DNA from: Candidatus Shapirobacteria bacterium
GTDB lineage: Bacteria; Patescibacteriota; Microgenomatia; UBA12405
Length of the DNA stretch: 64,000 nucleotides
Assembly (NCBI GenBank): GCA_041661765.1
Contig: JBAZTV010000001.1
Span: 135,755 to 199,754, forward strand
Reading direction: 5' to 3'
Part shown: positions 1 through 64,000 of the stretch, piece by piece
Numbering within the stretch: the first letter of the stretch is position 1
Layout of the letters: each line of letters opens with the position of its first letter
Program-made: the position numbers and the translations under genes
Notes under the pieces: generated by a model
The model's database searches: none
Told to the model about the DNA's origin: nothing
What the model saw: only the letters and a program-made list of their open reading frames with translations

Positions 1-611
1 ACTGCAAAGTTAATAATTAAAGTTATTAAAAATATAAAAATAAAAACATTAAATGTGTGGACTATTGGATGCCAAAATATTTCCTTAATATCGAACTTTT
101 TTGAAGCAGCTGAAGTTGAGTGTCCACAACAAGCTGTTTCATTTAAAACAATTTCATGATTATGATTTTTATTATCATGACCATTTTCCACTGATTTAAT
201 GTGTTTTATAATCTTTTCTTCATCTTTTCTAAAAAAGAAATCAACCCCATAACCAACTACAAGTGCTATTACAATTTTTATTCCAATTAAAGGTAGCACT
301 AAATAGGCTTTATCTGGTTGTGACAAAATTATTGGTATTGCCTCATCAGAGGTAGATAAATAAACCGCCAATAAAGTTCCAATAGTTAATAATTTTTGAG
401 TGAATAGAGCCGTCGCAATTACCGAAAAACCACATTGAGGAAAAATTCCCGCCATTACTCCAATCAAGGGTCCTATTTTTCCTGCATTTTGAACCTTTTC
501 TCTAATTTTATCGCCAAATTTATATTCCATTAATTCGATCACAATATACAGAATCAACAATAAAGGAACAGTTTTTAGACTATCAATTAGTGCATCTATT
601 AATATTTCCAT
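1..611 (-). CDS. Putative heavy-metal permease/exporter (5' complete, 3' end beyond window); His-rich loop HDNKNHNHE and CCGH motif
   Basis: Own translation of minus strand from ATG at 609-611: MEILIDALIDSLKTVPLLLILY...GPLIGVMAGIFPQCGFSVIATALF...GHDNKNHNHEIVLNETACCGHS; multi-TM; start overlaps stop of adjacent Fur-family regulator. Not in ORF track because truncated by window edge. Confidence 0.5.
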   Translation of the reverse strand, partial: MEILIDALIDSLKTVPLLLILYIVIELMEYKFGDKIREKVQNAGKIGPLIGVMAGIFPQCGFSVIATALFTQKLLTIGTLLAVYLSTSDEAIPIILSQPDKAYLVLPLIGIKIVIALVVGYGVDFFFRKDEEKIIKHIKSVENGHDNKNHNHEIVLNETACCGHSTSAASKKFDIKEIFWHPIVHTFNVFIFIFLITLIINFA

Positions 612-1024
612 CATATATTTTTACAATGAGAACATAACCCAAAAAATTCTAGAGAATGTTCCAAATCTATAAATTTCGTTTCTCGCTGAAATTTTTGTTG
701 AATTTTAATCAATCTCTTTTCTTCATTTTTGGGTAAATCTATCCTTTGAATAGTTTTACATTTAGAACAAATTAAATGATGATAGTGATCCTCAATAGAT
801 TCATAACGAAGAGATCCGTCGCCAATTTCAATCAAACGGACTAAATTTTCTTCTTTAAGAGTAATGAGTGTTCTATAAATTGTGGCTCTATTAAACAAAT
901 TACATTTAAGTTGAATTTCTGTCGAACTGACGGGAGTAGAAGCATTTTTAATTATCTTTAAGACTGATTTTTTAGCAATTGATTGTCTAGCCATAATGGC
1001 CATTATAATGCGACATTGTCGCAA
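611..1024 (-). CDS. Fur-family metal-responsive transcriptional repressor (Fur/Zur-like)
   Basis: 137 aa; winged-helix N-term, HHHLICSKC...CSHC metal-binding motifs typical of Fur family. Confidence 0.8.
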   Translation of the reverse strand: MRQCRIIMAIMARQSIAKKSVLKIIKNASTPVSSTEIQLKCNLFNRATIYRTLITLKEENLVRLIEIGDGSLRYESIEDHYHHLICSKCKTIQRIDLPKNEEKRLIKIQQKFQRETKFIDLEHSLEFFGLCSHCKNI

Positions 1025-1080
1025 TTACAAGCTATTTTTAGTTTTTGTTTTTTTTTAAAAAAATACAACACTATATCTTC

Positions 1081-2394
1081 TCAGTCAGTTTTTAAATAAC
1101 TTCCACCATCTTTAGTAATGATCCAAATCTTTTTATTTTCTGGATATTTATCTATTATTTCGTTTTTTTCAAACAAAACAGAACCAATATAAAATACTGG
1201 AGTTTTATTAGGTAAATAAACATAAACAGGAATATCAGGTCGTTGTTTCTTTACATAATATTTAACTTCCAAAAAATTAAGTTCTGATTCAGGAATAATT
1301 ACATCATCATCACTAATTTTAGAAAGGACTTGTTGAACCCCGTAATTAATAGCTGGTTTAGTTGTTTTTTTGACTATTTCTTCTGAACCTTGAATTAAAA
1401 AAATAATATAAGAAATGCCTATGGCAAAAATAAAATATGATAAATATTTATTTAATTTAGATAATTTAAATAAAGAATAAATAATCCAAATAATAAATAT
1501 AGGTAAAATTGGCATTAAATATCTTTCGTGAAATATTGGTATCCAAAAAGCAGAAATTAAATAGACAATTAAAAATGGAATCAAAAAAAGAAAAATTAAA
1601 ACGGATTCATTTTTAATATCTATTTCTTTATCTTTTTGAGAAATATATTTATTAAACCAATAAAATATTCCCAAAATAACTAAAACAACCACTAAATTAT
1701 AGATCATTCCCTTTGAGGCATAATCAGTCGACCCTTGAAAATAAGTTCTAAATGTTTCTAAAAATATAGATGAATTTTTTGGTTCAATCCAAAAACCACC
1801 AGCAACTTTAGTCCATTGATTCCAAAGAAATAAAAACCAAATCCCAAATGCAATAAAAGGTAACGTAAATAAAGAAATAGCAGATTTAATACTCTTAATA
1901 AGAGAACTTCTATTTTTATAAATCCAAAAAATAACAAAAGCTAATAAAAAGAAAATTCCAAAATTATGTGTCAATAGGGAAAGCGCTAAAAATATAGAAG
2001 AAACAAAATTTTTCTTTTTTAAGAAGAAATAAGTAGCAGTGACTATTAGAAAAGCAAAAAATGAATAACATCTAGCTTCAAAGGCATATTCTAATAAGAA
2101 TGGATTTAATAAAACTGCTAATGATCCAACTATGGACAATTTCCAATTTTTAATTAAATGTTTAAGCATGAAAAATGAAGATATTACCAATAAAATATGA
2201 AAACCAAGAGATAAAGTTCTTACTATATATTCAGAATCACCAAATAATTTTATCCAGAAATGAAGCAAAAAATAATATAGAGGTGGACTTGTATCTTTAA
2301 TTGTTAAAAGCAAAATGTCTTTTAAACTTTTAGCAGAAAGCAGGACACTAAAAGCCTCATCCCTCCAAAAACTTTGATGTAAAATCGACAACAT
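1081..2394 (-). CDS. GT-C glycosyltransferase, ArnT/PMT_2-like (GT39/GT83) integral membrane protein
   Basis: 437 aa, ~12 TM; N-terminal WRDEAFSV...SPPLYYFLLHFW motif (DE + PPLYY) typical of ArnT/PMT_2 family. Confidence 0.65.
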   Translation of the reverse strand: MLSILHQSFWRDEAFSVLLSAKSLKDILLLTIKDTSPPLYYFLLHFWIKLFGDSEYIVRTLSLGFHILLVISSFFMLKHLIKNWKLSIVGSLAVLLNPFLLEYAFEARCYSFFAFLIVTATYFFLKKKNFVSSIFLALSLLTHNFGIFFLLAFVIFWIYKNRSSLIKSIKSAISLFTLPFIAFGIWFLFLWNQWTKVAGGFWIEPKNSSIFLETFRTYFQGSTDYASKGMIYNLVVVLVILGIFYWFNKYISQKDKEIDIKNESVLIFLFLIPFLIVYLISAFWIPIFHERYLMPILPIFIIWIIYSLFKLSKLNKYLSYFIFAIGISYIIFLIQGSEEIVKKTTKPAINYGVQQVLSKISDDDVIIPESELNFLEVKYYVKKQRPDIPVYVYLPNKTPVFYIGSVLFEKNEIIDKYPENKKIWIITKDGGSYLKTD

Positions 2395-2528
2395 TGGTTT
2401 ATGTTACCACAATTAATTCATTCTAAAAATTAACCATTACAGGCTGTAAAAACGAGAGCGGAGCATTTGAATATGGAATTAATCTATCCCTACAACACTA
2501 AAAACCACTTTATGTTGTAATATTAGGT

Positions 2529-2996
2529 CTAAATTACTTTTTTAACAACCCTATTTGTTAAATCCATTTGCATCCGGCCACTTCCGTTTTCTACTTCCTT
2601 AAAACCCAACCTTTTATAAAAACCAACAGCATCATCAACCGAATCTAATTCAATTTTTTTTATTCCGCGTTTTTGCGCAAGATCTATAGCCGCTTCGACA
2701 ACAGATTTACCAATACCTTTTCCACGATATTTTTTAACAGTTTCAACGACATTTAAGTGTGCACTTTGAATATTTCCATCTGAATCAATGTCGAAAGAAG
2801 TTAATAACGCAGAACCTACTCTTTTATTAAAAAATCCTTTTGTTGCTATTACTTGAGCTTCATAACCATTATTTTCTGACATGTTTTCGACAATATTAAT
2901 ATTTAGTACTTTTTTCGATCCCTGATCTAATCCCAGTTTTTCCAAATTTAAACTCTTATCAATTGAACTCGGATAACCTATTTCACAATTTTCCAT
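2529..2996 (-). CDS. GNAT family N-acetyltransferase
   Basis: 155 aa; RGKGIGKSVVEAAIDLAQKRG...FYKRLGF acetyl-CoA binding motif. Confidence 0.75.
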   Translation of the reverse strand: MENCEIGYPSSIDKSLNLEKLGLDQGSKKVLNINIVENMSENNGYEAQVIATKGFFNKRVGSALLTSFDIDSDGNIQSAHLNVVETVKKYRGKGIGKSVVEAAIDLAQKRGIKKIELDSVDDAVGFYKRLGFKEVENGSGRMQMDLTNRVVKKVI

Positions 2997-3414
2997 GAAA
3001 ATATTATAACAACCTTATTCTAAAATAATTTACATATCAATACTATGAAATCTGAACGAAGCTTATGGTTTTAGTATTAATATATCTTTATTATTCCAAA
3101 TCATTGCTGTCCTTTTTGTAATCTTTTGTAGCTAAATGAGAAAATAAGACACTTTTAAAAAAGGGTTTCTTAAAATTATTTATATTATTTAGACCAACTT
3201 AAGTATTTAAATTTCGGCTTTTTTTCAAAAAAATAGGGTTTTTGTTGTAAAAAATGTCAAATGTGATAAACTATAGGCTGTTTTCGTACTTTAACAAATA
3301 ATTGTTGTTTTAGTTTGTGGCTGATGGCTTAGTGAGTACAAATTTTGTGCTTAGTAAGCCATTAGTCATAAAAGACTTTTTAATGGTAATTTTTTTGAAA
3401 AGAGGTTTATTAAA

Positions 3415-4539
3415 ATGAACGAAACCCTGAAAACCAAACTTGTCGAACTCGGACTAAATGACGATCAAATCTCAAAACTCGAATCCGAAGGTGCAAAAAC
3501 CGAAGCCAATATGATCGGTCTTTCACCAGAAGAAATCAGGACTATGTGTGGGTGCGGGTTTATTTTGGCCAAAGAAATCGCCAAAGCCTTCATTCCGACA
3601 CCACCCGAAAAAGGATCCGAATCAATCGCAGTTTTATCAGCCGGGCAGCCTTCAATGGATGTTTTACCTCAAGTACCTGACGATGTTTCTTTCCTGAACA
3701 TGCTTAAAGTTGGTGGTGAACTTAAGGTTGGTGAAACTGAAGTTATCGCTGCCATCAGAGCATCTCTGGCAGACAAAAGCGGGCTTTACGAACTTCCAAA
3801 AATTTTAGCTAACCTTATGGAAAAATTCGCCGAAGAACAGGAAGTTCCATGCAGTAACGACTTTTACTCTTTACAGAAACTTCTAATAAGAAGAAACTAC
3901 GCCGAAATTTTTTCTGCTCTCGAAATCGACAGTGCTAGTGTTACTCAGCCCAAAAAAGATGCACTACTCAAAAAACTTCGGATCAATCTTTGGCCGGCGC
4001 TTTTAGGTTTTCATCAGCAAATCATAGGGTGGTTCTCAACTTATCAACAAACAGCTGCTAATCCGGCGGCAATGATGGGTATGTTTTCTATGCTTGCATC
4101 CGGCAATGGTAGTGCGGCTTCCAGTCTGATTCAGGCTCCTGACACCAACACCTTGCGTGATGCAGCTGAAAGCGTTATTGATCAAATCAATCGCGTTTTT
4201 GCCGGCACCGGTATTGTTATTTCTAGAGCTTTGGCTCTCGATGCTAACAATATTAAAACCGTGCTCGAAAATCCGTCATTGCCGGGACAGATTGGTGCTA
4301 GTAATCATGATCAGATGATTAAAATGCTTAGTGTTAACGTTTCAGCTGATTATGTCCGTCTTGAACGAAATATCACTCGTTACGCCTTGGCCATTATGGA
4401 GTTTCCGAAAGTGACCGCCGGACAATCAGAACTGAGTTATCTTACCGCAATGTTCCAACTTGGAAATGCCATTCCTTGGGACAAACTCGACTCGAAGGAG
4501 GTCGTAGCCGGTACAGGCTCTACCTTTCGAACCCAATGA
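3415..4539 (+). CDS. Hypothetical protein, cassette gene A (374 aa), no recognisable domain
   Basis: Long ORF with start ATG preceded by purine-rich stretch; visibly higher G+C than surroundings; first gene of + strand cassette 3415-8685. Confidence 0.5.
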   Translation: MNETLKTKLVELGLNDDQISKLESEGAKTEANMIGLSPEEIRTMCGCGFILAKEIAKAFIPTPPEKGSESIAVLSAGQPSMDVLPQVPDDVSFLNMLKVGGELKVGETEVIAAIRASLADKSGLYELPKILANLMEKFAEEQEVPCSNDFYSLQKLLIRRNYAEIFSALEIDSASVTQPKKDALLKKLRINLWPALLGFHQQIIGWFSTYQQTAANPAAMMGMFSMLASGNGSAASSLIQAPDTNTLRDAAESVIDQINRVFAGTGIVISRALALDANNIKTVLENPSLPGQIGASNHDQMIKMLSVNVSADYVRLERNITRYALAIMEFPKVTAGQSELSYLTAMFQLGNAIPWDKLDSKEVVAGTGSTFRTQ

Positions 4540-4600
4540 GTTCATCAAAAAATACTCTGAGATTGTCAACGGCAAAGACCATGCTGCCATCGCCGATTGG

Positions 4601-4897
4601 TTGATTAACAATGCCAAAAGCATAGACAAAACTATTTTCGATTCTAATTATTGGGATTTTTTGGAAGTTCTCGATGTTTTAACACTTCGTGTTTTTTCAC
4701 CTTCTGGAGTATTCATTTCTTTAAACAAAGAAAAATATACCTCAATTATCAACAATTCTCAACTACTCGCACTTAGCGAATGTCTTTTTAAAAATGATCG
4801 CGATTTCATTTCCAATCTTCCTTTAGAATTAAAACCATATTTAGCCCAATTAGAAGTCCTCATGGATTTGGCCTACAAAACTAAGATCAGGAGGTAG
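4601..4897 (+). CDS. Hypothetical small protein, cassette gene B (98 aa; TTG start in track, frame open upstream to 4508)
   Basis: ORF track; reading frame is open from 4508, overlapping end of gene A in +1 frame; possible alternative start or frameshift. Confidence 0.35.
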   Translation: MINNAKSIDKTIFDSNYWDFLEVLDVLTLRVFSPSGVFISLNKEKYTSIINNSQLLALSECLFKNDRDFISNLPLELKPYLAQLEVLMDLAYKTKIRR

Positions 4898-4961
4898 TAA
4901 ACAACAATTATTTCTGGGGTAGGACCTTTTCTAATATTTTTTAGAAAAAAAACTGCCCCAA

Positions 4962-5012
4962 TCCCTCTATCGATGTGTATCGATACCGATGAGTCCAAAA
5001 GGACGAAAGGAA
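4962..5012 (+). ncRNA. Hammerhead ribozyme-like motif, type III topology, variant core CCGAUGA (U4->C) and short stem III
   Basis: UCCCUC|UAUCGA-UGUGUA-UCGAUA-CCGAUGA-GUCC-AAAA-GGAC-GAAA-GGA: stem I hairpin, stem II GUCC/GGAC with AAAA loop, GAAA, 3-bp stem III; paralogous to the perfect copy at 7222-7273 with compensatory changes in stem I. Confidence 0.55.
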
Positions 5013-5066
5013 AAGTACTTTAAAAATAAGGAATGTTTCGTCATTTTTTGAAAGGAGTGATAATAA

Positions 5067-6023
5067 TTGGATCTTATTAAACTAATTTTAGCTCTCGCGC
5101 CACTAATACCTCGGGAAAATACTTCATCTTCATTAATCAAAATGACAGAGTTTGATGGGTTAAACGGAAAATACATTATTTTTGGTTTAAAATCTGCCAG
5201 CATTTCTAGTGGTGCTCCGATTGCCAAAACCAGTAACAGTAAATTGTACGTTACCCAGCTTCCTTCCGGTCAATTTGGATTTATGAAAATTGCTCTTGAA
5301 ACCTACGAAAATGACTCTATTGTCAGAGAATCCAATATTCTCAGGGAATTACAGTTGATTGCTCGTGAGATCGATAATGATTGTCAAAATAAAGGTTTAG
5401 GGAAACCAAACTATGGCGCCTTTTTCCCAAAAGTTTTAGAGACTTTTGATGCTGGTCCTAAAAAGGCTATGTTTTTAGGATTTGATGAAAACATCGAATC
5501 TTATCAACAATTTTCTCCCTTATCTTCATTAACAGGCGATCAGCGAATCGATCTTCAAACTGGTCATTGGATTTTAGGCAAGCTTCTTAAAATTCTTGCC
5601 TTTATTCACAGTTATGGTTATTCTCTTAAGTTAATTAATTCCAGTAATATTCTCCTCGAAACCAATCTTCACGGCGTTTTTATCCTCGATTTTTCTGCTG
5701 CTCAAAAAAATATTGATTCATTAGTTATGTCCCAAGAAATTTCAAATGCTGCCAAAATAGTTTGGTATGCAACTGGTGGAACCAACTCTGAATCTTCACC
5801 TCATGATCAAGACATTATGTCTCTCGAACATCACCATATCTATTTATCCTTTCTTTCCAAATTAATTGAAGGGACAAATTATACTACTGGTACAGTTATT
5901 GATAAATTATATGAACTTTCAGATGGCATTTGGCCAAAAGTTCAAAAGGAGGATGGTACCCCAGGTTTAAAACGACAATTTCATAAATTTTGCACCTATC
6001 CAAAAATAATCATTAAGGAGTGA
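5067..6023 (+). CDS. Eukaryote-like protein kinase fold protein, probable pseudokinase (HRD Asp replaced), cassette gene C
   Basis: 318 aa; TTG start 10 nt after AGGAG; motifs FMKIAL (beta3 Lys), RESNILRELQ (alphaC Glu), HSYGYSLKLINSSNILL (catalytic loop with Asn retained, Asp->Leu), ILDFSAA (DFG-like). Confidence 0.6.
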   Translation: MDLIKLILALAPLIPRENTSSSLIKMTEFDGLNGKYIIFGLKSASISSGAPIAKTSNSKLYVTQLPSGQFGFMKIALETYENDSIVRESNILRELQLIAREIDNDCQNKGLGKPNYGAFFPKVLETFDAGPKKAMFLGFDENIESYQQFSPLSSLTGDQRIDLQTGHWILGKLLKILAFIHSYGYSLKLINSSNILLETNLHGVFILDFSAAQKNIDSLVMSQEISNAAKIVWYATGGTNSESSPHDQDIMSLEHHHIYLSFLSKLIEGTNYTTGTVIDKLYELSDGIWPKVQKEDGTPGLKRQFHKFCTYPKIIIKE

Positions 6024-6030
6024 TGTTCAA

Positions 6031-7158
6031 ATGGTGGAAAAAAGACACACAGAAACTTTCAGTAGCAGTCACTATGAAAAAACCGTCAGTGAAATGCGCA
6101 CCCGCGGAGAGAAAGTCCACGATGCTGGCCAAAAAGTTTATCGCGAAACTGGCAAACTCGACCCCATGGTCGATATCAAAGGCAAAACTCGCGAATCCCG
6201 AAATGCTTTTATCGACAACGGTAATAACACCTGTCTTTTAACCAAAGGTATAAAAATGCCAGTCGTTTCTTGCGGTGATGGCACTGGTTCGATGGGTGAA
6301 AATGTTGGTAAAGTCTTTTTTGGAATGAAAAAACTTTTTGATATGCTTTCTCCGTTTCAATTGAGATATCAAATTGATCTCTCTGTCGCCGTAGTTCAAG
6401 ATGTTCAGGACAAACATCCTGTTTTTCAAATGGCTCAGTTCGAATCCAGCAATCTTGCTGCCGAGCATGTTACTAAATTAATCCCCGACAAAGATGGTGG
6501 TGATTCAGATGAAGACTATGATCTCGGTCTCTGCTATATCAATGACAGAGTAAATATTGATATTAATCAATACTGTTTGAAAGGCTATTTGTTTATTATT
6601 GCTGATGCCTGTGGTCGCGGTCGCGTTCTTGCTTCTGATGTCAAAAACCATCTAGGATATGAGATTCAATCAAGATCCATTTACACAAAAAAAATCTGTC
6701 AAGAACTTCTCAAAAAATGGCATGTCTTTTTTATCCAGATCAATAGTAGTTATCCAACTTCTTCTTGGTGGTCCGACCTACTTGGTGACAATCGAGTTAT
6801 TTTTGGTTGTGACGCTGATTATCTAGCCGAACTTCAGGCTGGATTAATGTATATCACCGAAACAGAAGAACCTCTTGAAACTAGTTTTATTGCCTTTCTT
6901 CAGGCTTCTGGTAACAATAAAATTTCCGATTACGATGCCAAAAAAATTTGGCAGATAATTCAGCCGGCCAAACCGCTTTTTGGCGCTCAGGCCAAACTCG
7001 ACGTCTTTAATAATATCCCCAAACCTGGTGATATTTTTAGTCACTATCGCAACCCCTGGCCCATTGGTCACGCCCGCGAAAGCGAAAATCCTACTACTAA
7101 TAGCGTCGTTACTACTCCATCTATCGATTCAAACGAAGTTGATTGGACTAAATTCTAA
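6031..7158 (+). CDS. von Willebrand factor A (vWA) domain protein with MIDAS motif, cassette gene D
   Basis: 375 aa; VVSCGDGTGSMGENVGKVFF = DxSGSM MIDAS start of vWA fold; later FIIADACG (ITDG-like). Confidence 0.65.
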   Translation: MVEKRHTETFSSSHYEKTVSEMRTRGEKVHDAGQKVYRETGKLDPMVDIKGKTRESRNAFIDNGNNTCLLTKGIKMPVVSCGDGTGSMGENVGKVFFGMKKLFDMLSPFQLRYQIDLSVAVVQDVQDKHPVFQMAQFESSNLAAEHVTKLIPDKDGGDSDEDYDLGLCYINDRVNIDINQYCLKGYLFIIADACGRGRVLASDVKNHLGYEIQSRSIYTKKICQELLKKWHVFFIQINSSYPTSSWWSDLLGDNRVIFGCDADYLAELQAGLMYITETEEPLETSFIAFLQASGNNKISDYDAKKIWQIIQPAKPLFGAQAKLDVFNNIPKPGDIFSHYRNPWPIGHARESENPTTNSVVTTPSIDSNEVDWTKF

Positions 7159-7221
7159 CGCAAACATTCTTTACAAAAGTCAGGACAGGTTGCTTTTGGC
7201 AACAAAACAATCTGTCCTACA

Positions 7222-7273
7222 TCCCTCTTCTGATGTGTATCAGAACTGATGAGTCCAAAAGGACGAAAGGGAA
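7222..7273 (+). ncRNA. Type III hammerhead ribozyme (canonical core)
   Basis: UCCCUC|UUCUGA-UGUGUA-UCAGAA-CUGAUGA-GUCC-AAAA-GGAC-GAAA-GGGA: closed stem I hairpin, CUGAUGA, stem II 4 bp + AAAA loop, GAAA, stem III UCCCU/AGGGA, predicted cleavage after C7227. Confidence 0.8.
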
Positions 7274-7275
7274 AT

Positions 7276-8685
7276 ATGAAAGAAATAATTTCAATTTTTG
7301 GCACTGGTATTGGTGAAGAAGTCAAGGGTGTCACCACTCAAAAATGTGTTCAAGAAACCAATGCTCACACCGTCATTCGATCTGGCGGTTTTCAATCGGG
7401 TCACCATATCGTCGATAATAACGGTGAAACTTTTTCTTTCAGTCATTTCAGTTGTGGTACTTTTGATGGGGCTCAAACCTATTTAAAAAATATGGTTTTT
7501 AATCCAGTCGATTTATTTGAAGAAGCAATCATGCTCGAAGAAAAAGGAATTGAAAATATTTTTGACAAAATAATTATTGATGAAAACTGTATTAGCACCA
7601 CTCCTTATCATCAAGCCATCAGTCGTCTTCGCGAAGTTTTACTCGGTGACAATAAAAAGGGAACTGTTGGCAAAGGTGTTGGTGATGCTATAAAAGATTC
7701 TTCAGACCCAAATCTAACTCTTCGGGCTGCTGATTTTTTTCAAAATTTTGACTTTCTTCAAAACAAAATTAAAAATATTCAGCAACATAAACTTTATCAA
7801 TCCCAAAAACTTTTAGAAAATAAAAATCCATCTGAAATCTCTGATCGTGCCCTTTTTGAATTTTCCATCATTAAGGATAAAAATCTTATCAAGAAAACCG
7901 TTATTGCTTGTCAATCTTTATCAAAATTAGTTCGTATCACTGACCAAATTTTTTTTCAAGAACTTTTAAATAAAAATGGCACTATTGTTTGCGAACCATC
8001 ACACGGTGCACTTCTCCATCCAGATTTTGGATTTGTTCCCCATGTCACCCAAGTCGATCCTACTGGTCAAGACCTTTTAGAATCCATCAAAAATCAAAAC
8101 TATGACGGTAAGATAGTTCGTCTTGGTGTCAGTCGTTGTTATATTACTCGTCATGGTGCCGGCCCTCTTGTTTCTTTCAATCAAGAAATGACCGATTCCA
8201 TAATTGAAAGTTCGGATAATAACGGTGCCAATGAATGGCTCGGCCCTTTTAGAAATGGAAATTTTGATTTAGTTGCCATGAAGTATGCACTCAATTTTAG
8301 CGGATCAATCAGTGGTCTTGGAATTAGTTATTTAGATATTTTAAATCAAAACCAAAATTGGCAAGTTTGCGAAAGTTACCAATATTTAGGAGATAAAAAC
8401 AACCTCCAAGATTTTTTTGAAATTGAAGACAATAAAATTATCGCCATAAAAATTTACAAAGGTGTAAATAAATCAGATCAAATAAATCATCAAGTTCAAC
8501 TCACCAACTTATTAAAAAATTGTCACCCAATTCTCACCACTCTCAAATCTACGGATAATAAAAATCTCGAAGAAATTTTTATAAATTATGTTGAACAAAA
8601 ATTAGAAATTCCTGTTGTACTTGTTGGTTACGGCCCTAAATCTTCCGATCGAAAATTCAGAATAAATTTATCTGATCTCGGGTAA
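7276..8685 (+). CDS. Divergent adenylosuccinate synthetase family protein (PurA/PurZ-like), cassette gene E
   Basis: Track ORF 7249..8685, start re-set to ATG 7276 (AAGGGA 7 nt upstream; 7249 start lies inside ribozyme). Colinear similarity to PurA: GTGIGEEVKG~GxQWGDEGKGK, HTVIRSGGFQSGHHIV~VVRYQGGHNAGHTLV, NGETFSFSHFSCG~NGEKxVLHLIPSG, KKGTVGKGVGDA~IGTTGRGIGPA, GALLHPDFGFVPHVT~GAQGTLLDIDHGTYPYVT, ITRHGAGP~STRVGAGP; several catalytic residues substituted. Confidence 0.65.
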   Translation: MKEIISIFGTGIGEEVKGVTTQKCVQETNAHTVIRSGGFQSGHHIVDNNGETFSFSHFSCGTFDGAQTYLKNMVFNPVDLFEEAIMLEEKGIENIFDKIIIDENCISTTPYHQAISRLREVLLGDNKKGTVGKGVGDAIKDSSDPNLTLRAADFFQNFDFLQNKIKNIQQHKLYQSQKLLENKNPSEISDRALFEFSIIKDKNLIKKTVIACQSLSKLVRITDQIFFQELLNKNGTIVCEPSHGALLHPDFGFVPHVTQVDPTGQDLLESIKNQNYDGKIVRLGVSRCYITRHGAGPLVSFNQEMTDSIIESSDNNGANEWLGPFRNGNFDLVAMKYALNFSGSISGLGISYLDILNQNQNWQVCESYQYLGDKNNLQDFFEIEDNKIIAIKIYKGVNKSDQINHQVQLTNLLKNCHPILTTLKSTDNKNLEEIFINYVEQKLEIPVVLVGYGPKSSDRKFRINLSDLG

Positions 8686-10377
8686 AAAAACTCGGCTTAA
8701 AAAAAGTTGTGTCGCTATCCGTCTAAACTCTGGTTCCCAAAAATCACTTTGCCAATCGATCAAATCTGAATGGACTGTGCCTTTTGATTTTTTAGATGGA
8801 TAAAAATAACGATAACCTTTATGCATAAATCTGTTTTGGATTATATCCATCTCCAATTTAAGTAAGAAAACAGTTATAATCGTTTTCTTTTGTTTCCCAA
8901 ATCTTTCCAAATTAAGATATTTTTTTGTTATATCTTGGCTAATCTTTTTAAATTCATTATTGGAGCTAATCCAAATTCCATTCCAAAAAATATGTATTTC
9001 TTTTACTCCAATAATTTTTCCATTTTGTTCTGGATTTTTAAATCCAAATTTTTCATCTTTTTTATCAATCCAATATTCCAAAATTTTTTCCACAGTTTTT
9101 AATGCTGGAATTTTTTGATGAAGTCGTTCTAAAATTTCTTCTCTTCTTTCAAAAGTAGTTTCTGGTCTAAAAAATATTGCCGCGTCTATATCTGCTTCCA
9201 CACCAGCATATCCTTTAACTCTTGATCCAAAAACTAAAAATGTTGGATAAATATATTTCATTAATTCACCATCTTCTTTAATTTTTATTACTGCTTCTCT
9301 AAAAATTTCAAAATCTTTTTTTACCATTTCTTTAGTTTTTATTGCCATCAGTTGATTAAATTCGGGCAATTTTGTTTTAAATTTTTCCAAAACTTCATCA
9401 GAAATAATACCTAAATTTTTCCAATGGCTTAATCCAGATTTAATATCATTTTCAAAAATATTTTTATTTTTAATCCAACAATCATAAACTAAAGGCAAAT
9501 ATTTTTCTATTAAATTAATCTTTTCTCCAGCCTTAAAAATACCCACAATTTCAGCAATCTCATTAATTTCACTAAATTCAATTTCACCATCAATTATTTT
9601 TTGACAAATTACTTCTGATTTTTTTTCAGTTTCTTTTTCTTTTTTAACTTGGTTTTCCCATCTAATTCTCGCTCGGCTAATAATAAAACTTTTATCAATT
9701 TTTGGCTTTTGTAAATCAAATAATTTATCAACCAATTTTTCATCAAAATCAAAATTTACTATTTTTTTATCAGCCGCAACAATCAATCCTTCAGTCAAAT
9801 TTATTTTCAAATTTTCGTCATCACAAACATTAACTATTTTTTTTATTTCCTCGTAATCAATTATCTTTTTTTCTAAAATATCTGACACCAAATGAGCCAC
9901 TTTTCTAACTGGAACTGGTTCTCCCAACCCTGCTTCTAAAATATCACCATCAACAAAATCAGCTCGCCAATCTTCCTCAAACAATAATCTAATCCATGAT
10001 TTTTTATAAACTTCAGAAAATTTTTTCCTTGATTTTCTTAAAATTTCACCATTAATTTCTTTTTCCATATTAGGCAAGAGTTGTGAAGGAAGATAAAGGA
10101 TAATTCGGCTATTATTTTCAACATCTTCTTCAATAAATTTTCCTAATCCATCATAAATATCAATTAAATCTTCATTACCAACCAAATCTTTTTCATACGC
10201 TTCATCAAAATCCATATTTACGTCAGGAATTTTATTAAAAATATTTTTTAACTTTTTATACAAATCCCTTCGATCTTTTCCTTCTTCACTTAAAAAAATA
10301 TCTACACCAATCGGGCCAGATATCTCAATTTCATTAAAATTTAGTCTATCTTTTATCTCTACTGTGGACACTACCAA
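8668..10377 (-). CDS. Nucleotidyltransferase (Pol-beta superfamily) domain protein, 569 aa
   Basis: GSRVKGYAGVEADIDAAIFF = GS..G...D.D NTase motif in C-terminal half; remainder unknown. Confidence 0.55.
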   Translation of the reverse strand: MVVSTVEIKDRLNFNEIEISGPIGVDIFLSEEGKDRRDLYKKLKNIFNKIPDVNMDFDEAYEKDLVGNEDLIDIYDGLGKFIEEDVENNSRIILYLPSQLLPNMEKEINGEILRKSRKKFSEVYKKSWIRLLFEEDWRADFVDGDILEAGLGEPVPVRKVAHLVSDILEKKIIDYEEIKKIVNVCDDENLKINLTEGLIVAADKKIVNFDFDEKLVDKLFDLQKPKIDKSFIISRARIRWENQVKKEKETEKKSEVICQKIIDGEIEFSEINEIAEIVGIFKAGEKINLIEKYLPLVYDCWIKNKNIFENDIKSGLSHWKNLGIISDEVLEKFKTKLPEFNQLMAIKTKEMVKKDFEIFREAVIKIKEDGELMKYIYPTFLVFGSRVKGYAGVEADIDAAIFFRPETTFERREEILERLHQKIPALKTVEKILEYWIDKKDEKFGFKNPEQNGKIIGVKEIHIFWNGIWISSNNEFKKISQDITKKYLNLERFGKQKKTIITVFLLKLEMDIIQNRFMHKGYRYFYPSKKSKGTVHSDLIDWQSDFWEPEFRRIATQLFLSRVFLPEIR

Positions 10378-10842
10378 TTATATCCTATAATTTATAAAAA
10401 ATCAATATTAACCTTAAATACGGGAATTATTTTAAGTAATGAAACAAAATATGAAGAGCATTATGATTGCGATGAGCCTTATATCGCTGAAGAATATCTA
10501 ATTAAACAGCTGGTCGCTCATATAGATGAAATTAAATTAGACGAAGTTTACCTAGCCTCATATTTAAAAGAAGATATTGATAGATTTCATGGATTAAGAT
10601 CAAGAGTTCTTCGTCAAGAATTTATAAGTGGAAACCTAAGAGAAATAGAATATGACGCTTTTAATAAGGTCGACAAAGATATGGTCAAAGAATATTTACT
10701 TTATGTTTTACAAACTGGAACAGCAGAGGAAAGATTAAAAGTTATGTCGGCAATTAAGACAAAGTTTATACTGCACAATAAACAGTTGACTATAAAGTAA
10801 AATAAAATACTATAATTACTGTATTATTTTGTATAAATTTAA

Positions 10843-11979
10843 ATGGACAATTGGAGCGCAAGTAAAACAGATAATCCTCAAGGGGCTGATTTTAGGGAAG
10901 TTTTTATAGATGGAAAGGTAAGTGAATTAGAGTTCACTATTAAACCACAAGGTGATTATTGGAGGGCTGGATTTAAACTATTTGACCCTAATGAAGATAT
11001 TTTTCCATTAAGAAGTAATAATAGTTTTTTATTTCATTTAGGGTCTACTCCCCCTAATAAGGAATACGGACTTACTGCTTATTTAAACGGTGATCACATT
11101 AAGGAATTAAACAAAACAAAGAAATACCCGAACAATAAACTAATTAATATCAAACTCGAAATTAACCACAATAATTTTTTAAAGATATATATTAATGGGT
11201 CACTTGAATTTAAACCGAACTGGCATTTTAAAAATCCAAATGTTAGAGAAAAAATTATTCTTATTGCGTGGGGAGATGAATTTAATTATCATGTTTATTT
11301 CAAAAATATCGCCATGGCAAACTGGAAAGACATTAAGAAAAAAGAACAAACAGGGAATGAAAGCGACAAGACACCTGCCACTCTTAAGGTGACTGGTAAT
11401 AAAAACGTTTTTTTAAACAGTCAAGTAAACGGTTCGGCTTTTATCAGCGGTAAAGAAAATGCATTTATAAAAACTAATATTAACTCAACAAAGATAAATT
11501 TAATAAAAAAGACTAAATGGTATAAGAATCCAAAGATAATAGTACCAGCAATCGTTGGAATTTTTACCGCTCCATGGTGGCCTTCAATTTTTTCAGGACC
11601 AAGCGAATATCCCAATAGTAGTATTGGACAAACTAATACACCAACAATTGTTGAAAAACTTATACCACTATCTATGCAAATCCCACAAAAAATAGCTGAC
11701 TCTAATAATGTAATTTTTGTGGATGAAAGTAAATCTTTTACTGATTCATCTTCTGGTTTAATTGTTGGTATTAATCGAGTTCTTTCGCATACCGATTCAG
11801 ATTTAACTATAACTTTTCCAGGAAAACCTTCAGAAGAGATGAAAGATATAAAAAGCGGTAAGAGTTTTCTTTATAAAGGAAAAGATAATTTAGAATATGC
11901 ATTAATTATTGTGGAAATTGCATCTGACAGTGTAGGTATAAAGATTAATTTAAACTCAGAACAGAACCAATTTAGGTAG
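10843..11979 (+). CDS. Hypothetical protein (378 aa), possible ConA-like/LamG jelly-roll N-terminal domain
   Basis: ORF track; beta-rich N-term GDYWRAGFKLF...FLFHLGS...IYINGSLEF; weak. Confidence 0.4.
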   Translation: MDNWSASKTDNPQGADFREVFIDGKVSELEFTIKPQGDYWRAGFKLFDPNEDIFPLRSNNSFLFHLGSTPPNKEYGLTAYLNGDHIKELNKTKKYPNNKLINIKLEINHNNFLKIYINGSLEFKPNWHFKNPNVREKIILIAWGDEFNYHVYFKNIAMANWKDIKKKEQTGNESDKTPATLKVTGNKNVFLNSQVNGSAFISGKENAFIKTNINSTKINLIKKTKWYKNPKIIVPAIVGIFTAPWWPSIFSGPSEYPNSSIGQTNTPTIVEKLIPLSMQIPQKIADSNNVIFVDESKSFTDSSSGLIVGINRVLSHTDSDLTITFPGKPSEEMKDIKSGKSFLYKGKDNLEYALIIVEIASDSVGIKINLNSEQNQFR

Positions 11980-12116
11980 TTAAAACACCTTTTTTGAAAT
12001 TTTTTTAACCATTACAGGCTATTTTAGCGATAAATGTTGAAAATTGAGAATATTTGACAACAGGTTAGGGGCTATTTGATATAACGATAGGGTCGCACAG
12101 AACACCAAACGTTCGG

Positions 12117-12199
12117 CGGAAGGGATGGGAGTCGAACCCACATGCCATTTCTGACGCAGGTTTAGCAAACCTGTGGCTTACCATTCGCCGCACCCTTCC
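12117..12199 (-). tRNA. tRNA-Ser (anticodon GCU), type II with long variable arm
   Basis: Reverse complement folds as GGAAGGG acceptor, anticodon stem CAGGU/ACCUG with loop UUGCUAA, long variable arm, T-arm GGGUUCGACUCCC. Confidence 0.8.
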
Positions 12200-12254
12200 T
12201 GGGGATAGTGTTTTAGTATATCAAATTTTTCCCAAATGCTTTAAAATTAAAACA

Positions 12255-12794
12255 ATGAAGAAAAAAGCAGTAAGTAGGGTTGATAGGGTTATAAAAGACA
12301 CTAATGAAGAGAAAACTTTAATTGAATGGGAAGCGGCCGAGAGGGCATTTAAGAAAAGAGACAAAGATTTTTGGATCACTGTCGTTTCAATTTTAATTTT
12401 ATTTTCAGTTGTTTTATTTTTTATCGAAGAATTTTTTCTAATTGTCGCTCTCGTTTCAGTTTTATTTTTATATTATGTTCTCTCCACTGTTCCTCCCCAA
12501 GTCGTTAAATATAAAATAACCAATAGAGCCGTCCATTTTGGTGATTCAAAATACAGTTGGGATATTTTATTAAGATTTTGGTTCAGAAAAAGTCTCAATA
12601 CTGAGCTTTTAGAATTTGAAACCAATTTAAGAATTCCTCGACAAATTTCTTTAGTCATCAAAGAATCAGATAAAGAAGAAATTAAAAAAATTGTTTTAAA
12701 GAAATTACCTTTAGTTGAATCATCACCAAATTTTGTTGATAAATTAGCCAAATGGTGGAACGATAAAATGCCTTGGGAAAAACGGGAAAAATAG
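12255..12794 (+). CDS. Hypothetical membrane protein (2 TM), 179 aa
   Basis: ORF track; two adjacent hydrophobic helices. Confidence 0.45.
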   Translation: MKKKAVSRVDRVIKDTNEEKTLIEWEAAERAFKKRDKDFWITVVSILILFSVVLFFIEEFFLIVALVSVLFLYYVLSTVPPQVVKYKITNRAVHFGDSKYSWDILLRFWFRKSLNTELLEFETNLRIPRQISLVIKESDKEEIKKIVLKKLPLVESSPNFVDKLAKWWNDKMPWEKREK

Positions 12795-12826
12795 ACTTTA
12801 TTTGGTATAATTCATATGATTTATTC

Positions 12827-12898
12827 GCGCCCATAGTTTAATGGATAGAATGACGGTTTGCGAAACCGTTGATCCAGGTTCGATTCCTGGTAGGCGCA
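12827..12898 (+). tRNA. tRNA with anticodon GCG (Arg by anticodon)
   Basis: GCGCCCA acceptor, anticodon stem ACGGU/ACCGU loop UUGCGAA, T-arm CCAGGUUCGAUUCCUGG; one acceptor mismatch; overlapping track ORF 12841..13023 is spurious. Confidence 0.65.
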
Positions 12899-12905
12899 CC
12901 GAAAT

Positions 12906-12987
12906 GGAGGGTTGGCCGAGTGGTTTATGGCGCACGCCTCGAAAGCGTGTGGGGAAACCCGCAGAGGTTCAAATCCTCTACCCTCCG
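12906..12987 (+). tRNA. tRNA-Ser (anticodon CGA), type II
   Basis: GGAGGGU acceptor, anticodon stem CACGC/GCGUG loop CUCGAAA, long variable arm, T-arm AGAGGUUCAAAUCCUCU, 3' ACCCUCC-G. Confidence 0.75.
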
Positions 12988-13040
12988 CAATCTTTCGCTA
13001 AAGCTTCAGAATTACATGCCTAATCTGATAATATTGTAAT

Positions 13041-13349
13041 ATGTATTACACTTACATATTACATAGTTCAAAATCTCATATTTTCTATTTCGGATCCACG
13101 ATTGATTTAAAAAATAGGTTTACTCTTCACAACACTGGACAAGTAAAATCTACTAAACCACACCTACCTTGGAAATTAGCTTGGTATTGTGGATTTGAAA
13201 CAGAAAAACAAGCCAGAGATTTTGAAATATATTTAAAGACTGGATCTGGAAAAGCTTTTGCATATAAAAGATTTGTTTCTGAAGCTTTAATGAAAGATTT
13301 TGAGAATGGTCGAGTTCCCCATGGTCTTACGAAACCGAAGGTGAAGTAG
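13041..13349 (+). CDS. GIY-YIG domain endonuclease (small, stand-alone)
   Basis: 102 aa; YYTYILHS...IFYFGSTIDLKNRFTLHN = GIY-YIG motif with Arg and His/Asn; followed by duplicated tRNA-Ser 3' end. Confidence 0.7.
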   Translation: MYYTYILHSSKSHIFYFGSTIDLKNRFTLHNTGQVKSTKPHLPWKLAWYCGFETEKQARDFEIYLKTGSGKAFAYKRFVSEALMKDFENGRVPHGLTKPKVK

Positions 13350-13471
13350 ACCTCTACCCTCCGCCTTCGCTCGCCATAGCTCACTTCGGCGGACAAAGTT
13401 CGCCATTTTCTGCGAAGGCGAGAATGTATTAAAACTCTCTCTAACTTTCCTTATGATGATACAATCATAGG

Positions 13472-14923
13472 ATGATTTCGGCAAAAAACATATTTTATTC
13501 CTACGGCAAAGAGAACATTTTTGAAGGTGCCAACTTTTATGTTGCCAAAAATAGCAAAGTTGGTGTCGTTGGGGCCAATGGTTCTGGTAAGTCCACTCTT
13601 TTTAATTTAATTACCGGTGAAGATCGTATTGATGATGGCAACCTTGACATCGTCGGCGATGTCATGTCTGTTCCTCAAGAAGTCAAACACGATGCCACCA
13701 TGGAAAAAGCTGAATCAATTCGCGATTATTTAGATCCTTATTGGCAAAAACAAGATTACGAACTTTTAAAAATGCTTTCTAAATTAGAATTATCTCGTTT
13801 ATCTCTTGAGGGTAAACCTCAAGTTTTAAGTGGTGGCCAAAAAACCAAATTAGCCATTGCCAGGGCTTTAATTTTTGAGCCAGACATTTTACTTTTAGAC
13901 GAACCCACTAACTTTTTAGACGTCGAAGGTAAACTTTGGATGATGAACTTTTTAGGTCGTTATTCCAAAACTCTAATTATTATTTCCCATGATCTAAAAT
14001 TACTCGACAAAAACATCGATAAAATTATCGAAGTTGATAAACGAACCAAACAAATCACTGAATATAACGGTAATTACAGTAATTATGTTAATTTAAAAGG
14101 TGAGAGAGAAACCCTTTTGATTAATCAAATTCATGTTCAAGAACGAAAGATTATAGATATGAAAAAAGGCTTAGTCAGAATTTCTGGCAATCGATCTGAA
14201 AAAGGTGTTCGTCAAAAACTTAATTTGCAAAAAAGAATTGAGAAATTAGTAGTCGCTCTTCCAGAAATGCCACCAAGTGTTAAAAAAATTAACATGCAAT
14301 TACCCGAGCCAGCTTGGGTTGGCGAAGTTCCATTTATAGTCAAAAATATATGTAAGTCTTATGGTGAAAAAAAAGTTTTAACTGATATAAATTTTGATAT
14401 TAAAAGAGGTGAGAGAATTGCTCTCATGGGTCAAAATGGTGCTGGTAAAAGCACTTTAATTAAAATTTTAATGGGCATGTTAATCCAAGATTCCGGTGAA
14501 ATTATCAAAGATGAAAAATTAAAAATTGGTTATTACTCCCAAGAATTTGAAACTTTTGACATGGAGAAAAATCTTTTAGAAACAGTCAAAGATAAATGTG
14601 AAATGACGGAAGCTCAACTTCGTTGTTTATTAGGCCGATTTTTATTCCCCGGTCAAAAAGTTTTTCAAAAAATATCTACCCTTTCTGGTGGTGAAAAAAC
14701 CCGTCTTTCTATTGCCACTCTTCTAGCCAAAAATTACAACCTTTTAATTCTCGACGAACCAACCACTTACCTCGACGTTCTTTCACAAAGACTAATTTTA
14801 GAAGCCCTAAAATTTTATCAAGGCGCCATGATTATCGTCAGTCACACCCCCGAATTTATCGCCGAATTAAAACCCAGTCGCAAATTTCTTCTCCCAGAAA
14901 ATAAAATGGAATTATGTCAATAA
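13472..14923 (+). CDS. ABC-F family ATPase (tandem ABC domains, no TM; EttA/Uup-like translation factor)
   Basis: Two Walker A (GANGSGKST, GQNGAGKST), two LSGG signatures, two Walker B/D-loops. Confidence 0.85.
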   Translation: MISAKNIFYSYGKENIFEGANFYVAKNSKVGVVGANGSGKSTLFNLITGEDRIDDGNLDIVGDVMSVPQEVKHDATMEKAESIRDYLDPYWQKQDYELLKMLSKLELSRLSLEGKPQVLSGGQKTKLAIARALIFEPDILLLDEPTNFLDVEGKLWMMNFLGRYSKTLIIISHDLKLLDKNIDKIIEVDKRTKQITEYNGNYSNYVNLKGERETLLINQIHVQERKIIDMKKGLVRISGNRSEKGVRQKLNLQKRIEKLVVALPEMPPSVKKINMQLPEPAWVGEVPFIVKNICKSYGEKKVLTDINFDIKRGERIALMGQNGAGKSTLIKILMGMLIQDSGEIIKDEKLKIGYYSQEFETFDMEKNLLETVKDKCEMTEAQLRCLLGRFLFPGQKVFQKISTLSGGEKTRLSIATLLAKNYNLLILDEPTTYLDVLSQRLILEALKFYQGAMIIVSHTPEFIAELKPSRKFLLPENKMELCQ

Positions 14924-14961
14924 AAATTATATAAATATAAATATATAGTCTTCTTAAAAAT

Positions 14962-15231
14962 ATGGATAATATAAATCAAATAACCAAAGAAATTGAAAAA
15001 ATAAAAATTAGAAACTCAAAAGTTGAAGCTGACAAAGCTTGGGAAACAAGTTTTTCTCGAAAACTTTTAATTACTATTTCAACTTATTTTGTCGTTGTTT
15101 TATTTTTCAAATTTGCCAGTTTACCAAAACCATTTATTAACGCCATTGTTCCAACTTTAGGTTTTTTATTATCCACCCTTTCCATTCCTTTTTTTAAAAA
15201 AATCTGGATAAAAAATATCTATAAAAAATAA
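14962..15231 (+). CDS. Hypothetical small membrane protein
   Basis: ORF track only. Confidence 0.3.
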   Translation: MDNINQITKEIEKIKIRNSKVEADKAWETSFSRKLLITISTYFVVVLFFKFASLPKPFINAIVPTLGFLLSTLSIPFFKKIWIKNIYKK

Positions 15232-15256
15232 TTTATCGTAATAAATATTACTTTGA

Positions 15257-16051
15257 GTGCTAAACTCAAATATGATTTCTAACGTTAATAAAAAATATTT
15301 TATTTTTATAGACGAGTCTGGAACTTCAGATGTTAAATCTTTTAAAATTCAGCCATTTTTTACTGTTGTCGGTCTAATGATTGGAGAAAATAATAGAGAA
15401 AAAATGAAAATTGATTTTGAAGATTTAAAATTAAAACATTTTGGATCAAAAAATTATGTTATACATAATACTGAAATACGCAGAGATTTAAAAACAGATA
15501 TAAAAATTAAAAACTTTTCCTTAGATTTAGAAAAATTTTTAAATAAATATAACTTTTTTATTTTAAGTACTAACGTTGATAAAGAAAAAGCTTTCCGACT
15601 CGGATGGAGCAAAAATACTGTTTTAAACAGATCATATCGTTCGCTTTTTTCTAATTTATTAAAATTTCTTATTGCTAAAAATCTAAAAGGACAAGTTGTT
15701 AGTGAAGCCAGTAATTCAGAACAAGATATTATTATTTATCAAAATGTTTTCCATTATTTAGTCAATGGTATTAGTAATCTAAATATCACGCCTCAAGAAT
15801 CTAAAAAACATTTAACTTCAATTAGTTTTGTTACCAAGTTTAATAATGATCCAGAAGAACAAATAGCTGATTTATATGGAGTTTGTCCCAGACTTAAAGA
15901 AGAAATTAACAACAAAGATATAAAAAATTTAAATCCGATTCAAAAAGTATTATTGGCTAGTTTTGAAAAGAAATTATTTATTGGATTCGCTAAGAAAAAA
16001 GATAAAGTAAGACTTTATAAAGAAATAAAGTCTACTGTTAAATTACCCTAA
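15257..16051 (+). CDS. DUF3800 family protein
   Basis: N-terminal YFIFIDESG motif characteristic of DUF3800; possible start at ATG 15272. Confidence 0.6.
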   Translation: MLNSNMISNVNKKYFIFIDESGTSDVKSFKIQPFFTVVGLMIGENNREKMKIDFEDLKLKHFGSKNYVIHNTEIRRDLKTDIKIKNFSLDLEKFLNKYNFFILSTNVDKEKAFRLGWSKNTVLNRSYRSLFSNLLKFLIAKNLKGQVVSEASNSEQDIIIYQNVFHYLVNGISNLNITPQESKKHLTSISFVTKFNNDPEEQIADLYGVCPRLKEEINNKDIKNLNPIQKVLLASFEKKLFIGFAKKKDKVRLYKEIKSTVKLP

Positions 16052-16148
16052 AAACTATAAAAACCGGCTAGCGGACGTTGGTCACACTTACCGGCTTTCT
16101 TGGAAGTATTGTAACATATCTAATTAAAAAATATTTATCAAATTAATT

Positions 16149-16799
16149 TTACTTCATCGCCGTCTTTTTATACTCATATCTCCCATAAATTCTCACCTCT
16201 GTCCCAACTTCAGCCCAATTAAAAATTTCAGCTGCATCAGCCGTTCTCATATTGATACAACCGTGGCTCATTGGCACTCCAAAATTATCATGCCAATATG
16301 TACCATGTAAACTAAATCCTACCTTTTTGGCGTATACATTATTATAAAAAAACATAATATATGGAACATTCGGTAAATAATAATAATCTTTTGTTAATTT
16401 AGACCCGCCCTCCATTTTTTGTGATCTAATTTTAGTCCATATTTTAAAAACTCCAGTCGGAGTTCTTCCCCATTTTCCCGACGAAATAATATATGTTTTA
16501 AGCCTTTGACCATTTTCATAGGTATAAACTTTCTGAGAAGTTAAGTCCACATCAATATATTTATTTGAATTATTTGTCATAGCCACCATATCTCCTAAAA
16601 CTCGTTGTTGATCTTGTGGTACCACCACTTCTTTATTATTAAATATTCCCACTCGTGCAAGAGGGTCATAATATTCAGATATAGTATTCGGGTTAATTTC
16701 CTTTTGAAAAGAAATATATTGTGGCCACCATGGCTGACTTATAATCACCAATCCAAAAAAACCAGCCAAAAAAAGTAACAAAAATAACAGTTTATTCAT
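16149..16799 (-). CDS. L,D-transpeptidase (YkuD fold)
   Basis: SLHGTYWHDNFGVPMSHGCINM catalytic His/Cys motif; N-terminal signal/anchor. Confidence 0.85.
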   Translation of the reverse strand: MNKLLFLLLFLAGFFGLVIISQPWWPQYISFQKEINPNTISEYYDPLARVGIFNNKEVVVPQDQQRVLGDMVAMTNNSNKYIDVDLTSQKVYTYENGQRLKTYIISSGKWGRTPTGVFKIWTKIRSQKMEGGSKLTKDYYYLPNVPYIMFFYNNVYAKKVGFSLHGTYWHDNFGVPMSHGCINMRTADAAEIFNWAEVGTEVRIYGRYEYKKTAMK

Positions 16800-16802
16800 T
16801 AT

Positions 16803-18998
16803 TTAATAATAAACCTTTTTATCCAATTTTTTAGTCCTTAATCTTAATGAATTTCCCACCACCGACACACTGCTTAAAGACATTGCTAGTCCGGCAAAAA
16901 CTGGATTTAGTGTAATTTTCCAAACGGGGTACAATAATCCTGAAGCAATCGGAATTCCAACCACGTTATAAATAAATGCCCAAAACAAATTTTGTCTAAT
17001 AGTTCGCATCGTAGCTCGAGACAATTCAATTGTTTGAGAAATTTTTTGAATATCACCATGCAAGATAGTAATCCCTGCTGATTCAATAGCAATATCTGTT
17101 CCTGTCGCCATTGCAATTCCTACATCAGCTTGTACTAAAGCCGGAGCATCATTAATTCCATCTCCAGCCATTGCCACCTTTTTACCTAAACCCTGCATTT
17201 CTTTAATTTTTAAAGCTTTTTCTTGTGGCAAAACCCCAGCCACGACTTCATCTATTCCTACCATTTTACCTATAAATTCAGCCGATTTTTGATTATCTCC
17301 AGTCATCATTACCACCTTAATTCCTTGTCGATGAATTCTTTTTATTGCTTCCACCGCCTCATCCTTAATCGTGTCGCTCATCGCAATTTTACCAACCATC
17401 TTTTTATTAATTTCAATTACAACCACTGTTTTACCTTGATTAATCAATTCATCTGTTCCGTCCAATTTATGAATTAAAATATTTTTTTTATCAACAATAC
17501 CACTAACCCCAACTCCTTCTTGAGACACAAAATTCTTACAAGGCCACAACTTTATTTTTTCCAATTCTGCTTTAGCCACAATTGTTTGTGCCAACGGATG
17601 TTCCGATAATTTCTCCACACTAGCCGCATATTTTAAAATTTCTTTTTCGTCAAAATTTTCCGACAGAGAAATAATATCTGTCACTTGCGGTTGACCTTTA
17701 GTGATTGTTCCAGTTTTATCCATTATTAACACATCAATTTGCGATAATTTTTCCAAACTTTCGGCATTTTTTATTAATATCCCCATTTCCGCTCCTTTTC
17801 CCACCCCCACAATCACTGCTGTTGGCGTGGCCAAACCAAGTGCGCATGGGCAAGCGATTACCAACACTCCCACAAAAGATAATAACGCCAAACTAGGTAC
17901 CCCAGCTATTAACCAAACAATAAAAGATAAAACTGCAATTATCAAAACAATCGGCACAAAAACGCCAGATATTTTATCAGCCAAAGCCTGAATTGGGGCT
18001 TTGGAGCCTTGAGCCTCTTCCACTATTTTTATAATTTGAGACAGTAAAGTTTCATTACCAATTTTTGTTGCTTTAAATTGAAAACTACCTTGTTTATTAA
18101 TTGTTGCTCCAACCACTTGATCACCAATTTTTTTATCCACCGGCAGTGGTTCACCACTAATCATTGATTCATCAATTGAACTAAACCCCTTAGTAATAAT
18201 TCCATCAACTGGAATTTTAACTCCTGGTTTGATAATAATTAGATCACCGATTTGTACCTCAGACAGGGGAATTTCTATTTCTTTTTTATTGCGTAAAACC
18301 AGTGCTGTTTTAGCCTGCAATCCCAAAAGTTTTTTAATCGTTTCACCAGTTTTTTGCTTAGAGACCATTTCTAAATGTTTTCCAAAAGTTACAAAACCAA
18401 TCACTACAATTGTCACATCGAAATAATTTTCCGCTGGCAAATTTAAATAATTTTTAACCTGTGGAAAAAGTATAATAATTGCACTGTAAACATAAGCCGT
18501 GAAAGTACCTATTCCCACTAATGTATCCATATCCGCCGCCCCAAATTTAACAAATCTTAAAATTCCCTGCCAATAAGGTTTACCAATTGCCACTATAACT
18601 ATGGTTGCCAAAATCAAAAAAATAATATTTAAAACATCCATTGAAATTGGAAAATTTGGAATAAAAGAAAACGATTTAGATCCAAGATTCCACAGCATAA
18701 TTACAAAAGCCAAAATTGAGATTGGCAGGATATATTTAATTCTCTGGTGCGATTTATCATCCATCATATGATGGTGTTCATTATCCGGCATATCAAAGTT
18801 GTAGCCTAGCTTAGAAATAGGTTGATTCATCAATTGATGATTGGTTACATCGTCATGGTAGGAAATTTTAGCCGTTTCCGTGGCAAAATTAACATCAACT
18901 GAATTAACCCCCTCAACCTTAGAGACCCTATTCTTAATAATATTGGCACAGCTGGCACAATGCATCCCCTTAATTTTTAAAGTTTCCGTTTTAATCAT
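16803..18998 (-). CDS. copA: Copper-translocating P1B-type ATPase
   Basis: N-terminal [14 protein letters not shown] in TM6, [17 protein letters not shown]. Confidence 0.9.
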
Positions 18999-19020
18999 AT
19001 GTTAGATTATATACAAATAA

Positions 19021-20265
19021 TTATTCAATTACTCGAACTTCACCTTTATGGGGCACTCCCATTGCGCAAGTAAATTTGTAAGTTCCAATTTTTTCTGGAG
19101 TAAATTCCATAACCAAAGTTTGTCCTGCCACTAAAGTTTGTGGTCTTTCAAAAAGCCCTGGTAATAAAATCGTCGACATACAGCCATACTCATTTTCTTT
19201 TACATCTATTTCAATTCGTACTCTTTGACCCTTTTTAACGGTCAAAGTATAGGGGCTTAATCCTAAAAATCGAGTATAATTAGCTTTTATAATTTGAGCC
19301 GGTTCTTGATTTTCTGTTTTAAGCCCTCCCTTTTCAAGGGAGGGTAGGGTGGGTTTTAAAATCCCAAACTGAAAATTCAAAGTATAAACCACAAAAAATA
19401 AAATCAGCAAACCCATTATTTTTTGATTTTTAAATAATTTTTCACTCGATAATCCAATTAAAAACAGGGGAATGCTGGTTCCCAATACAAAAGCCAACAT
19501 AATTAACATTCCGCTCATCCAACTTCCACTTAACATAGCCACACTTTCTGTAAGTAAAGTAAAACCACAAGGTAAAAGTATTGTTAAAAATCCAATCATC
19601 ATCGGTAATTTTTTGCTGGTTATTTTTTTACCAACCGACTTAGGTAAATTTATTTTAATTTTTTTGGCCCATTTCACTTGTAACATTTGCAAAGCCACAA
19701 TTATCATTACCGCCGACACTATTACTATTAACAAATTAGCCAATCCGGCCATAGAAATCGTTTGTCCCACCATTCCTAAAATTACTCCCAAAATTGTATA
19801 ACTTACCATTCTTCCCAATAGTATTTCCAAAGTTCTTTTCGGATAAGAAATAATTATTCCGCTCAACAATGCTCCACAGGTCGAAAATCCGGCAATAATT
19901 CCAAAGACAAAAAATGTTAATAATGAACTTTGATCATTAACATTCAAAAAACTCGCCAATCCAAATCTATTCAGTAATAAAAACACCAATATTATCATTA
20001 CCGCCGGCAACCACCAAAGCCCTCCCTTTTCAAGTGAGGGTGGAGTGGGTTTGTTTCCTATTTCAGAAAAACTATATCCATTTTTTTTAAACATATTATT
20101 TAATTTTTGAACACTTATTTTTTCTTTTGAGTCAATTTCCAGTATATTTTCCGTCAAATTTACCTCAGCTTTTTTTACCCCCACCATACTTTCCAAAGAA
20201 TCTTCAATTAAAATTTCACAGCTTTTACAATGCATTCCTTCTACTTTGTAAATCCGTTTTACCAT
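19021..20265 (-). CDS. HMA-domain membrane protein with C-terminal cupredoxin-like domain; carries two in-frame palindromic-element insertions
   Basis: N-term GMHCKSCE (HMA), multi-TM core, C-term FTCAMGVPHKGEV; repeated peptide KPTxPSLEKGGL at two linkers encoded by elements at 19324-19357 and 20020-20053. Confidence 0.6.
   Translation of the reverse strand: MVKRIYKVEGMHCKSCEILIEDSLESMVGVKKAEVNLTENILEIDSKEKISVQKLNNMFKKNGYSFSEIGNKPTPPSLEKGGLWWLPAVMIILVFLLLNRFGLASFLNVNDQSSLLTFFVFGIIAGFSTCGALLSGIIISYPKRTLEILLGRMVSYTILGVILGMVGQTISMAGLANLLIVIVSAVMIIVALQMLQVKWAKKIKINLPKSVGKKITSKKLPMMIGFLTILLPCGFTLLTESVAMLSGSWMSGMLIMLAFVLGTSIPLFLIGLSSEKLFKNQKIMGLLILFFVVYTLNFQFGILKPTLPSLEKGGLKTENQEPAQIIKANYTRFLGLSPYTLTVKKGQRVRIEIDVKENEYGCMSTILLPGLFERPQTLVAGQTLVMEFTPEKIGTYKFTCAMGVPHKGEVRVIE
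19324..19357. repeat. Bipartite palindromic element copy (in-frame in HMA membrane protein)
   Basis: CCCTCCC-TTTTCAA-GGGAGGG-TAGGGTGGGTTTT. Confidence 0.7.
20020..20053. repeat. Bipartite palindromic element copy (in-frame in HMA membrane protein)
   Basis: CCCTCCC-TTTTCAA-GTGAGGG-TGGAGTGGGTTTG. Confidence 0.7.
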
Positions 20266-20267
20266 AT

Positions 20268-20564
20268 TTATTTATTAAACATTTTAGTAACTCTCAAAAT
20301 TTCTTTTGTCATTTCTTCTTTCCTTTTTTCATCACCGCTTTTAATCGCACTCGAAAAACAGGTTTTCAAATGATTTTCCATCAACATTTGATGAGCTGAT
20401 TTGAGAAGGCCAATCACCGCTAAATTTTGCTGCATCACGTCAATGCAATATTCGCCATTTTCTATCATTTTAATGATTTTGCCCAAATGGCTTTGAGCTT
20501 TTTTAAAATTTGTTAATTCTGTCATACCTATACCTATGGTACAGGTAAAGATAATCATTGTCAA
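20268..20564 (-). CDS. csoR: CsoR/RcnR-family metal-sensing transcriptional repressor
   Basis: AQSHLGKIIKMIENGEYCIDVMQQNLAVIGLLKSAHQML..H..C signature; true start probably at internal Met (MTELT). Confidence 0.75.
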   Translation of the reverse strand: MTMIIFTCTIGIGMTELTNFKKAQSHLGKIIKMIENGEYCIDVMQQNLAVIGLLKSAHQMLMENHLKTCFSSAIKSGDEKRKEEMTKEILRVTKMFNK

Positions 20565-20585
20565 CTATTTGGAGTACAATTAACC

Positions 20586-21227
20586 ATGCCCAAAATAAAA
20601 GTTTCCAAAAACGGACCATATTTTGTCTCCGATAATTTACCTTTAAATAAAAACACTGTTGAATATGACGATGAAAGTATTCCTTTAAAAACCGAAAAAG
20701 GGAAATCAATTCCAACTCATCAAGATTATGCTCTCTGTCGTTGTGGTCATTCCAAAAATAAACCTTTTTGTGATGGTTCTCATAAAATTAATCATTTTAA
20801 TGGCACTGAAAATCGCGATGCTAAGCAAAAGTTTGAAAAAATTGCCAGTCAAATTGATGGCCCAGATTTAATTTTAAAAGACGCCACTAATCTTTGTGCT
20901 GGTGCTGGTTTTTGTCATCGAGCCGGCGGAGTTTGGAACTTAACTGAAAATTCTGATAATTCTCAATCAAAACAAACTGCTATCGAAGAATGTCATTGTT
21001 GTCCTTCTGGTCGTTTAGTTGCTGTTGATAAAATTACAGGGAAAATACTCGAATCAAAATTAGATCAATCTATTAGTATTCATCACAATGGCCCTCTTTG
21101 TGTCAAAGGGGGAGTCCCAATCGAAGCTGTCGATGGTTCAACTTATGAAATCAGAAATCGAGTCACTCTTTGTCGTTGTGGGAAATCTCAGAATAAACCT
21201 TTTTGCGACGGTTCACACTTAGATTAA
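20586..21227 (+). CDS. CDGSH-type iron-sulfur domain protein (two CDGSH motifs)
   Basis: CRCGHSKNKPFCDGSH and CRCGKSQNKPFCDGSH. Confidence 0.75.
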   Translation: MPKIKVSKNGPYFVSDNLPLNKNTVEYDDESIPLKTEKGKSIPTHQDYALCRCGHSKNKPFCDGSHKINHFNGTENRDAKQKFEKIASQIDGPDLILKDATNLCAGAGFCHRAGGVWNLTENSDNSQSKQTAIEECHCCPSGRLVAVDKITGKILESKLDQSISIHHNGPLCVKGGVPIEAVDGSTYEIRNRVTLCRCGKSQNKPFCDGSHLD

Positions 21228-21468
21228 TTATCAAAAAACCAATGATTATAAAAATCATAGTCACCGCCGATATCACATCGCTTATCCAACCAGTAGTAAT
21301 TTTTGGCCAAAATTGAGCTAATCCTAAGATTTGAAAATAATTTAAAAATTTTATATTTCCATTTTTAATCGCGCTAAAAATTAATACTCCAATATGAATT
21401 AATGCCGTCATTAACACAAATTTTAAAAAACTAGACCAAACTTTCTTACTTATTTTTATAAAAATCAT
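21163..21468 (-). CDS. Hypothetical small membrane protein (overlaps 3' end of CDGSH gene by 65 nt)
   Basis: ORF track; two TM helices; overlap makes call uncertain. Confidence 0.3.
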   Translation of the reverse strand: MIFIKISKKVWSSFLKFVLMTALIHIGVLIFSAIKNGNIKFLNYFQILGLAQFWPKITTGWISDVISAVTMIFIIIGFLIINLSVNRRKKVYSEISHNDKE

Positions 21469-21483
21469 AAATGCTCTTAATAT

Positions 21484-22059
21484 TTATATTTCCAACCAAT
21501 TCAAAAATTTTTGGATTTTCTTTTTTTCAATGCCTTTCTTTTCGCAATATTTATAAATTGTTTCCAGTTGTCTGTTTGCCATCACATTGGCCAAATTTAA
21601 TTTTTTCGGGTGCATAATATTAGGAGACACCTGTTTAACTTCATATAAAAAAGCCACCAAATCACAAATTTTTAAATCTTTTTCCAAATTTTCATCATAT
21701 TCCACTTCCAACGCTTCCAAAATATTATTTTGTAATTCATCTAATTTACTTCTCAATTCATCGGTTTTAAACATCGGCAAAATATCGCCCGTCACTGATT
21801 CATGTAAATCATGGAGCAATGCCATTATTACTAACTTATTTCGTGTCACTTCTGGATACTTATTAAATTTCGCCCAAAAAACAGCAATCAACGCCGTTGC
21901 ATAAGAATGTTTGCCCACATCCCAATTTCCCCCAAAACCACTGACTCCAAAAGCTCGGGGAATATTAAAAATATTCATTAGAAAATCCAATTTTGGATCT
22001 TTTTCAACTTCTTCCAAAATTCCCTGTGGTGTAAAAATATCATTGGCTCTTATTGTCAT
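21484..22059 (-). CDS. HD-domain phosphohydrolase
   Basis: HDLHESVTGDI HD motif. Confidence 0.65.
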   Translation of the reverse strand: MTIRANDIFTPQGILEEVEKDPKLDFLMNIFNIPRAFGVSGFGGNWDVGKHSYATALIAVFWAKFNKYPEVTRNKLVIMALLHDLHESVTGDILPMFKTDELRSKLDELQNNILEALEVEYDENLEKDLKICDLVAFLYEVKQVSPNIMHPKKLNLANVMANRQLETIYKYCEKKGIEKKKIQKFLNWLEI

Positions 22060-23261
22060 ATTTTTATTATAAACAGTTTATCGTTTTTTCTCACCTTTTC
22101 TTTAATCTTAAAAGTCATGATGTTTTTATCCATTTTTATCTCAAAAAACTTCCCTCTGACTACACCACTGCTTGGACCAATTATTATATAATTGTCGCCA
22201 TTATTTACTCTATTATCAGTAGTTAATTTTATTTCAGCAATTTTAACTTTTGGATAATAATGATCAATTTTCCCCAACAATATTTTTGTTTCTGTCGCCA
22301 AATTATTTTCACCAATAGCCCATTCATCTGTACTTCTTCCCAAATAAAAACCAGTTGACAATCCTCGATTAAAAACCGTTTTTAATTCTTCCAAAAATTT
22401 TTCTTTTTCTGTTTTTTTATATTTATTTTCTGCAATTAAATTTAATGCTTTTTTATAAACCCTAACCACCGTGTCAACATAATCAGCACTTCTAGCTCGA
22501 CCCTCAATTTTAATCGTACTAATTCCAATTTCCACTAATTTATCCAACAATCCAATTGTACATAAATCACTTCGACTCATAATCAAATTATTATCAAGGA
22601 TTAATTTTTTTCCAGTTTCCATTTCCGTCACTTCATATTTTCGTCGACACATTTGCACACACTTACCCCGATTAGCCGACAAATTTTGATGATATAAACT
22701 CATCTGACATCGACCCGAAATTCCCACACACATTGCTCCATGTCCAAATATTTCAATTTCGATTAATTTATTTTTTAGTCCAGTAATTTTTTTCTTTTTA
22801 ATTTCCTCAACTATTTTTTTAATTTGTTCCAAATTTAATTCCCGAGCCAACACAATTCTATCCACCCACTTGCTCAAAAATTCTATTGTTTCCAAATTCG
22901 ACACCGACATTTGGGTTGAAACACAAACTTCAATTTTCTTTTCATTTGCCATTTTTATCACCGCCAAATCAGAGGCAATAATGCCACTAACTCCAGTTTT
23001 TTTAATTTTGTCTAAAATCTTTTTTATATCGGTAATTTCTTCATCATAAACGACCGTATTTAAAGTCACCCAACTTTTTATCTTTGCTTTTTTACAGATT
23101 TGACTAATTTTTTCTAAGTCATTTATAGAAAAATTATTGGCCCCCGCCGCTCTCATATTTAAAATTCCAATTCCAAAATAAATTTCATCAGCTCCCGCGT
23201 TTATTGCCGCCATCAATAATTCAAAATTACCCGCCGGCGCTAAAATTTTTACTTTATTCAT
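22056..23261 (-). CDS. Peptidase U32 family protein (RlhA/TrhP-like)
   Basis: EIFGHGAMCVGISGRCQMS and KIEGRARS motifs of U32 family. Confidence 0.8.
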   Translation of the reverse strand: MNKVKILAPAGNFELLMAAINAGADEIYFGIGILNMRAAGANNFSINDLEKISQICKKAKIKSWVTLNTVVYDEEITDIKKILDKIKKTGVSGIIASDLAVIKMANEKKIEVCVSTQMSVSNLETIEFLSKWVDRIVLARELNLEQIKKIVEEIKKKKITGLKNKLIEIEIFGHGAMCVGISGRCQMSLYHQNLSANRGKCVQMCRRKYEVTEMETGKKLILDNNLIMSRSDLCTIGLLDKLVEIGISTIKIEGRARSADYVDTVVRVYKKALNLIAENKYKKTEKEKFLEELKTVFNRGLSTGFYLGRSTDEWAIGENNLATETKILLGKIDHYYPKVKIAEIKLTTDNRVNNGDNYIIIGPSSGVVRGKFFEIKMDKNIMTFKIKEKVRKNDKLFIIKI

Positions 23262-23281
23262 ATTTTTTAATTTTTTTTATT

Positions 23282-23319
23282 CTCCCTGCCCTGTCAAGGG
23301 AAGGGTCGGGGAAGGGTTT
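23282..23319. repeat. Bipartite palindromic element copy (intergenic, abutting gpmI stop)
   Basis: CTCCCTGCCCT-GTCAA-GGGAAGGG-TCGGGGAAGGGTTT. Confidence 0.65.
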
Positions 23320-24823
23320 AAACCAAAAGGCTTTCTCCTGTCATCTCCACTGGCTTTTCTATTCCCATTATTTCTAAAATTGTCGGCGCCACATCTTGCA
23401 ATCCACCGTCTTTAACTCGACCTTCAATTCCAATAAATGAAAACTTAACCGGATTAAAACCATGTGACACATCAACTTCACCATTTTTATAAAGCTTATT
23501 TTCGGCATTACCATGATCAGCCCCCACAATTACCACGTAATCATTTTCAATTCCCTTGTCCACAATTTTCCCCACTTCTTCATCCACCACCTCACAAGCC
23601 TTTTTAATCGCCTCAAATTTACCACTATGTCCCACCAAATCTGCATTAGCAAAATTAATTAAAATAAAATCATAATTACCAATCGCCTCCAATACTTTTT
23701 CGGTCACCTGTGGTGCCGACATTTCCGGTTGTAAATCATAAGATAACACTTTCGAACTAGGCACCATTATTCTATCCTCGCCCTTAAAAGCTGTTTCCTG
23801 TTGAGAATCAAAAAAGAAAGTTACGTGAGCATATTTTTCAGTTTCCGCAATTCTGATTTGTTTTTTATCATTTTTAGACAAAATTTCACCCAAATTATTT
23901 TTCACATTTTCTAACAGAAAGGCGACTGGTAAATCCCAAGATTTATCGTATGTTCCCATACAAACCCAAACCAAATCCAAATTACTTTGCAGTTCAGTCG
24001 GGCAAAGTGTTTGTCTGGTTATCATTGCTGTAATTTGGCGAGATCTATCAGTTCTAAAGTTAAACCAAATAAACGAATCACCAGATTTTAACAATCCATT
24101 TTTATTAATTATGGTTGGTTGTATATAATAATCAGTTTCATCGCCTCGCTCATAAGCTAAATTTATAGCCTCAATTGCGTCCATTGCTTCATAACCTTCA
24201 CCCTTAGTCCACAAATCAGCCGCTTCTTTTGTCCTCTCCCAATTTGTATCTCTATCCATGGCATAATATCTTCCCACCGCATCGGCAATTTTACCCACCC
24301 CAATTTCCTTTATTTTTTCATTTAATTGTTCAACATAAATTTTTGCCGATTTTTCGGGAACATCTCGTCCATCCAAAACCAAATGAATATAAACTTTTTC
24401 CAAACCATTATCTTTAGCCAATTTTAACAAAGCATATAAATGGTTCACATCAGAATGGACTCCAGCATCTGATAATAATCCCGACAAGTGAAGAGTAGAA
24501 TTATTTTTTTTGCAATTTTCAATCGCTTTTAATAAAGCCGGATTTTTAAAAAAACCGCCATCGAAGATGGCATCATTTATTATTTCCTGTGGCTGCCACA
24601 CAATTCGTCCAGCTCCCATCGTCAAATGACCAACTTCACTTCCACCTTGTGATCCTTCCGGATTACCCACATCTTTACCGCTACATTTTAATAAAGCCGA
24701 TGGATATTCACGCAAATATTTATCATTATTCGGCACCTTAGCCGCCATTATGGCATTACCATAAGAATCAGTTGAATAACCCCACCCATCTCTAATTATC
24801 AAAATTACTTTTTTATTCTGCAT
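23318..24823 (-). CDS. gpmI: 2,3-bisphosphoglycerate-independent phosphoglycerate mutase
   Basis: RDGWGY, GGSEVGHLTMGAGR, VLDGRD motifs. Confidence 0.9.
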   Translation of the reverse strand: MQNKKVILIIRDGWGYSTDSYGNAIMAAKVPNNDKYLREYPSALLKCSGKDVGNPEGSQGGSEVGHLTMGAGRIVWQPQEIINDAIFDGGFFKNPALLKAIENCKKNNSTLHLSGLLSDAGVHSDVNHLYALLKLAKDNGLEKVYIHLVLDGRDVPEKSAKIYVEQLNEKIKEIGVGKIADAVGRYYAMDRDTNWERTKEAADLWTKGEGYEAMDAIEAINLAYERGDETDYYIQPTIINKNGLLKSGDSFIWFNFRTDRSRQITAMITRQTLCPTELQSNLDLVWVCMGTYDKSWDLPVAFLLENVKNNLGEILSKNDKKQIRIAETEKYAHVTFFFDSQQETAFKGEDRIMVPSSKVLSYDLQPEMSAPQVTEKVLEAIGNYDFILINFANADLVGHSGKFEAIKKACEVVDEEVGKIVDKGIENDYVVIVGADHGNAENKLYKNGEVDVSHGFNPVKFSFIGIEGRVKDGGLQDVAPTILEIMGIEKPVEMTGESLLV

Positions 24824-26084
24824 TTTTTAATTCTTCTTCTATTCTCATTAACCTATTATATTTACACACTCTTTCTCCTCGTGTTGGTCCAACTTTAATA
24901 TAAGCCGATCCAACCGCCACTGCCAAATCAACCATAAAAGTATCATTGGTTTCTCCACCGCCGCGATGACTTGGCATCGTCATTAAACTATTAGCTCGGG
25001 CCAATAAACAACAATCCACTGTTTCTGTTAAAGTTCCCGCCTGATTTAATTTAATTAAAATTGCTGTCGCCGCTTTCATTTCAATCGCTTTTTGTAATAG
25101 TTTTGTATTAGTCACTGTCAAATCATCGGCAATCAACGGAAATTTTCCATTTATAACTTCCACTAATTTTGGCCAATTATCCCAATCAAATTCCGACAAC
25201 ATATCTTCCATTGTCACAATTGGATATTTTTCCATCCATGGTTGGTAATAGGTGATTAATTCTTCACTTGTTAAAATTTTTCCTTCTAATTTTAATTCGT
25301 ACATTTTTGATTCCCCATTAAAAAATTCCGACGCTGCCGCATCAATTCCCACCCCAGCATCAACCCCTGGAACATAACCGGCATTTTTAATTGCCTCGAC
25401 AAAATATTCCATTGGCTTTTCATTAGAAATTATTCCATTTGGAGCAAAAGCTCCTTCATTTCCCACATTAGTCGATAATTTTTCCGCCTTCAAAATCTTT
25501 TTTAAAGCGCTATAAATTTCCATTTCCATTCTCACATTTTCCGCCGCAGTTTTTTGACCCATGGCTCCAATCATAAATTCCTGCAAATCAGTCGTTTCAT
25601 CAGCATGTTTTCCACCCTCAATCATCACCACCATTGGTTTTGGTAATGTCCAACCAATCTCACCAATTCCATAAATTTTTCTCAAATATTTGTACAAAGG
25701 TAAATTTTCTTCATTCGCTTCTGCCCGGGCGACAGCTAAACTAACTCCCAAAATTGCATTTCCTCCCAAGACCGCCTTATTTTCAGTTCCATCCAATTCA
25801 ATCATTTTTTGATCAATATTTCTTTGTTCTCCCGCCTCAATTCCCACTAAGTTTTCTTTAATAATAGTATTAATATTTTCAATTGCCTTTAACATTCCTT
25901 TTCCGTTATATCGAGCAATATCACCATCTATTAATACCACCGCTTCCTTTGATCCAGCCGATGCTCCATAACTCACCGACGCTTCCCCAATCGCTCCCGA
26001 TTCCAATGTAACTGTAACTTCTAAACTTGGCGCTCCGCCACTAGCCAAAATCTCTCGTGCAAAAATATTTTTTATTTTACTCAT
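24813..26084 (-). CDS. eno: Enolase
   Basis: ILASGGAPSLEVTVTLESGA...SHRGGGETNDTF. Confidence 0.9.
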   Translation of the reverse strand: MSKIKNIFAREILASGGAPSLEVTVTLESGAIGEASVSYGASAGSKEAVVLIDGDIARYNGKGMLKAIENINTIIKENLVGIEAGEQRNIDQKMIELDGTENKAVLGGNAILGVSLAVARAEANEENLPLYKYLRKIYGIGEIGWTLPKPMVVMIEGGKHADETTDLQEFMIGAMGQKTAAENVRMEMEIYSALKKILKAEKLSTNVGNEGAFAPNGIISNEKPMEYFVEAIKNAGYVPGVDAGVGIDAAASEFFNGESKMYELKLEGKILTSEELITYYQPWMEKYPIVTMEDMLSEFDWDNWPKLVEVINGKFPLIADDLTVTNTKLLQKAIEMKAATAILIKLNQAGTLTETVDCCLLARANSLMTMPSHRGGGETNDTFMVDLAVAVGSAYIKVGPTRGERVCKYNRLMRIEEELKNAE

Positions 26085-26192
26085 AACCCATTATATCTCA
26101 CTAGATGAATTTCTAGTATGATTCCATAAGTGTTGATATTTATAATATCGCTCCTTATAAAATCATACTGATTCTAATTTAGTATTAATATA

Positions 26193-26534
26193 CTATCTAA
26201 AACACATTAGTACCACAAAAATAATTACTAATAAAAAAAAGATAAGGGTAAGAACAACCTCCAAGATTTTATTTTTTGGGTCATATCTTGAACGAAAATA
26301 TTTTTTCTCTCTCATATTATCTATCAAATTACTACTCCAAAAACAACTAATCGCAAAATAAGCAACTATTGCAATAATTAAAAAAATAGGACTAAAATTT
26401 GATAATTTAAAAAAAAATTTTACAAATAAACCCAAAAAATAAAAACTAAACGCCCAAAAAATAAAAACCAAACATATTACAATAACCTTCCCTATTGCAG
26501 TATTTCTTCTAAAAAAATCTTTAATTTTATCCAC
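26193..26534 (-). CDS. Hypothetical small membrane protein
   Basis: ORF track; 3 hydrophobic helices. Confidence 0.35.
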   Translation of the reverse strand: MDKIKDFFRRNTAIGKVIVICLVFIFWAFSFYFLGLFVKFFFKLSNFSPIFLIIAIVAYFAISCFWSSNLIDNMREKKYFRSRYDPKNKILEVVLTLIFFLLVIIFVVLMCFR

Positions 26535-26731
26535 TCAAAACACCTCTTTCTTTTTTTTATTAAAGAGCAAAAAACATATAGACGCATTTGTCTATCCGCA
26601 AATAAATGCTTCACATTTTACCAATAAATCCACCCAAAATCAATAGTTATCTTTATCAAAAATTAAAATTATTATGTAAATTAATTTCAAAAGTTAATTG
26701 ACTTTGATTTAATTTTTAATTAAAATCCGAC

Positions 26732-27370
26732 ATGTGTGAAACTATAAGATATGAAATACCTTGCGTTAAGCAAATAAGTGAAACATCCTGTGCTTCGGCT
26801 GATTATACGATGGTGGCCAATGCTTTAAAAATTAACAGTTCTTTAGATGATATTTTAAAAATTACCAAATCAGAAATTGGTTTTGCTCCATTTTGGAAAT
26901 GGTTAGTAGAAGAAAAGAATATTGAAGTCATTGATTTTAGCCAAAATAACCTCCAATCTTGGTCTAAAAATGGCTTTACTGATTTTTCTCAAAATACCGA
27001 CCCAAAAGTCGTTGAATTTTTTGACGATAGAATTAAAAATTCTAATGATTATCAAAAAGACCTTCAATTTTTATTTCAAAATGAAAAATTTAAATTTTGT
27101 AACCAAAAACCATCAGTTGACTTATTAAAAGAATATTTTTCTAAAGGTTATGTCTGTGATGTTATGTTAGATCCTTGGTGGATCTATGGTGAAGAACCAG
27201 AATTTTATTCATTACATCGAGTATTTATTGTCGATATTAACGACGATGAAATCGTTTTTAACGACCCATCTTTCGATGGGGGAGAATTTTTCAAATCCAA
27301 TACTATTAATTTTCAAAAAGCTTTTCAAATTTCAGGCGCAGAACTAACTTGCTATAAGGTAAATAAATAA
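26732..27370 (+). CDS. Hypothetical protein, possible papain-like/C39-like cysteine peptidase fold
   Basis: QISETSCASADYTMVANAL (Gln-Cys nucleophile context) and later His; weak. Confidence 0.4.
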   Translation: MCETIRYEIPCVKQISETSCASADYTMVANALKINSSLDDILKITKSEIGFAPFWKWLVEEKNIEVIDFSQNNLQSWSKNGFTDFSQNTDPKVVEFFDDRIKNSNDYQKDLQFLFQNEKFKFCNQKPSVDLLKEYFSKGYVCDVMLDPWWIYGEEPEFYSLHRVFIVDINDDEIVFNDPSFDGGEFFKSNTINFQKAFQISGAELTCYKVNK

Positions 27371-27372
27371 TT

Positions 27373-28032
27373 TTATATTTCCAAACTTTCTCTAATTTCT
27401 AAAATTTTATAATTTAACTCTAATTTTTTTAAATCATTTTCAACTTCAACCATATTTACGGGATAAGTCGAGTTATCATAATGAGTCGGAATAACCAATT
27501 TCGCTCCAGTTTCTTTCGCAAACAATGCTCCATCAAAACCTCCCATAACCAACCCATGATTACTAATTGCGATAGCAATTGCATCACATTTGTAATTGTT
27601 TTCAAAACAAATTGTGTCGCTGGTTATATAAAATCTTTTATTGTTGTCATCAATAATAAATCCAATATTTTCATAAATTTCTTTTTCACCTTTTAATGTT
27701 GGCAAATATCCATGAATCGCTTTTACCACTTCAATTTTTATTCCATCAATATCAAACAAATCATTTTCTTTAACCATGTTGATTTTTAAATCAGGAAATT
27801 GATTACAAACTTCATTTGATGAATAAATTTTAATTTTTTCGTTTTCCGAAATTTTTCTAATCATTTCATAATTACAATGGTCACTATGTTTATGAGTTAT
27901 TAAAATTGCATCAATATTTTTCCAATCAGTCAAAAATGATTCATCCCACAACAAACTCCCTGGGTCAGTCAAAATCTTTTTTTGTTTAGTCTCAATCAAT
28001 AAACAGGATTGAGGATATTTAGTTATTTTCAT
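27373..28032 (-). CDS. MBL-fold metallo-hydrolase
   Basis: ILITHKHSDHCN HxHxDH motif. Confidence 0.75.
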   Translation of the reverse strand: MKITKYPQSCLLIETKQKKILTDPGSLLWDESFLTDWKNIDAILITHKHSDHCNYEMIRKISENEKIKIYSSNEVCNQFPDLKINMVKENDLFDIDGIKIEVVKAIHGYLPTLKGEKEIYENIGFIIDDNNKRFYITSDTICFENNYKCDAIAIAISNHGLVMGGFDGALFAKETGAKLVIPTHYDNSTYPVNMVEVENDLKKLELNYKILEIRESLEI

Positions 28033-28051
28033 ATTTTATTTTAATACTTAT

Positions 28052-28954
28052 TTAAGTCTCTGGTCGTCCCAAAATTCTTTTAATCAACTTCTTTATCCAA
28101 AAGTCTTTAAATTGCCCCAAGCGGTCGTTAAAATTAATTTCTTCTTTTACCCATAAATTTCCATAATCATCCTCATTTTTATCACTATATTTTTTATCCA
28201 AAAACTTTTGCGAAGCAGGGAATTGGACTTGAATATATTCATCCACCCAAAATATTTTTTTATAAATTTTTCTAAAAAATTCCATCATTTCTTTAATCTC
28301 CGATCCGGAATTTTTTGCTCCCCACGGCCAATATTCAAAAAATATCGTTGGTTTATTTTTTTCAATTATTTCTTTTCCTCCATCAATTACCAACGGCTCA
28401 AACCCTTGCACATCCATTTTAATAAAATCAATTTTTTTATAATCCAAATCTTTTAACAAATCATCCAACCTCCGACAAAAAACTTCAACAGATTTTCTAG
28501 ACTTGCCCCCTTCCTTAAGGGGGAATTCCGGTTTATCCGGAAGGGGGTTTTGATTTAAGAGGGTTTCTTCCCACATCCTATGATCTCCATAATTTTCTTT
28601 AGACTCGTAAATCCCCATTTTTTTATTCTCACTTCCTACTGCCGCTTGCACCGCCACCACATTAAATAATTTATTTTCTTTAATATTTTTTTGCAAAATT
28701 TCAAAATTAATTGGATCCGGTTCAATGGCAATTACTTTTCCGGTTTTACCCGTCCTTTCAGCAAATAACACCGTATCATAGCCAATATTTGCCCCAATAT
28801 CCAAAACCACATCACCAATTTTAATTTTCGACAACATTAAATCAGTCAAATACGGTTCATATTTTTCCAAAGCCACTCTTTGCCCTACATATTTATCATT
28901 CGGCAAATAATAAAAAGTATATTTTCCAAAAACTTTACATTTTTCCAATTTCAT
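28052..28954 (-). CDS. FkbM-family SAM-dependent methyltransferase (contains in-frame palindromic element)
   Basis: VLDIGANIGYDTVLFA...VIAIEP; element at 28506-28551 encodes NPLPDKPEFPLKEGGK in frame. Confidence 0.7.
   Translation of the reverse strand: MKLEKCKVFGKYTFYYLPNDKYVGQRVALEKYEPYLTDLMLSKIKIGDVVLDIGANIGYDTVLFAERTGKTGKVIAIEPDPINFEILQKNIKENKLFNVVAVQAAVGSENKKMGIYESKENYGDHRMWEETLLNQNPLPDKPEFPLKEGGKSRKSVEVFCRRLDDLLKDLDYKKIDFIKMDVQGFEPLVIDGGKEIIEKNKPTIFFEYWPWGAKNSGSEIKEMMEFFRKIYKKIFWVDEYIQVQFPASQKFLDKKYSDKNEDDYGNLWVKEEINFNDRLGQFKDFWIKKLIKRILGRPET
28506..28551. repeat. Bipartite palindromic element copy (in-frame in FkbM methyltransferase)
   Basis: CCCCCTTCC-TTAA-GGGGGAA-TTCCGGTTTATCCGGAA-GGGGGTTTT. 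Confidence 0.7.
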
Positions 28955-29062
28955 TCAATTAGTTTACCATTCAAACCACTTGTCATTTTTACTGTCATCG
29001 CTATAATATTAGCAGTCGGTCATTTTGACTGATAAATATTATTTATTAATTTTAATCAATTT

Positions 29063-29350
29063 ATGACCAAAATCCATCCAGTTGCCGGCTTCCTTTTAGT
29101 CGAGCCACAAAAACAAGAAAAAACCACTGCCTCAGGTATTGTTTTACCAGAATCTCATCAAGATAAACCACAGCAAGGAAAAGTTTTAGCCGTTGGTGAC
29201 ACCACTTTTATTGATGGTCGAGAAATTAAATCTCCCTGTAAAATTGACGATATTGTTGTCTATAAAGAATGGGGTGGTAAAGAATATAAAGAAAATAATG
29301 TCGATTTATTATTATTAAAATTCGACGACATCATGGCCATCATCAAATAA
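29063..29350 (+). CDS. groS: Co-chaperonin GroES
   Basis: 95 aa; mobile loop and GDTTFIDG...VYKEWGGKEYK. Confidence 0.9.
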   Translation: MTKIHPVAGFLLVEPQKQEKTTASGIVLPESHQDKPQQGKVLAVGDTTFIDGREIKSPCKIDDIVVYKEWGGKEYKENNVDLLLLKFDDIMAIIK

Positions 29351-29362
29351 AAATCTCTTTTG

Positions 29363-29390
29363 TAGGAACGCGCCATGGCGCGTTCCTACC
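29363..29390. repeat. 28-nt perfect GC-rich palindrome in groES-groEL spacer
   Basis: GTAGGAACGCGCCATGGCGCGTTCCTAC; core ACGCGCCATGGCGCGT recurs at 36399-36414 inside transketolase coding sequence. Confidence 0.6.
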
Positions 29391-29403
29391 TTTTACAAAT
29401 TAA

Positions 29404-31080
<1,677 letters not shown>

Positions 31081-31091
31081 TTTATTCTTGA

Positions 31092-31130
31092 AGTTGGGGG
31101 CGGACCGATGTGTCCGCCCTTTTCGTTTAA
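31092..31130 (+). terminator. Rho-independent terminator after groEL
   Basis: GGGGCGGAC-cgatgt-GTCCGCCC followed by TTTTCGTTT. Confidence 0.6.
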
Positions 31131-31178
31131 AAAAATAAATTATTATTTTTTTTGATAAAATAGGCTTACTCTAAATCC

Positions 31179-31249
31179 GACGCGGTAGTCAAGCGGTTAG
31201 ACAGCAGTCTGCAAAACTGCGTAGATGGGTCCGACTCCCATCCGCGTCT
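31179..31249 (+). tRNA. tRNA-Cys (anticodon GCA)
   Basis: GACGCGG/CCGCGUC acceptor, anticodon stem GCAGU/ACUGC loop CUGCAAA, T-arm AUGGGUCCGACUCCCAU. Confidence 0.8.
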
Positions 31250-31372
31250 CAAATTAAACTTCATCCTATAATTGATTTTTCCCATAATTTTTAATAGAAT
31301 TACTCGTATTATTATTTAATCTATTGCAGACTAAATAAATAATATAGTTCCTTTAAAAATCAGTAAAACTAT

Positions 31373-31771
31373 GTGAAAGGTGGTTCACCAATGTCAAGAA
31401 AAATAGAAACATCTAAAACAAACTCAACTCTATATCAAGCCTTACACCCAACTTATACCCCAATTAGGGTAAATTATATCGCCCACACTGAAGACGGAGT
31501 CTTACATCACGTAACCGAATTTGGGGAAAATGATCACAGTATAAACTCCATTGATGTTCTCGCAAAAATTGGTAATTCTTCAAAGAAAGAATTAAATTTT
31601 TCTATTGAAGTTCAAAGCCTGGTAATTAAAAAGACATTTTGGATTAAATTTTGTCTTAAAAAGAACAATTTAGAGTATCAAGAAAATAATAAAGAAATCG
31701 TTCTACCATTTCGAGTATTTTTTATCTTATTTTGTAAAAATATAAAAATGAAAATACTTAAAGCGATTTAA
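31373..31771 (+). CDS. Hypothetical protein
   Basis: ORF track only; start may be internal Met at 31391. Confidence 0.3.
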   Translation: MKGGSPMSRKIETSKTNSTLYQALHPTYTPIRVNYIAHTEDGVLHHVTEFGENDHSINSIDVLAKIGNSSKKELNFSIEVQSLVIKKTFWIKFCLKKNNLEYQENNKEIVLPFRVFFILFCKNIKMKILKAI

Positions 31772-31854
31772 AATTTCAACAGTTTTATTGATTTTTATTT
31801 TAAACCGGGCAGGTCAATGCATTTTTTTAAATGTATACTTGCCCATTCTTTCCG

Positions 31855-32409
31855 TCAAAATTTTTTACAAACATTATTTGCCCACATTCCAACTTTTCTC
31901 TCTTTTGCTATTTTTTCAACCTCTTTAAATTCCGTCTGAAATTTATAAGCAGTTTTATAAGTAAATTCTTCAGCCATTCCTTCTTCTATTAATTTTTTAT
32001 TAACCAAAATTCCATCATCCAAATAAACATATCGCAATAATCGATCATATTTATCTTTATCATCCTGACTATTATCGGCCTCTAATTTTATTTTTTTATT
32101 ACCAATTAATTCTTTTATTTTCTCCGCCGATTCCTTTCCAAAACATTCATTTGTTTCCGGAGTATCAATTCCAATCAATCTTATCGATTTTTTATCGCCA
32201 TTAATTTTTATTATTATAGTATCTCCATCAACCACTCTTATTAATTCGACTAAATCTTTTTCAACTATTTCTGTCGGTGTTATTTCAATTTTATTTTTAA
32301 TTAGAATACTTTCTTTAGTTTTGTCGACTAAACATTTAATTAAAAATATTATTAATCCAATTATTAAAATTAATAAAAACAATCCGCCAAATTTTTTTAT
32401 AAACTTCAT
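31855..32409 (-). CDS. Thermonuclease (staphylococcal nuclease-like) with N-terminal membrane anchor
   Basis: VVDGDTIIIKINGDKKSIRLIGIDTPET...RLLRYVY SNase motifs. Confidence 0.75.
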   Translation of the reverse strand: MKFIKKFGGLFLLILIIGLIIFLIKCLVDKTKESILIKNKIEITPTEIVEKDLVELIRVVDGDTIIIKINGDKKSIRLIGIDTPETNECFGKESAEKIKELIGNKKIKLEADNSQDDKDKYDRLLRYVYLDDGILVNKKLIEEGMAEEFTYKTAYKFQTEFKEVEKIAKERKVGMWANNVCKKF

Positions 32410-32448
32410 TTATTAAAAATTATATCTTTTTTACGATAAAATCAGCCT

Positions 32449-33300
32449 ATGATAAATTTACACATCGCCACTTCTCATGGTTTTTGTTTCGGTATCAATA
32501 GGGCTATTAATTTAGCCAAAGAAACATCAGAAAAATATTCAAAAAATATTTACTTTCTTGGAGAAATCGTCCACAACCAACATGTTGTTGATTGGTTAGA
32601 ATCAGAATTGGACATAAAAACAGTTCAATCAATTAATGATATTCCCAAAGGTTCAGTTGTAATTATTCGTGCTCATGGTGCTCCACCATCAACTTTTAAT
32701 CAAGCTACCACCAAAGGTCTTACTATTATTGATGCCAGTTGTCCTCTTGTTTTAAAATCACACCAAACTGTTATTAATCTTAAAAATCAAAATAAAAAAA
32801 TAATTTTTGTTTGCAATAGTATTACTCACGATGAAACAATTGGTGTTGTAGGTGAAGATCCTTCTTCTGTCATTCCAATTACGATTAAAGACATCACCAA
32901 TTTTATAATTGATGACCCTATTAATTATGTCGTCATGACTCAGACCACTCTTTCCACATTAGAAACCAAAAATGCTCTAGATTTTCTTAAAAATAAATAT
33001 CCAAAAGTCACTATTTTACCCCACATTTGTCAAGCCACCACCGATCGTCAAAACACTATTATTAAATTAAGCCAAACTTGTAGCCTAATTATTATTGTCG
33101 GTTCTTCTACTAGTGCCAACTCCAACAGTCTTCAAAAAGTTGCTAAAGAAAGTGGCACTGTTAGTTATATTATTGACAATGTCTCAGAATTTAATCCAAA
33201 ATGGCTTCTTGGTCACCAGGAAATTGGCATTAGTTCTGGTGCTAGTACCCCCGAATCAATTTTAGAAGAAGTTATTCAAGAAATAAAAAAATATGCATAA
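32449..33300 (+). CDS. ispH: 4-hydroxy-3-methylbut-2-enyl diphosphate reductase
   Basis: SHGFCFG, IVHN, three-Cys pattern and SSNS motif. Confidence 0.85.
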   Translation: MINLHIATSHGFCFGINRAINLAKETSEKYSKNIYFLGEIVHNQHVVDWLESELDIKTVQSINDIPKGSVVIIRAHGAPPSTFNQATTKGLTIIDASCPLVLKSHQTVINLKNQNKKIIFVCNSITHDETIGVVGEDPSSVIPITIKDITNFIIDDPINYVVMTQTTLSTLETKNALDFLKNKYPKVTILPHICQATTDRQNTIIKLSQTCSLIIIVGSSTSANSNSLQKVAKESGTVSYIIDNVSEFNPKWLLGHQEIGISSGASTPESILEEVIQEIKKYA

Positions 33301-34348
33301 AAAATATAAATCAAAAGAAGTTAAGGTTGGTAACTTAATTCTTGGTGGTGATAACCCAGTTCGAGTTCAATCCATGTGTAACACACCCACTAAAAACATT
33401 AAAGCCACCGTTGCTCAAATTCTAGAATTAGAAAAAGAAGGTTGTGAAATTATCAGAGTTGCTATTCCTGATATAGAATCCGCCCGTACTATTGGTGATA
33501 TTAAAAAACAAATAAATATTCCCCTAGTTGCCGATATCCATTTTGATCATTTACTCGCACTAGAAGCCATTAAACAAGGAATTGATAAAGTCCGAATTAA
33601 TCCAGGTAATATTGGATCAGAAGAAAAAGTTAAATCAGTTGTCAAAGCTTGCCAAGAAAAAAATGTTCCAATTAGAATTGGTGTTAATGTTGGCTCAATT
33701 GAAAAAGAATTATTAAGTAAATTTGGCCCCACTCCAAAAGCCGCTGTAGAATCATGTTTAAAACATGTCAGAATTTTGGAAAAGTTAAATTTCAAAAATA
33801 TGCTTCTTTCTATTAAATTTAATGATGTCCCTCAAATGATTGAAGGTTATCGACTTTTAGCCAGCAAGGTCGATTATCCACTTCATCTCGGTGTTACTCA
33901 TGCTGGCACTGCTTTTATGGGTAGTATTAGAAATGCCATTGGTATCGGCACTCTTCTTCAAGAGGGAATTGGCGCTACTTTACGTGTTTCTTTAACCGCT
34001 CCCACCAGTGAAGAAATTAAAGTTGGTTGGGCCATTTTACGCAGTTTAAATTTAAGACAGCGCGGCCCGGAATTAATTTCTTGTCCAACCTGTGGTCGCA
34101 CTGAAATTGATTTATTTTCCCTCGCCAACAAAGTTGAAGAAGCTTTAAAAAACATTGAAACTCCCATAAAAGTTGCCGTTATGGGCTGTGTTGTTAACGG
34201 TCCTGGTGAAGCCAGTGAAGCTGATATTGGCGTTGCTGGTGGAAAAAATTGTGGTGCTATTTTTGTTAAAGGACAAATTATTAAAACTGTCCCAGAAAAT
34301 GAAATATTACCAAGTTTATTAGAAGAGATTAAAAAACTAACGAACTAA
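33293..34348 (+). CDS. ispG: 4-hydroxy-3-methylbut-2-en-1-yl diphosphate synthase (GcpE)
   Basis: GGDNPVRVQSM, CPTCGRT, MGCVVNGPGE. Confidence 0.85.
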   Translation: MHKKYKSKEVKVGNLILGGDNPVRVQSMCNTPTKNIKATVAQILELEKEGCEIIRVAIPDIESARTIGDIKKQINIPLVADIHFDHLLALEAIKQGIDKVRINPGNIGSEEKVKSVVKACQEKNVPIRIGVNVGSIEKELLSKFGPTPKAAVESCLKHVRILEKLNFKNMLLSIKFNDVPQMIEGYRLLASKVDYPLHLGVTHAGTAFMGSIRNAIGIGTLLQEGIGATLRVSLTAPTSEEIKVGWAILRSLNLRQRGPELISCPTCGRTEIDLFSLANKVEEALKNIETPIKVAVMGCVVNGPGEASEADIGVAGGKNCGAIFVKGQIIKTVPENEILPSLLEEIKKLTN

Positions 34349-34797
34349 TCTCCCATCACTTGCACCAAAACTTTTCTCGGTCGACAACAATCCAATTCAA
34401 TCGCAAAAATTCTTTGCCACACTCCCAACATTATTTTTCCGTCAATAATTGGAACAGTCTCCGAATTTCTCATTAATAAATGAGTACAATGTGAATGACC
34501 ATTCAAACAATCTGAAGCTGCCGATTGACAGACCAAATTTTCAGTTCTCACCGATAAATCATTGTGCTGATAATAATCATTTTTAGGGATTAATTTTCCC
34601 ATTAATTTTTTAAAATCGGATACAATACCTTTCTCTTTTTCATTAATACAAATCGCCAAAGTTGTATGAGTCGAATAAACTAACACATTTCCATTTTTTA
34701 TTTTTACTTCTTTTACAAATTTTTTTACATCATCTGTCAAATCCTTAAATTCAAAATTTTCTTGACTAACATATTCGATTGTCATGTTTTTAATCAT
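34345..34797 (-). CDS. YjbQ/UPF0047 family protein
   Basis: HTTLAICINE...NGHSH..HLL..SETVPI..GKIMLGVWQRIFAIELD signature. Confidence 0.8.
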   Translation of the reverse strand: MIKNMTIEYVSQENFEFKDLTDDVKKFVKEVKIKNGNVLVYSTHTTLAICINEKEKGIVSDFKKLMGKLIPKNDYYQHNDLSVRTENLVCQSAASDCLNGHSHCTHLLMRNSETVPIIDGKIMLGVWQRIFAIELDCCRPRKVLVQVMGD

Positions 34798-34825
34798 AAC
34801 AACTTAGTCGAGACCTATTTTAAAA

Positions 34826-35170
34826 TCATTTACTTCTCATCACTCTAATTATCCAGTACCCCAAATATGCCAACAAAAAAAATTCAATTCCACTCACTAT
34901 CAAAAAAAATATTCCCACTCCATTAATAATTAATCCAAATCGATAATAATCCCAAACAACTCTCGCCATATAATAAACCAAAAACGGCATCAAAAAAACT
35001 ATTCCTACTAAAAACATTTGCGATTTATCTCTATCTTTCACAATTAATTTTTTAAACGTCAAAAATGGCTCTTCAATCATATGATACAAATTACATAATA
35101 ATTTCCAAATTTGTCGGACAATTATCAAAAAAATTAATTCTGTTATTTTTTTAATCCTTTTCTTGATCAT
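34826..35170 (-). CDS. Hypothetical membrane protein, possible anti-sigma factor (overlaps and follows ECF sigma gene)
   Basis: Position immediately downstream of sigma factor with 20-nt overlap; TM helices. Confidence 0.35.
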   Translation of the reverse strand: MIKKRIKKITELIFLIIVRQIWKLLCNLYHMIEEPFLTFKKLIVKDRDKSQMFLVGIVFLMPFLVYYMARVVWDYYRFGLIINGVGIFFLIVSGIEFFLLAYLGYWIIRVMRSK

Positions 35171-35657
35171 AAACCCAAGCCTCCCTGAATTTTTTCTTAG
35201 CTCTAATTAATTTTGATTCCACCGCCTTACCTGTCAATTTTAAATTTATTGCAATTTCATTTATTTTCATTCCTTCTATATATTTTAGTCGTAATATATC
35301 CTTATATCCTTTACTTATTTCTGCCAAAGTTTTTTTAATTTCTTCTTTTAATTCATTTTTAAGGACATCTCTTTCTGGAGTTAACGCCTTATCAGCAATT
35401 TCTTCAAATTCAGGTGAAAACGAGAATAAAATTGTCTTCAATTTTTTCTTTCGATAATAATCAATTATTTTATGCTTAGCAATACTACATATCCAGCTAA
35501 ATTCATTACAATCTCCCTTAAAATTAGACCGACACATCATTGCCGCCATCATAATATCATTAGTTAATTCTTCTATAACTCCTTCATCGTCAATCTTTTG
35601 ACTGACAAATTTTTTCACCCCCAAATAATATTTTTTATAAAAATTATCCATCGACAT
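35151..35657 (-). CDS. ECF-type RNA polymerase sigma-70 factor
   Basis: Region 2 (FSWICSIAKHKIIDYYRKK) and region 4 HTH (ILRLKYIEGMKINEIAINL..TGKAVESKLIRAKKKF). Confidence 0.75.
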   Translation of the reverse strand: MSMDNFYKKYYLGVKKFVSQKIDDEGVIEELTNDIMMAAMMCRSNFKGDCNEFSWICSIAKHKIIDYYRKKKLKTILFSFSPEFEEIADKALTPERDVLKNELKEEIKKTLAEISKGYKDILRLKYIEGMKINEIAINLKLTGKAVESKLIRAKKKFREAWVYDQEKD

Positions 35658-35680
35658 TACTATTATAACTTATATAAACT

Positions 35681-35729
35681 TCTCCCTTTATTAAGGGGAG
35701 ATGTCCCGCCACTGGCGGGACAGAGAGGA
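35681..35729. repeat. Bipartite palindromic element copy (intergenic, upstream of transketolase)
   Basis: TCTCCCTT-TATTAA-GGGGAGA-TGTCCCGCCACTGGCGGGACA-GAGAGGA. Confidence 0.65.
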
Positions 35730-35747
35730 TTAATCTATACTTAATTA

Positions 35748-36536
35748 ATGTTCCCGTTTATTAATACCAATCCACTCCAAAAAATCAGTCAAAATTTGCG
35801 TCATGATTTATTGGATATGGTCTACAAAAACGGCGGACACATCGGCGGGTCATTATCATCAATCGATTTAATTACTACCGTTTATTTCGGGAATCTCTTT
35901 AATTTAAAAAAAGATCATTTTATTTTATCCGCTGGTCACTTAGCTCCGGCTCTTTACACTGTTCTCGCCAATGCTGGTTATTTCGATAAAAAATTACTCG
36001 ACACTTATTCAAATTTCACATCCATTTTACAAGGTCATATTTCCACCGAAGTTCCCGGAGTTAATTATTCTTCCGGCGCTCTTGGACAAGGTCTCTCTTT
36101 TTCTTGTGGTTTGGCTCTGGGTGATCCAAAACATACCACCATTTGTCTCACCAGCGATGGTGAACACCAAGAAGGTCAAATCTGGGAATCATTGCTTTTC
36201 GCCAAAAAGTATAAATTAGGCAATTTAATTAATATTGTAGACTTTAACCAATTTCAAATCGACGGTTCAGTTTCTGAAATTATGCCTCTCGACAATTTAG
36301 CTGCCAAATATATTCAATTTGGTTGGACAGTTACCACTGTCGACGGTCACAATTTTAATCAAATAATTTCTGCCTTAAAAAAAGCTGTAGAGACGCGCCA
36401 TGGCGCGTATCCTGTCTGTATTATTGCTAAAACAACCGTTGGTAAGGGAATCTCCTTTATGGAAAATAATTTTAAATATCATGATGTTAAAAAACTTTCC
36501 GAAAGTTTATATAATCAGGCCAAATCAGAACTATGA
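35748..36536 (+). CDS. Transketolase, N-terminal subunit
   Basis: GGHIGGSLS, GALGQGLS, TSDGEHQEG ThDP-binding motifs; contains in-frame GC palindrome ACGCGCCATGGCGCGT. Confidence 0.85.
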   Translation: MFPFINTNPLQKISQNLRHDLLDMVYKNGGHIGGSLSSIDLITTVYFGNLFNLKKDHFILSAGHLAPALYTVLANAGYFDKKLLDTYSNFTSILQGHISTEVPGVNYSSGALGQGLSFSCGLALGDPKHTTICLTSDGEHQEGQIWESLLFAKKYKLGNLINIVDFNQFQIDGSVSEIMPLDNLAAKYIQFGWTVTTVDGHNFNQIISALKKAVETRHGAYPVCIIAKTTVGKGISFMENNFKYHDVKKLSESLYNQAKSEL

Positions 36537-37516
36537 TAAATTCTATTCGCCAATCATTTGGTGACACCCTCACTAAATTAGCTAAAAATAATAAAAATAT
36601 TTTTGTTGTTAATGCCGATTTAAAATCATCACTTTTTCTAAATGATTTTGCTAAAAAATTCCCTCGTCGTTTTATTGAGTGCGGCGTTGCCGAAAACAAT
36701 GCAGCGGCCGTTGCTGCTGGTCTTGCTCAAACTGGAAAAACTGTTTTTTTAACTTCTTTTGCCTGTTTTTCTCCCGCCATTAATTGGAATACCATTAAAC
36801 AATCAATTTGTTACAACAATTCTAATGTCAAAATTATTGGTTCCCATGCTGGTCTTATGAGTACTGATCTTGGCGCCACCCATCAAATGCTTGAAGATTT
36901 AGCCTTAATGCGCTCTCTTCCCAACATGGAAGTTTTTTCACCTCTTGATGCCCTTGAAACTGAAAAAATTATTAAAACCATTTCCTTTAGTAAAAAACCA
37001 GCTTACATTCGTTTAGTTCGTCCCTCAACCCAAAATCTTTTTGATCCAAAATTCGATTTCACCATTGGCAAATCTCATATTTTACAATCTGGCAAAGACA
37101 TCACCATTATTGGTCATGGGCCCATTTTAGAAGAAGCTTTTCAAGTCCAGGCTAAACTAAATTTAGACAATAAATACAAAAAAATTTCTCTCGAAATTAT
37201 CAATTGTTCATCTATCAAACCTCTTGATACTTTCACCATTTTAAAAAGCGTTAAAAAAACTGGACACCTAATTTGTCTTGAAGATCATCAAAAAAATGGA
37301 GGGCTAGGGGAGGCAGTCGCTTCTCTAATTCTAACCAATAATTTTTCTTGTAAATTTATTCATTTGGCCGTCGATAATAGTTTTGGCCGTTCAGCTAAAA
37401 CTTATCAGGAGCTGTACAATTATTATGGCATCGGCGTTAATGATTTACTTTCCGCCGTTACTTCTCTCCTCGTTAAGGAGAGATCCGGTTTATCCGGAAA
37501 GAGGATTTTAAAATAA
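36533..37516 (+). CDS. Transketolase, C-terminal subunit (C-terminal tail encoded by palindromic element)
   Basis: Pyrimidine-binding and C-terminal domains; last 17 aa SLLVKERSGLSGKRILK encoded by element 37463-37509. Confidence 0.85.
   Translation: MINSIRQSFGDTLTKLAKNNKNIFVVNADLKSSLFLNDFAKKFPRRFIECGVAENNAAAVAAGLAQTGKTVFLTSFACFSPAINWNTIKQSICYNNSNVKIIGSHAGLMSTDLGATHQMLEDLALMRSLPNMEVFSPLDALETEKIIKTISFSKKPAYIRLVRPSTQNLFDPKFDFTIGKSHILQSGKDITIIGHGPILEEAFQVQAKLNLDNKYKKISLEIINCSSIKPLDTFTILKSVKKTGHLICLEDHQKNGGLGEAVASLILTNNFSCKFIHLAVDNSFGRSAKTYQELYNYYGIGVNDLLSAVTSLLVKERSGLSGKRILK
37463..37509. repeat. Bipartite palindromic element copy (encodes C-terminal tail of transketolase C-subunit and its stop)
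   Basis: TCTCTCCTC-GTTAA-GGAGAGA-TCCGGTTTATCCGGA-AAGAGGATTTT; hairpin 2 identical to copy at 28506. Confidence 0.7.
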
Positions 37517-37517
37517 A

Positions 37518-38363
37518 ATGAAAACATTACGTCAACTTTTAACCGAATATCGCGCCACCGGCAAAGCCATTCCCGCCTTTAACATCGACTCATTTGAAAT
37601 TTATCAAGCTGTCGAAGAATCGGTCAAAGAAACCGGTTTGCCTTGCATTGTTCAGCTTTCCGCCGGCGAAGATAAATTTATTCAAGCAGAACGTCTTTTT
37701 GTTTTAGTAAAAAAAGCTCAACTCGATGGCTTGCCGATTTATTTAAATATGGATCACGCCTTCGACCAAGTTCGTTTAGAAAAATTAATTAGTCTTGGTT
37801 TCGATATGGTTCATTTTGACGGTTCTAAAATGGACTTTTATACTAATTTAGAAACCACCCAAAAATTTATTCATACTCTCAAAAATCATTACCCACACAC
37901 TCTTTTTGAAGTCGAATTTAATAAAATTAATTTAGTTGACACCCAAGTTTCGGAAAACAGTTTTACTGATCCAAATCAAGCTTACGAATTTATAACTCAA
38001 ACTTCTGCCGATCTTCTGGCTGTTTCTATCGGCAATCTTCATGGTATCAGTTTAAAACTACCAGAGACCATCGATTTAAATTTATTAGCCAAAATCAAAA
38101 ATAAAATTCCCGAAGATCGATTCATTACTCTACATGGCGGTTCCGGTATTAGTTCAGACCAAATTACTCAAGCCATTCAACTCGGTGTCGTTAAAATTAA
38201 TATCAATACCGAATTAAGAATTAATTTTAATCAATCACTCGCCAAAATTTATTCCCAAGAGGTTAGTCAAAAAATTTACGATAATTTCTCTCCCGCCATT
38301 GATGAATTAAAAAATATTATCAAATCAAAATTACTTCTTTTTTCCACTTCTAAATATGCTTGA
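37518..38363 (+). CDS. Class II ketose-bisphosphate aldolase (fructose-bisphosphate aldolase family)
   Basis: IPAFNIDSFE, YLNMDHA, HFDGS, LHGGSG motifs. Confidence 0.8.
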   Translation: MKTLRQLLTEYRATGKAIPAFNIDSFEIYQAVEESVKETGLPCIVQLSAGEDKFIQAERLFVLVKKAQLDGLPIYLNMDHAFDQVRLEKLISLGFDMVHFDGSKMDFYTNLETTQKFIHTLKNHYPHTLFEVEFNKINLVDTQVSENSFTDPNQAYEFITQTSADLLAVSIGNLHGISLKLPETIDLNLLAKIKNKIPEDRFITLHGGSGISSDQITQAIQLGVVKININTELRINFNQSLAKIYSQEVSQKIYDNFSPAIDELKNIIKSKLLLFSTSKYA

Positions 38364-39276
38364 TGTTATTTCCATTGGCGGCGCCACCATCGATATTTTT
38401 GTTAAATCTCCACAATTTATCGTCGACAATAATTTATTATCTTTGGAATATTCCTCCAAAGCCGAAATCAGTCAAAGTTTAATTTGCAGTGGCGGCGGAG
38501 CCACTAATTCCGCTGTTTCTTTTAGTCGTCTTGGCTTAAAATCAATTTGTATTTCCCTAATTGCCGATGATCATTTAAGCAATTACATCATCGACGATTT
38601 AAAAAAAGAATCAGTCAACACCAATCTTTTAATTAAAAATAAAAAAGATACCACTGATTTTTCTATTATTTTAGTTGCTCCTGATGGTGGTCGGTCTATC
38701 CTTACCAATAGGGGAGACACTCGACTCGAAGAAAAAAACATTAATTGGGATAAAATCCCTAAAACCAAATGGTTTTATATTACTTCCCTTGAGGGTAATC
38801 TTGATTTATTAGAAAAATTAATCGGTTTTGCCAAAGAAAATAACACTAAAATTGCCCTAAATCCAGGCAATCGTGAATTAGTCCAAAGAAAAAAACTTCT
38901 ACCTTTATTAAAGCTAGTTGATTTTTTACTTTTAAATAAAACCGAATCGGAAACTTTAGTCGGTCTTAATATTGATGATAAAGATTTTTGGACTCATCTA
39001 GTTTCTCTTTCACCACCCACCACTGCCGTTACTAATGGTCGCAATGGTGCTTTTGTTTTTGCTGATGGTAAACATTATTTCTCTCCTATCATTAATGTTA
39101 AACCAGTTGATGAAACCGGCGCTGGTGACGCTTTTGGTTCTACTTTTGTCAGTGCTCTAATTTACAAAAACACTCCTCAAGAAGCCCTCTTTTGGGCCAT
39201 CAAAAACTCCGCCTCTGTTGTGTCCGCTCTCGGCGCCAAACCCGGTCTTCTTACTCTTAAACAAATTAAAAAATAA
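38356..39276 (+). CDS. PfkB-family carbohydrate kinase
   Basis: GGATIDIF, GGGATNSAV, DETGAGDAFGSTFVSAL. Confidence 0.8.
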   Translation: MLDVISIGGATIDIFVKSPQFIVDNNLLSLEYSSKAEISQSLICSGGGATNSAVSFSRLGLKSICISLIADDHLSNYIIDDLKKESVNTNLLIKNKKDTTDFSIILVAPDGGRSILTNRGDTRLEEKNINWDKIPKTKWFYITSLEGNLDLLEKLIGFAKENNTKIALNPGNRELVQRKKLLPLLKLVDFLLLNKTESETLVGLNIDDKDFWTHLVSLSPPTTAVTNGRNGAFVFADGKHYFSPIINVKPVDETGAGDAFGSTFVSALIYKNTPQEALFWAIKNSASVVSALGAKPGLLTLKQIKK

Positions 39277-39281
39277 ACCCC

Positions 39282-39896
39282 ATGCTTCCTAAACAAGAAA
39301 AAATCAAAAAGAAACCAGACACTGAACAGCCTGGTCTTTTTGATAAAGTAGATGAAAAAAAACGCCTTGCTAAAAAAAGAAAATTTATTTACATTGCCAT
39401 GATTTTAACTGTCGGCCTCAGTTTGTCTTTCTGGGCCTATCGTTCGATTAAAAATTTTAAAATGCCAACTTTAAATATCCCAGTTTCTTCACCAAAAACT
39501 ACTTCTATAAAAACCACCAATAGCTTTACTTTACCAAAAGACACCAATTCAACTTGGTCTTTTTTCTTAAAAAGAATCGATACTAATTCCGTTATTTATC
39601 AAAACAACCAAGATATTATTTTTTCCACTCAAGATCAAAATTCTATTTTAAATAAAATTAATCAAACCGATTTTATTACCCCAAGCCTTTATTCTTCTAC
39701 TCTCCCTCAAGGTCTTAAAATAAAAGAAATTGTCGAAGAAAATGATTCTACTTTTTCTTATTTTTCTACCATCACCACTCCTGCGCAGCAATTACTTTTA
39801 ATTATTAAAATTATTGATTCCAAAGATTTGACTCAAGCTAAAAATTCAATTCCCGATTTAATTAATCAACTGTATTGGTATTCTCTTCAAAAATAA
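39282..39896 (+). CDS. Hypothetical membrane-anchored protein
   Basis: ORF track; one TM then Ser/Thr-rich. Confidence 0.35.
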   Translation: MLPKQEKIKKKPDTEQPGLFDKVDEKKRLAKKRKFIYIAMILTVGLSLSFWAYRSIKNFKMPTLNIPVSSPKTTSIKTTNSFTLPKDTNSTWSFFLKRIDTNSVIYQNNQDIIFSTQDQNSILNKINQTDFITPSLYSSTLPQGLKIKEIVEENDSTFSYFSTITTPAQQLLLIIKIIDSKDLTQAKNSIPDLINQLYWYSLQK

Positions 39897-41826
39897 TCTT
39901 ATCATCAGGTAATGAAACTGTTGATCCCGTCCATTGTTCATCAATTTTATTTTCTAAAATTTTGGTCATAATTCTATTCCAAATTGGCGTCGCCCCGCTC
40001 ACTCCTGAAGCCACCCAACTCATTGGGGTTGCGTTATTATTTCCTACCCAAGTCGCCACCAAATAACTAGGCGTCCACCCAATACACCAATTATCTTTTA
40101 AATTATTTGTCGTTCCGGTTTTTACCGCCACCGTTTTTCCTTCAATTTTTAGTTTTGAATTTAATCCAAAAATAGGCGATCTTGCTTGGTCATCACTCAA
40201 GATACTATCAATTGTTAATACTAAATTAGGATTCACAATTTGTTCCGATTCTTTTTCTTTGGTGTAAATATTTTCTCCCAAATAATTATCAATTTTATAA
40301 ATCGGATTAATTTCAACTTTATCTCCCAAATTAGCAAATATGGTATAGGCCTGAGCCAGCTCTGTCATTTTAACTTCACCGCTTCCCAATGCCAGTGACA
40401 ACCCATATCTGTTTCTGTCTTTCCATGTAGTTATTCCCATTTTTTCGGCTAAATCAATCATATTATTCACTCCATTTTCTGCCAGCAATTTCACCGACGG
40501 CACATTTAAAGATGATGCTAATGCTGTTCTCAATGTCACTTTACCTAAATATTTACCGGTATAATTTTGTGGTGAATATGGTTTTTGTCCCGGCACATAA
40601 TAACTCACCGGACTATCATCAATATAATCTTCTGGATTTTTCCCTTTTTCAAATGCCAATAAATAATTAATTGGTTTTATTGACGATCCTGGCTGCCTTA
40701 ACGAAGTTGTCACGTTCACATTGCCATCAATATCAGTCGCGTCATAATCCTTTGATCCCACCATCGCTAAAATATCGCCATCTTTTACTCCCACTACCAA
40801 CGCTGCTCCGTTTGATATTTTTAAATTTTTCACTTTGTTAACTTCATCTTTAATCACTTTTTCCGCTTCTTTTTGAATATTCAAATCTAAGCTGGTGTAA
40901 ATATTTAACCCCTGTCTTTCCATATTTATATAACCATATTTATTTTCCAATAAATTTTTAATATAAAAAACAAAATGGGGAGCTTCTATTTTTTGTTTAT
41001 TTTTAGCAAACATCAATTTTTCGGCCAATATTTTTTCACCATCTTTTTTGAAAATATATCTAGCCGATATCATTTCTTCAACCACTCTTTTTTGTCGTGA
41101 AATTCCTAATTCTGGATCACTGCCAAAAGGGGAGTAAGAACTTGGAGCTGCCGGCAGTCCCGCTAAAAATGTCATTTCTTCATCCGCCAAATCCCAAACA
41201 TTTTTCCCAAAATATTTTAAAGCCGCTTCTTGGACACCATAAGCTTCACCCCCATAAGACACTTGATTGAAATATCTCTCCAAAATTTCATCCTTAGTCA
41301 ATTTTCTTTCCACCCTCAGAGTCAAAATTGCTTCCTTAATTTTTCTTTTAAAAGATTTTTCATTAGTTAAAAATACATTTTTAACTAATTGTTGGGTAAT
41401 TGTTGAACCACCTCGTAATTTCTCATCATCAGATTTTTTAAAGTTATAAATAAATGCCTTTAAAATTCCCTTCAATGACAATCCGCCGTGTTTATAAAAA
41501 TCTTTATCTTCAATTGATAAAGTTGCTTCAATAAATGTTTTCGGGATTTTATCTAAACTTATCCAAGTTCTATTTTCTTCTTCGTAAAAACTATAAAGCA
41601 GATTTCCATTTCGATCAAAAATTTTAGTTGATAATTTTGGTGGATTATAGATTAAATTTATATCCGGTATTTCTTTATTTAGAAATTGATAGCCGTTATA
41701 AGTAAATATAATTAAAATAATTATTATTAAAAAAAATTTTATTTTTTTCCAAACCCAAAGAGTTAACCTTCCCGTCGCTATCAAAAACTTAATTAATTTT
41801 TCCAGTAAAATCATCTCAATTAACAA
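39862..41826 (-). CDS. Class A penicillin-binding protein (transglycosylase + transpeptidase)
   Basis: EDKDFYKHGGLS, GGSTITQQLVKN, SGSSIKP, SLN, KTGTTNN. Confidence 0.9.
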   Translation of the reverse strand: MLIEMILLEKLIKFLIATGRLTLWVWKKIKFFLIIIILIIFTYNGYQFLNKEIPDINLIYNPPKLSTKIFDRNGNLLYSFYEEENRTWISLDKIPKTFIEATLSIEDKDFYKHGGLSLKGILKAFIYNFKKSDDEKLRGGSTITQQLVKNVFLTNEKSFKRKIKEAILTLRVERKLTKDEILERYFNQVSYGGEAYGVQEAALKYFGKNVWDLADEEMTFLAGLPAAPSSYSPFGSDPELGISRQKRVVEEMISARYIFKKDGEKILAEKLMFAKNKQKIEAPHFVFYIKNLLENKYGYINMERQGLNIYTSLDLNIQKEAEKVIKDEVNKVKNLKISNGAALVVGVKDGDILAMVGSKDYDATDIDGNVNVTTSLRQPGSSIKPINYLLAFEKGKNPEDYIDDSPVSYYVPGQKPYSPQNYTGKYLGKVTLRTALASSLNVPSVKLLAENGVNNMIDLAEKMGITTWKDRNRYGLSLALGSGEVKMTELAQAYTIFANLGDKVEINPIYKIDNYLGENIYTKEKESEQIVNPNLVLTIDSILSDDQARSPIFGLNSKLKIEGKTVAVKTGTTNNLKDNWCIGWTPSYLVATWVGNNNATPMSWVASGVSGATPIWNRIMTKILENKIDEQWTGSTVSLPDDKIIFEENTNTVD

Positions 41827-43999
41827 AGGCAGATGACGTATTAGGACTTGTATCTCCCACTAATGGGCAATCTAAACACACTTTAACCCCACTAACATCG
41901 GTCACCACCATATGATCCTGCCATTCCGCATTTGGTGTCTCTTCATTATCTTTCACGATCCTACCAGTGTCTTTATTAATTAATACATTCATTCTCAAAC
42001 CGGCCGCCGCTGGTAAAAATTTTTTATTAAAATATTCATAATGAGAATCACAACCGCCTTCTGGAACCGCCCCACCAGTTAAATTACAAACATTCATTCC
42101 AATCACATCGGTTGGCATCACTGGTTTTTTAACAGTTTTGTCTTTTAATAATTCAGTCATTATTTTATTCCAAATTGGTGCCGCTCCACTTATTCCCGAA
42201 ACCACTCCGCTCATTTTTGAATTATCATTGTTTCCCACCCAAGTTCCAACCACATAATCGGCTGTGTAGCCATAAGTCCAATTATCCCTCAAATCATTCG
42301 TAGTGCCAGTTTTTACCGCCACCTCTGGGTGGTTTTTAATATTTAAAAGTGATCCTCTACCAAATACCATACTTCTCGCTCCATCATCAGATAAAATATT
42401 TTGAATAATATACGAGGTTTCTCTCGACAACACTCTTTCTCCAATGTTTTCTTGGAATTCTTCCAAAGTTTTTCCATCTTTATCCTCAACTTTTAATATT
42501 GGTATCAAATTTTGTTTAACTCCCATATTAGCTAAAACACCGTAAGCCGTGGCCATATCTGTCATATAAACTTCGCCACCACCTAAAGTTAGTGATAATC
42601 CATAATTTGATGGGTCTTTTAATGTAGTTAATCCCATCGCCGATGCTGATGCAACAAAAGTTTCTACTCCATTTAATTTTAATACTTTTACCGCTCCAAT
42701 ATTTAAAGAATTGGCCAAAGAATTTCTAATTGTTTGTAGCCCATGATAAGCATTTCCATAATTAGTTGGGCAATAGGGCTTTTGATTCTCCAGTCCAAAA
42801 CAAGTTGGGTCATCATCGATTATTGAAGCCGCAGTTATTTTTCCCAACTCTAAGCCAACAGCATAATTTAAAGGTTTAATCGATGATCCTGGCTGCCTTA
42901 ATGCCGTCGCCACATTATATTTACCATCTATATCATTAGAAAAATAATCAATCGATCCAACCATTGCTAAAATCTGTCCAGTTTTTGGTTCAGTTACCAA
43001 AGCCGCACCATTTGTCACATTCGATTTTTTTAATTTTGCCACTTCAGAAGCCACCACTGTTTCTGTTACATTTTGCACATCCAAATCCAGTGTTGTTGTA
43101 ACTTTCAACCCTCCTTCTGTTAATTTTTTCAGACCATATTTTTCCGCCAACTGTTCTTTAACATAAAAAACAAAATGAGGTGCCAAAATTCCAGTTTTAT
43201 CTAAATAATAATTTAATTTTTCTGCTTTGGCTTTTTCCATTTCCTCTTTAGTAACAAAACCGACCTCATTCATTCTTGTCAAAACCATTTCTTGTCTAGT
43301 TTTGGCCATTTCTGGATGACTAAATGGATTATATTTTGTTGGCGATGCTGGTAACCCTGCAATCAATGCTGCTTCAGCCAAATCCAAATCTTTTACATCC
43401 TTATTAAAAATTCCTCTTGCTGCTGCTTGAGCTCCCCACAAAGTTCCACCATATGGTGTCTGATTAAAATACATCTCTAAAATTTGGTCTTTACTATAAA
43501 GAGTTTCTGTTGCCACGGTTAAAATTGCCTCTTTTACTTTTCTTGAAATTGTTCTTTCTTGTGTCAATAAAGCATTTTTAACCAATTGTTGGGTCAAAGT
43601 TGAACCACCCTGTAATCGTTTTTCAACTATAGTTCTATAAAGACCTCTCAAAATTCCTCTAAAATCAAAGCCGTTATGTTTATAAAAATTAACGTCTTCA
43701 ATTGCCAAAGTTGCTTTTTTTAAAGCATCAGGGATCTCTCCAATTTTAACCGGATTTCTTCTTTTATCTGAATAAATTTCAAACAATAATTGACCTTTTC
43801 TGTCTAATATTTGCGAAGATTGAGGATAATTACCGTTACTTAATTGAGTTGGGTTAGGTATTTCCTTAACAATATAAAAAATTATCAATACCAACAACAC
43901 TAATATTAATATCAACACCAAAAGCCATTTCTTAAAAAACTTCCTTTTAATTCCTTTCATTATTTTCCCTATTTTTTTGATTCCAATATTCCAACTCAT
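41816..43999 (-). CDS. Class A penicillin-binding protein (second paralog)
   Basis: EDVNFYKHNGFD, GGSTLTQQLVKN, SGSSIKP, KTGTTND. Confidence 0.9.
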   Translation of the reverse strand: MSWNIGIKKIGKIMKGIKRKFFKKWLLVLILILVLLVLIIFYIVKEIPNPTQLSNGNYPQSSQILDRKGQLLFEIYSDKRRNPVKIGEIPDALKKATLAIEDVNFYKHNGFDFRGILRGLYRTIVEKRLQGGSTLTQQLVKNALLTQERTISRKVKEAILTVATETLYSKDQILEMYFNQTPYGGTLWGAQAAARGIFNKDVKDLDLAEAALIAGLPASPTKYNPFSHPEMAKTRQEMVLTRMNEVGFVTKEEMEKAKAEKLNYYLDKTGILAPHFVFYVKEQLAEKYGLKKLTEGGLKVTTTLDLDVQNVTETVVASEVAKLKKSNVTNGAALVTEPKTGQILAMVGSIDYFSNDIDGKYNVATALRQPGSSIKPLNYAVGLELGKITAASIIDDDPTCFGLENQKPYCPTNYGNAYHGLQTIRNSLANSLNIGAVKVLKLNGVETFVASASAMGLTTLKDPSNYGLSLTLGGGEVYMTDMATAYGVLANMGVKQNLIPILKVEDKDGKTLEEFQENIGERVLSRETSYIIQNILSDDGARSMVFGRGSLLNIKNHPEVAVKTGTTNDLRDNWTYGYTADYVVGTWVGNNDNSKMSGVVSGISGAAPIWNKIMTELLKDKTVKKPVMPTDVIGMNVCNLTGGAVPEGGCDSHYEYFNKKFLPAAAGLRMNVLINKDTGRIVKDNEETPNAEWQDHMVVTDVSGVKVCLDCPLVGDTSPNTSSAFVN

Positions 44000-44570
44000 T
44001 TATAATTTTATTTATTTTTTCACTTTTATAATTGAATGATTTTACTATATCTTCATAAGCTAAACCAGCCTGATCAATTTGCAATTCAATTCTAAAAAAA
44101 TCAATATCTCTTTTATTTTCTTCAAAAAGATATTTTTTAGCCTCCATTAAACTATAAATTGAATTATATAAAGTTTCTGAGATTAATTGTTCACTCTTTT
44201 TATTATCAATTAATTCAACTGTTTCAAACATCCTTTTATCTGCCATAAGCAAATACACTTCAGCTTTTTCCTTTGGTGTTCGACTCAGTAAAATCCACAG
44301 TTCATCCCGAAATTTCTTTAATGAATATCTTATGTCTCCCGGTTCAATATTACTTTCAGGAACTTGATAAGTTTTTAAAATTTTTTCTCCTGTTTCAATT
44401 TCTTTTACATATTCAATCGGAATATTTTTCAAATTATTCGATCTCATATCGCTCATCATTTTTTCAAAACCAGCCGATACTAAAGACCAAAATAAAATTA
44501 TTAAACTGATTACAATTAAAAAAAATCGACCAAACCATTCTAAAAATTTTTCTTTTGGCCAGGAAATCAT
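43947..44570 (-). CDS. Hypothetical membrane-anchored protein
   Basis: ORF track. Confidence 0.35.
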   Translation of the reverse strand: MISWPKEKFLEWFGRFFLIVISLIILFWSLVSAGFEKMMSDMRSNNLKNIPIEYVKEIETGEKILKTYQVPESNIEPGDIRYSLKKFRDELWILLSRTPKEKAEVYLLMADKRMFETVELIDNKKSEQLISETLYNSIYSLMEAKKYLFEENKRDIDFFRIELQIDQAGLAYEDIVKSFNYKSEKINKIINELEYWNQKNRENNERN

Positions 44571-44585
44571 TCCCTATTTTACCAT

Positions 44586-45359
44586 TCAATGGTGAAAGAA
44601 AGCTTCATGCAATCCAACTTTCTCATTTTTTATTTTTTTTCTCATATATAAAAATTGTGGCCAAAACACCATCCAATTTATCACTCCATCTAATCTTAAC
44701 AAAGTTTCCCTTTTCAAGGGAGATGTCTTGCGAAGCGAGACAGTGGGTTTCAAACTATAACCAGTAGCAACGTATTTTTTTGCCCAACCATTAGCCAAAA
44801 TAAATTTTTCATAAGTTTTTTTTCTATTTATCAACGGTTTCATTAATATTAAATCAACCGCATTTTTTAAATTTTGTTTTTCTTTCTTAAGCCCTAACGA
44901 TTCTTCGTCTAACCATAAATTAAAACAGAATTCATCAGCTTTCTCTCTCTCCCCAAATTTACGGTGGGGTATTTTATTCGTCTTAATAAAAAATCTCAAT
45001 TTCAACCTAGTAACCCACAATTTACTTATTTTCGTAATGATTATCAAATCAATATCATTATTTTTTTTTGGATATCCGGCTGCCACTGATCCTGTTATTC
45101 CCAAAAATAAAATATCTTTAAAATTTTTAGAAATTTTCTTAGTCAACCCTTTCGCCTTTTTCTCCTTTATTAAAGCCTCCCTGCCTGCCTGCCTCTGGAG
45201 GGTCAAGGGGAGAGGGGTTTGTTCTATTATTTTTACAAACTCTTCCTTTTTATAAACCCGATTTCCAATCAATCTTTCAAATAATTGTTTTTCATTTAAT
45301 TGGCCACCATGTTTTTGGGCATATTTAATTGTTTTCTGAATCGATTCAAAAGTATCCAT
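44586..45359 (-). CDS. Hypothetical protein with nucleotidyltransferase-like motif; two in-frame palindromic elements
   Basis: LGITGSVAAGYPKKNNDIDLIII (GS..D.D); elements at 44704-44750 and 45176-45221 read in frame. Confidence 0.45.
   Translation of the reverse strand: MDTFESIQKTIKYAQKHGGQLNEKQLFERLIGNRVYKKEEFVKIIEQTPLPLTLQRQAGREALIKEKKAKGLTKKISKNFKDILFLGITGSVAAGYPKKNNDIDLIIITKISKLWVTRLKLRFFIKTNKIPHRKFGEREKADEFCFNLWLDEESLGLKKEKQNLKNAVDLILMKPLINRKKTYEKFILANGWAKKYVATGYSLKPTVSLRKTSPLKRETLLRLDGVINWMVFWPQFLYMRKKIKNEKVGLHEAFFHH
44704..44750. repeat. Bipartite palindromic element copy (in-frame in ORF 44586..45359)
   Basis: TTTCCC-TTTTCAA-GGGAGA-TGTCTTGCGAAGCGAGACA-GTGGGTTTC. Confidence 0.65.
45176..45221. 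repeat. Bipartite palindromic element copy with internal (CTGC)3 (in-frame in ORF 44586..45359)
   Basis: CCTCCCTGCCTGCCTGCCTCTGGAGGG-TCAA-GGGGAGAGGGGTTTG. Confidence 0.6.
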
Positions 45360-45411
45360 TTCCCTATTTTATCTCAAATATTCCTCACTCTTGATATAAT
45401 CAATTACTAAA

Positions 45412-46920
45412 ATGATTAATAAAAATACTAAAATCTATCGTCTTTGGGAAATGATTCCTGGTTTTTTTGCCTGGATGACTATTCTTTTTCCAATTTGGGG
45501 AGCTTTTGTTTTTCCTAAAATTGTTGCTTATTTTGTTATTGCCTTTCTTGTTTATTGGCTTTATCAATCATTCAAGTCTGCTATTTTAGCCATCATTGGT
45601 TATTTCAAAATCCAAACTGCCAAAGCTACCAATTGGCAAGAAAAATTTCAGTCAGATTTTAAATCTGATTGGCTCAAAAGAAATGATATTCATCATGTCA
45701 TTGTAATTTCTTCCTACAAAGAACCAAACGAAGTCATTGATATGGCCATTGGCAGTTTAGCCGCTCAGATTAATATTAATTTAAAAAAAATTCATGTAAT
45801 TCTTGGTCAAGAGGAACGAGCCGGCAAAGAAAATAACCAGGCTACTATCGATTATTTTTCTAAAAAATATAAAAATGTCTTTGGCAACTTAATGTTTACC
45901 GAACATCCAAGCAATCTTCCAGGCGAAATTGCCGGCAAACACACCAATGAATCTTGGGCCGCCAAATATTTCAAAAAACATTTTATCGATACTGGTAAGT
46001 TCAAAATGGAAAATTTAACCCTAACTAGTTGTGATGTTGATACTATCTTTAATACACAATATTTTTCTGCCTTAACTTATCATTTTGCTTCCAATCCAAA
46101 CCGTTATTATCGTTTTTGGCAGTCACCAATTTTTTGGCATAATAATATAAACCAAGTTCCTGCCCCTATCAGAATTATCGGTATTATGGGCAATGTTATT
46201 CATATTGCCAATATCCAAGAGCCAGATGGTTTATTTTTTAATTATTCTTGCTATTCCTCATCATATAAATTAATTGATTCAGCCGACTATTGGGATCCCG
46301 ACATGATCCCTGAAGATTGGCATATCTTTTTAGAAACTTTCTTTGCTAGCGGTGGTAAAACTGCAGTTGAACCAATTTTTTTACCAACCGTTGTCGATGC
46401 TCCAGGTGGTGAAAATTATGTTTCTGCCCTTAAAAATCGTTACAATCAATGTGTTCGTCATGCTTGGGGTGCCACTGACATTCCCTATGCCATCGAACAA
46501 GCCAGAATCCATACAGAAATCCCTTTTATTACCCGAGCTCTAAGAATTTTTAAATTAATTCAAACTCATTTAATTTGGTCCAGTAATTGGTTTATCCTAA
46601 CTCTCGGTACTTCACTTCCAGTTATTCTCAACCCTAAATTTTTTCAAACTGCCGTCGGTTACAATCTTCCCAAAATTTCCAATATTATTCTCACTATTTG
46701 TTTGTTGCCCATGTTTGTTCTAATAATTTTAGACTGGAAATTACGCCCCACCCATCAAAAAAAAGGTTTCAAAAATATTATCAAAAATATACTCCAATGG
46801 CCATTTATGCCTTTAGCCACTCTAACCATGTCGGTTCTTCCTGGACTTCATTCCCACACCCGACTTCTTTTCGGCAAAAGATTAGAATATAAAACCACCA
46901 GCAAAAAGCATACAAAATAA
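45412..46920 (+). CDS. Family 2 glycosyltransferase, membrane-embedded (CesA/processive synthase-like)
   Basis: N- and C-terminal TM clusters around cytoplasmic domain with VIVISSYKEP, SCDVD (DxD), QCVRHAWG (QxxRW-like). Confidence 0.6.
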   Translation: MINKNTKIYRLWEMIPGFFAWMTILFPIWGAFVFPKIVAYFVIAFLVYWLYQSFKSAILAIIGYFKIQTAKATNWQEKFQSDFKSDWLKRNDIHHVIVISSYKEPNEVIDMAIGSLAAQININLKKIHVILGQEERAGKENNQATIDYFSKKYKNVFGNLMFTEHPSNLPGEIAGKHTNESWAAKYFKKHFIDTGKFKMENLTLTSCDVDTIFNTQYFSALTYHFASNPNRYYRFWQSPIFWHNNINQVPAPIRIIGIMGNVIHIANIQEPDGLFFNYSCYSSSYKLIDSADYWDPDMIPEDWHIFLETFFASGGKTAVEPIFLPTVVDAPGGENYVSALKNRYNQCVRHAWGATDIPYAIEQARIHTEIPFITRALRIFKLIQTHLIWSSNWFILTLGTSLPVILNPKFFQTAVGYNLPKISNIILTICLLPMFVLIILDWKLRPTHQKKGFKNIIKNILQWPFMPLATLTMSVLPGLHSHTRLLFGKRLEYKTTSKKHTK

Positions 46921-46935
46921 GGTATTATTTATATA

Positions 46936-48393
46936 ATGTATAAAACTTTAGTTAAATTAAAATATTGGATCGTACTTTTTTTAATTTTTTTTATATTAAG
47001 AGTTCCGTCTCTCTTTGAACCATATTGGTATGGCGATGAAGGTATTTATTTAGTCTTAGGTCAGGCCATCAGAAAAGGAGTTGCTCTTTATAGTCATATC
47101 CACGACAATAAACCTCCAACCCTTTATTATTTAGCTGCTTTTGCTCAAACCGTTTTTGGTTTCAGACTTCTTCTTTTGTTTTTTATGGCTTCCACTATTT
47201 ATTTTTTTCATCGTCTTAGTCAATTTTTTCTTTCCCCCAAAGGTTCCAAAATTGCTACTTTTATTTTTTTAATTTTAACCTCAATCCCTTTATTTGAAGG
47301 TAATATTGCCAATGCTGAAATCTTCATGCTTTTACCAACAATTATTGGTGTTTTGTTTTTAGTTAAACCAAAGCCAAAGTTTCAAAATCTTATTTTTTCA
47401 GGATTATTTTTAGGTATTGCTTTCACTATTAAAATTCCAGTTATTATTGAGTTTACATTCCTTTGTTTATGGCTTTTAATCGACAATCTAGATTCATTTC
47501 AAAAAACTTCCCTTAAAATAAAAAATATTTTTATATTTGGGATCGCCTTTTTTCTACCAATCACTTTTTGGGCAGTCTATTATTATTTACAAGGCGCTTT
47601 TGTTCCATTTTTAAATGCTAGTCTTTTTCAAAATTTTGGATATCTTTCCTCTTGGTCCACTGGTACTCAAACATCTTCTGTTTCTAGTGGTGGTGTAATT
47701 ACTAGATTTCTAGTCTTATTAATTTTTTGGACTTTAATTTTCTTACTTAAAAATAGAGAAATAATTTCCAAAAAATTTTCTTTTTTACTCTTTTGGTTTT
47801 CAGCAACTATTTTTGGTTCTCTCTTATCCGGACGACCTTATCCTCATTATTTAATTCAAGTTTTACCACCATTAACCCTAATCATTATTGAATTATTAAA
47901 TTTCAAAGAAAGAAAAAATCAAATTTTATCTGCTTGTTCTTTTTTCATTTTTGTTTTTATTTTTTTTAAATTTCAATTTTATCTTTATCCTGTTTTTAGT
48001 TATTATTCCAATTTTTATAGTCATATTATTGGCATCAAACCTACTACTGACTATCGAAATTATTTTGGTTCTCAAATCAACGACGTTTATGAAATTTCTG
48101 ATTTTATCAAAATCAACACTAGTCCTACTGATAAGATTTTTATTTGGGGCGATCAACCTTATATCTATGCCCTATCCGATCGTTTACCATCATCGAAATA
48201 TACAGTTTCTTATCACATAATTGATTTTAATGGCTACCAATCAACCATGGATAAAATTGAGGCTAATATGCCTAAATTTATTGTCTATTATCAAATGACA
48301 GGTCGATCTTTTCACGATCTTGATAATTTTATTAACAATTATTATTTTGTCGTCAAAATTATTGGCGATGCCACTATTTTTAAAGTAAGATAA
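46936..48393 (+). CDS. GT-C glycosyltransferase, ArnT/PMT_2-like membrane protein
   Basis: YWYGDEGIYLVLGQAI...HDNKPPTLYYL signature; ~11 TM. Confidence 0.6.
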   Translation: MYKTLVKLKYWIVLFLIFFILRVPSLFEPYWYGDEGIYLVLGQAIRKGVALYSHIHDNKPPTLYYLAAFAQTVFGFRLLLLFFMASTIYFFHRLSQFFLSPKGSKIATFIFLILTSIPLFEGNIANAEIFMLLPTIIGVLFLVKPKPKFQNLIFSGLFLGIAFTIKIPVIIEFTFLCLWLLIDNLDSFQKTSLKIKNIFIFGIAFFLPITFWAVYYYLQGAFVPFLNASLFQNFGYLSSWSTGTQTSSVSSGGVITRFLVLLIFWTLIFLLKNREIISKKFSFLLFWFSATIFGSLLSGRPYPHYLIQVLPPLTLIIIELLNFKERKNQILSACSFFIFVFIFFKFQFYLYPVFSYYSNFYSHIIGIKPTTDYRNYFGSQINDVYEISDFIKINTSPTDKIFIWGDQPYIYALSDRLPSSKYTVSYHIIDFNGYQSTMDKIEANMPKFIVYYQMTGRSFHDLDNFINNYYFVVKIIGDATIFKVR

Positions 48394-48397
48394 TTTT

Positions 48398-48778
48398 ATG
48401 CCTTTTTTTAACTCACTATTTTCTCAGGTTTCACTTTTGGGTAACTTTTGGCAGGAAAAAATTAACAGTCAATTTTTAAGATGGAATTTATTTTTAATTA
48501 TTTTTCAAATAGTCATTCTTTTTTTTAAATTTAACAATTTACCTCAACAAGTTCCCTTATATTATTCTCTCCCTTGGGGAGAGGAGCAATTAGCTTCTAC
48601 AACCTCTCTCTTTCTTTTGCCAACTTTTTCCATTATTATCCTTCTTATCAATAATTTAATTGCCACTTTTTTCTTTAAAAGTATCCCTCTTTTTTCTCGT
48701 CTTTTAGTATTTTTTTCTCTAGTTTTTTCTCTTCTGGCTGCTATCTCTCTCACTAGAATTATTCTTTTGATTTCTTAA
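48398..48778 (+). CDS. Hypothetical small membrane protein
   Basis: ORF track; 3 TM. Confidence 0.35.
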   Translation: MPFFNSLFSQVSLLGNFWQEKINSQFLRWNLFLIIFQIVILFFKFNNLPQQVPLYYSLPWGEEQLASTTSLFLLPTFSIIILLINNLIATFFFKSIPLFSRLLVFFSLVFSLLAAISLTRIILLIS

Positions 48779-48779
48779 T

Positions 48780-49838
48780 ATGTCAATTTCTTTTTTATTG
48801 GCTATTGTAATTTCTACAGGTATTTCTTTTTTTTTCACTCCATTGGTTAGAAATTTTTTTATTAAGAAGAACTGGATTGAAAATCCAAGAGAAAAACAAA
48901 AAAAAACTCACAACGCTACCGCAGTTTCTTCCGTTCCTCGGGGCGGGGGAGTTCCCATTTTTATTGCTGTTTTGATCACCTCAATTATTTTTCTTCCTCT
49001 CGATAAACATTTAATTGGAATTATTTTAGCCAGCCTAATTACTCTTATTGTCGGATTATTCGATGATATTAAAGATATTAGCCCTAAAATAAGATTTTTG
49101 TTTAATATCATTGTTGCTCTGATTATTGTCGCCTCTGGTATTGGTATCGCTTTTATTTCCAATCCCATCACTGGCGGTATCATTGATCTCTCATTTTTAA
49201 AAATAAATTTTAATTTTTTTGGCCCCCACAGTATTTGGGTTATTTCTGATCTTTTAGCGATTTTTTGGATTATTTGGTGTATGAATATTGTTGGTTGGGC
49301 CACTGGTGTTGATGGACAACTTCCTGGTTTTGTTGCTATTTCTGCTTTTTTTATCGGTCTTTTAGCTATTCGTTATTCTACTGATATTACTCAATGGTCA
49401 GTCATAATTCTTGCCGGTGCTGTTTGTGGCTCCTACTTAGGTTTTTTACCTTTTAATTTTTTTCCTCAATCAATCATGCCCGGTTACAGTGGTAAAAGCC
49501 TTGCGGGTTTTCTATTAGCAGTTCTTGCGATTCTTTCTGGAGCCAAACTAGCTACTCTAATTTTTCTTCTTTTTATTCCCATGCTTGACGCTATCTACAC
49601 TATTCTTCGCAGAATCATTAATAAAAAACCTATTTATATTGGTGATGGTAAACATTTCCATCACCAACTTCTTAAAATTGGTTGGTCGCGTCGTTCCATT
49701 GCTATCTTCTACTGGTTTATCAGCTTAATACTTGGAATTATTTCTTTATACTTAAACAGTCAACAAAAGCTATATTTCTTTTTAGCCTGTTCTTTTCTAA
49801 TATTTGGAATTTTCATTAATTTTTCAAAGCGTAAGTAG
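48780..49838 (+). CDS. Glycosyltransferase family 4 polyprenyl-phosphate sugar-1-phosphate transferase (MraY/WecA-like)
   Basis: FDDIKDISP (DDxxD), multi-TM, LDAIYTILRRI. Confidence 0.8.
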   Translation: MSISFLLAIVISTGISFFFTPLVRNFFIKKNWIENPREKQKKTHNATAVSSVPRGGGVPIFIAVLITSIIFLPLDKHLIGIILASLITLIVGLFDDIKDISPKIRFLFNIIVALIIVASGIGIAFISNPITGGIIDLSFLKINFNFFGPHSIWVISDLLAIFWIIWCMNIVGWATGVDGQLPGFVAISAFFIGLLAIRYSTDITQWSVIILAGAVCGSYLGFLPFNFFPQSIMPGYSGKSLAGFLLAVLAILSGAKLATLIFLLFIPMLDAIYTILRRIINKKPIYIGDGKHFHHQLLKIGWSRRSIAIFYWFISLILGIISLYLNSQQKLYFFLACSFLIFGIFINFSKRK

Positions 49839-50619
49839 TCGAAATCCATCCACTTTTACTACTTCCTAAATCAATTTTATACCAATCTGTTTCTTCGTCT
49901 AATAAAACATAACTCACACCCGGTTTAACTTTTATTATTTCTTTACTTGAACTAGAATTAGATTCTCTTACTTTTAACCATCCGGTCTCAGTTTCTTTTA
50001 TAGTTACTTTTTGACCTTGATCTACATTTAAGCCACTACTTGTTGCCTCTATTGGTGCTTCAATTATTTTACTAATATCATTTTTTTCTTCCGCTAATTG
50101 CGCATTAACTACTAATTGATATCCAGTAATTGCTTTCATAAAAACATTCACATCTTTATATCCTGGAAAAGATATTACTAATTGTCTATCGCCTTCACTT
50201 AATTCATTTACTTTAATTGGTGAAATTCCTTTAACCTCCCCGTCAATTTTTATAGTTGTTTTATCTGGATTTGTGTTGACCAACAAAGATGCCTTTTTAC
50301 CTCCTGTCTTTTCCAAATACAAAATATAACCACTATCTCCACCAGAGTCATCACCTAACTGCCAATCTATCACCGTGTTTATATTATTTTGCAACTCTAT
50401 CGTCTTTTTCCACTCTCTTACTCCAGTTACTAATTTAACCTCATTATCGCCAGGTTTCAAATCCAAATTTTTATATGGAGTCGATCCCATCTCTTTATTA
50501 TTAATAAAAACTTTAGCTGTTGGATAACTCATTATTTCTAACCCTGATTTTTTCGGACTTAAACTACAGCCACCCAACAAAGATGAAGCCAAAACCAATA
50601 TTAAAAATTTCTTTAGCAT
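49816..50619 (-). CDS. Lipoprotein with PEGA-like and SH3b-like domains
   Basis: Lipobox LLGGC; KVFINNKEMGSTPY PEGA-like; C-terminal GWLKV/GWIST. Confidence 0.45.
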   Translation of the reverse strand: MLKKFLILVLASSLLGGCSLSPKKSGLEIMSYPTAKVFINNKEMGSTPYKNLDLKPGDNEVKLVTGVREWKKTIELQNNINTVIDWQLGDDSGGDSGYILYLEKTGGKKASLLVNTNPDKTTIKIDGEVKGISPIKVNELSEGDRQLVISFPGYKDVNVFMKAITGYQLVVNAQLAEEKNDISKIIEAPIEATSSGLNVDQGQKVTIKETETGWLKVRESNSSSSKEIIKVKPGVSYVLLDEETDWYKIDLGSSKSGWISTTYALKN

Positions 50620-50633
50620 TATCTACTAGTTTA

Positions 50634-51272
50634 TCAAAAACTATCCACTAGTTCTTTAAATTTACCAACCATCCCAATATTTTCCTTCCTTTTAAGACTT
50701 TTTTTATTTTTGATTATTTTTAAAACTTCTTCCGGACTGTCGGCGAAAGCATAAACTTTCCGTTCAATCCTATCAAAGTTTAAATTTTCCACCAAAGATT
50801 CTATTGTTTTTTTCCAACAATCACCAAAAAACACTAACGGTTCATGTTTTCCATATTCAAATTTTGCCTTTTCCCAAACCAATGCTAATTCTGCCATCGT
50901 ACCAGTGCCACCTTTAAAAACGATATGAGCATCAGCCAACTCCACTATTTTTTCAGTTCTATCTTGAATTGTTTTAGTTCTGTAAATTTGATTAAGATCT
51001 TTTTCTTTTTCAATAACGTTCCCCTCATAATTTTTGCCCATATCAACTTTTTCATCAATTATTACCACTTCCACTTTTCCATTTACTGATTTTGCCCCCA
51101 AAGTTGAAGCCAACATTACTCCTGGCCCTCCACCATTCACAATAATATATCCATTTTCTGCCAATAATTTTGCCGTGTTAAAAGCATCAATATAGTGCTG
51201 GTCTGTTTTTTTAGCCCCAGAATCCCCAAAGAAAGATACCCTTTTAATTTTTTTCTTAGTTATTGCCAACAT
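50634..51272 (-). CDS. LOG family (TIGR00730) nucleotide-binding protein
   Basis: IIVNGGGPGVM and GGTGTMAEL motifs. Confidence 0.8.
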   Translation of the reverse strand: MLAITKKKIKRVSFFGDSGAKKTDQHYIDAFNTAKLLAENGYIIVNGGGPGVMLASTLGAKSVNGKVEVVIIDEKVDMGKNYEGNVIEKEKDLNQIYRTKTIQDRTEKIVELADAHIVFKGGTGTMAELALVWEKAKFEYGKHEPLVFFGDCWKKTIESLVENLNFDRIERKVYAFADSPEEVLKIIKNKKSLKRKENIGMVGKFKELVDSF

Positions 51273-51897
51273 ATTTTAGTTTTTCAAAATTATCATCTAC
51301 CATACCATTAAAAATTGCTCCCCCGCAATAAGCAATTTCAACTCCAATATTTTTTATTTTTTTAATGGTCTCAAAATCAACTCCACCGTCAATTCCAATT
51401 TCAAAATTCATTTCTTTTTCTTTTCTCAAATTCACCAAAGCTTCTATTTTTTTTAAGATTTTTTCATCAAATTCAACAACTTTAAATCCAGCCTTTCTTC
51501 CCATTAATAAAATTAAATCAGTTTCAAAAGGTATTTCGCCTACTTCTGTTTCCACATCAAAAGCCAATCCTGCCTCTAACCCCATGTCTTTTATTTCTTC
51601 CACAAACTTTTCCCTATTGGACATCTTCTCCACTTGTCCAATAATTCTCGATGCTCCGACAAAATTACACTTTTCAATCCATTTAATAGGTTCTTTCACC
51701 ATCAAATGTATTTCCAATAAATTATTTTGTATTTCTTTTTGAATTTTATTCACCAATTCCAATTCAAAACTTTTTCCTTCAGTAAAAAAACCATCAATCA
51801 CATCAATTTGTATCCACCGAGTTTTATCTTTAATTAATTTTATTTTTGTTTCGGCTATTGAAAAATCTTTTTCTAAAATAGTTGGTATTATCTGCAT
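51256..51897 (-). CDS. rpe: Ribulose-phosphate 3-epimerase
   Basis: QIDVIDGFF, HLMV, GIDGG barrel motifs. Confidence 0.8.
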   Translation of the reverse strand: MQIIPTILEKDFSIAETKIKLIKDKTRWIQIDVIDGFFTEGKSFELELVNKIQKEIQNNLLEIHLMVKEPIKWIEKCNFVGASRIIGQVEKMSNREKFVEEIKDMGLEAGLAFDVETEVGEIPFETDLILLMGRKAGFKVVEFDEKILKKIEALVNLRKEKEMNFEIGIDGGVDFETIKKIKNIGVEIAYCGGAIFNGMVDDNFEKLKYVGNN

Positions 51898-52932
51898 TTA
51901 TTTATCCGAAATAGCAATTGCATTTTCAATTAATCTACAACTGTATCCATATTCATTATCATACCAGGCTCCAATCGAAACCATATCATCAGAAATCACT
52001 TTAGTCATTTCAGAATCAATCACACATGAAGCATTGTTCCCCAAAATATCAGAAGAAACCAGCGGTTCGTAAGACACTTTCAATTTACCCACCAACTCCG
52101 GATCAAAACTGGCTTCTTCGAAAATAGAATTAATTTCTTCTACCGTTGTTTTGCGAACTAACTTAAAAGTTAAATCAGAATAACTACCACAAACCACTGG
52201 CACCCTAATTGCTGTTCCTCCAAATCTTCCCTTAGCTTCGGGATAAGCTGCTATTACTGCCTCCGCCGCTCCGGTTGTTGTCGGCACAATGTTTATTGCT
52301 GCCGCTCTCGCTCTTCTAGGGTCTTTACCATTACCATCCACCAAATTTTGATTAGTAGTATAAGCATGAATAGTTGTTAAAGTTCCTTCTTGAAAGCCAA
52401 TTTTTTCATCAATTAATTTCACGATTGGCGCCACACAATTAGTAGTACAAGATCCATTTGAAATTAATTTTTCTCCTTTATATTTATCACCATTAACTCC
52501 TAAAATATAAGTCGGAATGGAGTTACCCTTACACGGGGCACTGATAATTACCTTTTTAGCCCCCGCCTTTATGTGTGCCAGCGCCTTATTATCAGTAAAA
52601 GCTCCGGTGCATTCCAATACCACATCCACATCTTTCCACGGAATTTTTGTCGGATCCATTTGACCAAACACTGGGATTGAATTATCACCCACTTCCAACC
52701 TGCCAATCTCCATTGCTTTTTGTGGTCCAGAAAATCCAACTTTCCATGGTGATCTTCCATAAACAGAGTCATATTTAAATTGCATAGCAAAAGTTTCTAT
52801 ATCAAATCGACCATCAGTATTAATTGCTGCCACTTCCACGTCATATTTTTCCGCAAATATCGCCCTTAAAACTACACTTCCAATCCTTCCAAAACCGTTA
52901 ATCCCAATTCTTATTTTTTTATCTTGTTTCAT
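51898..52932 (-). CDS. gap: Glyceraldehyde-3-phosphate dehydrogenase
   Basis: INGFGRIG, SCTTNC. Confidence 0.95.
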   Translation of the reverse strand: MKQDKKIRIGINGFGRIGSVVLRAIFAEKYDVEVAAINTDGRFDIETFAMQFKYDSVYGRSPWKVGFSGPQKAMEIGRLEVGDNSIPVFGQMDPTKIPWKDVDVVLECTGAFTDNKALAHIKAGAKKVIISAPCKGNSIPTYILGVNGDKYKGEKLISNGSCTTNCVAPIVKLIDEKIGFQEGTLTTIHAYTTNQNLVDGNGKDPRRARAAAINIVPTTTGAAEAVIAAYPEAKGRFGGTAIRVPVVCGSYSDLTFKLVRKTTVEEINSIFEEASFDPELVGKLKVSYEPLVSSDILGNNASCVIDSEMTKVISDDMVSIGAWYDNEYGYSCRLIENAIAISDK

Positions 52933-52946
52933 ATATTAATAATAAA

Positions 52947-54053
52947 CTATTCCCAAGCAGGAAGTGAACCTTTAATTAAAAATTCTAACATTACTCCACC
53001 ACCAGAACAAACAAAATCAATCTTATTTTCCAACCCCAGATTTACAATTGATGCTACTGTATCACCGCCGGCAATTATTTTATAAGCGTTTGAACCAGCA
53101 ATCGCTTTGGCAATTTCCTCAGTTCCTTTTTTGCAATTTCCTTTTTCATAAAACCCCATTGCTCCCGCCCAAATAATCATTTTAGCCTCATAAATTATTT
53201 TTTTAAATTTTTCAATATCTTCATCGCTTAAATCCAATCCATCCTCCCTCAATTCTGCCACTAAAATTTTAGCCTCCCTGTCAAGGGAGGTGCCCGAAGG
53301 GCGGAGGGTTTTAATCAATTTTGGTAATTTACCGCCAATTAATATTTGGTCAGTCATTTTTGCCAATTCACCCAAATTTTTCAATTTATCCTCCTTAACT
53401 CCACCTAAAATCACCACTAAACCTTTATTATTCTGCTTTGCAGAATTTTCTAAAATTAAATCTATTTTTCCTACCTCTTTCACGAAATCTAAGCCATAAT
53501 AAGTCTCCATTTCTCGATGTAACATTATCGATGCTGCCGCTCGATGGGCGACGGCAAATGCATCATTCACATAAACCGTCGCATATTTTTTTAATACCGA
53601 AAACAGGGCTGTATTACCATCTTCTTCCTCTTTATAAAATCTCAGATTTTCTCCAAAAATTATTTCATTTTCAGAAATTGCCTTTTTAATTTTTTCTTCA
53701 TTTTTTATATCATCCACAAAAACATTTTTTACACAATCTCCACCACAATCGGCCTCCAAAATCTCCATCAATTCTAAGTAAATTGGCCTTAAAGATAAAT
53801 TATTTTCTTTATTTTTTGGCCTGCCCAAGTGCCCCACTATTACTATTTTATTTTCTCTCTCCAATAGTAATTTAATTATTGGAATCGATTTTATCAATCG
53901 ACTACTATCTAAAATTTGGCCGTCCATCATTGGCAAATCCAAATCCATTCGCAAAATAACTACATTTCCTTCGTTAATATTTTCAACCGAGTTTAGTTTT
54001 TTCATATTTTTTAATTTTATTAATTCTTCTAATAAATCTCTCTTCACTGGCAA
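52947..54053 (-). CDS. pgk: Phosphoglycerate kinase (start probably internal Met ~54005); palindromic element embedded in-frame
   Basis: RMDLDLPM, GHLGRPK, GGGV/GGKL core, AGGDTVA; element 53273-53313 encodes IKTLRPSGTSLDREA. Confidence 0.9.
   Translation of the reverse strand: MPVKRDLLEELIKLKNMKKLNSVENINEGNVVILRMDLDLPMMDGQILDSSRLIKSIPIIKLLLERENKIVIVGHLGRPKNKENNLSLRPIYLELMEILEADCGGDCVKNVFVDDIKNEEKIKKAISENEIIFGENLRFYKEEEDGNTALFSVLKKYATVYVNDAFAVAHRAAASIMLHREMETYYGLDFVKEVGKIDLILENSAKQNNKGLVVILGGVKEDKLKNLGELAKMTDQILIGGKLPKLIKTLRPSGTSLDREAKILVAELREDGLDLSDEDIEKFKKIIYEAKMIIWAGAMGFYEKGNCKKGTEEIAKAIAGSNAYKIIAGGDTVASIVNLGLENKIDFVCSGGGVMLEFLIKGSLPAWE
53273..53313. repeat. Bipartite palindromic element copy (in-frame in pgk)
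   Basis: CCTCCCT-GTCAA-GGGAGG-TGCCCGAAGGGCG-GAGGGTTTTA; 18 + 11 nt identical to intergenic copy at 61799. Confidence 0.7.
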
Positions 54054-54438
54054 AAACCGTTTCTAAAAATATTTCAATAATTCTAAAATTTGTTTCTTCG
54101 TCCACTAAACCAGCCGATAAACATAAAATATTAGCATCGTCATCTGTTCTTGCCAATCGAGCCTGTTTTTCATTTGTCACCAGTGCCGCTCTAGCCCCAT
54201 CAACTTTATTAGCCGAAATACAAATCCCCACTCCAGACTCACAAATTAAAATTCCTTTAGTATTTTCCATTACCACTTTTTCTGCCAATTTTATGGCTAT
54301 ATCACTATAATCATCATCTTGATTGTATTTAGTTGGTCCTAAATCTTTTATTTTATATTCCCGATCTCTCAAAAACTCCAACACTTTATTTTTTAAATTC
54401 ATACCTCGATGATCAGCTCCAACATAAATCACACTCAT
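53983..54438 (-). CDS. rpiB: Ribose-5-phosphate isomerase B
   Basis: VGADHRG...ILICESGVGICISANKV. Confidence 0.85.
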   Translation of the reverse strand: MSVIYVGADHRGMNLKNKVLEFLRDREYKIKDLGPTKYNQDDDYSDIAIKLAEKVVMENTKGILICESGVGICISANKVDGARAALVTNEKQARLARTDDDANILCLSAGLVDEETNFRIIEIFLETVFASEERFIRRINKIKKYEKTKLG

Positions 54439-54477
54439 AATTTAATATAGCATCAATAGGTTAAAATATCCTTAATC

Positions 54478-55170
54478 ATGAATATTATTTCGCTTCAAAA
54501 TCAATCATTCGAATATGAAATCAATCGCAAAGGTATTAGATCCATTCGTCTCAAACTAATTTCTCAAAATAGTTTTCAAATTTCATGTCCTCATCTCACT
54601 CCAGATTTTTTAATCAAAAAATTTATTAAAGATAATTCTCTTTGGATTATTAATCATTCTGATAAAATTACTTCCAAAAAAGCAATTTTAGATTTAAAAA
54701 GCCTTCAAATACTAGAAAATAATTATGAAATTCAATGGATAAAAACACAAAGGGATTCGGTCATTATTAATGAAGATGAACAAAAAATTTATTCAAATAT
54801 CACCATCATTTCTGAAACCCATGCTAAAAAAATTTTAGAGTCAAAATTAAGACCTTTTGCCTTAAAATTAATTAAAAAAGAATTGCAAAATTTATCAAAA
54901 GAATTTTGTTTTAAATACAATAATGTCACCGTTCGTAATCAAAGTTCTCGCTACGGTTCTTGCTCCAGCCGTGGCAATTTGAATTTTAATTGGCAGATTA
55001 TTTTTTTCCCCTATCCTCAGCTTCGTCACATTTTATTACATGAATTAACCCATCTTGACATTAAAAATCATTCATCAAAATTTTGGAGCCAATTAACCGT
55101 TTATGATTCAAATTGCAAAAATCATAATCTCTGGCTCAAAAAAGAGGGGACTAAATATTTTTTATTTTAA
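54478..55170 (+). CDS. YgjP/DUF45-family zinc metallohydrolase (HExxH)
   Basis: HILLHELTHLDIKNHS HExxH motif. Confidence 0.65.
   Translation: MNIISLQNQSFEYEINRKGIRSIRLKLISQNSFQISCPHLTPDFLIKKFIKDNSLWIINHSDKITSKKAILDLKSLQILENNYEIQWIKTQRDSVIINEDEQKIYSNITIISETHAKKILESKLRPFALKLIKKELQNLSKEFCFKYNNVTVRNQSSRYGSCSSRGNLNFNWQIIFFPYPQLRHILLHELTHLDIKNHSSKFWSQLTVYDSNCKNHNLWLKKEGTKYFLF
55120..55161. repeat. 42-nt direct repeat, left copy (3' end of DUF45 gene)
   Basis: AATCATAATCTCTGGCTCAAAAAAGAGGGGACTAAATATTTT; right copy at 55551-55592 with 1 mismatch. Confidence 0.7.
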
Positions 55171-55172
55171 AT

Positions 55173-55210
55173 TGCCCTTTCTGATGATCGGGGCAGTAAG
55201 GGCAATTTAA
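55173..55210. terminator. Bidirectional stem-loop terminator
   Basis: AAATTGCCCTT-(18 nt)-AAGGGCAATTT perfect 11-bp inverted repeat between convergent genes. Confidence 0.45.
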
Positions 55211-55216
55211 TTTCAC

Positions 55217-55387
55217 TTACAACAATGGAGCAGTTGGACCGTTTGTTTTAACCCAATTTATTGAGTCAATAGCTGCTTGTCTTGAAGAATAACCTTCACT
55301 CCAACAGACTATTTGATTATTGGCTGCTACAAGCCTCCAATGATAAAAACGATCTTGCCCTATGTAAATTTCATATCTTATTCGCAT
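55217..55387 (-). CDS. YegP/DUF1508-family small protein (56 aa)
   Basis: Own translation: MRIRYEIYIGQDRFYHWRLVAANNQIVCWSEGYSSRQAAIDSINWVKTNGPTAPLL; matches YegP repeat consensus (F.iyk...g.yrfrL.A.NG..I..SEgY.s...a...I..V); below ORF-track size cutoff. Confidence 0.55.
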   Translation of the reverse strand: MRIRYEIYIGQDRFYHWRLVAANNQIVCWSEGYSSRQAAIDSINWVKTNGPTAPLL

Positions 55388-55550
55388 AGTGTTTTTTAAA
55401 TAAATAATCTACCACTAGTGTGTATTACATAAATTATACGCTACAAATAGTGCTTATAAAATATAAAAAAATATATCTCAATATCACAAACTATCACAAA
55501 TAAACAATTCATATATAAAAATATCTTTTAAGTATCAAAAAACATCACTT

Positions 55551-55592
55551 AAAAAATAAAATCACAATCTCTGGCTCAAAAAAGAGGGGACT
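55551..55592. repeat. 42-nt direct repeat, right copy
   Basis: AATCACAATCTCTGGCTCAAAAAAGAGGGGACTAAATATTTT. Confidence 0.7.
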
Positions 55593-55709
55593 AAATATTT
55601 TATTTTTAGTTAAAGTTGTTTTTGTTAATTTTTATGGTAAAATTCCAGTAAAGTTGCAAATAGCACCTTTAAAATTTGGCGAAATAAATACTAGAGAGGG
55701 GTAATTAAA

Positions 55710-56168
55710 ATGACGGAATTCAACAATCATCTTCCTGATTTTTTTGACGTAGACAGCTCGATAGCAGATAACCATCGTGATCTTCTTCTTAATGCCTACA
55801 ATAACCCTGAAAATACTGGAAATTTTATTTTAGTAGATACCAAAAATTTGAGAGTAGTCATTAATACAATCAAACAGGAGCTTTCTTATTGTCCCTTTGA
55901 AATTGTACCTGAAACTGGAAATATAAAATATGCCCAAACGCTTCATGGTTACCGTGATGCCCAAAAATATATTTTTAAAATTGATGCTAGGAATAGTTTT
56001 AATCAGGAAATTAGCAACAATTTTAATTGGCCAGTTTTTTCCTTAAATTTCCCATATAAAATACCAACTTATTGTTTTTATTTTATTCTAAACCAAAAGG
56101 ATCTATCTCTTTTTGCTGAGTTATTTTCCAATTGGTTATCTAAAATAGATTTACCATTTTCAGACTAA
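55710..56168 (+). CDS. Hypothetical protein (152 aa)
   Basis: ORF track; GAGAGGGG RBS 8 nt upstream. Confidence 0.45.
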   Translation: MTEFNNHLPDFFDVDSSIADNHRDLLLNAYNNPENTGNFILVDTKNLRVVINTIKQELSYCPFEIVPETGNIKYAQTLHGYRDAQKYIFKIDARNSFNQEISNNFNWPVFSLNFPYKIPTYCFYFILNQKDLSLFAELFSNWLSKIDLPFSD

Positions 56169-56206
56169 ATTCCCTAACTCATTTAAAAAAAGGAGGTGAA
56201 TAAATT

Positions 56207-56326
56207 GTTTATCGATTATTCTAAAGACCCTGTAAAAAGTCTACCAACCCCAGGTACTATTAAGATTATTTCACTACCCAAAACGATTTCATCGGAAATT
56301 CCTTTTAAAAAACTCTGTATTTAAAC
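56207..56326 (+). CDS. Possible small protein (39 aa, TTG start) with strong RBS
   Basis: AAAGGAGGTG 7 nt upstream of TTG; MFIDYSKDPVKSLPTPGTIKIISLPKTISSEIPFKKLCI; followed by terminator. Confidence 0.3.
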
Positions 56327-56333
56327 CAAATCC

Positions 56334-56396
56334 ATTCCACCCTTCAATACTATTTTGATCACAAAAGTGATTTAGTAAAGAAGGGTGTTTTTTTTA
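56334..56396 (+). terminator. Rho-independent terminator
   Basis: CACCCTTC...GAAGGGTG stem followed by TTTTTTTT. Confidence 0.5.
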
Positions 56397-57173
56397 TATT
56401 ACTATTTCAATACCAACAGGACAATGATCTGACCCTTCAATTTCAGGCATAATAAACGCCGATTTTACCTTATTTTTTAACGATTCATCCACAAAAAAAT
56501 AATCAATTCTCCAACCCACATTTCTTTTTCGAGCCCCGCTTCGTTGACTCCACCAAGAATAATTATTTGGTTCTTTATTAAATAGTCTAAAAGTATCCAC
56601 ATAGCCATTTTTAATTACCTTATCAATCCAGTTTCTTTCAATTTCCAAAAAGCCTGAAACCATTTCATTATCCTTTGGTCTGGCCAAATCTATTTCTTCA
56701 TGAGCCGTGTTTATATCACCACAAAAAATTATTTTTTCACCACTATCTCTTAATTCATTTATATATTTCAAAAAATAATCATAAAATTTCATTTTATAAT
56801 CTAATCGACCCTTATCTCTTTTACCGTTTGGAAAATAAACATTAAATAAAGTAAATTCATCAAATTTAGTGATAATTACTCGACCTTCATCATCCCAATC
56901 ATTATCTAGATCACCTACAATCACATTTCTAGGTTCAATTTTACTAAAAGTTGCCACTCCAGAATAGCCCGCTTTTTCTGCTGGATTCCAATAATTTAAA
57001 TAATCATTTGGATAATCATCCTCAATTCTGCTTTGCAGAACTTGTTCCGGACGGGCCTTAATTTCTTGAAAACAATATATATCAGCATCAATTTTCTTCA
57101 TTTTCTGCCACAAACCCTTTTTAACTGCTGCCCTCATTCCCGCCAAATTCCAAGAAATTATTTTTACTTTCAT
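56394..57173 (-). CDS. xth: Exodeoxyribonuclease III (AP endonuclease)
   Basis: ISWNLAGMRA, FQEIK, GDINTAHEEIDL, SDHCPV. Confidence 0.9.
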   Translation of the reverse strand: MKVKIISWNLAGMRAAVKKGLWQKMKKIDADIYCFQEIKARPEQVLQSRIEDDYPNDYLNYWNPAEKAGYSGVATFSKIEPRNVIVGDLDNDWDDEGRVIITKFDEFTLFNVYFPNGKRDKGRLDYKMKFYDYFLKYINELRDSGEKIIFCGDINTAHEEIDLARPKDNEMVSGFLEIERNWIDKVIKNGYVDTFRLFNKEPNNYSWWSQRSGARKRNVGWRIDYFFVDESLKNKVKSAFIMPEIEGSDHCPVGIEIVI

Positions 57174-57191
57174 AATTTATTGTATCAATTT

Positions 57192-57200
57192 GCTATAATA
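57192..57200 (+). promoter_or_regulatory. Extended -10 promoter element (TGcTATAAT) upstream of tRNA-Tyr
   Basis: TGCTATAAT 14 nt upstream of tRNA 5' end. Confidence 0.35.
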
Positions 57201-57213
57201 ATCCACATCATTA

Positions 57214-57285
57214 CCAGCGGTGACCGAACGGTTAGGTGGCAGTCTGTAAAACTGTTTTGAGCAGGTTCGACTCCTGCCCGCTGGA
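57214..57285 (+). tRNA. tRNA with anticodon GUA (Tyr), short 5-nt variable loop
   Basis: CCAGCGG/CCGCUGG acceptor, anticodon stem GCAGU/ACUGU loop CUGUAAA, T-arm GCAGGUUCGACUCCUGC, discriminator A. Confidence 0.7.
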
Positions 57286-57373
57286 CATAACTTACAATAT
57301 TTGATTTTTCCCAAATTTCACGATAAAATCACGTGTACTTTCAAACTAAATTTTAAAGGGAGGGTAATTTTAA

Positions 57374-57720
57374 TGGCAGAATTTGAAAGATTTTGGCCTT
57401 TTTTGGTAATAATTTTAATTGCCTTAGTCACAACAGCCATTGCTTGCTGGAAAACAACACTAGACTCAACCACAAAAGAAAAAGATTTTTTAGGTTTTCC
57501 TGTTTGGTTTATTCCATTAGGGTATCTAGTAATTGCGTGGCTTTTTGGAGGATCTATTAATTTAAACAAACCAATCAGTATACTTGGTGCATTGTTTGTT
57601 TATGGGCTTTCAGTCGTAATCCTTTTTAAGGCGCGTCATTTACCATCCGATTTAAAATGGTATTACCCAATTAGAGCAGCTGTTGTGATTTTAATAATCG
57701 CAAATAGTTGTTTGTCTTAA
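57374..57720 (+). CDS. Hypothetical membrane protein (start reassigned to ATG after GGGAGGG RBS)
   Basis: Track ORF 57301..57720; RBS GGGAGGG then ATG 57374 (MAEFERFWPF...). Confidence 0.4.
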
Positions 57721-57900
57721 AATTTAGTTAAATAGCGTCGATAAAAAAGGGAAATAAAGTTGTTTTATATGCATATCGCATATTCCAACAACCAATTTTT
57801 CTTTTTAATAATATCGGCGCTTTTTTCTTGTCAAATTTATTACAGATTAAACTCATATCCTATGGACATTTCCATTTTTCCACGTATAGTCACTCTATGA

Positions 57901-58133
57901 AGGATAAAATTATTGATGTTGTTAGTTGGTGTGGTACATTTGTTGCAATTTTAGCCTATATTTTGGTTAGTTTTAAAATTATTCAACCGAACCTGATTTA
58001 TCAAATTCTCAATATTTCTGCTGCTATGAGCATTGCTATTGTTTCTTTTCATAAAAAAGTTTATCAACCCGCCGTTCTAAATATAATTTCCGTATTAATT
58101 GGAACTATTGCCATAGTAAAATACTATTTATAG
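57901..58133 (+). CDS. Hypothetical small membrane protein (start ATG 57901 inside track ORF 57828..58133)
   Basis: ORF track; 2-3 TM. Confidence 0.35.
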
Positions 58134-59207
58134 ATGTATCTATCTAAACTTCTTCTTCAAAATTTTCGCTCATATCCACAACAACTCATCGAATTTGATC
58201 CCAAATTAAATCTTATTCTTGGTCCCAATGGTTCCGGTAAAACTAATATTATAGAGGCCATTTTTATCCTAGCCGCTGGTAAAAGTTTCCGATCTAGTTC
58301 TCAATCAAAATTAATTAATTGGAATGATTTTTTTACTTCAGTCCGAGCCAAACTTATTAACGATAAAAATGAAACCAGTGAAATCGAAATTAAATTAATC
58401 AAAGATCAAACCGGCAAAAGTAGTACCGTTTCCCGTAAATTTTTAATCGATAAGGTCGAAAAAACCAGAAAGACATACATTGGTATTTTTAAAAACGTTA
58501 TCTTTCATCCTGAAGACATTCGTCTAATTAATGGTTCTCCTAATCGCCGCCGTGAATTTTTAGACGAAATTTTTCTTCAAACTGAGTGGCGTTATACTCA
58601 GGCTTTATCTCAATATAACAAAGCCATAAAACATCGAAATGAACTTCTCAATCAAGTCCGAGAAGGCAAATCTATCAAATCGGAGCTTTTTTATTGGGAT
58701 CAAACCCTTATTAAAAATGCCAGAATAATCCACGATTTTCGCACCACTTTTATTCGTTCTACTAATTCTTTTTTTCAAAATCACCCCGATTCTCAAATTA
58801 AATTAATTTTTCTAAATTACCATCCCTCAATTTTGACTGAAGACAGGTTGGAAAAAAGTTATCAATTAGATCTTCATCGTGGTTGCACTCAGATTGGTAT
58901 CCATCGTGATGATTTTAGTTTTAATAATAATGATTTTTCTACTGAAGATAAAAATTTAGCTTTTTGGGGCAGTCGGGGACAGCAACGACTTGCTGTTTTA
59001 GCCATTCGTTTAGCCCAAATTAATTATTTGGAAAAAATTTATCAAGATAAACCAGTTTTATTATTAGATGATATCTTTTCCGAACTCGACCCAGATCATC
59101 AAAAATTAGTCGTATCTTTGTGTCAAAAATATCAAACAATCTTCACAGCCGCCGAACCTGAAAGTATTAAGATTCTATCTACCGCCAAATTGATTCAACT
59201 TACCTAG
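58134..59207 (+). CDS. recF: DNA replication/repair protein RecF
   Basis: LLQNFRSY, Walker A GPNGSGKTN, signature and D-loop. Confidence 0.9.
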   Translation: MYLSKLLLQNFRSYPQQLIEFDPKLNLILGPNGSGKTNIIEAIFILAAGKSFRSSSQSKLINWNDFFTSVRAKLINDKNETSEIEIKLIKDQTGKSSTVSRKFLIDKVEKTRKTYIGIFKNVIFHPEDIRLINGSPNRRREFLDEIFLQTEWRYTQALSQYNKAIKHRNELLNQVREGKSIKSELFYWDQTLIKNARIIHDFRTTFIRSTNSFFQNHPDSQIKLIFLNYHPSILTEDRLEKSYQLDLHRGCTQIGIHRDDFSFNNNDFSTEDKNLAFWGSRGQQRLAVLAIRLAQINYLEKIYQDKPVLLLDDIFSELDPDHQKLVVSLCQKYQTIFTAAEPESIKILSTAKLIQLT

Positions 59208-59393
59208 TGCAAATTTCAATCTTGTGTAATATAATAACCTCACTGCCTGAAACAAGGCAGAATTGTTCTTTAAAATTAAGTTCACAATTTGTTTAGAGCC
59301 AGAAGCTGTTAGTACCAGAAAGATTTTCAAAAAAAATTTTTGATTGATTATTTAAATCAATTGATTTCGAATTTATTCGAAATGTTAGTACTA

Positions 59394-60887
<1,494 letters not shown>

Positions 60888-60980
60888 GAGGTTTATGTCC
60901 AATCCATAAGATTGGACCATCTCATCCTTTCTGGTACTAACAGTTCGGCTCTAAACAAGTGAATTTAATTTTAATCTTAA

Positions 60981-61006
60981 AATCCGCCATTTGGCGGATT
61001 TTTTGA
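60981..61006 (+). terminator. Rho-independent terminator after 16S
   Basis: AAAATCCGCC-ATTT-GGCGGATTTTTT. Confidence 0.6.
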
Positions 61007-61051
61007 TACAATACCACATGAATTTTAGTCCTTTACCGACTAAACAAACAT

Positions 61052-61786
61052 ATGAAAAAAAACAATTCGCCTTTTATCACTAATTTAAAAATTGATCAAA
61101 ATGCCTTACCGAAACATATTGCCATTATTATGGATGGTAATCGCCGTTGGGCTATTAAACATGGAGTAAAGGCTAGTGAAGGTCACAAAGCCGGTGCTCA
61201 AAATTTAGAAAATATCGTTGATTATTGCCGTGATATCGGTATAAAAAATATTACCGTCTATGCTCTTTCCACTGAAAATTGGCGTAAACGTTCAGTCGAA
61301 GAAGTCAAAGGTATTTTTAATTTACTAATTAATGTTGTTAAAACTAAAAGTAAAGAGTATCAAAAATCTGGTATTAAATTTTTTGTCTTAGGTAATTTTC
61401 AAGCTTTTCCTTTTAAAGTAAAACATGCCATCAAAAAGATTTTAAATATGGTTTTAGATAAAGAAAGAATTAAATTTAACGTTGCCCTTAATTATGGAGG
61501 TCGCGACGAAATTGTTAACGCCATCAAAAATATTATTAAAGACGGAGTTAAATCTTCAGACGTTAACGAAAAATTAGTTTCCAACTATCTTTACACCACT
61601 GGTCAACCAGATCCAGATCTAGTTATTCGTCCAGGCGGAGAATTTCGTCTTTCTAATTTTCTTTTATGGCAAACATCATATGCTGAACTTTATTTTACCA
61701 ATACCCTTTGGCCAGATTTCACTCCAAAAGAACTAGAAAAAGCTATTTATTGGTATCAACAACGTGATCGCCGTTTAGGTAAGTAA
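61052..61786 (+). CDS. uppS: Undecaprenyl diphosphate synthase
   Basis: IMDGNRRWA, LSTENWRK, RPGGEFRLSNFLLWQ. Confidence 0.9.
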   Translation: MKKNNSPFITNLKIDQNALPKHIAIIMDGNRRWAIKHGVKASEGHKAGAQNLENIVDYCRDIGIKNITVYALSTENWRKRSVEEVKGIFNLLINVVKTKSKEYQKSGIKFFVLGNFQAFPFKVKHAIKKILNMVLDKERIKFNVALNYGGRDEIVNAIKNIIKDGVKSSDVNEKLVSNYLYTTGQPDPDLVIRPGGEFRLSNFLLWQTSYAELYFTNTLWPDFTPKELEKAIYWYQQRDRRLGK

Positions 61787-61798
61787 AAAAAAAGAAAT

Positions 61799-61846
61799 GC
61801 CGCCCTGTCAAGGGAGGTGGTCCGAAATTTCGGACCGGAGGGTTTT
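61799..61846. repeat. Bipartite palindromic element copy (intergenic between convergent uppS and small membrane gene)
   Basis: GCCGCCCT-GTCAA-GGGAGG-TGGTCCGAAATTTCGGACC-GGAGGGTTTTA. Confidence 0.7.
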
Positions 61847-61850
61847 ATTT

Positions 61851-62138
61851 TTACATAAAACTAACACCAAGCAAAACTTCCACTATTTTAGCAATAAAAT
61901 AAGACACAAAAATAATTAAAAACCCAATTATTGCCCCAGTTATTTTTCCATAAGCCGCTTTCGATTTATCCGGACTTCCTACCGATGTCATTAAGCCAAT
62001 TCCACCACTAATCAACATTAATAATAATATTAGCCCGGCTATAACATAAACATAAGGCAACAATTTCCCAACTATTTCACCTATCGTGGCAGTTTTAAAA
62101 CTAAAACCAGTGTTACCATAAAGATCCATTAATGCCAT
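61851..62138 (-). CDS. Small membrane protein (2 TM), possibly TrbC/VirB2 pilin-like; tandem paralog
   Basis: Signal-like N-term, GGIGLM...ITGAIIGFLII; resembles neighbour 62141..62527. Confidence 0.4.
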   Translation of the reverse strand: MALMDLYGNTGFSFKTATIGEIVGKLLPYVYVIAGLILLLMLISGGIGLMTSVGSPDKSKAAYGKITGAIIGFLIIFVSYFIAKIVEVLLGVSFM

Positions 62139-62140
62139 AT

Positions 62141-62527
62141 TTAATTTATTCCTGGGATTTGTAAAATATTAACTGCAACTAATCTTAAAATAAAAATTGC
62201 AAAAATACAGACCAATAATCCAATCACTGCCGAAGTGATTGTTTCTCTAGCACCTTGAACCTTCTTTTCATCCCCAGCAGATGTGGCAATTAAAATAAAA
62301 CCATAAGACATCAATAAAAAGGCAATTCCACCTGCAACTCCAAATAACCAACCCAGTAACCAAGGCACAAAAGAATTCATTTCTACTGGAATACAACCAA
62401 GGGCTGTATTAATTGATGTAGTAGAACAACCAGCAAAAGGATCATACGCAAAAACGGTTTTTTTAAAAAAGCCTCCAAAACCGATTGTCAACATTCCCAA
62501 AACCAACAATATCTTTCTCTTCAACAT
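62141..62527 (-). CDS. Small membrane protein, paralog of 61851..62138
   Basis: Signal peptide, conserved GGIAFLLMSYG...ITSAVIGLL. Confidence 0.4.
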   Translation of the reverse strand: MLKRKILLVLGMLTIGFGGFFKKTVFAYDPFAGCSTTSINTALGCIPVEMNSFVPWLLGWLFGVAGGIAFLLMSYGFILIATSAGDEKKVQGARETITSAVIGLLVCIFAIFILRLVAVNILQIPGIN

Positions 62528-62603
62528 ATTTGTAGTATATCAAATGTTAAAATTAAACTGTGTATCTAAAGCCCAAAAAATTATTAATATTTTTTTTGTT
62601 TTT

Positions 62604-62650
62604 AGCCCTCCTTTTTCAAGGGAGGGTGCCCGCAGGGCGGGTGGGTTTGA
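62604..62650. repeat. Bipartite palindromic element copy (5' region/N-terminus of SpoIID-like gene)
   Basis: AGCCCTCC-TTTTTCAA-GGGAGGG-TGCCCGCAGGGCGGG-TGGGTTTGA. Confidence 0.7.
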
Positions 62651-64000
62651 ACTTTGTTTTTGCCAGCATCGATGATGATATCGCCGCCATCACTAAACAA
62701 ATTTCCGATCTAGAAGCTTCAATTGCCCCTCTTCAAAAAGAATCTACTGGTCTTGCTTCTAAACTTACTTCTGCTAAAACCCAAATTACATCCATAAGCA
62801 ATCAGGTCGACAACCTCAGTCAAAAATTAGTCGACAAAGAATCAGATCTTGAAGTCCAAAAACTTTTACTTGCCGAAAGAGTTAAACGTTACTACAAAAA
62901 TAGTAAAAGTTATAATTCCTTTTTAATTTTATTTTCCGCTTCGGACAATAAAAATGGTTCTGTTTTTCAACAATATGCTTGGTATCAGTCAATTATTTCC
63001 CAAGATAAAAATACTATTACTCAATATTCTTCCGATATTACTATCTTAAACGATAATAAAAACAAACTCGAAGCTGAAAAAAATAAATTAGCCAAAGTCA
63101 AAAAAGACCTCGAATCCCGTTCCAGTTTTTTGGCCACTGAAATTAAAAAAGCCGAAACTTATAAAGCCGAACTTTCCGCCAAACAAAAAGACCTTGAAGC
63201 CAAAAAACTAGCCAGTTTAAATTTACCCACCAGTGTTGGTAGTGGTGGTAACATGATGTGTACCGATGATCGAAAAACCGATCCTGGTTTTGGCACTGGT
63301 TTCGCTTTTTTTACCTTTGGTATTCCTCACCATGTCGGTTTAAACCAATATGGTGCTTATGGTCGAGCCAAAGCTGGACAAAACTACAAAGACATTATTA
63401 ATGCCTATTTTAACAACGTTACTTTTGAAAAAAAGCCCAATATTACTCTCAACGTAAAAGGTTACGGTTCCATGCCTCTAGAACAGTATCTTTTAGGTAT
63501 TTATGAAGTCCCTGAATCTTGGCCAATTGAAGCTTTAAAAGCTCAAGTTATTGCTGCTCGTTCTTATGCTTTAGCTTATTCAAATAATGGTGCCAATGAA
63601 ATTTGTACCACCCAAGCTTGTCAGGTTTACAAAGGTGGCAATAAAGGTGGACAATGGGAGCAAGCTGTCAAAGCCACTGAAGGTGAAGTTATAACTCAAA
63701 GTGGTCAAGTAGTCACCGCTTGGTTTGCCTCTACCGCTGGTGGTTATACTTATACCTCTGCCGACGTTGGTTGGAAATCCACCGGTTGGACCAAAAATAC
63801 TCGCGATACTTCCGGTGATGTCAATTCTTTTGAAGATCTTATAAATAAAGCCTATGATAAAGATTCTCCTTGTTTTTATGCCGCCCAAGGCTATCGCAAA
63901 GAATATAATAAATCAGCTTGGTTAAAACCTAGTGAAGTTGCCGACATTGTCAATTCTATTCTTTTATCTCAAAAAGATTCTTCTATTAATAATAATCTTT
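62641..64000 (+). CDS. SpoIID/LytB-domain protein with N-terminal coiled coil (3' end beyond window; start uncertain: GTG 62560, TTG 62596 or GTG 62641)
   Basis: Own translation: ...EVPESWPIEALKAQVIAARSYALAY...ICTTQACQVYKGG typical SpoIID/LytB; frame open from 62557 to window end; not in track because no stop. Confidence 0.75.
   Translation, partial: MGLNFVFASIDDDIAAITKQISDLEASIAPLQKESTGLASKLTSAKTQITSISNQVDNLSQKLVDKESDLEVQKLLLAERVKRYYKNSKSYNSFLILFSASDNKNGSVFQQYAWYQSIISQDKNTITQYSSDITILNDNKNKLEAEKNKLAKVKKDLESRSSFLATEIKKAETYKAELSAKQKDLEAKKLASLNLPTSVGSGGNMMCTDDRKTDPGFGTGFAFFTFGIPHHVGLNQYGAYGRAKAGQNYKDIINAYFNNVTFEKKPNITLNVKGYGSMPLEQYLLGIYEVPESWPIEALKAQVIAARSYALAYSNNGANEICTTQACQVYKGGNKGGQWEQAVKATEGEVITQSGQVVTAWFASTAGGYTYTSADVGWKSTGWTKNTRDTSGDVNSFEDLINKAYDKDSPCFYAAQGYRKEYNKSAWLKPSEVADIVNSILLSQKDSSINNNL

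Follow-up and report, generated by a model that had tools for sequence, protein, structure and literature searches.

What reaction might unite a kinase-like protein, a vWA protein and a relative of adenylosuccinate synthetase (PurA), encoded side by side in a Candidatus Shapirobacteria genome? The genes lie near the start of the 64-kb stretch of DNA analysed here (the window), and a sequence-only reading had taken them for a GC-richer acquired cassette of five genes. The five-gene observation itself was confirmed. Of its first interpretation, the domain assignments, the association of the genes and the link to phages stood, but one-off acquisition, a PurZ-like nature of the PurA-related enzyme and the framing as mobile DNA did not.

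Gene layout and base composition

Genes A (3415–4539, 374 aa), B (4601–4897, 98 aa), C (5067–6023, 318 aa), D (6031–7158, 375 aa) and E (7276–8685, 469 aa) are co-directional on the plus strand, as had been read, and gene A is indeed preceded by a gap of 418 bp (2997–3414). Gene C starts with a TTG codon at 5067. The open reading frame of gene E opens at 7249; its most likely start is the ATG at 7276, giving 469 aa and matching database entry P0001. The cassette had been said to end convergently against a nucleotidyltransferase gene. The convergence is correct, with an overlap of 18 bp between E and this gene (gene N, 8668–10377, minus strand, 569 aa), but N is not a flanking gene: it is adjacent to E, in convergent or co-directional orientation, in every genome locus with enough flank, and belongs to the module.

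The cassette has a GC content of 37.7%, against 33.0% for the window, a value reached by only 0.8% of equally long sliding windows, all of them over the 16S rRNA gene. This excess is not spread evenly over the genes but originates in A and D: GC3 reaches 0.38 in A and 0.35 in D, against 0.27 in C, 0.24 in E and 0.17 in N, the value for A being the maximum of the window except for a 102-aa ORF at 63580–63888. Orthologous clusters in distant genomes repeat this pattern: there too, A and D exceed E, N and the flanks in GC and GC3. This indicates gene-specific codon usage and not a mark of recent transfer. The excess is thus real, but its interpretation as acquisition fails.

A prophage remnant or mobile cassette, recently acquired and specific to this genome, would be consistent with the raised GC content, the existence of phage homologs of C, D and E, the presence of tRNA genes 1.7 kb downstream and the fluid gene content evident from the closest relative (E 85% identical), which carries a larger cluster. 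We nevertheless consider such an origin very unlikely, as the GC3 pattern recurs elsewhere, N is conserved with the cluster despite being low in GC, and neither an integrase, a terminal repeat nor a phage structural gene was found in the cassette region. Moreover, genes C, D, E and N recur together, in varying order, in 26 Patescibacteria genomes, where the chromosomal flanks are mostly housekeeping genes (SecA, ribosomal proteins, tRNA synthetases); a one-off acquisition does not agree with this.

The encoded proteins

Gene E encodes a PurA-superfamily ligase belonging to a distinct, D-linked clade. It matches Pfam family PF00709 over its full length (residues 16–466; 161.8 bits, cut-off 27; E = 2.9e-47) and PurA chains in the PDB (E = 1e-22), and its motifs are colinear with those of E. 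coli PurA, as had been observed. This match, together with its database name of adenylosuccinate synthetase, could suggest that E is the housekeeping PurA of the organism and that its neighbours are unrelated. That is extremely unlikely: E stays far below every PurA equivalog cut-off, at about a third of the required score (NF002223, 132 bits against 402; TIGR00184, 116 against 396), lacks all aspartate-binding residues and belongs to a family that is sporadic, not universal, in Patescibacteria. It is also strictly tied to D, the two genes being linked in every one of the 23 CPR genome loci whose upstream flank is long enough, and adjacent and co-directional, typically about 18 bp apart, in 155 of 160 IMG/VR viral loci.

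The active site was compared across 90 D-linked sequences, 28 from CPR and 62 viral. In all 90, the aspartate-binding residues are lost and Arg303 is deleted, while the catalytic residues are kept: Lys16 and His41 are present, and position 13 is Asp or Glu (Glu in the window, either of the two in CPR, Asp in 61 of the 62 viral sequences). Asn38 is replaced by Gln, Thr129 by Cys, Val or Ile, Val273 by His, and Lys331 by residues other than Lys. The aspartate loop, GATTGRRRR in E. coli PurA (PDB 1ADE), reads N-x-W-x-G-x-x-R in E; across the clade, Thr300 has become Trp, Phe or Tyr, Thr301 Gln or Leu, and Arg305 Phe, Val or Leu. Of the PurA residues contacting the IMP 5'-phosphate, Thr239 is retained, Asn38 and Thr129 are substituted, and the alignment at Arg143 is unreliable; Asp333 of the guanine motif is also retained. 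The conserved PurA motifs make NTP-dependent activation of a purine 6-oxo group likely. The replaced aspartate pocket (W/F-Q/L-G, Arg303 deleted, His273) suggests that the nucleophile is not free aspartate, unlike in PurA and PurZ.

The proposal that E resembles PurZ did not hold. E and the PurZ/PurZ0 enzymes of the 2-aminoadenine 'Z-genome' pathway, known from phages such as phiVC8 and S-2L, are both phage-borne PurA paralogs with apparently altered substrate use, and PHROG 1211, the best PHROG match of E, lumps these proteins together. However, phage PurZ keeps the aspartate site that E has lost, and its residue 13 is Ser in 100% of sequences (PMC12884076), where E has Asp or Glu. The PurZ model NF038379 gives E only 27.4 bits for a cut-off of 300, and neither the window cluster nor the related loci contain datZ, mazZ, dutZ or dpoZ. 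We propose, with more doubt than conviction, that E may belong to a functional class of its own, the third in the PurA superfamily, in which 6-phosphoryl-purine chemistry with a non-aspartate nucleophile would yield either a new purine nucleotide or a purine nucleotide joined covalently to a protein or nucleic acid that its vWA partner presents, with the pseudokinase as a gate.

This obligate partner, D, has a Rossmann-like vWA fold, and the family has no Pfam model. Its MIDAS is complete, as anticipated: the DGTGS motif (6277–6291) and Asp192 are present, and Asp83-Gly-Thr85-Gly-Ser87 and Asp192 are invariant in 36 D sequences. One D homolog contains an intein. In 15 of 62 viral clusters, a protein with an acidic tail ('C2') is encoded directly upstream of D.

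Protein C has a Hanks-type protein-kinase fold, and the earlier assignment as a kinase-like protein with a replaced HRD Asp holds. Leu occupies this catalytic position in the window, Ala in gp270 of phage I3, and Val, Ile, Leu or other residues, never Asp, in 16 aligned orthologs; only a paralog in locus L027 retains HGD. The ligand residues are all in place, with Lys49, Glu63, Asn169 and Asp183 (numbering of the 293-aa form), corresponding to the beta3 Lys, the alphaC Glu, the catalytic-loop Asn and the DFG Asp, invariant in 15 sequences. C is therefore probably a nucleotide-binding pseudokinase. Phage C proteins are often fused to a J-domain.

The coupling of a vWA gene to a Hanks-type kinase-fold gene is reminiscent of the TerY-P triads (vWA, Ser/Thr kinase, PP2C) and the ArnA/ArnB-kinase modules. 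Here, however, the kinase-fold protein lacks the catalytic Asp, no PP2C or FHA partner is present, and the constant partner is a PurA-like enzyme instead of a phosphatase. PP2C is absent from the genes of the window and from the 25 commonest of 147 Pfam families in 143 flanking proteins. MoxR/vWA pairs (RavA-ViaA, CbbQ-CbbO, NorQ-NorD) likewise place a MIDAS vWA protein beside a P-loop NTPase, for which it is the dedicated adaptor and which acts on a specific client. The partner of D, however, is of the PurA type (SIMIBI-class) and not an AAA+ ATPase, and neither the window cluster nor the CPR loci have a MoxR AAA+ gene.

N is a Pol-beta-fold nucleotidyltransferase. It matches PF18765 (27.7 bits, cut-off 26.9; E = 3e-6), as do 17 of 20 members of its family, and its profile matches HI0073 (MNT) in the PDB (1e-4). 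The catalytic motif G-S...D-x-D is invariant (Gly384, Ser385, Asp396 and Asp398); it is accompanied by a large N-terminal domain without assignment and a conserved C-terminal helical region. Five of the 20 members show weak similarity, below significance, to poly(A)-polymerase palm domains.

A and B had been described as lacking recognisable domains, and neither has a match in Pfam, PHROG, NCBIfam or PADLOC. This stands for family matches, but the profile of A finds the Rad51 N-terminal domain and the RNA polymerase alpha-CTD, and only these, in the PDB (E about 0.5), pointing to a weak (HhH)2-like N-terminus, followed by a linker and a C-terminal domain without assignment. The A family is confined to Patescibacteria clusters, where a homolog lies beside the cluster in 16 of 26 genome loci, at three different positions, and is not found in several loci having full flanks. 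A divergent form, A2, is homologous to A (hhalign E = 1.6e-39). The small protein B accompanies A in some clusters, with homologs following A in loci L005, L018, L020, L036 and L037. By tblastn, neither A nor N has homologs in the phage collection.

These features raise the question of whether a macromolecule is being modified. In that case E would join an activated purine to a group on a protein or nucleic acid, or would have a purine within RNA or DNA as its substrate; nucleotide addition or transfer would fall to N and nucleic-acid binding to A, and the product would be an N6-type adduct or a protein–nucleotide conjugate. In E, a conserved motif containing Trp and His has been gained where the free-aspartate pocket was lost. 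Protein carboxylates are ligands of vWA MIDAS sites; the C2 protein with its acidic tail and the J-domains of phage C proteins could fit this scheme, as could the weak similarities of A and N and the polynucleotide-kinase-like genes found near the cluster in phages. We judge it quite unlikely, since the retained Thr239 fits a mononucleotide substrate, the similarities to HhH and poly(A)-polymerase domains do not reach significance, and no DNA modification of Bixzunavirus is reported in the literature searched.

RNA elements of the operon

A long hairpin is predicted in the 5' leader of gene A (3314–3372, plus strand), with a minimum free energy of −30 to −36 kcal/mol. A 14-nt block, AAGCCATTAGTCAT, is conserved together with its pairing partner upstream of A, both in the window and in loci L005, L036 and L037, while the upper stem varies in sequence with its pairing kept. 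A promoter-like TTGAC...TAAACT block is located further upstream.

Two elements resembling type III hammerhead ribozymes are present on the plus strand, one between B and C (4961–5014; RF00008, 22.7 bits, E = 0.61) and one upstream of E (7221–7274; 35.2 bits, E = 1.7e-4), both below the RF00008 gathering score of 48.5 bits. For the second, the low score is explained by its short stems II (4 bp) and III (5 bp). The two copies are 85% identical. The core nucleotides and the order of the three helices make the element at 7221–7274 a candidate type III hammerhead: its minimum free energy fold is a three-way junction, and it shares with RF00008 the invariant cores CUGAUGAG and CGAAA, the topology of the three stems and a potentially cleavable C17 after a U16.1:A15.1 pair. 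It differs in occupying a fixed site in a bacterial operon, abutting a start codon; its 3' end is 1 nt before the start codon of E, and the 3' strand of stem III overlaps a Shine-Dalgarno-like AAGGGA. Both cores are invariant in all copies except the one between B and C in the window, which has CCGAUGA in place of CUGAUGA (a U4C change) and may be weakened by it.

In an alignment of 12 copies, 97.9% of the cells pair and six pairs change on both sides; none of 500 shuffles reaches the covariation score, and the covariation is located in stems I and III. A cluster-specific covariance model (R1), trained on a set that included the copy between B and C (78.9 bits with R1), detected elements immediately upstream of E in seven loci not used for training (L003, L008, L009, L010, L011, L015 and L020). 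A covarying type III hammerhead just upstream of E is a feature of Microgenomates clusters, and loci L005, L036 and L037 also have an element at the same position between B and C. R1 finds no further copies in the 64 kb; with both hammerheads inside the operon, the description of the region as hammerhead-punctuated mobile DNA does not apply.

Distribution and possible role

The core of the system is the obligate D-E pair, usually preceded by C, although C is absent from four CPR loci. The pair also occurs in Mycobacterium phage I3 (gp270, gp271, gp273), Vibrio phiKT1024 and Rhizobium RHph_Y65, so both the suspected phage connection and a functional association of C, D and E are borne out by genes that recur together in phages and Patescibacteria. 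Whole triads are duplicated in loci L005, L027, L036 and L037. The version in Patescibacteria extends the core by N and A (plus B), and often by an NrtR-like Nudix regulator. As suspected, the association of kinase-like, vWA and PurA-like proteins is not described in the open-access literature searched, and the conserved module built on the vWA protein D and the divergent PurA-like enzyme E is apparently undescribed.

The NrtR-like gene, of the Nudix-wHTH type, is the commonest neighbour of the CPR clusters, being directly upstream and co-directional in six of 20 loci, with a Nudix gene in two more. It recalls the NrtR regulons, in which ADP-ribose-responsive Nudix-wHTH repressors control NAD and nucleotide metabolism, but it is absent from this window, the cluster contains no NAD biosynthesis genes, and the neighbours score 113 bits against an equivalog cut-off of 400. 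A uridine-kinase-like gene heads the extended cluster, and the phage pairs adjoin P-loop kinases, HD hydrolases, RNR genes and NAD-salvage genes.

Could the genes instead serve conflict between phages and their hosts? The phage triad would then be a counter-defence, restoring or altering pools of adenine nucleotides or signals, for instance once host immunity has deaminated or depleted them, and the Patescibacteria cluster would act in defence or in attack on a host, with D and C as sensor and switch and E and N as nucleotide-modifying effectors. The sporadic occurrence in Patescibacteria (about 100 clusters at 90% identity among 5.8 billion proteins) and the sharing with phages are compatible with this, and so are one locus adjoining CBASS SAVED and SMODS genes, the frequency of Pol-beta nucleotidyltransferases and kinases in defence systems, and the intein in one D homolog, a feature typical of important phage genes. 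However, PADLOC 2.0, which covers known anti-phage systems, matches none of A, B, D and E, and its matches to C (kinases; PD-T4-6, E = 2e-4) and N (nucleotidyltransferase PDC-S09, E = 0.0016) are weak and generic. A toxic effector domain, such as a nuclease, TIR, SIR2 or pore-forming one, is not evident in the module, the commonest neighbour is a metabolic regulator, and most CPR flanks are housekeeping genes, which leaves little support for a defence island context. We regard a role in conflict as unlikely.

Our preferred reading, held with a little less than even confidence, is that the cluster may be a module for purine-nucleotide conversion or salvage, built on the D-E pair, in which E would use a non-aspartate nucleophile. 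It is based on the gene linkage, enzyme residues, folds, nucleotide-related neighbours, hammerhead, housekeeping setting and lifestyle: nucleotide biosynthesis is absent in Patescibacteria, which use the RNA of their hosts as food (bioRxiv 10.64898/2026.06.21.733656). Keeping Lys16, Asp/Glu13 and His41, E would still use an NTP to activate an IMP- or GMP-type purine nucleotide at its 6-oxo group, for attack by ammonia, another small amine or a group offered by a partner protein. D may dock on E, or on its co-substrate, through the metal site, while C would bind nucleotide as a non-phosphorylating regulator or scaffold. In the bacterial version, N and A might act on the product or couple it, and hammerhead cleavage could split the message of A, C and D from that of E, allowing unequal expression.

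Some observations do not sit easily with purine conversion. A plain salvage enzyme has no obvious need for a vWA protein, a pseudokinase, a 570-aa nucleotidyltransferase and an HhH protein, and the J-domains of phage C proteins and the acidic-tailed C2 point towards an activity directed at proteins. In genome after genome, A, C and D are high in GC3, which suggests abundant proteins and is more typical of structural or stoichiometric components than of regulators of an enzyme, and the loci missing C or A also count against it.

Being common to the ultra-small Patescibacteria and to hundreds of large phages, the module probably performs a purine-nucleotide reaction not yet characterised, its net role perhaps being purine-nucleotide conversion or salvage for phages and for episymbiotic Patescibacteria living on host-derived nucleotides. 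If E does represent a third class of PurA enzymes, Patescibacteria and well over a thousand phage lineages would share an enzymatic activity that is new, and its expression in Microgenomates would be tuned by a hammerhead ribozyme within the operon.

The PurA-like enzyme and its active site

The protein encoded by gene E, the last of five co-directional cassette genes, is matched over its full length by the Pfam Adenylsucc_synt model (161.8 bits) and finds PurA chains in the PDB at 1e-22; it lies within the PurA superfamily. Its score is about one third of the PurA equivalog cut-offs, and on the model for PurZ, the PurA paralog of the phage 2-aminoadenine pathway, it reaches 27 bits against the 300 required. 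The open reading frame spans 7249-8685 on the forward strand, with translation most likely starting at the ATG at 7276, since the database copy, P0001, found on a 445-kb 'Candidatus Shapirobacteria' contig, has 469 aa.

Sequences encoded beside homologs of the vWA/MIDAS gene D (28 from Patescibacteria, or CPR, and 62 viral), here called the D-linked clade, were aligned with E. coli PurA and phiVC8 PurZ. Lys16 and His41 of PurA are retained, and Asp13, which is Ser in PurZ, is Asp in the viral and Asp or Glu in the CPR sequences. Asn38 is replaced by Gln, Thr129 by Cys, Val or Ile, and Val273 by His in 89 of the 90 sequences. In the aspartate loop, Thr300 has become Trp, Phe or Tyr and Thr301 Gln or Leu, Arg303 is deleted in all 90 sequences, and Arg304 and Arg305 are non-basic. 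Lys331 of the guanine motif is lost, with Asp333 mostly retained. Compared with PurA and PurZ, the D-linked clade thus keeps the catalytic apparatus but has its third-substrate site rebuilt. In a 2026 survey of viral PurA homologs, Ser13 is the defining residue of PurZ and Asp13 that of canonical PurA; several hundred sequences, uncharacterised there, fall outside both clades (PMC12884076). Taken with these definitions, the residue signature makes the D-linked proteins a distinct clade, neither PurA nor PurZ. Judging by the aligned residues, they probably still activate the purine 6-oxo group and probably lack the known mode of binding free aspartate. Public records label P0001, P0056, P0082 and other D-linked proteins 'adenylosuccinate synthetase' or 'synthase'; the plain housekeeping purA that such a label implies is a poorly supported reading of gene E.

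Two Patescibacteria homologs of E, P0075 and P0086 (locus L200, 9001-11106), are 700 aa long and carry an extra C-terminal domain of ~210 aa with no match in Pfam. This extension was considered as a kinase domain and rejected, its local similarity to the catalytic-loop/DFG region of the probable pseudokinase C being non-significant (hhalign probability 1.4%). Locus L200 has separate C, D and N genes and lacks A.

Partner genes in phages and Patescibacteria

In IMG/VR, E lies directly downstream in 77 of 80 D-anchored loci and D directly upstream in 78 of 80 E-anchored loci, the pair always being co-directional and typically spaced by about 18 bp. When the viral loci are grouped into 62 clusters below 60% identity, a C-type gene, often with an N-terminal J-domain, is found just upstream of the pair in 39. 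In 15 others a gene unrelated to C, named C2 (~200 aa; for example L107 7261-7866 and L099 7194-7802), directly precedes D instead. The N-terminal part of C2 is beta-rich and is accompanied by a low-complexity, Met/Gly-rich stretch; most members also have an acidic C-terminal tail that could plausibly serve as a ligand for the MIDAS. No Pfam model matches the protein. Identification of C2 as a truncated kinase or as a homolog of A was tested and rejected. The same genes occur in isolated phages: gp270 ('kinase'), gp271 and gp273 ('PurA-like') of Mycobacterium phage I3 (Bixzunavirus) match the C, D and E profiles at 1e-21, 7e-39 and 9e-91, respectively, and the PurA-like gene is present in about 200 related mycobacteriophages. 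D is directly upstream of E in Vibrio phage phiKT1024 and Rhizobium phage RHph_Y65. The D profile collects 1,468 clusters at 50% identity (E <= 1e-10) among 1.84 billion representatives, most of phage-type length (300-340 aa), and this vWA family is without a Pfam model. One representative, P0218 (581 aa), contains an apparent intein with a LAGLIDADG-like module (weak Hint match, E = 2.4e-4), inserted just ahead of the conserved strand terminating in the MIDAS Asp.

In the window, genes A (3415-4539), B (4601-4897), C (5067-6023) and D (6031-7158) precede E on the forward strand, and the 569-aa reading frame of gene N (8668-10377, reverse strand) converges on it. The alignment of C with its homologs begins at the TTG at 5067, where a good Shine-Dalgarno sequence is present. 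N encodes a Pol-beta-fold nucleotidyltransferase in which the GS...DxD motif is invariant and the fold is flanked by large domains of no assigned family. The N-terminus of A gives a weak (HhH)2-like signal (Rad51 N-terminal domain and RNAP alpha-CTD, E about 0.5), and a divergent form, A2, is homologous to A (hhalign E = 1.6e-39). Scans of Pfam, NCBIfam, PHROG and PADLOC returned no informative family for A, B or D, and for B no family match. PDB sequence searches with D, C and the profiles of A and N added only a minimal nucleotidyltransferase motif and weak HhH matches. The structural statements of the sequence-only reading, which had described a pseudokinase-like C, a vWA protein D, an E colinear with adenylosuccinate synthetase, and A and B as devoid of recognisable domains, were all confirmed.

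In the window, E and N share 18 bp at their 3' ends (8668-8685). A convergent overlap of 12-42 nt is seen in most Microgenomates-type loci (window, L003, L005, L009, L015 and L037), with N co-directional instead in L001 and L008; overlapping transcripts could couple expression of the two genes.

Homologs of E form about 100 clusters at 45-85% identity, assigned, where named, to Shapiro-, Davies-, Woese- and other Patescibacteria. Neighbourhoods were compared in seven contig look-ups and 26 species-level genomes spanning Microgenomates and Parcubacteria. C, D, E and N occur together at every one of these loci with sufficient flank, and a homolog of A is present at 16 of the 26 genome loci. A and N were found in no viral locus, and tblastn of the phage collection revealed no phage homologs of either. 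The gene order is not fixed (A-B-C-D-E-N, C-D-E-A-N and D-A-E-N), and this variation is an argument for selection on co-occurrence. The linkage statistics leave almost no doubt that D and E function together, usually with C, and that the Patescibacteria version adds N and A.

Flanking genes differ among genomes and are mostly housekeeping (SecA, YchF, ribosomal proteins, ProRS). Of the neighbours, an NrtR-like Nudix-wHTH gene is seen most frequently: six of 20 loci (L003 4791-5447, L009 6813-7469, L013 6886-7554, L020 5170-5877, L021 6664-7338 and L029 6663-7376), from both Microgenomates and Parcubacteria, have it immediately upstream and in the same orientation; a stand-alone Nudix gene is present at two further loci of the 20. 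The NrtR-like gene is absent from the window, and one viral locus has it beside D-E. In L001 (1143-3918), SAVED and SMODS/AGS-C genes of CBASS type are found ~1.8 kb upstream, the only defence-system neighbour among the Patescibacteria loci. In the closest relatives, L036 (E 85% identical), L037 and L005, a second, paralogous set lies directly upstream of A (304-4490, 1272-5637 and 1-3424, respectively). Its genes encode a P-loop kinase resembling uridine kinase, a Pkinase that appears to be active, D' (a vWA protein of ~495 aa, longer than D) and an E' of ~445 aa that is nearer the phage type. In the window this set is missing, and a GNAT gene and a 418-bp gap occupy its place 5' of gene A.

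Codon usage, chromosomal setting and RNA elements

The cassette has a GC content of 37.7%, against 33.0% for the window, a value reached by 0.8% of equally long sliding windows, all of which cover the rRNA gene. GC3 is 0.38 for A, 0.35 for D, 0.27 for C, 0.24 for E and 0.17 for N; other long reading frames of the window do not exceed 0.31, except for one of 102 aa at the window end (0.50). The same division recurs in other genomes: in L001, C and D (0.67 and 0.68) contrast with E and N (0.20 and 0.18), in L011, A and D (0.70 and 0.64) with E (0.36), in L012, D (0.67) with E (0.26), and in L029, A and D (both 0.71) with N (0.33). Overall, A, C and D are GC3-rich, and E and N are at or below genome background, in the window, L001, L011, L012, L020 and L029. 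The sharp fall at the D-E junction (7158-7276 in the window), the site of a hammerhead candidate, points to a difference in expression or mRNA stability between the two operon halves. As the pattern is repeated in distant orthologous clusters, the GC signal represents conserved gene-specific codon usage.

The sequence-only reading had taken the GC-richer cassette for acquired, mobile DNA. The excess is real, but it carries no evidence of recent block acquisition by the window genome. The window is chromosomal DNA, with one complete 16S rRNA gene near its end (59387-60887) and five tRNA genes, three of which (Ser-GCT, Arg-GCG and Ser-CGA) form a cluster at 12115-12988, 1.7 kb downstream of N. 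A search for island boundaries around the cassette found no integrase, no repeat pair clearly marking an island end and no repeat joining the tRNA cluster to the cassette border, the sole exact pair being a 16-nt direct repeat (2430-2445 and 12005-12020); recent insertion beside the tRNA cluster found no support. With the codon-usage pattern conserved across distant genomes and the cluster recurring in Patescibacteria, recent mobile acquisition in general is poorly supported. Promoter and terminator scans performed no better than on shuffled sequence.

The hammerheads said to punctuate this DNA are present, but as two copies inside the cassette and none elsewhere in the window. A 54-nt hammerhead-like element lies between B and C (4961-5014; Rfam Hammerhead_3, 22.7 bits) and a 54-nt candidate between D and E (7221-7274; 35.2 bits), both below the gathering score of 48.5. 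They are 85% identical. The first has the core change U4C; the second folds into a three-way junction in its minimum free energy structure, ends 1 nt ahead of the E start codon, and overlaps the Shine-Dalgarno-like sequence of E with the 3' strand of its stem III. In relatives, searches with a strict pattern and with Rfam place elements at both of these positions. When 12 copies are aligned, the CUGAUGAG and CGAAA cores do not vary apart from U4C, 97.9% of cells are paired, and both sides of six pairs have changed; the covariation score was reached by none of 500 shuffles, and slid controls collapse. A covariance model built from these copies detected an element directly upstream of E in seven untrained Microgenomates loci, and none in Parcubacteria-type or phage loci or elsewhere in the 64-kb window. 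Position and lineage distribution make the candidate ribozyme a lineage-specific, position-fixed part of the operon.

A hairpin of ~57 nt (-30 to -36 kcal/mol) is conserved in the 5' leader of A in the window (3314-3372), L005 (3696-3748), L036 (4610-4664) and L037 (5895-5953). The lower stem of 14 bp hardly varies, the upper stem differs between loci but stays paired, and a conserved promoter-like TTGAC...TGxTAAACT block lies upstream. As an RNA element, the hairpin may have a regulatory or stabilising function.

Possible role and significance

We tentatively favour a role in conversion or salvage of purine nucleotides with a nucleophile other than aspartate, because E retains its catalytic residues, genes of nucleotide metabolism lie nearby (NrtR/Nudix, Udk-like, P-loop kinases, HD, RNR and NAD-salvage genes), and in bacteria the cluster is flanked by housekeeping genes. 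Large phages and episymbiotic Patescibacteria, which carry the module, also depend on host nucleotides (bioRxiv 10.64898/2026.06.21.733656). Less easily reconciled with this role are the need for partners of the vWA, pseudokinase, J-domain, nucleotidyltransferase and HhH types, the C2 protein with its acidic tail, and a codon usage in A, C and D that appears to be of the high-expression kind. These same features keep alive a conflict or counter-defence role, which we regard as rather unlikely, and the modification of a macromolecule, about which we are similarly doubtful.

The individual folds are known, and the nearest kind of system is the PurA/PurZ-type nucleotide enzymes of phages. The D-linked clade, its obligate vWA partner, the pseudokinase, the Patescibacteria additions and the in-operon hammerhead match no system in PADLOC, Pfam, NCBIfam or PHROG, and literature searches on the gene combination, on PurA-like phage enzymes and on hammerheads of the candidate phyla radiation found no description; the earlier suggestion that this association is undescribed thus holds for these annotations and the searched literature.

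To our knowledge, the superfamily has no characterised activities besides those of PurA and PurZ, and the discovery of PurZ accounted for Z-DNA genomes. The D-linked proteins constitute a third clade, strictly coupled to a vWA family of about 1,500 clusters at 50% identity, and there is a substantial chance that their chemistry is new. The clade's presence in cultivable, genetically tractable phages (~200 Bixzunavirus mycobacteriophages, as well as phages of Vibrio and Rhizobium) makes its function directly testable. The hammerhead candidate at the start codon of E, placed at a conserved switch in codon usage, would offer a clean natural case of ribozyme-mediated processing of a bacterial operon. 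In metabolic reconstructions of Patescibacteria, the label 'adenylosuccinate synthetase' serves as a marker of purine biosynthesis; misannotation of D-linked proteins can distort inferences on how these episymbionts acquire nucleotides.

Follow-up and report, generated by a model that had tools for sequence, protein, structure and literature searches.

Two predicted type III hammerhead ribozymes, one probably attenuated, between the gene modules of a conserved chromosomal cassette in Candidatus Shapirobacteria

Type III hammerhead ribozymes occur in plant satellite RNAs and viroids, and those of bacteria and phages were reportedly described by De la Pena and Garcia-Robles in 2010 and by Jimenez et al. 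in 2011. Bacterial and phage hammerheads were also described by Perreault et al. in 2011, with prophage clusters in Clostridium scindens, Azorhizobium caulinodans and Agrobacterium tumefaciens (ardA) (PMC3088659). Thousands of bacterial hammerheads are known, and their role, usually linked to phages, has been called an open question (PMC6155905); in the literature that we searched, no paper linking hammerheads with Patescibacteria, CPR or Saccharibacteria was found. The locus described here resembles the prophage arrays in that co-oriented hammerheads lie in spacers, where they bound single genes or short gene blocks, and in the role proposed for them, namely to break up a long transcript into mRNAs of gene length. 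It differs in that the genes flanked by prophage arrays are not constant, whereas this CPR cassette carries no integrase or phage genes and its flanked genes are conserved; furthermore, every copy here is of type III and has a hairpin directly on its 5' side. Judged by sequence, its two elements, hammerheads A and B, belong to a known ribozyme class, with cleavage predicted, in an unusual non-phage setting. We consider it probable that these two cis-acting hammerheads, with A attenuated, cut the transcript of a conserved operon (g1-g2, g3-g4 and the PurA-like g5) into separately stabilised and translated mRNAs.

We analysed a 64-kb window (the whole stretch of DNA that was read) from Candidatus Shapirobacteria, a CPR bacterium. 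A block of five co-oriented genes on the plus strand (3415-8685) holds hammerheads A and B in its intergenic gaps, where a first-pass annotation of the sequence had placed them (Table 1). The two lie 2,260 nt apart on the plus strand, as members of a co-oriented array do. The product of g5 scored 162 bits against Pfam PF00709 and 132 bits against NCBIfam PurA, for which the cut-off is 402; its identification as PurZ of Z-genomes was rejected (NCBIfam PurZ, 27 bits against a cut-off of 300). No match to g1 was obtained in Pfam, PHROG or NCBIfam, and PDB sequence and profile searches with g1 to g4 returned nothing significant; orthologues of g1 in five related loci (L332-L336) are 47-75% identical to it. 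An SD of its own, AGGAG, precedes the TTG start of g3 by 8 nt. In both hammerhead-bearing gaps the distance from stop codon to hairpin is only 17-23 nt, and matches to internal promoters and intrinsic terminators were no more frequent there than expected by chance.

Table 1. Features of the cassette, in window coordinates.
Feature	Position	Strand	Description
g1	3415-4539	+	374 aa, function unassigned; opens module [g1 g2]; ORF and called gene
g2	4601-4897	+	98 aa, function unassigned; closes module [g1 g2]
Hairpin A	4915-4960	+	GGGGUAG...CUGCCCC with inner UUCUAA/UUAGAA helix; ends 1 nt 5' of hammerhead A stem III; from folds
Hammerhead A	4962-5012	+	type III scaffold, variant core; predicted cleavage after C4967
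g3	5067-6023	+	318 aa; faint protein-kinase-like signals
g4	6031-7158	+	375 aa, function unassigned; phrog_2971; closes module [g3 g4]
Hairpin B	7182-7218	+	AGGACAGGUUG...CAAUCUGUCCU; ends 3 nt 5' of hammerhead B stem III; from folds
Hammerhead B	7222-7272	+	canonical type III; from sequence, RF00008, model R1 and fold
SD-like element and start	7268-7278	+	stem III 3' strand AGGGA, 3-nt spacer, AUG (7276) of PurA-like gene
g5	7276-8685	+	469 aa, divergent PurA-like protein (adenylosuccinate synthetase superfamily)

The elements share with type III hammerheads of Rfam family RF00008 stems I and II closed by loops, an open stem III that holds the 5' and 3' ends, the core CUGAUGA...GAAA, the A15.1-U16.1 pair, C17 and a short stem II (GUCC/GGAC) under an A-rich tetraloop. 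They depart from the RF00008 consensus in having 5 more nucleotides in loop 1 and 4 fewer in loop 2 and, in copy A, a U4C change. In hammerhead B, stem III pairs UCCCU (7222-7226) with AGGGA (7268-7272), stem I (7228-7245) reads UUCUGA-UGUGUA-UCAGAA with a GUGU loop, and the core CUGAUGA (7246-7252) is followed by stem II, GUCC-AAAA-GGAC (7253-7264), and GAA (7265-7267). All catalytic-core positions are canonical, including C17 at C7227, which puts the predicted cleavage between 7227 and 7228. The core, the stems and the cleavage after C7227 that the first-pass annotation had predicted match the sequence exactly; the end that it gave, 7273, has to be moved to 7272, the last A of GAAA being the first stem III pair (15.1). 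The MFE fold is a three-way junction both for the element alone and in a 148-nt context (z = -3.56; 0/200 shuffles equally good). Hammerhead B looks like a textbook, fully functional type III hammerhead, with cleavage predicted.

RF00008 was the best Rfam family at both sites, with 35.2 bits (E 3e-5) for hammerhead B and 22.7 bits for A, against a gathering threshold of 48.5 bits. At that threshold Rfam reported no ribozyme in the 64-kb window, and a permissive whole-window scan gave only RF00008 at site B, with no twister, pistol, hatchet or type I/II hammerhead. The scores are low because loop 1 is longer and loop 2 shorter than in the consensus. A covariance score below gathering had been named beforehand as evidence against the hammerheads; both scores are formally of that kind, but this is uninformative, as the threshold misses almost the whole subfamily, with just 2 RF00008 matches across 18 loci whose hammerheads of this kind number at least 26 (>90% missed). 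The RF00008 gathering threshold is not diagnostic for this subfamily, and because it almost never reports it, gene callers extend ORFs into the ribozyme.

Model R1, a covariance model trained on 139 unrelated type III hammerheads of phages and CPR, scored 72.3 bits for hammerhead B (E 7e-18) and 61.6 bits for A (E 8e-15). No further copy was found in the window with a pattern allowing 3 mismatches or with R1 run with filters off, which gave nothing above 12 bits. The 23-nt core common to A and B occurs twice, compared with 0 occurrences expected from shuffles, and chance origin of the two is excluded. Among the 139 family members, 94% of cells were paired, compared with about 40% when slid, and 11 of the 17 pairs showed double changes. 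The scaffold filter passed 118/129 genome matches and 0.1% of shuffles. The 330 pattern-derived hammerhead loci can be taken as independent contexts, since the cassette proteins gave no tblastn match there. Conservation across the family reaches at least 90% at loop nucleotides (the U before GUGU and an A-rich loop 2), and A and B carry the consensus loops; this conservation suggests, from sequence, a tertiary contact between loops 1 and 2, an interaction that hammerheads of this type require for activity at physiological Mg2+.

Next, we considered the cassette in related genomes. Hammerheads occupy both cassette positions in L332-L335 and L339, with the PurA-like protein at 47-85% identity (tblastn), and one hammerhead is kept in L336. 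Each of the five related loci that keep a g2 orthologue has a hammerhead 3' of it, including L333, in which the module has moved and the hammerhead of [g1 g2] faces a convergent gene. Moreover, the modules are permuted in L333, L339 and L336, and a hammerhead is kept at every module boundary. Orthologues at 42% identity or less come without the ribozyme, so it is dispensable for the cassette. Across 11 syntenic copies, 94.7% of cells were paired, compared with 30-50% when slid; 8/17 pairs change on both sides, and compensatory changes are found in all three stems. The same intercistronic positions and these changes bear out the type III identity that the first-pass annotation had assigned.

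Over 54 nt, A and B share 85% identity, which would fit a short dispersed repeat or mobile element without operon function, but their similarity stops exactly at the ribozyme borders, with unrelated hairpins and flanks, and copies persist at syntenic positions in genomes whose proteins are as little as 47% identical (tblastn). We rejected a mobile repeat on the grounds that only the 54-nt ribozyme is repeated and that synteny and covariation accompany it; a chance match is countered by the R1 E-values and the shuffles, and together these possibilities are extremely improbable.

The unpaired catalytic-core positions C3, U4, G5, A6, G8, A9, G12, A13 and A14, the A15.1-U16.1 pair and a position 17 other than G are conserved in 10 of the 11 copies at syntenic sites, where the helices are free to vary, and unpaired core positions are likewise conserved, with varying helices, across all 139 family members. 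The elements might instead be cleavage-free RNA structures (a translational operator on the g5 SD, a folding insulator or a protein-binding site) with an incidental or vestigial core; the SD is indeed paired within stem III, and hairpins and stems are stable structures. We regard this as unlikely, since invariant unpaired nucleotides beside freely varying helices have catalysis as their sole explanation.

The first-pass annotation had compared the pair with prophage-associated arrays, and the copies are co-oriented and intergenic as it said, but the prophage location did not hold. Pfam, PHROGs and NCBIfam revealed no phage hallmark among the 7-9 neighbouring proteins searched, and tblastn of g4 and g5 against 50,697 phage records gave only matches at 28% identity or less. 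In addition, the cassette is syntenic on contigs of about 12 kb (L332) to about 340 kb in several CPR MAGs. A prophage setting was therefore rejected; the locus is a chromosomal cluster whose synteny extends over Microgenomates-type CPR bacteria.

Because g3-g4 lies between two type III hammerheads of the same orientation, whose stem III strands are nearly identical, the pair might excise a 2.26-kb linear g3-g4 RNA whose ends re-pair and are ligated to a circle, as in retrozymes and viroid-like elements; circular or spliced products were raised as a possibility by Perreault et al., who saw no circular products (PMC3088659). Stem III pairing in the orthologues is, however, stronger within copies (8, 8, 4, 5 and 5 bp) than across them (5, 5, 3, 3 and 3 bp). 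The arrangement is also broken in L333, where 5 kb and an antisense gene separate the two hammerheads, and in L336, which has just one, and the defective copy here is the upstream one, A. The circular-RNA reading is not supported by these data, and we hold it to be very unlikely.

Hammerhead A has the same stem II, loops and 5' flank (AUCCCUC) as B, as had been claimed, and three of its stem I pairs are altered on both strands, in agreement with the compensatory changes noted earlier. The claimed identity does not extend to the core, which reads CCGAUGA (U4C, at C4987), or to the 3' strand of stem III, which is AGGAA, not AGGGA, and produces a C4963.A5011 mismatch at 16.4/15.4. In the MFE fold stems I and II form and stem III (3 bp plus the mismatch) is absent. 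Both defects recur unchanged in another assembly of this species and are thus not sequencing errors. Having canonical orthologues, hammerhead A is classed from its sequence as a hammerhead homologue by descent and not as a member of the consensus. Because it has acquired U4C and the stem III mismatch, it is probably attenuated in this Shapirobacteria genome, that is, slow or inactive. The earlier count of two ribozymes stands for the type III scaffolds, but with these changes in copy A there may be "one and a half" here.

We lean slightly towards the view that only hammerhead B works in this genome, A being a decaying relic and the cassette being cut once, into g1-g4 and g5. Copy A alone among the 11 syntenic copies has U4C, and it alone has the 16.4/15.4 mismatch; core variants number 0/43 among unselected bystander hammerheads, and single mutants of the CUGA turn of a type III hammerhead had low activity (PMC9901934), which, with the missing stem III of the MFE fold, points the same way. 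Stems I and II and both loops of A are nevertheless intact, and the full type III scaffold is kept in 78/91 natural CCGAUGA variants. Furthermore, U4C can be maintained, as is seen in a clade of 10 that retains it while stem I undergoes compensatory changes, and natural hammerheads often have a weak stem III (PMC3088659).

Both elements are preceded by hairpins. In the orthologues, 13/13 hammerheads have a hairpin of -12 to -28 kcal/mol whose end lies 0-4 nt 5' of them, and the position of hairpin A holds a hairpin in all of them, with unrelated sequences. The fold of the 5' product on the hairpin B side (7100-7227) had z = -4.97. Family-wide, the 5' side is enriched in hairpins (-13.2 compared with -10.4 and -7.9 kcal/mol; P = 2e-6 and 5e-29), and an abutting hairpin was present at 113/224 hammerheads and 67/224 controls. 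Intercistronic RNase III and RNase E sites, for example in phage T7 early mRNAs, leave 3' stabilising hairpins. By functional analogy, the cassette would have the same cut between cistrons and a protective upstream stem-loop, with the difference that the RNA is predicted to cut itself and no protein nuclease would be required.

According to the operon-cutting reading that we favour, the five genes would be transcribed together, and hammerhead B would fold on the polycistronic transcript and cleave it in vivo after C7227. The upstream product would then end in hairpin B and a 9-nt tail with a 2',3'-cyclic phosphate, an end that should shield the upstream mRNA from 3' exonucleases. The PurA-like mRNA would begin with a 5'-OH and a compact stem I/II body, and the earlier proposal that the body of hammerhead B stays on the 5' end of this mRNA is supported. 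Hammerhead A would do likewise after g2 in related genomes; with A slow or inactive here, g1-g4 would largely be left on one RNA. There is precedent in prophages, whose clustered hammerheads cleave polycistronic RNAs both in vitro and in E. coli (PMC3088659).

The downstream strand of hammerhead B would have a second use. The start codon lies 3-6 nt after the stem III 3' strand (AGGGA/AGGAG) in 6/7 orthologues and the arrangement is absent in L333, which upholds as an SD-like element what had been read as a Shine-Dalgarno-like sequence (16S 3' end used for comparison, CACCUCCUUU); the spacer to the AUG of g5, 3 nt, is short. In the folds, AGGGA is paired in the uncleaved RNA, whereas the 3' product leaves it unpaired. 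Before cleavage the SD-like element would be locked in stem III; afterwards the 6-nt 5' strand would depart with the upstream fragment, leaving SD and AUG single-stranded, so that cleavage would both separate the cistrons and license translation of g5. Synthetic RiboJ insulators place the sTRSV hammerhead between promoter and RBS, with an added downstream hairpin that exposes the RBS, and in RiboJ and glmS a 5'-UTR ribozyme leaves a 5'-OH and a defined, structured mRNA 5' end that alters RBS context or stability. Site B differs from RiboJ in that the 3' strand of stem III is itself the RBS and in that its hairpin lies upstream, not downstream, and from glmS in having no ligand control. Start codons within 10 nt are found at few genome hammerheads, and the SD-in-stem-III arrangement is specific to site B.

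This locus offers a cleaner case than others, being a conserved chromosomal operon in which ribozymes keep module boundaries through rearrangements, with 5' hairpins and one RBS inside stem III. A tentative extension, which we think possible but doubtful, is that modules of hairpin and type III hammerhead are a widespread, phage-independent means for Patescibacteria to define mRNA ends. The ribozyme would stand in for a terminator or RNase site 3' of gene modules, leaving the upstream mRNA protected by its hairpin, and cleavage would be a requirement for translation at certain sites, the PurA-like gene here among them, the SD being one strand of stem III. If this is true, prokaryotic hammerheads would have a definite housekeeping function, and their apparent concentration in CPR genomes, where they are invisible to standard Rfam-based annotation, would be accounted for. 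Some Saccharibacteria are now culturable and genetically tractable (PMC10633639), which makes the role of the ribozyme directly testable. The subfamily is common in CPR MAGs, with 58/80 among the genome matches listed, and these matches suggest that it is enriched in CPR. Hairpin enrichment in genomes generally is modest (-12.4 compared with -11.2 kcal/mol). Genome hammerheads are mostly intergenic (83/89), and 58/74 lie downstream of a co-oriented gene, with a median distance of 81 nt.

The downstream hammerhead of the cassette, copy B, reads as the first-pass annotation described it, with a full core, and is a complete type III motif with C at position 17, for which cleavage is predicted between C7227 and U7228. 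The hammerhead junction was the minimum-free-energy fold of copy B alone (−16.1 kcal/mol) and again in a 148-nt context (z = −3.56). Copy B had all the sequence features of a type III hammerhead and fell short only of the Rfam cut-off.

Positions of the cassette genes, hammerheads, and adjoining hairpins in the window
Feature	Position	Strand or orientation	Basis or remark
g1	3415-4539	co-oriented	gene call
g2	4601-4897	co-oriented	gene call
Hairpin upstream of A	4915-4960		predicted fold
Hammerhead A	4962-5012	+	
g3	5067-6023	co-oriented	gene call; faint protein-kinase-like signals
g4	6031-7158	co-oriented	gene call
Hairpin upstream of B	7182-7218		predicted fold
Hammerhead B	7222-7272	+	
B, stem III 5' strand UCCCU	7222-7226	+	sequence
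B, C17	C7227	+	sequence, standard hammerhead numbering
B, stem I UUCUGA/UCAGAA, closed by UGUGUA		+	seventh pair U-A leaves GUGU tetraloop
B, core CUGAUGA	7246-7252	+	sequence
B, stem II GUCC-AAAA-GGAC, then GAA		+	sequence
B, stem III 3' strand AGGGA	A7268-A7272	+	sequence; pairs with UCCCU
g5, divergent adenylosuccinate synthetase superfamily	7276-8685	co-oriented	Pfam 162 bits

An Rfam search of the window at the gathering threshold returned no hammerhead. With permissive settings, Hammerhead_3 (RF00008) was the best family at both sites, yet its scores for copy B (35.2 bits; E = 3 × 10−5 in 2.6 kb, 7.6 × 10−4 over the whole window) and copy A (22.7 bits) lay below the gathering score of 48.5 bits, because loop 1 is 5 nt longer and loop 2 is 4 nt shorter than in the Rfam consensus. 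A score below gathering had been put forward as a disproof; this was formally the outcome but carries no weight, since at that cut-off RF00008 reported only 2 matches in 18 loci (among L121 to L180, genome contigs matching the core pattern) where at least 26 type III hammerheads are clearly present. The Rfam threshold is thus nondiagnostic for this type III subfamily, and standard annotation therefore overlooks it almost entirely.

The 23-nt core common to both copies occurs twice in the window, versus 0 expected. Public collections were scanned for the pattern CTGATGAGTCCNNNNGGACGAAA, which matched more than 120 contigs in each of the viral and genome sets (lower bounds). The full type III scaffold (7-bp stem I, 4-nt loop, H17 mostly C, and 4- to 8-bp stem III) was present in 118 of the 129 complete genome matches listed, versus 0.1% of shuffled flanks. 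We aligned 139 scaffold-passing phage and Patescibacteria (CPR) sequences, leaving the window out; 94% of cells were paired, versus about 40% with partners slid, and the covariation score was 0.725 versus 0.18. The resulting covariance model, R1, scored copy B at 72.3 bits (E = 7 × 10−18) and copy A at 61.6 bits (E = 8 × 10−15); it found no third hammerhead in the 64 kb, the next best match reaching 11.6 bits.

Copies A and B have stem II, both loops, and the 5' flank AUCCCUC in common, whereas the claim that their flanks are identical failed at the stem III 3' strand, which is AGGAA in copy A and produces a C·A mismatch at 16.4/15.4. Three stem I pairs differ with both strands altered in each, which bears out the compensatory changes noted earlier. 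Moreover, both sites hold homologous type III scaffolds, as had been claimed, but copy A is a core variant, CCGAUGA, that departs from the type III class at U4 (U4 to C, at C4987). Folded alone or in context, copy A formed stems I and II and not stem III. These differences are real, because another assembly from this species shows both identically. Among the 11 syntenic copies, copy A of the window is the sole carrier of each, and its orthologues all have the canonical CUGAUGA. Every single mutant of the CUGA U-turn of a type III hammerhead was low in activity (PMC9901934), and the hammerheads outside our own pattern selection comprised 43 canonical cores and none with a single core change. 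Yet the scaffold was intact in 78 of 91 natural CCGAUGA variants, and 10 distinct type III hammerheads that form one metagenomic clade (L260, L273, L275, L280, L281, L287, L288, L308, L311, and L323) keep this core through compensatory stem I changes, suggesting that selection may maintain U4C. For these reasons, copy A is rated as probably attenuated and not certainly dead. The clade members have a common upstream context (...AAAAAAAUCUCCCUCCAUC). A mobile repeat was excluded, as copies A and B share only the 54-nt ribozyme.

Homologues of g5 (34 to 85% identity) led to eight further loci, L332 to L339. R1 located a hammerhead at each of the two positions in L332, L333, L334, and L335 (61 to 73 bits) and in L339. 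In L336 it detected a single copy, whose stem II is long, and in L337 (g5 identity, 42%) and L338 (34%) it detected none. Across the 11 syntenic copies, 94.7% of cells were paired, versus 30 to 50% when slid, and both sides were altered in 8 of 17 pairs, one of them in stem II (GUCU/AGAC, L333). A purely structural role without catalysis would leave unexplained why unpaired core nucleotides are invariant while the helices vary. Structural variants occur in the more distant orthologues (L339, 5943-5999 and 4317-4388; L336, 5921-5991): stem II is 22 to 33 nt longer in L336 and L339, and in L339 U10.1·U11.1 opens stem II, together with A17.

The gene modules were permuted between loci (tblastn). 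The order [g1 g2]-HH-[g3 g4]-HH-g5 (HH, hammerhead) was found in the window, L332, and L335 by tblastn and in L334 from called genes (98-aa ORF at 3019-3315; tblastn missed g2); L333 has [g3 g4]-HH-g5 <g6 [g1 g2]-HH, L339 has [g3 g4]-HH-[g1 g2]-HH-g5, and L336 has [g4 g1]-HH-g5. In every arrangement, each two-gene module has a hammerhead 3' of it, and in L333 the copy trailing g2 faces only a convergent gene. Judged from this gene order, the ribozyme thus behaves as a 3'-terminal element of the module, which would not require a downstream cistron. That the pair instead generates a circular RNA is a weak alternative, given that stem III pairing is copy specific and that L333 and L336 do not keep the arrangement intact.

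Gene calls from 3415 to 8685 agreed with the five-gene co-oriented cassette first described, which is flanked by a divergent gene upstream and a convergent gene downstream. The latter (8668-10377) is a Pol-beta-type nucleotidyltransferase gene. Against NCBIfam PurA, g5 scored 132 bits, far under the equivalog cut-off of 402, and PurZ was rejected by NCBIfam profile comparison; g1 to g4 had no informative match in protein family and PDB searches. In L332 (663-1991), L334 (78-1424), and L335 (291-1637), another gene of the PurA family (about 28% identity) lies just upstream of the cassette. The prophage-associated setting proposed earlier was not supported: no phage hallmark gene was found around the cassette, and annotated phages matched g4 and g5 at no more than 28% identity. 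The window, which belongs to a Candidatus Shapirobacteria MAG, also holds a 16S gene and tRNAs.

The proposal that the ribozyme sequence supplies a Shine-Dalgarno (SD)-like element for g5 was upheld for the 3' strand of stem III: at site B, 6/7 orthologues have their start codon 3 to 6 nt 3' of this strand, which reads AGGGA, AGGAA, AGGAG, or AGGUU. The 16S 3' end of the window carries the canonical anti-SD CACCUCCUUU. AGGGA is paired in stem III of the uncleaved fold, and AGGGA and the AUG are single stranded in the fold of the predicted 3' product (7228-7315). Gene prediction frequently places the ORF start inside the ribozyme, at the in-frame AUG of CUGAUGA (7249) or the loop-1 AUG, so that the ribozyme is hidden in a spurious N-terminal extension. 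The former, which precedes the conserved start at 7276 by 27 nt, yields the extension MSPKGRKGN (P0101, 478 aa); the latter is the called start in L332, and upstream-extended ORFs were noted at position 6001 of both L332 and L335.

Because only 17 to 23 nt separate each hairpin from the preceding stop codon and the intergenic gaps held no more promoter- or terminator-like matches than chance predicts, cotranscription is the simplest assumption. Self-cleavage of hammerhead B would split the transcript in two: the upstream mRNA would terminate in hairpin B followed by ACAUCCCUC>p, and the g5 mRNA would begin with a 5'-OH, retain the stem I/II body, and have its SD released. Clustered prophage hammerheads have been assigned a transcript-processing role, with cleavage demonstrated both in vitro and in E. 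coli (PMC3088659); the role proposed here is the same, whereas the window case is a conserved chromosomal operon.

In all 13 orthologous hammerheads (window, L332 to L336, and L339), stem III is preceded at a distance of 0 to 4 nt by a stable hairpin, with folding energies from −12 to −28 kcal/mol, and the hairpin sequences are unrelated to one another. In a set of about 220 type III hammerheads from phages, CPR bacteria, and metagenomes, the fold of the 50 nt upstream averaged −13.2 kcal/mol, compared with −10.4 kcal/mol 200 nt further up (p = 2 × 10−6) and −7.9 kcal/mol for shuffles (p = 5 × 10−29). A strong hairpin adjoined the ribozyme in 113/224 cases versus 67/224 controls. The upstream-hairpin effect was modest in genomes and large in viral contigs. 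Many IMG/VR hammerheads are preceded by one conserved hairpin, GGUGUCUUCAAAGACACC (L008, L012, L017, L026, L029, L031, L045, L046, L056, L062, and others), suggesting a group of related phages that carry a fixed hairpin-ribozyme unit.

Among genome hammerheads with enough flank, 83/89 were intergenic; where the upstream neighbour was assignable, a co-oriented gene preceded 58/74 (median, 81 nt after the stop). Settings included 36 between co-oriented genes, 15 facing a convergent gene, and 10 after a divergent gene. CPR lineages are estimated to account for only roughly 5 to 10% of GTDB species. CPR MAGs (Saccharibacteria, Parcubacteria, and Microgenomates lineages) made up 58/80 of the genome matches listed (L121 to L200), an apparent concentration of the subfamily in these genomes to which the order of the listing may have contributed.

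These results indicate that the hammerhead finding is real and that its earlier interpretation was mostly correct, with three corrections: the core-variant copy A, the nonprophage context, and the invalid Rfam-threshold test. Earlier work had already described intergenic type I and III hammerheads in bacteria, as well as arrays that flank genes (PMC3088659; PMC6155905). The literature searched yielded no hammerhead-CPR link, and the apparent CPR concentration, the adjoining 5' hairpin, the retention of ribozymes at module boundaries when modules are rearranged, and the SD built into stem III appear to be undescribed there. The finding would be weightier if the hairpin-ribozyme module proved to be a general mRNA-end-forming device in CPR bacteria.

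Two minor observations accompany these results. Three IMG/VR "viral contigs" with the core pattern have the size of viroid-like satellite RNAs (359 to 457 nt; L051, 366 nt; L057, 457 nt; L070, 359 nt). Compared with the bacterial SSU model, the 16S gene of the window (59387-60887; 1,330 bits) contains an insertion of about 38 nt close to the 5' end.

Follow-up and report, generated by a model that had tools for sequence, protein, structure and literature searches.

At this locus an intact tRNA-Ser(CGA) gene, called by ARAGORN at 12906-12988 and by Rfam at 12906-12987 (58.3 bits), is followed on the same strand by a small gene for a GIY-YIG nuclease, and the 3′ end of the tRNA is repeated just past the stop codon of that gene. 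The locus was analysed within a 64,000-nt stretch of a Candidatus Shapirobacteria contig (hereafter the window), which contains one copy of the putative element described below. The features are listed with their coordinates in the window.

12115-12199, minus strand: tRNA-Ser(GCT), a free target in the source genome; the orthologous tRNA is occupied in L007, L008 and L010
12906-12988, plus strand: tRNA-Ser(CGA), the target gene, intact; the element begins directly after tRNA position 74 (ARAGORN, Rfam)
12975-12988, plus strand: direct repeat, copy 1, positions 61-74 of tRNA-Ser(CGA), CCTCTACCCTCCGC
12989-13350, plus strand: element proper, the 362 bp between the repeat copies, delimited by the repeat boundaries and by family-wide junctions
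12989-13020, plus strand: left-end motif AATCTTTCGCTAAAGCTTCAGAATTACATGCC, a hairpin-like palindrome whose outer pairs take in G12987 and C12988 of the tRNA
13005-13032, plus strand: upstream of the ORF, a weak sigma-70-like match (TTCAGA-16-GATAAT, 9/12 matches)
13041-13349, plus strand: GIY-YIG nuclease gene, 102 aa, predicted Slx1/UPF0213 type, stop codon TAG at 13347-13349
13277-13299, plus strand: internal inverted copy of the left end (R1), within the ORF, coding SEALMKDF
13323-13350, plus strand: right end (R2), GGTCTTACGAAACCGAAGGTGAAGTAGA, covering the stop codon and adjoining copy 2
13351-13364, plus strand: direct repeat, copy 2, read as the target-site duplication
13365-13425, plus strand: GC-rich hairpin segment after copy 2; its stem at 13388-13404 resembles a terminator

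The GIY-YIG ORF is the only credible gene in 12989-13350, and from the position of its TAG codon copy 2 begins 2 nt past the stop. Since this is the sole ORF, the 362 bp contain no tyrosine or serine integrase, and no known transposase class (DDE, DEDD, HUH, serine, tyrosine or Cas1) is represented in the element. The sigma-70-like match is not significant (four such sites were found against 2.5 expected), and a promoter of this kind is probably needless if read-through from the tRNA promoter drives the gene.

From the coordinates of tRNA-Ser(CGA), the 14-mer CCTCTACCCTCCGC comprises the 3′ strand of the T stem, the 3′ strand of the acceptor stem, discriminator base G73 and the base after it. 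The copies at 12975-12988 and 13351-13364 are its only matches in the 64 kb, even with two mismatches allowed, and shuffled sequences lead one to expect 0.04 matches; the 14-nt repeat around a segment with nothing but a GIY-YIG gene, which a sequence-only reading of this DNA had pointed out, is thus a real feature of the locus. The repeat might be suspected of being due to chance or to faulty assembly, given that the ends of tRNAs are conserved and rich in G+C and that two contigs with the same locus (L002 and L003) break inside the tRNA. This explanation is effectively refuted by the low expected number, by the independent assembly of the locus in three samples and by 48 further loci that follow the same rule, each with its own sequence. 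Samples that contain the locus are ERZ27249449, SRR18595301 and SRR6484324.

Ungapped similarity of the two repeat copies runs on to 31 nt at 81%, in agreement with the partial similarity past both copies noted in the earlier reading; the extension comes from the left end of the element resembling the GC-rich segment beyond copy 2. That segment is missing at the empty site of close relatives, elsewhere sits directly after tRNA-Ser genes, and has ends that resemble the end cores of the element. Searched against Rfam, the region (permissive E-value) and the entire window (gathering score) yielded only tRNAs and 16S rRNA, with no known family over the end motifs or the GC-rich trailer.

Comparison with related genomes indicates that the 362-bp segment is an insertion. 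The orthologous site was reached through homologues of the downstream ABC-F protein. In L104 and L105, whose ABC-F is 94% identical to that of the window, there is no GIY-YIG gene and tRNA-Ser(CGA) lies 44 nt from ABC-F, the empty arrangement that the sequence-only reading had proposed to look for; the gene order tRNA-Ser(GCT), p178 (also given as p179), tRNA-Arg, tRNA-Ser(CGA), ABC-F matches the window. Empty orthologous sites hold one copy of the tRNA-end sequence. In L010 the syntenic block of p179, tRNA-Arg and tRNA-Ser(CGA) is empty, but the syntenic tRNA-Ser(GCT), unoccupied in the window, carries an element. As a search for polymorphism within populations, exact-protein look-ups with the window GIY-YIG protein, p179 and p89 gave only the same filled locus, and the look-up with ABC-F gave nothing. 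A metagenome scan for the predicted empty junction TCAAATCCTCTACCCTCCGCCTTCGC had two matches, L084 and L085; both were rejected as orthologous empty sites, being tRNA-Ser genes with a GC-rich trailer in other contexts. Among close relatives the stretch from tRNA-Ser(CGA) to ABC-F is hypervariable, and even the tRNA-Ser sequences of L104 and the window are strongly different.

The same arrangement recurs across Patescibacteria. Among 80 loci with a homologous gene, 57 have a co-oriented tRNA just upstream (within 276 nt), the species being Gln (25), Ser (16), Asn (10) and others (4), so the other check proposed in the sequence-only reading, a search for further GIY-YIG copies beside tRNAs, gives a positive result. 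In 48 of the 57 loci the locus's own tRNA 3′ end (at least 10 nt, mostly 13-16) is repeated directly after the element, compared with 1 of 57 for a control region. The duplication spans tRNA positions 61/62 to 74-76 (14 bp in the window), and the repeats match the local tRNA across at least nine tRNA species and many phyla. Together with the empty site in L104 and L105, these matching duplications support the earlier interpretation of the repeat as a target duplication from a tRNA-targeting insertion. The ORF begins 25-75 nt past the tRNA in 48 of the 57 loci. Elements of the family are 330-524 bp long (median 350), and more than 40 genomes have one of about 350 bp. The suggestion that the segment could be the remnant of an integrative element is not supported: the unit is complete and of uniform size, has inverted-repeat ends of its own and carries no integrase, and the idea of an integrase remnant was rejected.

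The family also contains decayed copies, as expected of a selfish element: L028 carries a pseudogene, the flanks of L005 and L028 are mismatched, and solo left ends lie past copy 2 in L071, L041 and L081. The patchy distribution of the element is a further sign of this kind. Counting against such an element, about 14 loci show only a tRNA 3′ fragment or flanks without a match. The nuclease is under strong purifying selection (dN/dS 0.04-0.14). The repeats stay exact while dS is 0.4-1.5, i.e. with synonymous sites near saturation, and the flanks past copy 2 cannot be aligned in L007, L008 and L010, so the duplications are made from each local tRNA and not inherited as a relic. The abundant homologues P0007 and P0044 have one context each, and identical proteins occur in the same context in many samples, from which we conclude that mobility is not rampant; copy number is low as well, a single MAG supplying two of the 80 loci (L061 and L063, at two tRNA-Gln genes). 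IMG/VR viral contigs yielded no relatives, and thus no phage vector is evident.

Exact repeats in old element lineages could also be expected if excision required identity, as in an att-type mini-element that leaves as a circle by exchange between the 13-16 bp repeats and re-integrates by pairing of its core with a tRNA 3′ end, a Slx1-like nuclease resolving the junction; the repeats would then be carried attL/attR cores. Slx1-family enzymes resolve branched DNA and Holliday junctions (descriptions of PDB 6seh and 7cq4), and the 3′ ends of serine isoacceptors are identical (CGA in the window and L084, UGA in L085), which would make hopping among them possible. A carried core, however, cannot explain related elements at the unrelated 3′ ends of Gln, Asn, Ser, Tyr, Trp and Leu tRNAs. 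Nearest-neighbour elements are found at different tRNA species: L004, 96% identical in amino acid sequence to L028, occupies another tRNA end, where its 15-nt repeat is perfect. Moreover, exchange driven by homology would have very little to work with in 13-16 bp, and no circle junction was observed. We regard this explanation as quite improbable.

The ends of the element are conserved as well. The left-end consensus xATCCTTCGCYAARGCTACGGAATyGCATGCC abuts the tRNA and is conserved in about 70 loci. The right-end consensus, GGTAGTCCGAAGC..GCGWAGGATA/CC (the slash marking the junction), is an inverted copy of it, and the duplicated tRNA end always adjoins the conserved ...GGATA/CC. Terminal inverted repeats are therefore present, xATCCTTCGCYAARGCTACGGAAT on the left facing TCCGWAGC..GCGWAGGATA on the right. 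In the window subfamily the terminal inverted copy is a diverged one, and the internal copy matches best: R1 is an inverted repeat of 23 nt, 91% complementary to 12989-13011. Family-wide the complementarity between left end and internal copy is 88.8%; 9 of the 23 positions show double changes, among them synonymous sites and one V/E codon.

The seven pairs proposed for the left-end hairpin are 97.3% paired across the family, and the pair 3-27 occurs as AU (29), CG (22) and UA (11). At the right end, a compensatory change from GGTA/TACC to GGTC/GACC is seen in the window subfamily, and the stem predicted for R2 in the window, GGTCT/AGACC, borrows the first CC of copy 2. An element-internal base tracks the tRNA discriminator with which it is paired (G-C 50, A-U 5), most targets being G73 tRNAs; here the discriminator identities of the target tRNAs are assumed from general knowledge of tRNAs. 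Thermodynamically the hairpins of the window copy are weak (z = 0.7 and -0.6), which leaves covariation as the only argument for hairpins, and this covariation could equally mean symmetric protein binding sites. An extended inner stem, for which covariation is only partial, is not claimed.

That the left end and its internal copy pair as RNA is unsupported, as G.T and A.C mismatches between them are equally frequent (52 vs 54). This bears on the idea of a domesticated, tRNA-linked host gene for repair or defence, in which the repeat and the hairpins would direct the processing or termination of a joint tRNA-mRNA transcript: the wobble pairs lack the strand asymmetry expected from RNA pairing. 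Strict co-orientation, the short distance to the tRNA, strong purifying selection, a stable location in populations and repeats that follow the tRNA sequence would all suit a host gene; presence and absence at orthologous sites of close relatives, pseudogenes, solo ends, the many tRNA species and the patchy distribution would not, and we judge the idea very improbable.

The 102-aa protein belongs, by its sequence, to the GIY-YIG superfamily and is predicted to be a minimal nuclease of the Slx1/UPF0213 type. Residues 1-71 match Pfam GIY-YIG (PF01541, E = 7e-15), the only Pfam domain in the 102 aa; a separate DNA-binding domain was not found, and NCBIfam has no model matching the protein. The GIY-YIG motifs are YTYIL (residues 3-7) and FYFG (15-18). 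In 35 sequences Y16, R26 and E62 are invariant, and Y3, Y5 and H30/N31 are at least 90% conserved. A profile search against PDB matched UPF0213 protein BH0048, with which R26, the expected catalytic Arg, and E62, the expected metal-binding Glu, align. The AF2 model (pLDDT 84) has strands at 2-9, 14-20 and 44-52 and helices at 23-31 and 55-66; this core is followed by a long helix (68-88) and then a disordered tail. The best sequence and fold matches of the nuclease are 1zg2, 1ywl, 6seh and 7cq2, Foldseek placing first Slx1 (6seh/7cq2) and UPF0213 (1zg2), with probability 1.0 to both families. I-TevI is a weak Foldseek match (E about 0.8). UPF0213/YhbQ (COG2827) and eukaryotic Slx1 share with the element protein the minimal beta-beta-alpha-beta-alpha core and the catalytic Y, R and E; they are considered to be host enzymes, either repair or structure-specific nucleases, and in the literature searched nothing linked them to tRNA 3′ ends, terminal inverted repeats or target-site duplications.

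GIY-YIG enzymes are classical homing endonucleases, and the gene could be a free-standing one whose product cuts the empty tRNA locus of related cells, after which double-strand-break repair, or simple recombination following DNA uptake, copies the gene with its flanks; the repeat would be the co-converted scar of an original illegitimate insertion. In phage T4, SegA-G are free-standing GIY-YIG homing endonuclease genes, and SegB acts in a tRNA gene cluster (PMC2330249), a likeness to the element in being selfish stand-alone GIY-YIG genes among or beside tRNA genes. The few copies per genome and the location stable within populations would suit homing, and the hypervariable tRNA-Ser(CGA)-ABC-F region with its divergent tRNA-Ser would fit whole-cassette replacement by recombination. 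Homing, however, neither creates nor needs terminal inverted repeats or a target-site duplication, and under it one would not look for repeats that match the local tRNA in so many species or for related elements at different tRNAs. The protein is without the DNA-binding module of I-TevI and Seg enzymes, its predicted fold is Slx1/UPF0213-like, and the phage contigs searched had no relatives. T4 Seg enzymes have a C-terminal DNA-binding region and home between co-infecting phages, with no inverted-repeat ends or target duplication, whereas the element encodes a 102-aa minimal domain, resides in bacterial chromosomes and has both inverted repeats and a 13-16 bp duplication. We consider the homing explanation unlikely. 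The earlier description as homing-endonuclease-like applies in part only, for the protein is a minimal nuclease of Slx1/UPF0213 type and the element, with its inverted repeats and target duplication, resembles a transposon and not a classical homing cassette.

We favour, as probable, the reading of 12989-13350 as an intact miniature transposon-like element specific for tRNA 3′ ends, with terminal inverted repeats, a target-site duplication and the GIY-YIG nuclease as its only protein. Its anatomy, the target rule, the empty and filled orthologous sites, the decayed copies and the purifying selection are observed; from these we infer how it may move. The element would insert directly 3′ of a tRNA gene, in the orientation of the tRNA, and leave the 13-16 bp target duplication. 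Its imperfect inverted repeats of about 25 bp could form hairpins whose stems reach 2 bp into the flanking duplication. The mobility enzyme would be its own GIY-YIG nuclease, recognizing both the ends of the element, as hairpins or branched structures, and the T-arm/acceptor end of the target gene. Judged from the duplication alone, the target may be cut with a stagger of about 14 nt (top strand after position 60/61, bottom strand after about 74), which host repair would fill in to give the duplication. A hydrolytic nuclease of about 100 aa cannot join DNA alone, and integration would thus need host functions or another partner. The position of the ORF, 25-75 nt after the tRNA in most loci, suggests that transcripts starting at the tRNA promoter run on into the gene and so express it.

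Several known systems share parts of this design. Tyrosine integrase islands and prophages likewise have a direct repeat of the 3′ part of a tRNA that is left intact; they are kilobases long and carry an integrase and an element-borne att core, whereas here about 350 bp carry a repeat derived from the target. IS200/IS605 elements are similarly very small, with hairpin-forming ends and hairpin-adjacent bases that pair with the flanking target, the counterpart in our element being the internal GC/GT pairing with the tRNA discriminator and C74; in contrast, they use a HUH (Y1) transposase and single-strand transposition, with no target duplication and no tRNA specificity. Casposons, 10-20 kb in size, resemble the element in having terminal inverted repeats and a long target duplication (about 14-15 bp) at the 3′ end of a tRNA gene. 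Dada transposons have a DDE-type transposase and short target-site duplications, and insert inside the RNA gene, unlike the element at the tRNA 3′ end. Dada elements are eukaryotic DNA transposons of the TIR/TSD type with strict specificity for tRNA or small RNA genes (PMC3706591), and casposons are Cas1-based self-synthesising transposons (PMC5137440, PMC4046053). The Cas1 integrase and family B polymerase of casposons are both absent from the element, with its ∼0.35 kb and GIY-YIG gene only.

The literature searched contained no description of such an element. At ∼0.35 kb it would, to our knowledge, be smaller than any known autonomous mobile element. We raise tentatively, as an appreciable possibility, that it represents a new class of prokaryotic DNA transposon, with a Slx1-like GIY-YIG 'transposase', target choice partly by base pairing of the hairpin ends, staggered cuts of about 14 nt, joining by the host, and the GC-rich tRNA trailers as ORF-less miniature derivatives. 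If the nuclease does mobilize the element, GIY-YIG would join DDE, DEDD, HUH, serine, tyrosine and Cas1 enzymes among those that move prokaryotic DNA, and homing endonucleases and transposons would be mechanistically linked. It would also be an extremely compact site-specific insertion module for a universal target, tRNA 3′ ends, and of interest for genome engineering. Even on a conservative view, the rule seen across the family, with its co-oriented tRNA, exact 13-16 nt duplication and covarying ends, makes a clean and directly testable system. In the reduced genomes of Patescibacteria tRNA 3′ ends appear as hypervariable insertion spots, and the element accounts for oddities in their annotation: a 'GIY-YIG nuclease family protein' beside tRNAs, ORFs running across tRNAs, and contigs breaking there.

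The window is AT-rich (33% G+C), its gene content includes one 16S rRNA gene and five tRNA genes, and the homologues of its genes are found in Candidatus Shapirobacteria and other Patescibacteria. The feature behind tRNA-Ser(CGA) is an intact member of a family of ~350-bp elements, specific for tRNA 3′ ends, that carry terminal inverted repeats (TIRs) and target-site duplications (TSDs) and encode solely an Slx1-like GIY-YIG nuclease. The family is apparently undescribed so far.

Features of the element and its surroundings, in window coordinates
12827-12900, tRNA-Arg(GCG)
12906-12988, tRNA-Ser(CGA) (end at 12987 according to Rfam)
12975-12988, copy 1 of the direct repeat CCTCTACCCTCCGC, a 14-mer
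12989-13020, left end of the element, AATCTTTCGCTAAAGCTTCAGAATTACATGCC
13041-13349, GIY-YIG ORF, 102 aa (PF01541, E = 7e-15)
13277-13299, R1, inverted left-end copy in the ORF, 21/23 complementary to 12989-13011
13323-13352, R2, right terminus in the form of the window's subfamily, GGTCTTACGAAACCGAAGGTGAAGTAGA followed by the CC of copy 2
13351-13364, copy 2 of the direct repeat
13365-13425, GC-rich hairpin trailer, directly after copy 2
13472-14923, ABC-F gene, downstream of the GIY-YIG ORF

The sequence-only reading had described a 14-nt duplication of the tRNA 3′ end around the GIY-YIG ORF. Both copies lie exactly where it placed them and are the sole matches in the window, with no third at two or fewer mismatches (0.04 expected). 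The repeat corresponds to tRNA positions 61-73 plus C74, and copy 2 starts 2 nt after the stop codon. A 60-aa ORF (12841-13023, plus strand) running across tRNA-Arg and tRNA-Ser, entered as a gene in a public ENA record (L001 2801-2983), is an annotation artefact. Two genes downstream of the element lies a DUF3800 gene (15257-16051; PF12686, E = 8e-7).

For the empty-site comparison, ABC-F homologues were searched and their contigs fetched. Two contigs with ABC-F genes 94% identical to that of the window (L104 and L105) have the window's gene order, namely tRNA-Ser(GCT) on the minus strand, a homologue of p179 (the window gene upstream of the tRNA pair), tRNA-Arg(GCG), tRNA-Ser(CGA) and ABC-F, with a gap of 44 nt between tRNA-Ser(CGA) and ABC-F and no GIY-YIG gene in it. 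The comparison is orthologous, because the ~35 nt directly before ABC-F (ATGATACAATCATAGGATG...) are common to these contigs and the window. The arrangement predicted for an uninserted site, tRNA-Ser followed by ABC-F, therefore exists, and the element in the window is an insertion. In a more distant Shapirobacteria contig (L010) the block of p179, tRNA-Arg and tRNA-Ser(CGA) is present with no element after tRNA-Ser(CGA), and the site occupied instead is the tRNA-Ser(GCT) adjoining the p179 homologue, where a GIY-YIG element has a 13-nt duplication of its own. The latter site is likewise occupied in L007 and L008 and is unoccupied in the window (12115-12199, minus strand). Three contigs with ABC-F 92% identical (L106-L108) have another small gene in the same interval (82 aa, Pfam T4_Y16D), which starts 11 nt past tRNA-Ser(CGA) (L107 854-1913, L106, L108); in L107, moreover, tRNA-Arg and tRNA-Ser are separated by a GDSL lipase gene. 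The tRNA-Ser(CGA)/ABC-F interval is hypervariable, within a tRNA cluster that acts as a hot spot for insertions.

The same block shows further rearrangement. In L110 (ABC-F 85%) the tRNA-Ser(GCT)-p179-tRNA-Arg-tRNA-Ser(CGA) block (1562-2457) is inverted relative to window 12115-12988 and L104 1586-2456, so that tRNA-Ser(GCT) is turned towards ABC-F. The inversion seems to have taken place between the opposed tRNA-Ser genes, or between elements formerly inserted at both. The tRNA-Ser(CGA) of L104 (2370-2456) is strongly unlike that of the window (12906-12988) despite 94% identity of ABC-F and a near-identical tRNA-Arg, and that of L107 is of the window type, which suggests that the tRNA-Ser gene was replaced by recombination, perhaps together with whatever is inserted behind it.

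Homologues of the GIY-YIG protein number in the hundreds at 70-90% identity and come from many candidate phyla. Scanning genomes, each species represented by one, yielded 132 relatives; of these loci the best 80 were fetched and analysed with ARAGORN and a longest-common-substring script. In 57 of these 80 a plus-strand tRNA gene lies at most 276 nt upstream (at most 75 nt in 48 of the 57); minus-strand tRNAs in the same range number two, and at nine of the 80 loci the contig is broken off <200 nt from the gene start. The target tRNAs are Gln (25), Ser (16) and Asn (10), with Leu, Tyr, Trp and Cys represented once each. At least 10 nt of the 3′ end of the locus's own tRNA are repeated past the ORF at 48 of the 57 loci; the same test on the control region upstream of the tRNA gave 1/57. 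The search for other GIY-YIG copies adjoining tRNAs, proposed with the original reading, was thus positive. The distance from copy to copy has a median of 350 bp (range 330-524 bp; 362 in the window). A cleaner junction analysis gave duplications of 14 nt at 22 loci, 16 nt at 10, 15 nt at 8 and 13 nt at 4, starting at C61 or C62 and ending at position 74 or an encoded CCA. The target rule is insertion directly 3′ of a tRNA, co-oriented with it, mostly where the discriminator G is followed by C.

Many GIY-YIG homologues (e.g. P0024, P0126 and P0137) have artefactual N-terminal ‘extensions’. In distant members, at 45-60% identity, these consist of the translated tRNA T-arm followed by the left-end motif (...SRVQIPSAPPSFAKASEWLA-M... 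and ...VVGSNPTAGAILRQGYG...), and therefore the element architecture extends past the tight subfamily. A distant GIY-YIG gene (L058 58-431, 38% identical) lies 71 nt past tRNA-Tyr without left-end motif or visible duplication, and L025, L026, L034 and L077 contain second, more distant GIY-YIG genes among the matches; in these genomes, small GIY-YIG genes may be associated with tRNA genes more widely. Elements with tRNA and duplication also occur on contigs labelled Weeksellaceae (L072), Scalindua (L057/L065) and, in many cases, Gammaproteobacteria, reflecting either mis-binning or mislabelling, or genuine spread beyond the phylum.

The left end follows copy 1 directly in every element and has ~32 conserved nt, xATCCTTCGCYAARGCTACGGAATyGCATGCC. 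Seven pairs of a hairpin or palindrome are proposed, in which the final two bases of the tRNA copy take part; among 63 distinct sequences they are 97.3% paired, against only ~30% of cells in control pairings slid by 1-3 columns. The pairs covary: A-U 29, C-G 22 and U-A 11 at pair 3-27, C-G 39 and U-A 22 at pair 7-22, and G-C 50 and A-U 5 at the pair involving the tRNA discriminator. R1, which encodes S-(V/E)-A-L-x-K-D-F, is 88.8% complementary to the left end over 23 positions across the family, with double changes at nine positions, including synonymous Leu, Ala and Lys sites and a Val/Glu codon switch. R2, the second inverted copy (consensus GGTAGTCCGAAGC..GCG(T/A)AGGATA), overlaps the stop codon and abuts copy 2, and its stem GGTA.../...TACC borrows CC, the first two bases of copy 2; the window has the compensatory stem GGTCT/AGACC, which a folding program also predicts. 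G.T mismatches are as common as A.C mismatches (52 vs 54), a count that gives no support to an RNA-specific structure of the ends, and the window hairpins are weak thermodynamically; nucleic-acid hairpins and symmetric protein-binding sites are therefore indistinguishable on these data.

Three other explanations can be considered: classical homing with co-conversion of flanks, att-core integration/excision involving junction resolution, and a domesticated gene linked to a tRNA. None of them is likely to suffice alone, given that the targets are many and unlike, with repeats derived from the target itself, that the element has TIRs, and that it is present at some orthologous sites and absent from others. 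The original proposal, a tRNA-targeting insertion of a selfish GIY-YIG gene, is supported and extended, with its mechanism inferred.

Several observations bear on selfish behaviour. Nearest-neighbour elements are often found at unlike tRNAs (e.g. Tyr vs Gln at 84% identity, Gln vs Ser at 82-83%, Trp vs Gln at 78%), and a single MAG has two related copies, each at a tRNA-Gln gene (L061, L063). The L028 copy has an in-frame stop and a deletion, and its spacer sequence is the same as the window's; its protein is nearest to that of L004 (96% identity), which is also the window's nearest neighbour (92%). The flanks of L005 and L028 hold tRNA-like fragments that do not match, and solo left-end motifs follow copy 2 in L071 (38 nt identical), L041 and L081. 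Duplications are exact at most loci despite near-saturated synonymous sites, and in L007, L008 and L010 the tRNA 3′ ends differ from one another and the sequence past copy 2 is unalignable. Left as a neutral relic by a single old insertion, the repeat would lose its identity to each genome's tRNA; the duplication is thus made or renewed locally, or selected. In L006 (1661-2000) a full tRNA-Ser(GGA) has its 3′ end, T-arm included, duplicated ~230 nt further on, over a greater length than is usual, and the element comes only after this second copy.

By sequence and fold the protein belongs to the UPF0213/Slx1 branch of the GIY-YIG superfamily. The predicted nuclease, of Slx1/UPF0213 type, is conserved and catalytically complete: Y16, R26 and E62 do not vary, and Y3, Y5, H30 and N31 hardly do. 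Among solved proteins, BH0048 and EF2693, both UPF0213, are nearest in sequence. The AlphaFold model (pLDDT 84) shows the GIY-YIG core followed by a single long C-terminal helix and a tail that is disordered, with no separate DNA-binding domain in the 102 aa; its top structural matches are Slx1 (6seh, 7cq2, 4xlg), BH0048 and the plant Slx1-like HIGLE, with much lower scores for I-TevI and UvrC. The final ~25 codons coincide with the inverted-repeat region, and P0130 joins a tail of the window type to a different N-terminal GIY-YIG core, suggesting that the DNA end is modular. Pairwise dN/dS is 0.04-0.14 at dS 0.4-1.5; therefore the protein is kept by selection and the lineages are old.

From the established anatomy, target rule, target-derived duplication, empty and filled orthologous sites and decayed copies, we infer the most likely mechanism. 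The GIY-YIG nuclease would be the mobility enzyme, recognising the structured or symmetric element ends and the T-arm/acceptor end of the tRNA gene. The enzyme would cut the top strand after 60/61 and the bottom strand after ~74, a stagger of ~14 nt, and host repair and ligation would finish the insertion. Insertion past the mature 3′ end would keep the tRNA whole and make the site a safe haven. The tRNA promoter would probably drive the gene by read-through: many elements have their start codon directly against the left-end motif, with no space for a promoter of their own, and the promoter-like match ahead of the ORF in the window is weak.

In behaviour the element most resembles site-specific TIR/TSD transposons. 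Casposons likewise target tRNA 3′ ends, with a target duplication of ~14-15 bp. Specificity for tRNA genes is also seen in Dada elements, and small size together with hairpin ends that pair with flanking bases in IS200/IS605 elements. Unlike I-TevI/Seg homing endonucleases, the protein lacks their defining DNA-binding module, and whereas each known transposon class has a known transposase type, the element encodes none, nor does it contain an integrase or Cas1. The chance that the family stands for a new transposase class is substantial, though less than even. The full-text literature searched, with partial subscription coverage, contains no description of a GIY-YIG element with TIRs and TSD at tRNA 3′ ends, although such an element may have been described elsewhere; one study of Patescibacteria goes no further than naming a ‘GIY-YIG catalytic domain protein’ as one of the genes acquired by horizontal transfer (PMC12455944).

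The left end is subject to variation. In L005 (1860-1985) and L087-L096 a 27-nt tandem repeat, ATTCCCAAGTTTAGAATTGCATGCCAC, derived from the final part of the left-end motif, stands in 4-5 copies between that motif and the ORF; the ABC-F-to-GIY-YIG distance differs among samples, which would fit variation in copy number. Two unrelated loci, L007 (~810-855) and L053, have an identical ~42-nt hairpin-like insertion (ATCCGTCGCTACTACGTAGCTATGGAATAG...) within the motif, possibly a nested mini-element.

The similarity noticed earlier past both repeat copies is also real: the 5′ part of the trailer and the left end have CCTTCGCT...AGCTACGG in common, and AGTCCG...GCGAAGG occurs both in its 3′ part and in the right end. 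The trailer folds at -14.6 kcal/mol (z = -2.8), with a terminator-like stem within, and is missing at the orthologous empty sites of close relatives. It also follows copy 2 of an unrelated element (L038 2353-2420) and stands directly after element-free tRNA-Ser genes (L084 61-190, two tandem copies; L085 3340-3413, minus strand). One possibility, no more than a lead, is that the trailer reached this tRNA end before the element did and is a miniature without an ORF, related or ancestral to the element ends. In L085 the trailer is followed by CTTTATCTTTC, which differs from the tRNA end CTCTACCCTCC by C-to-T changes only and is possibly an older, decayed duplication.
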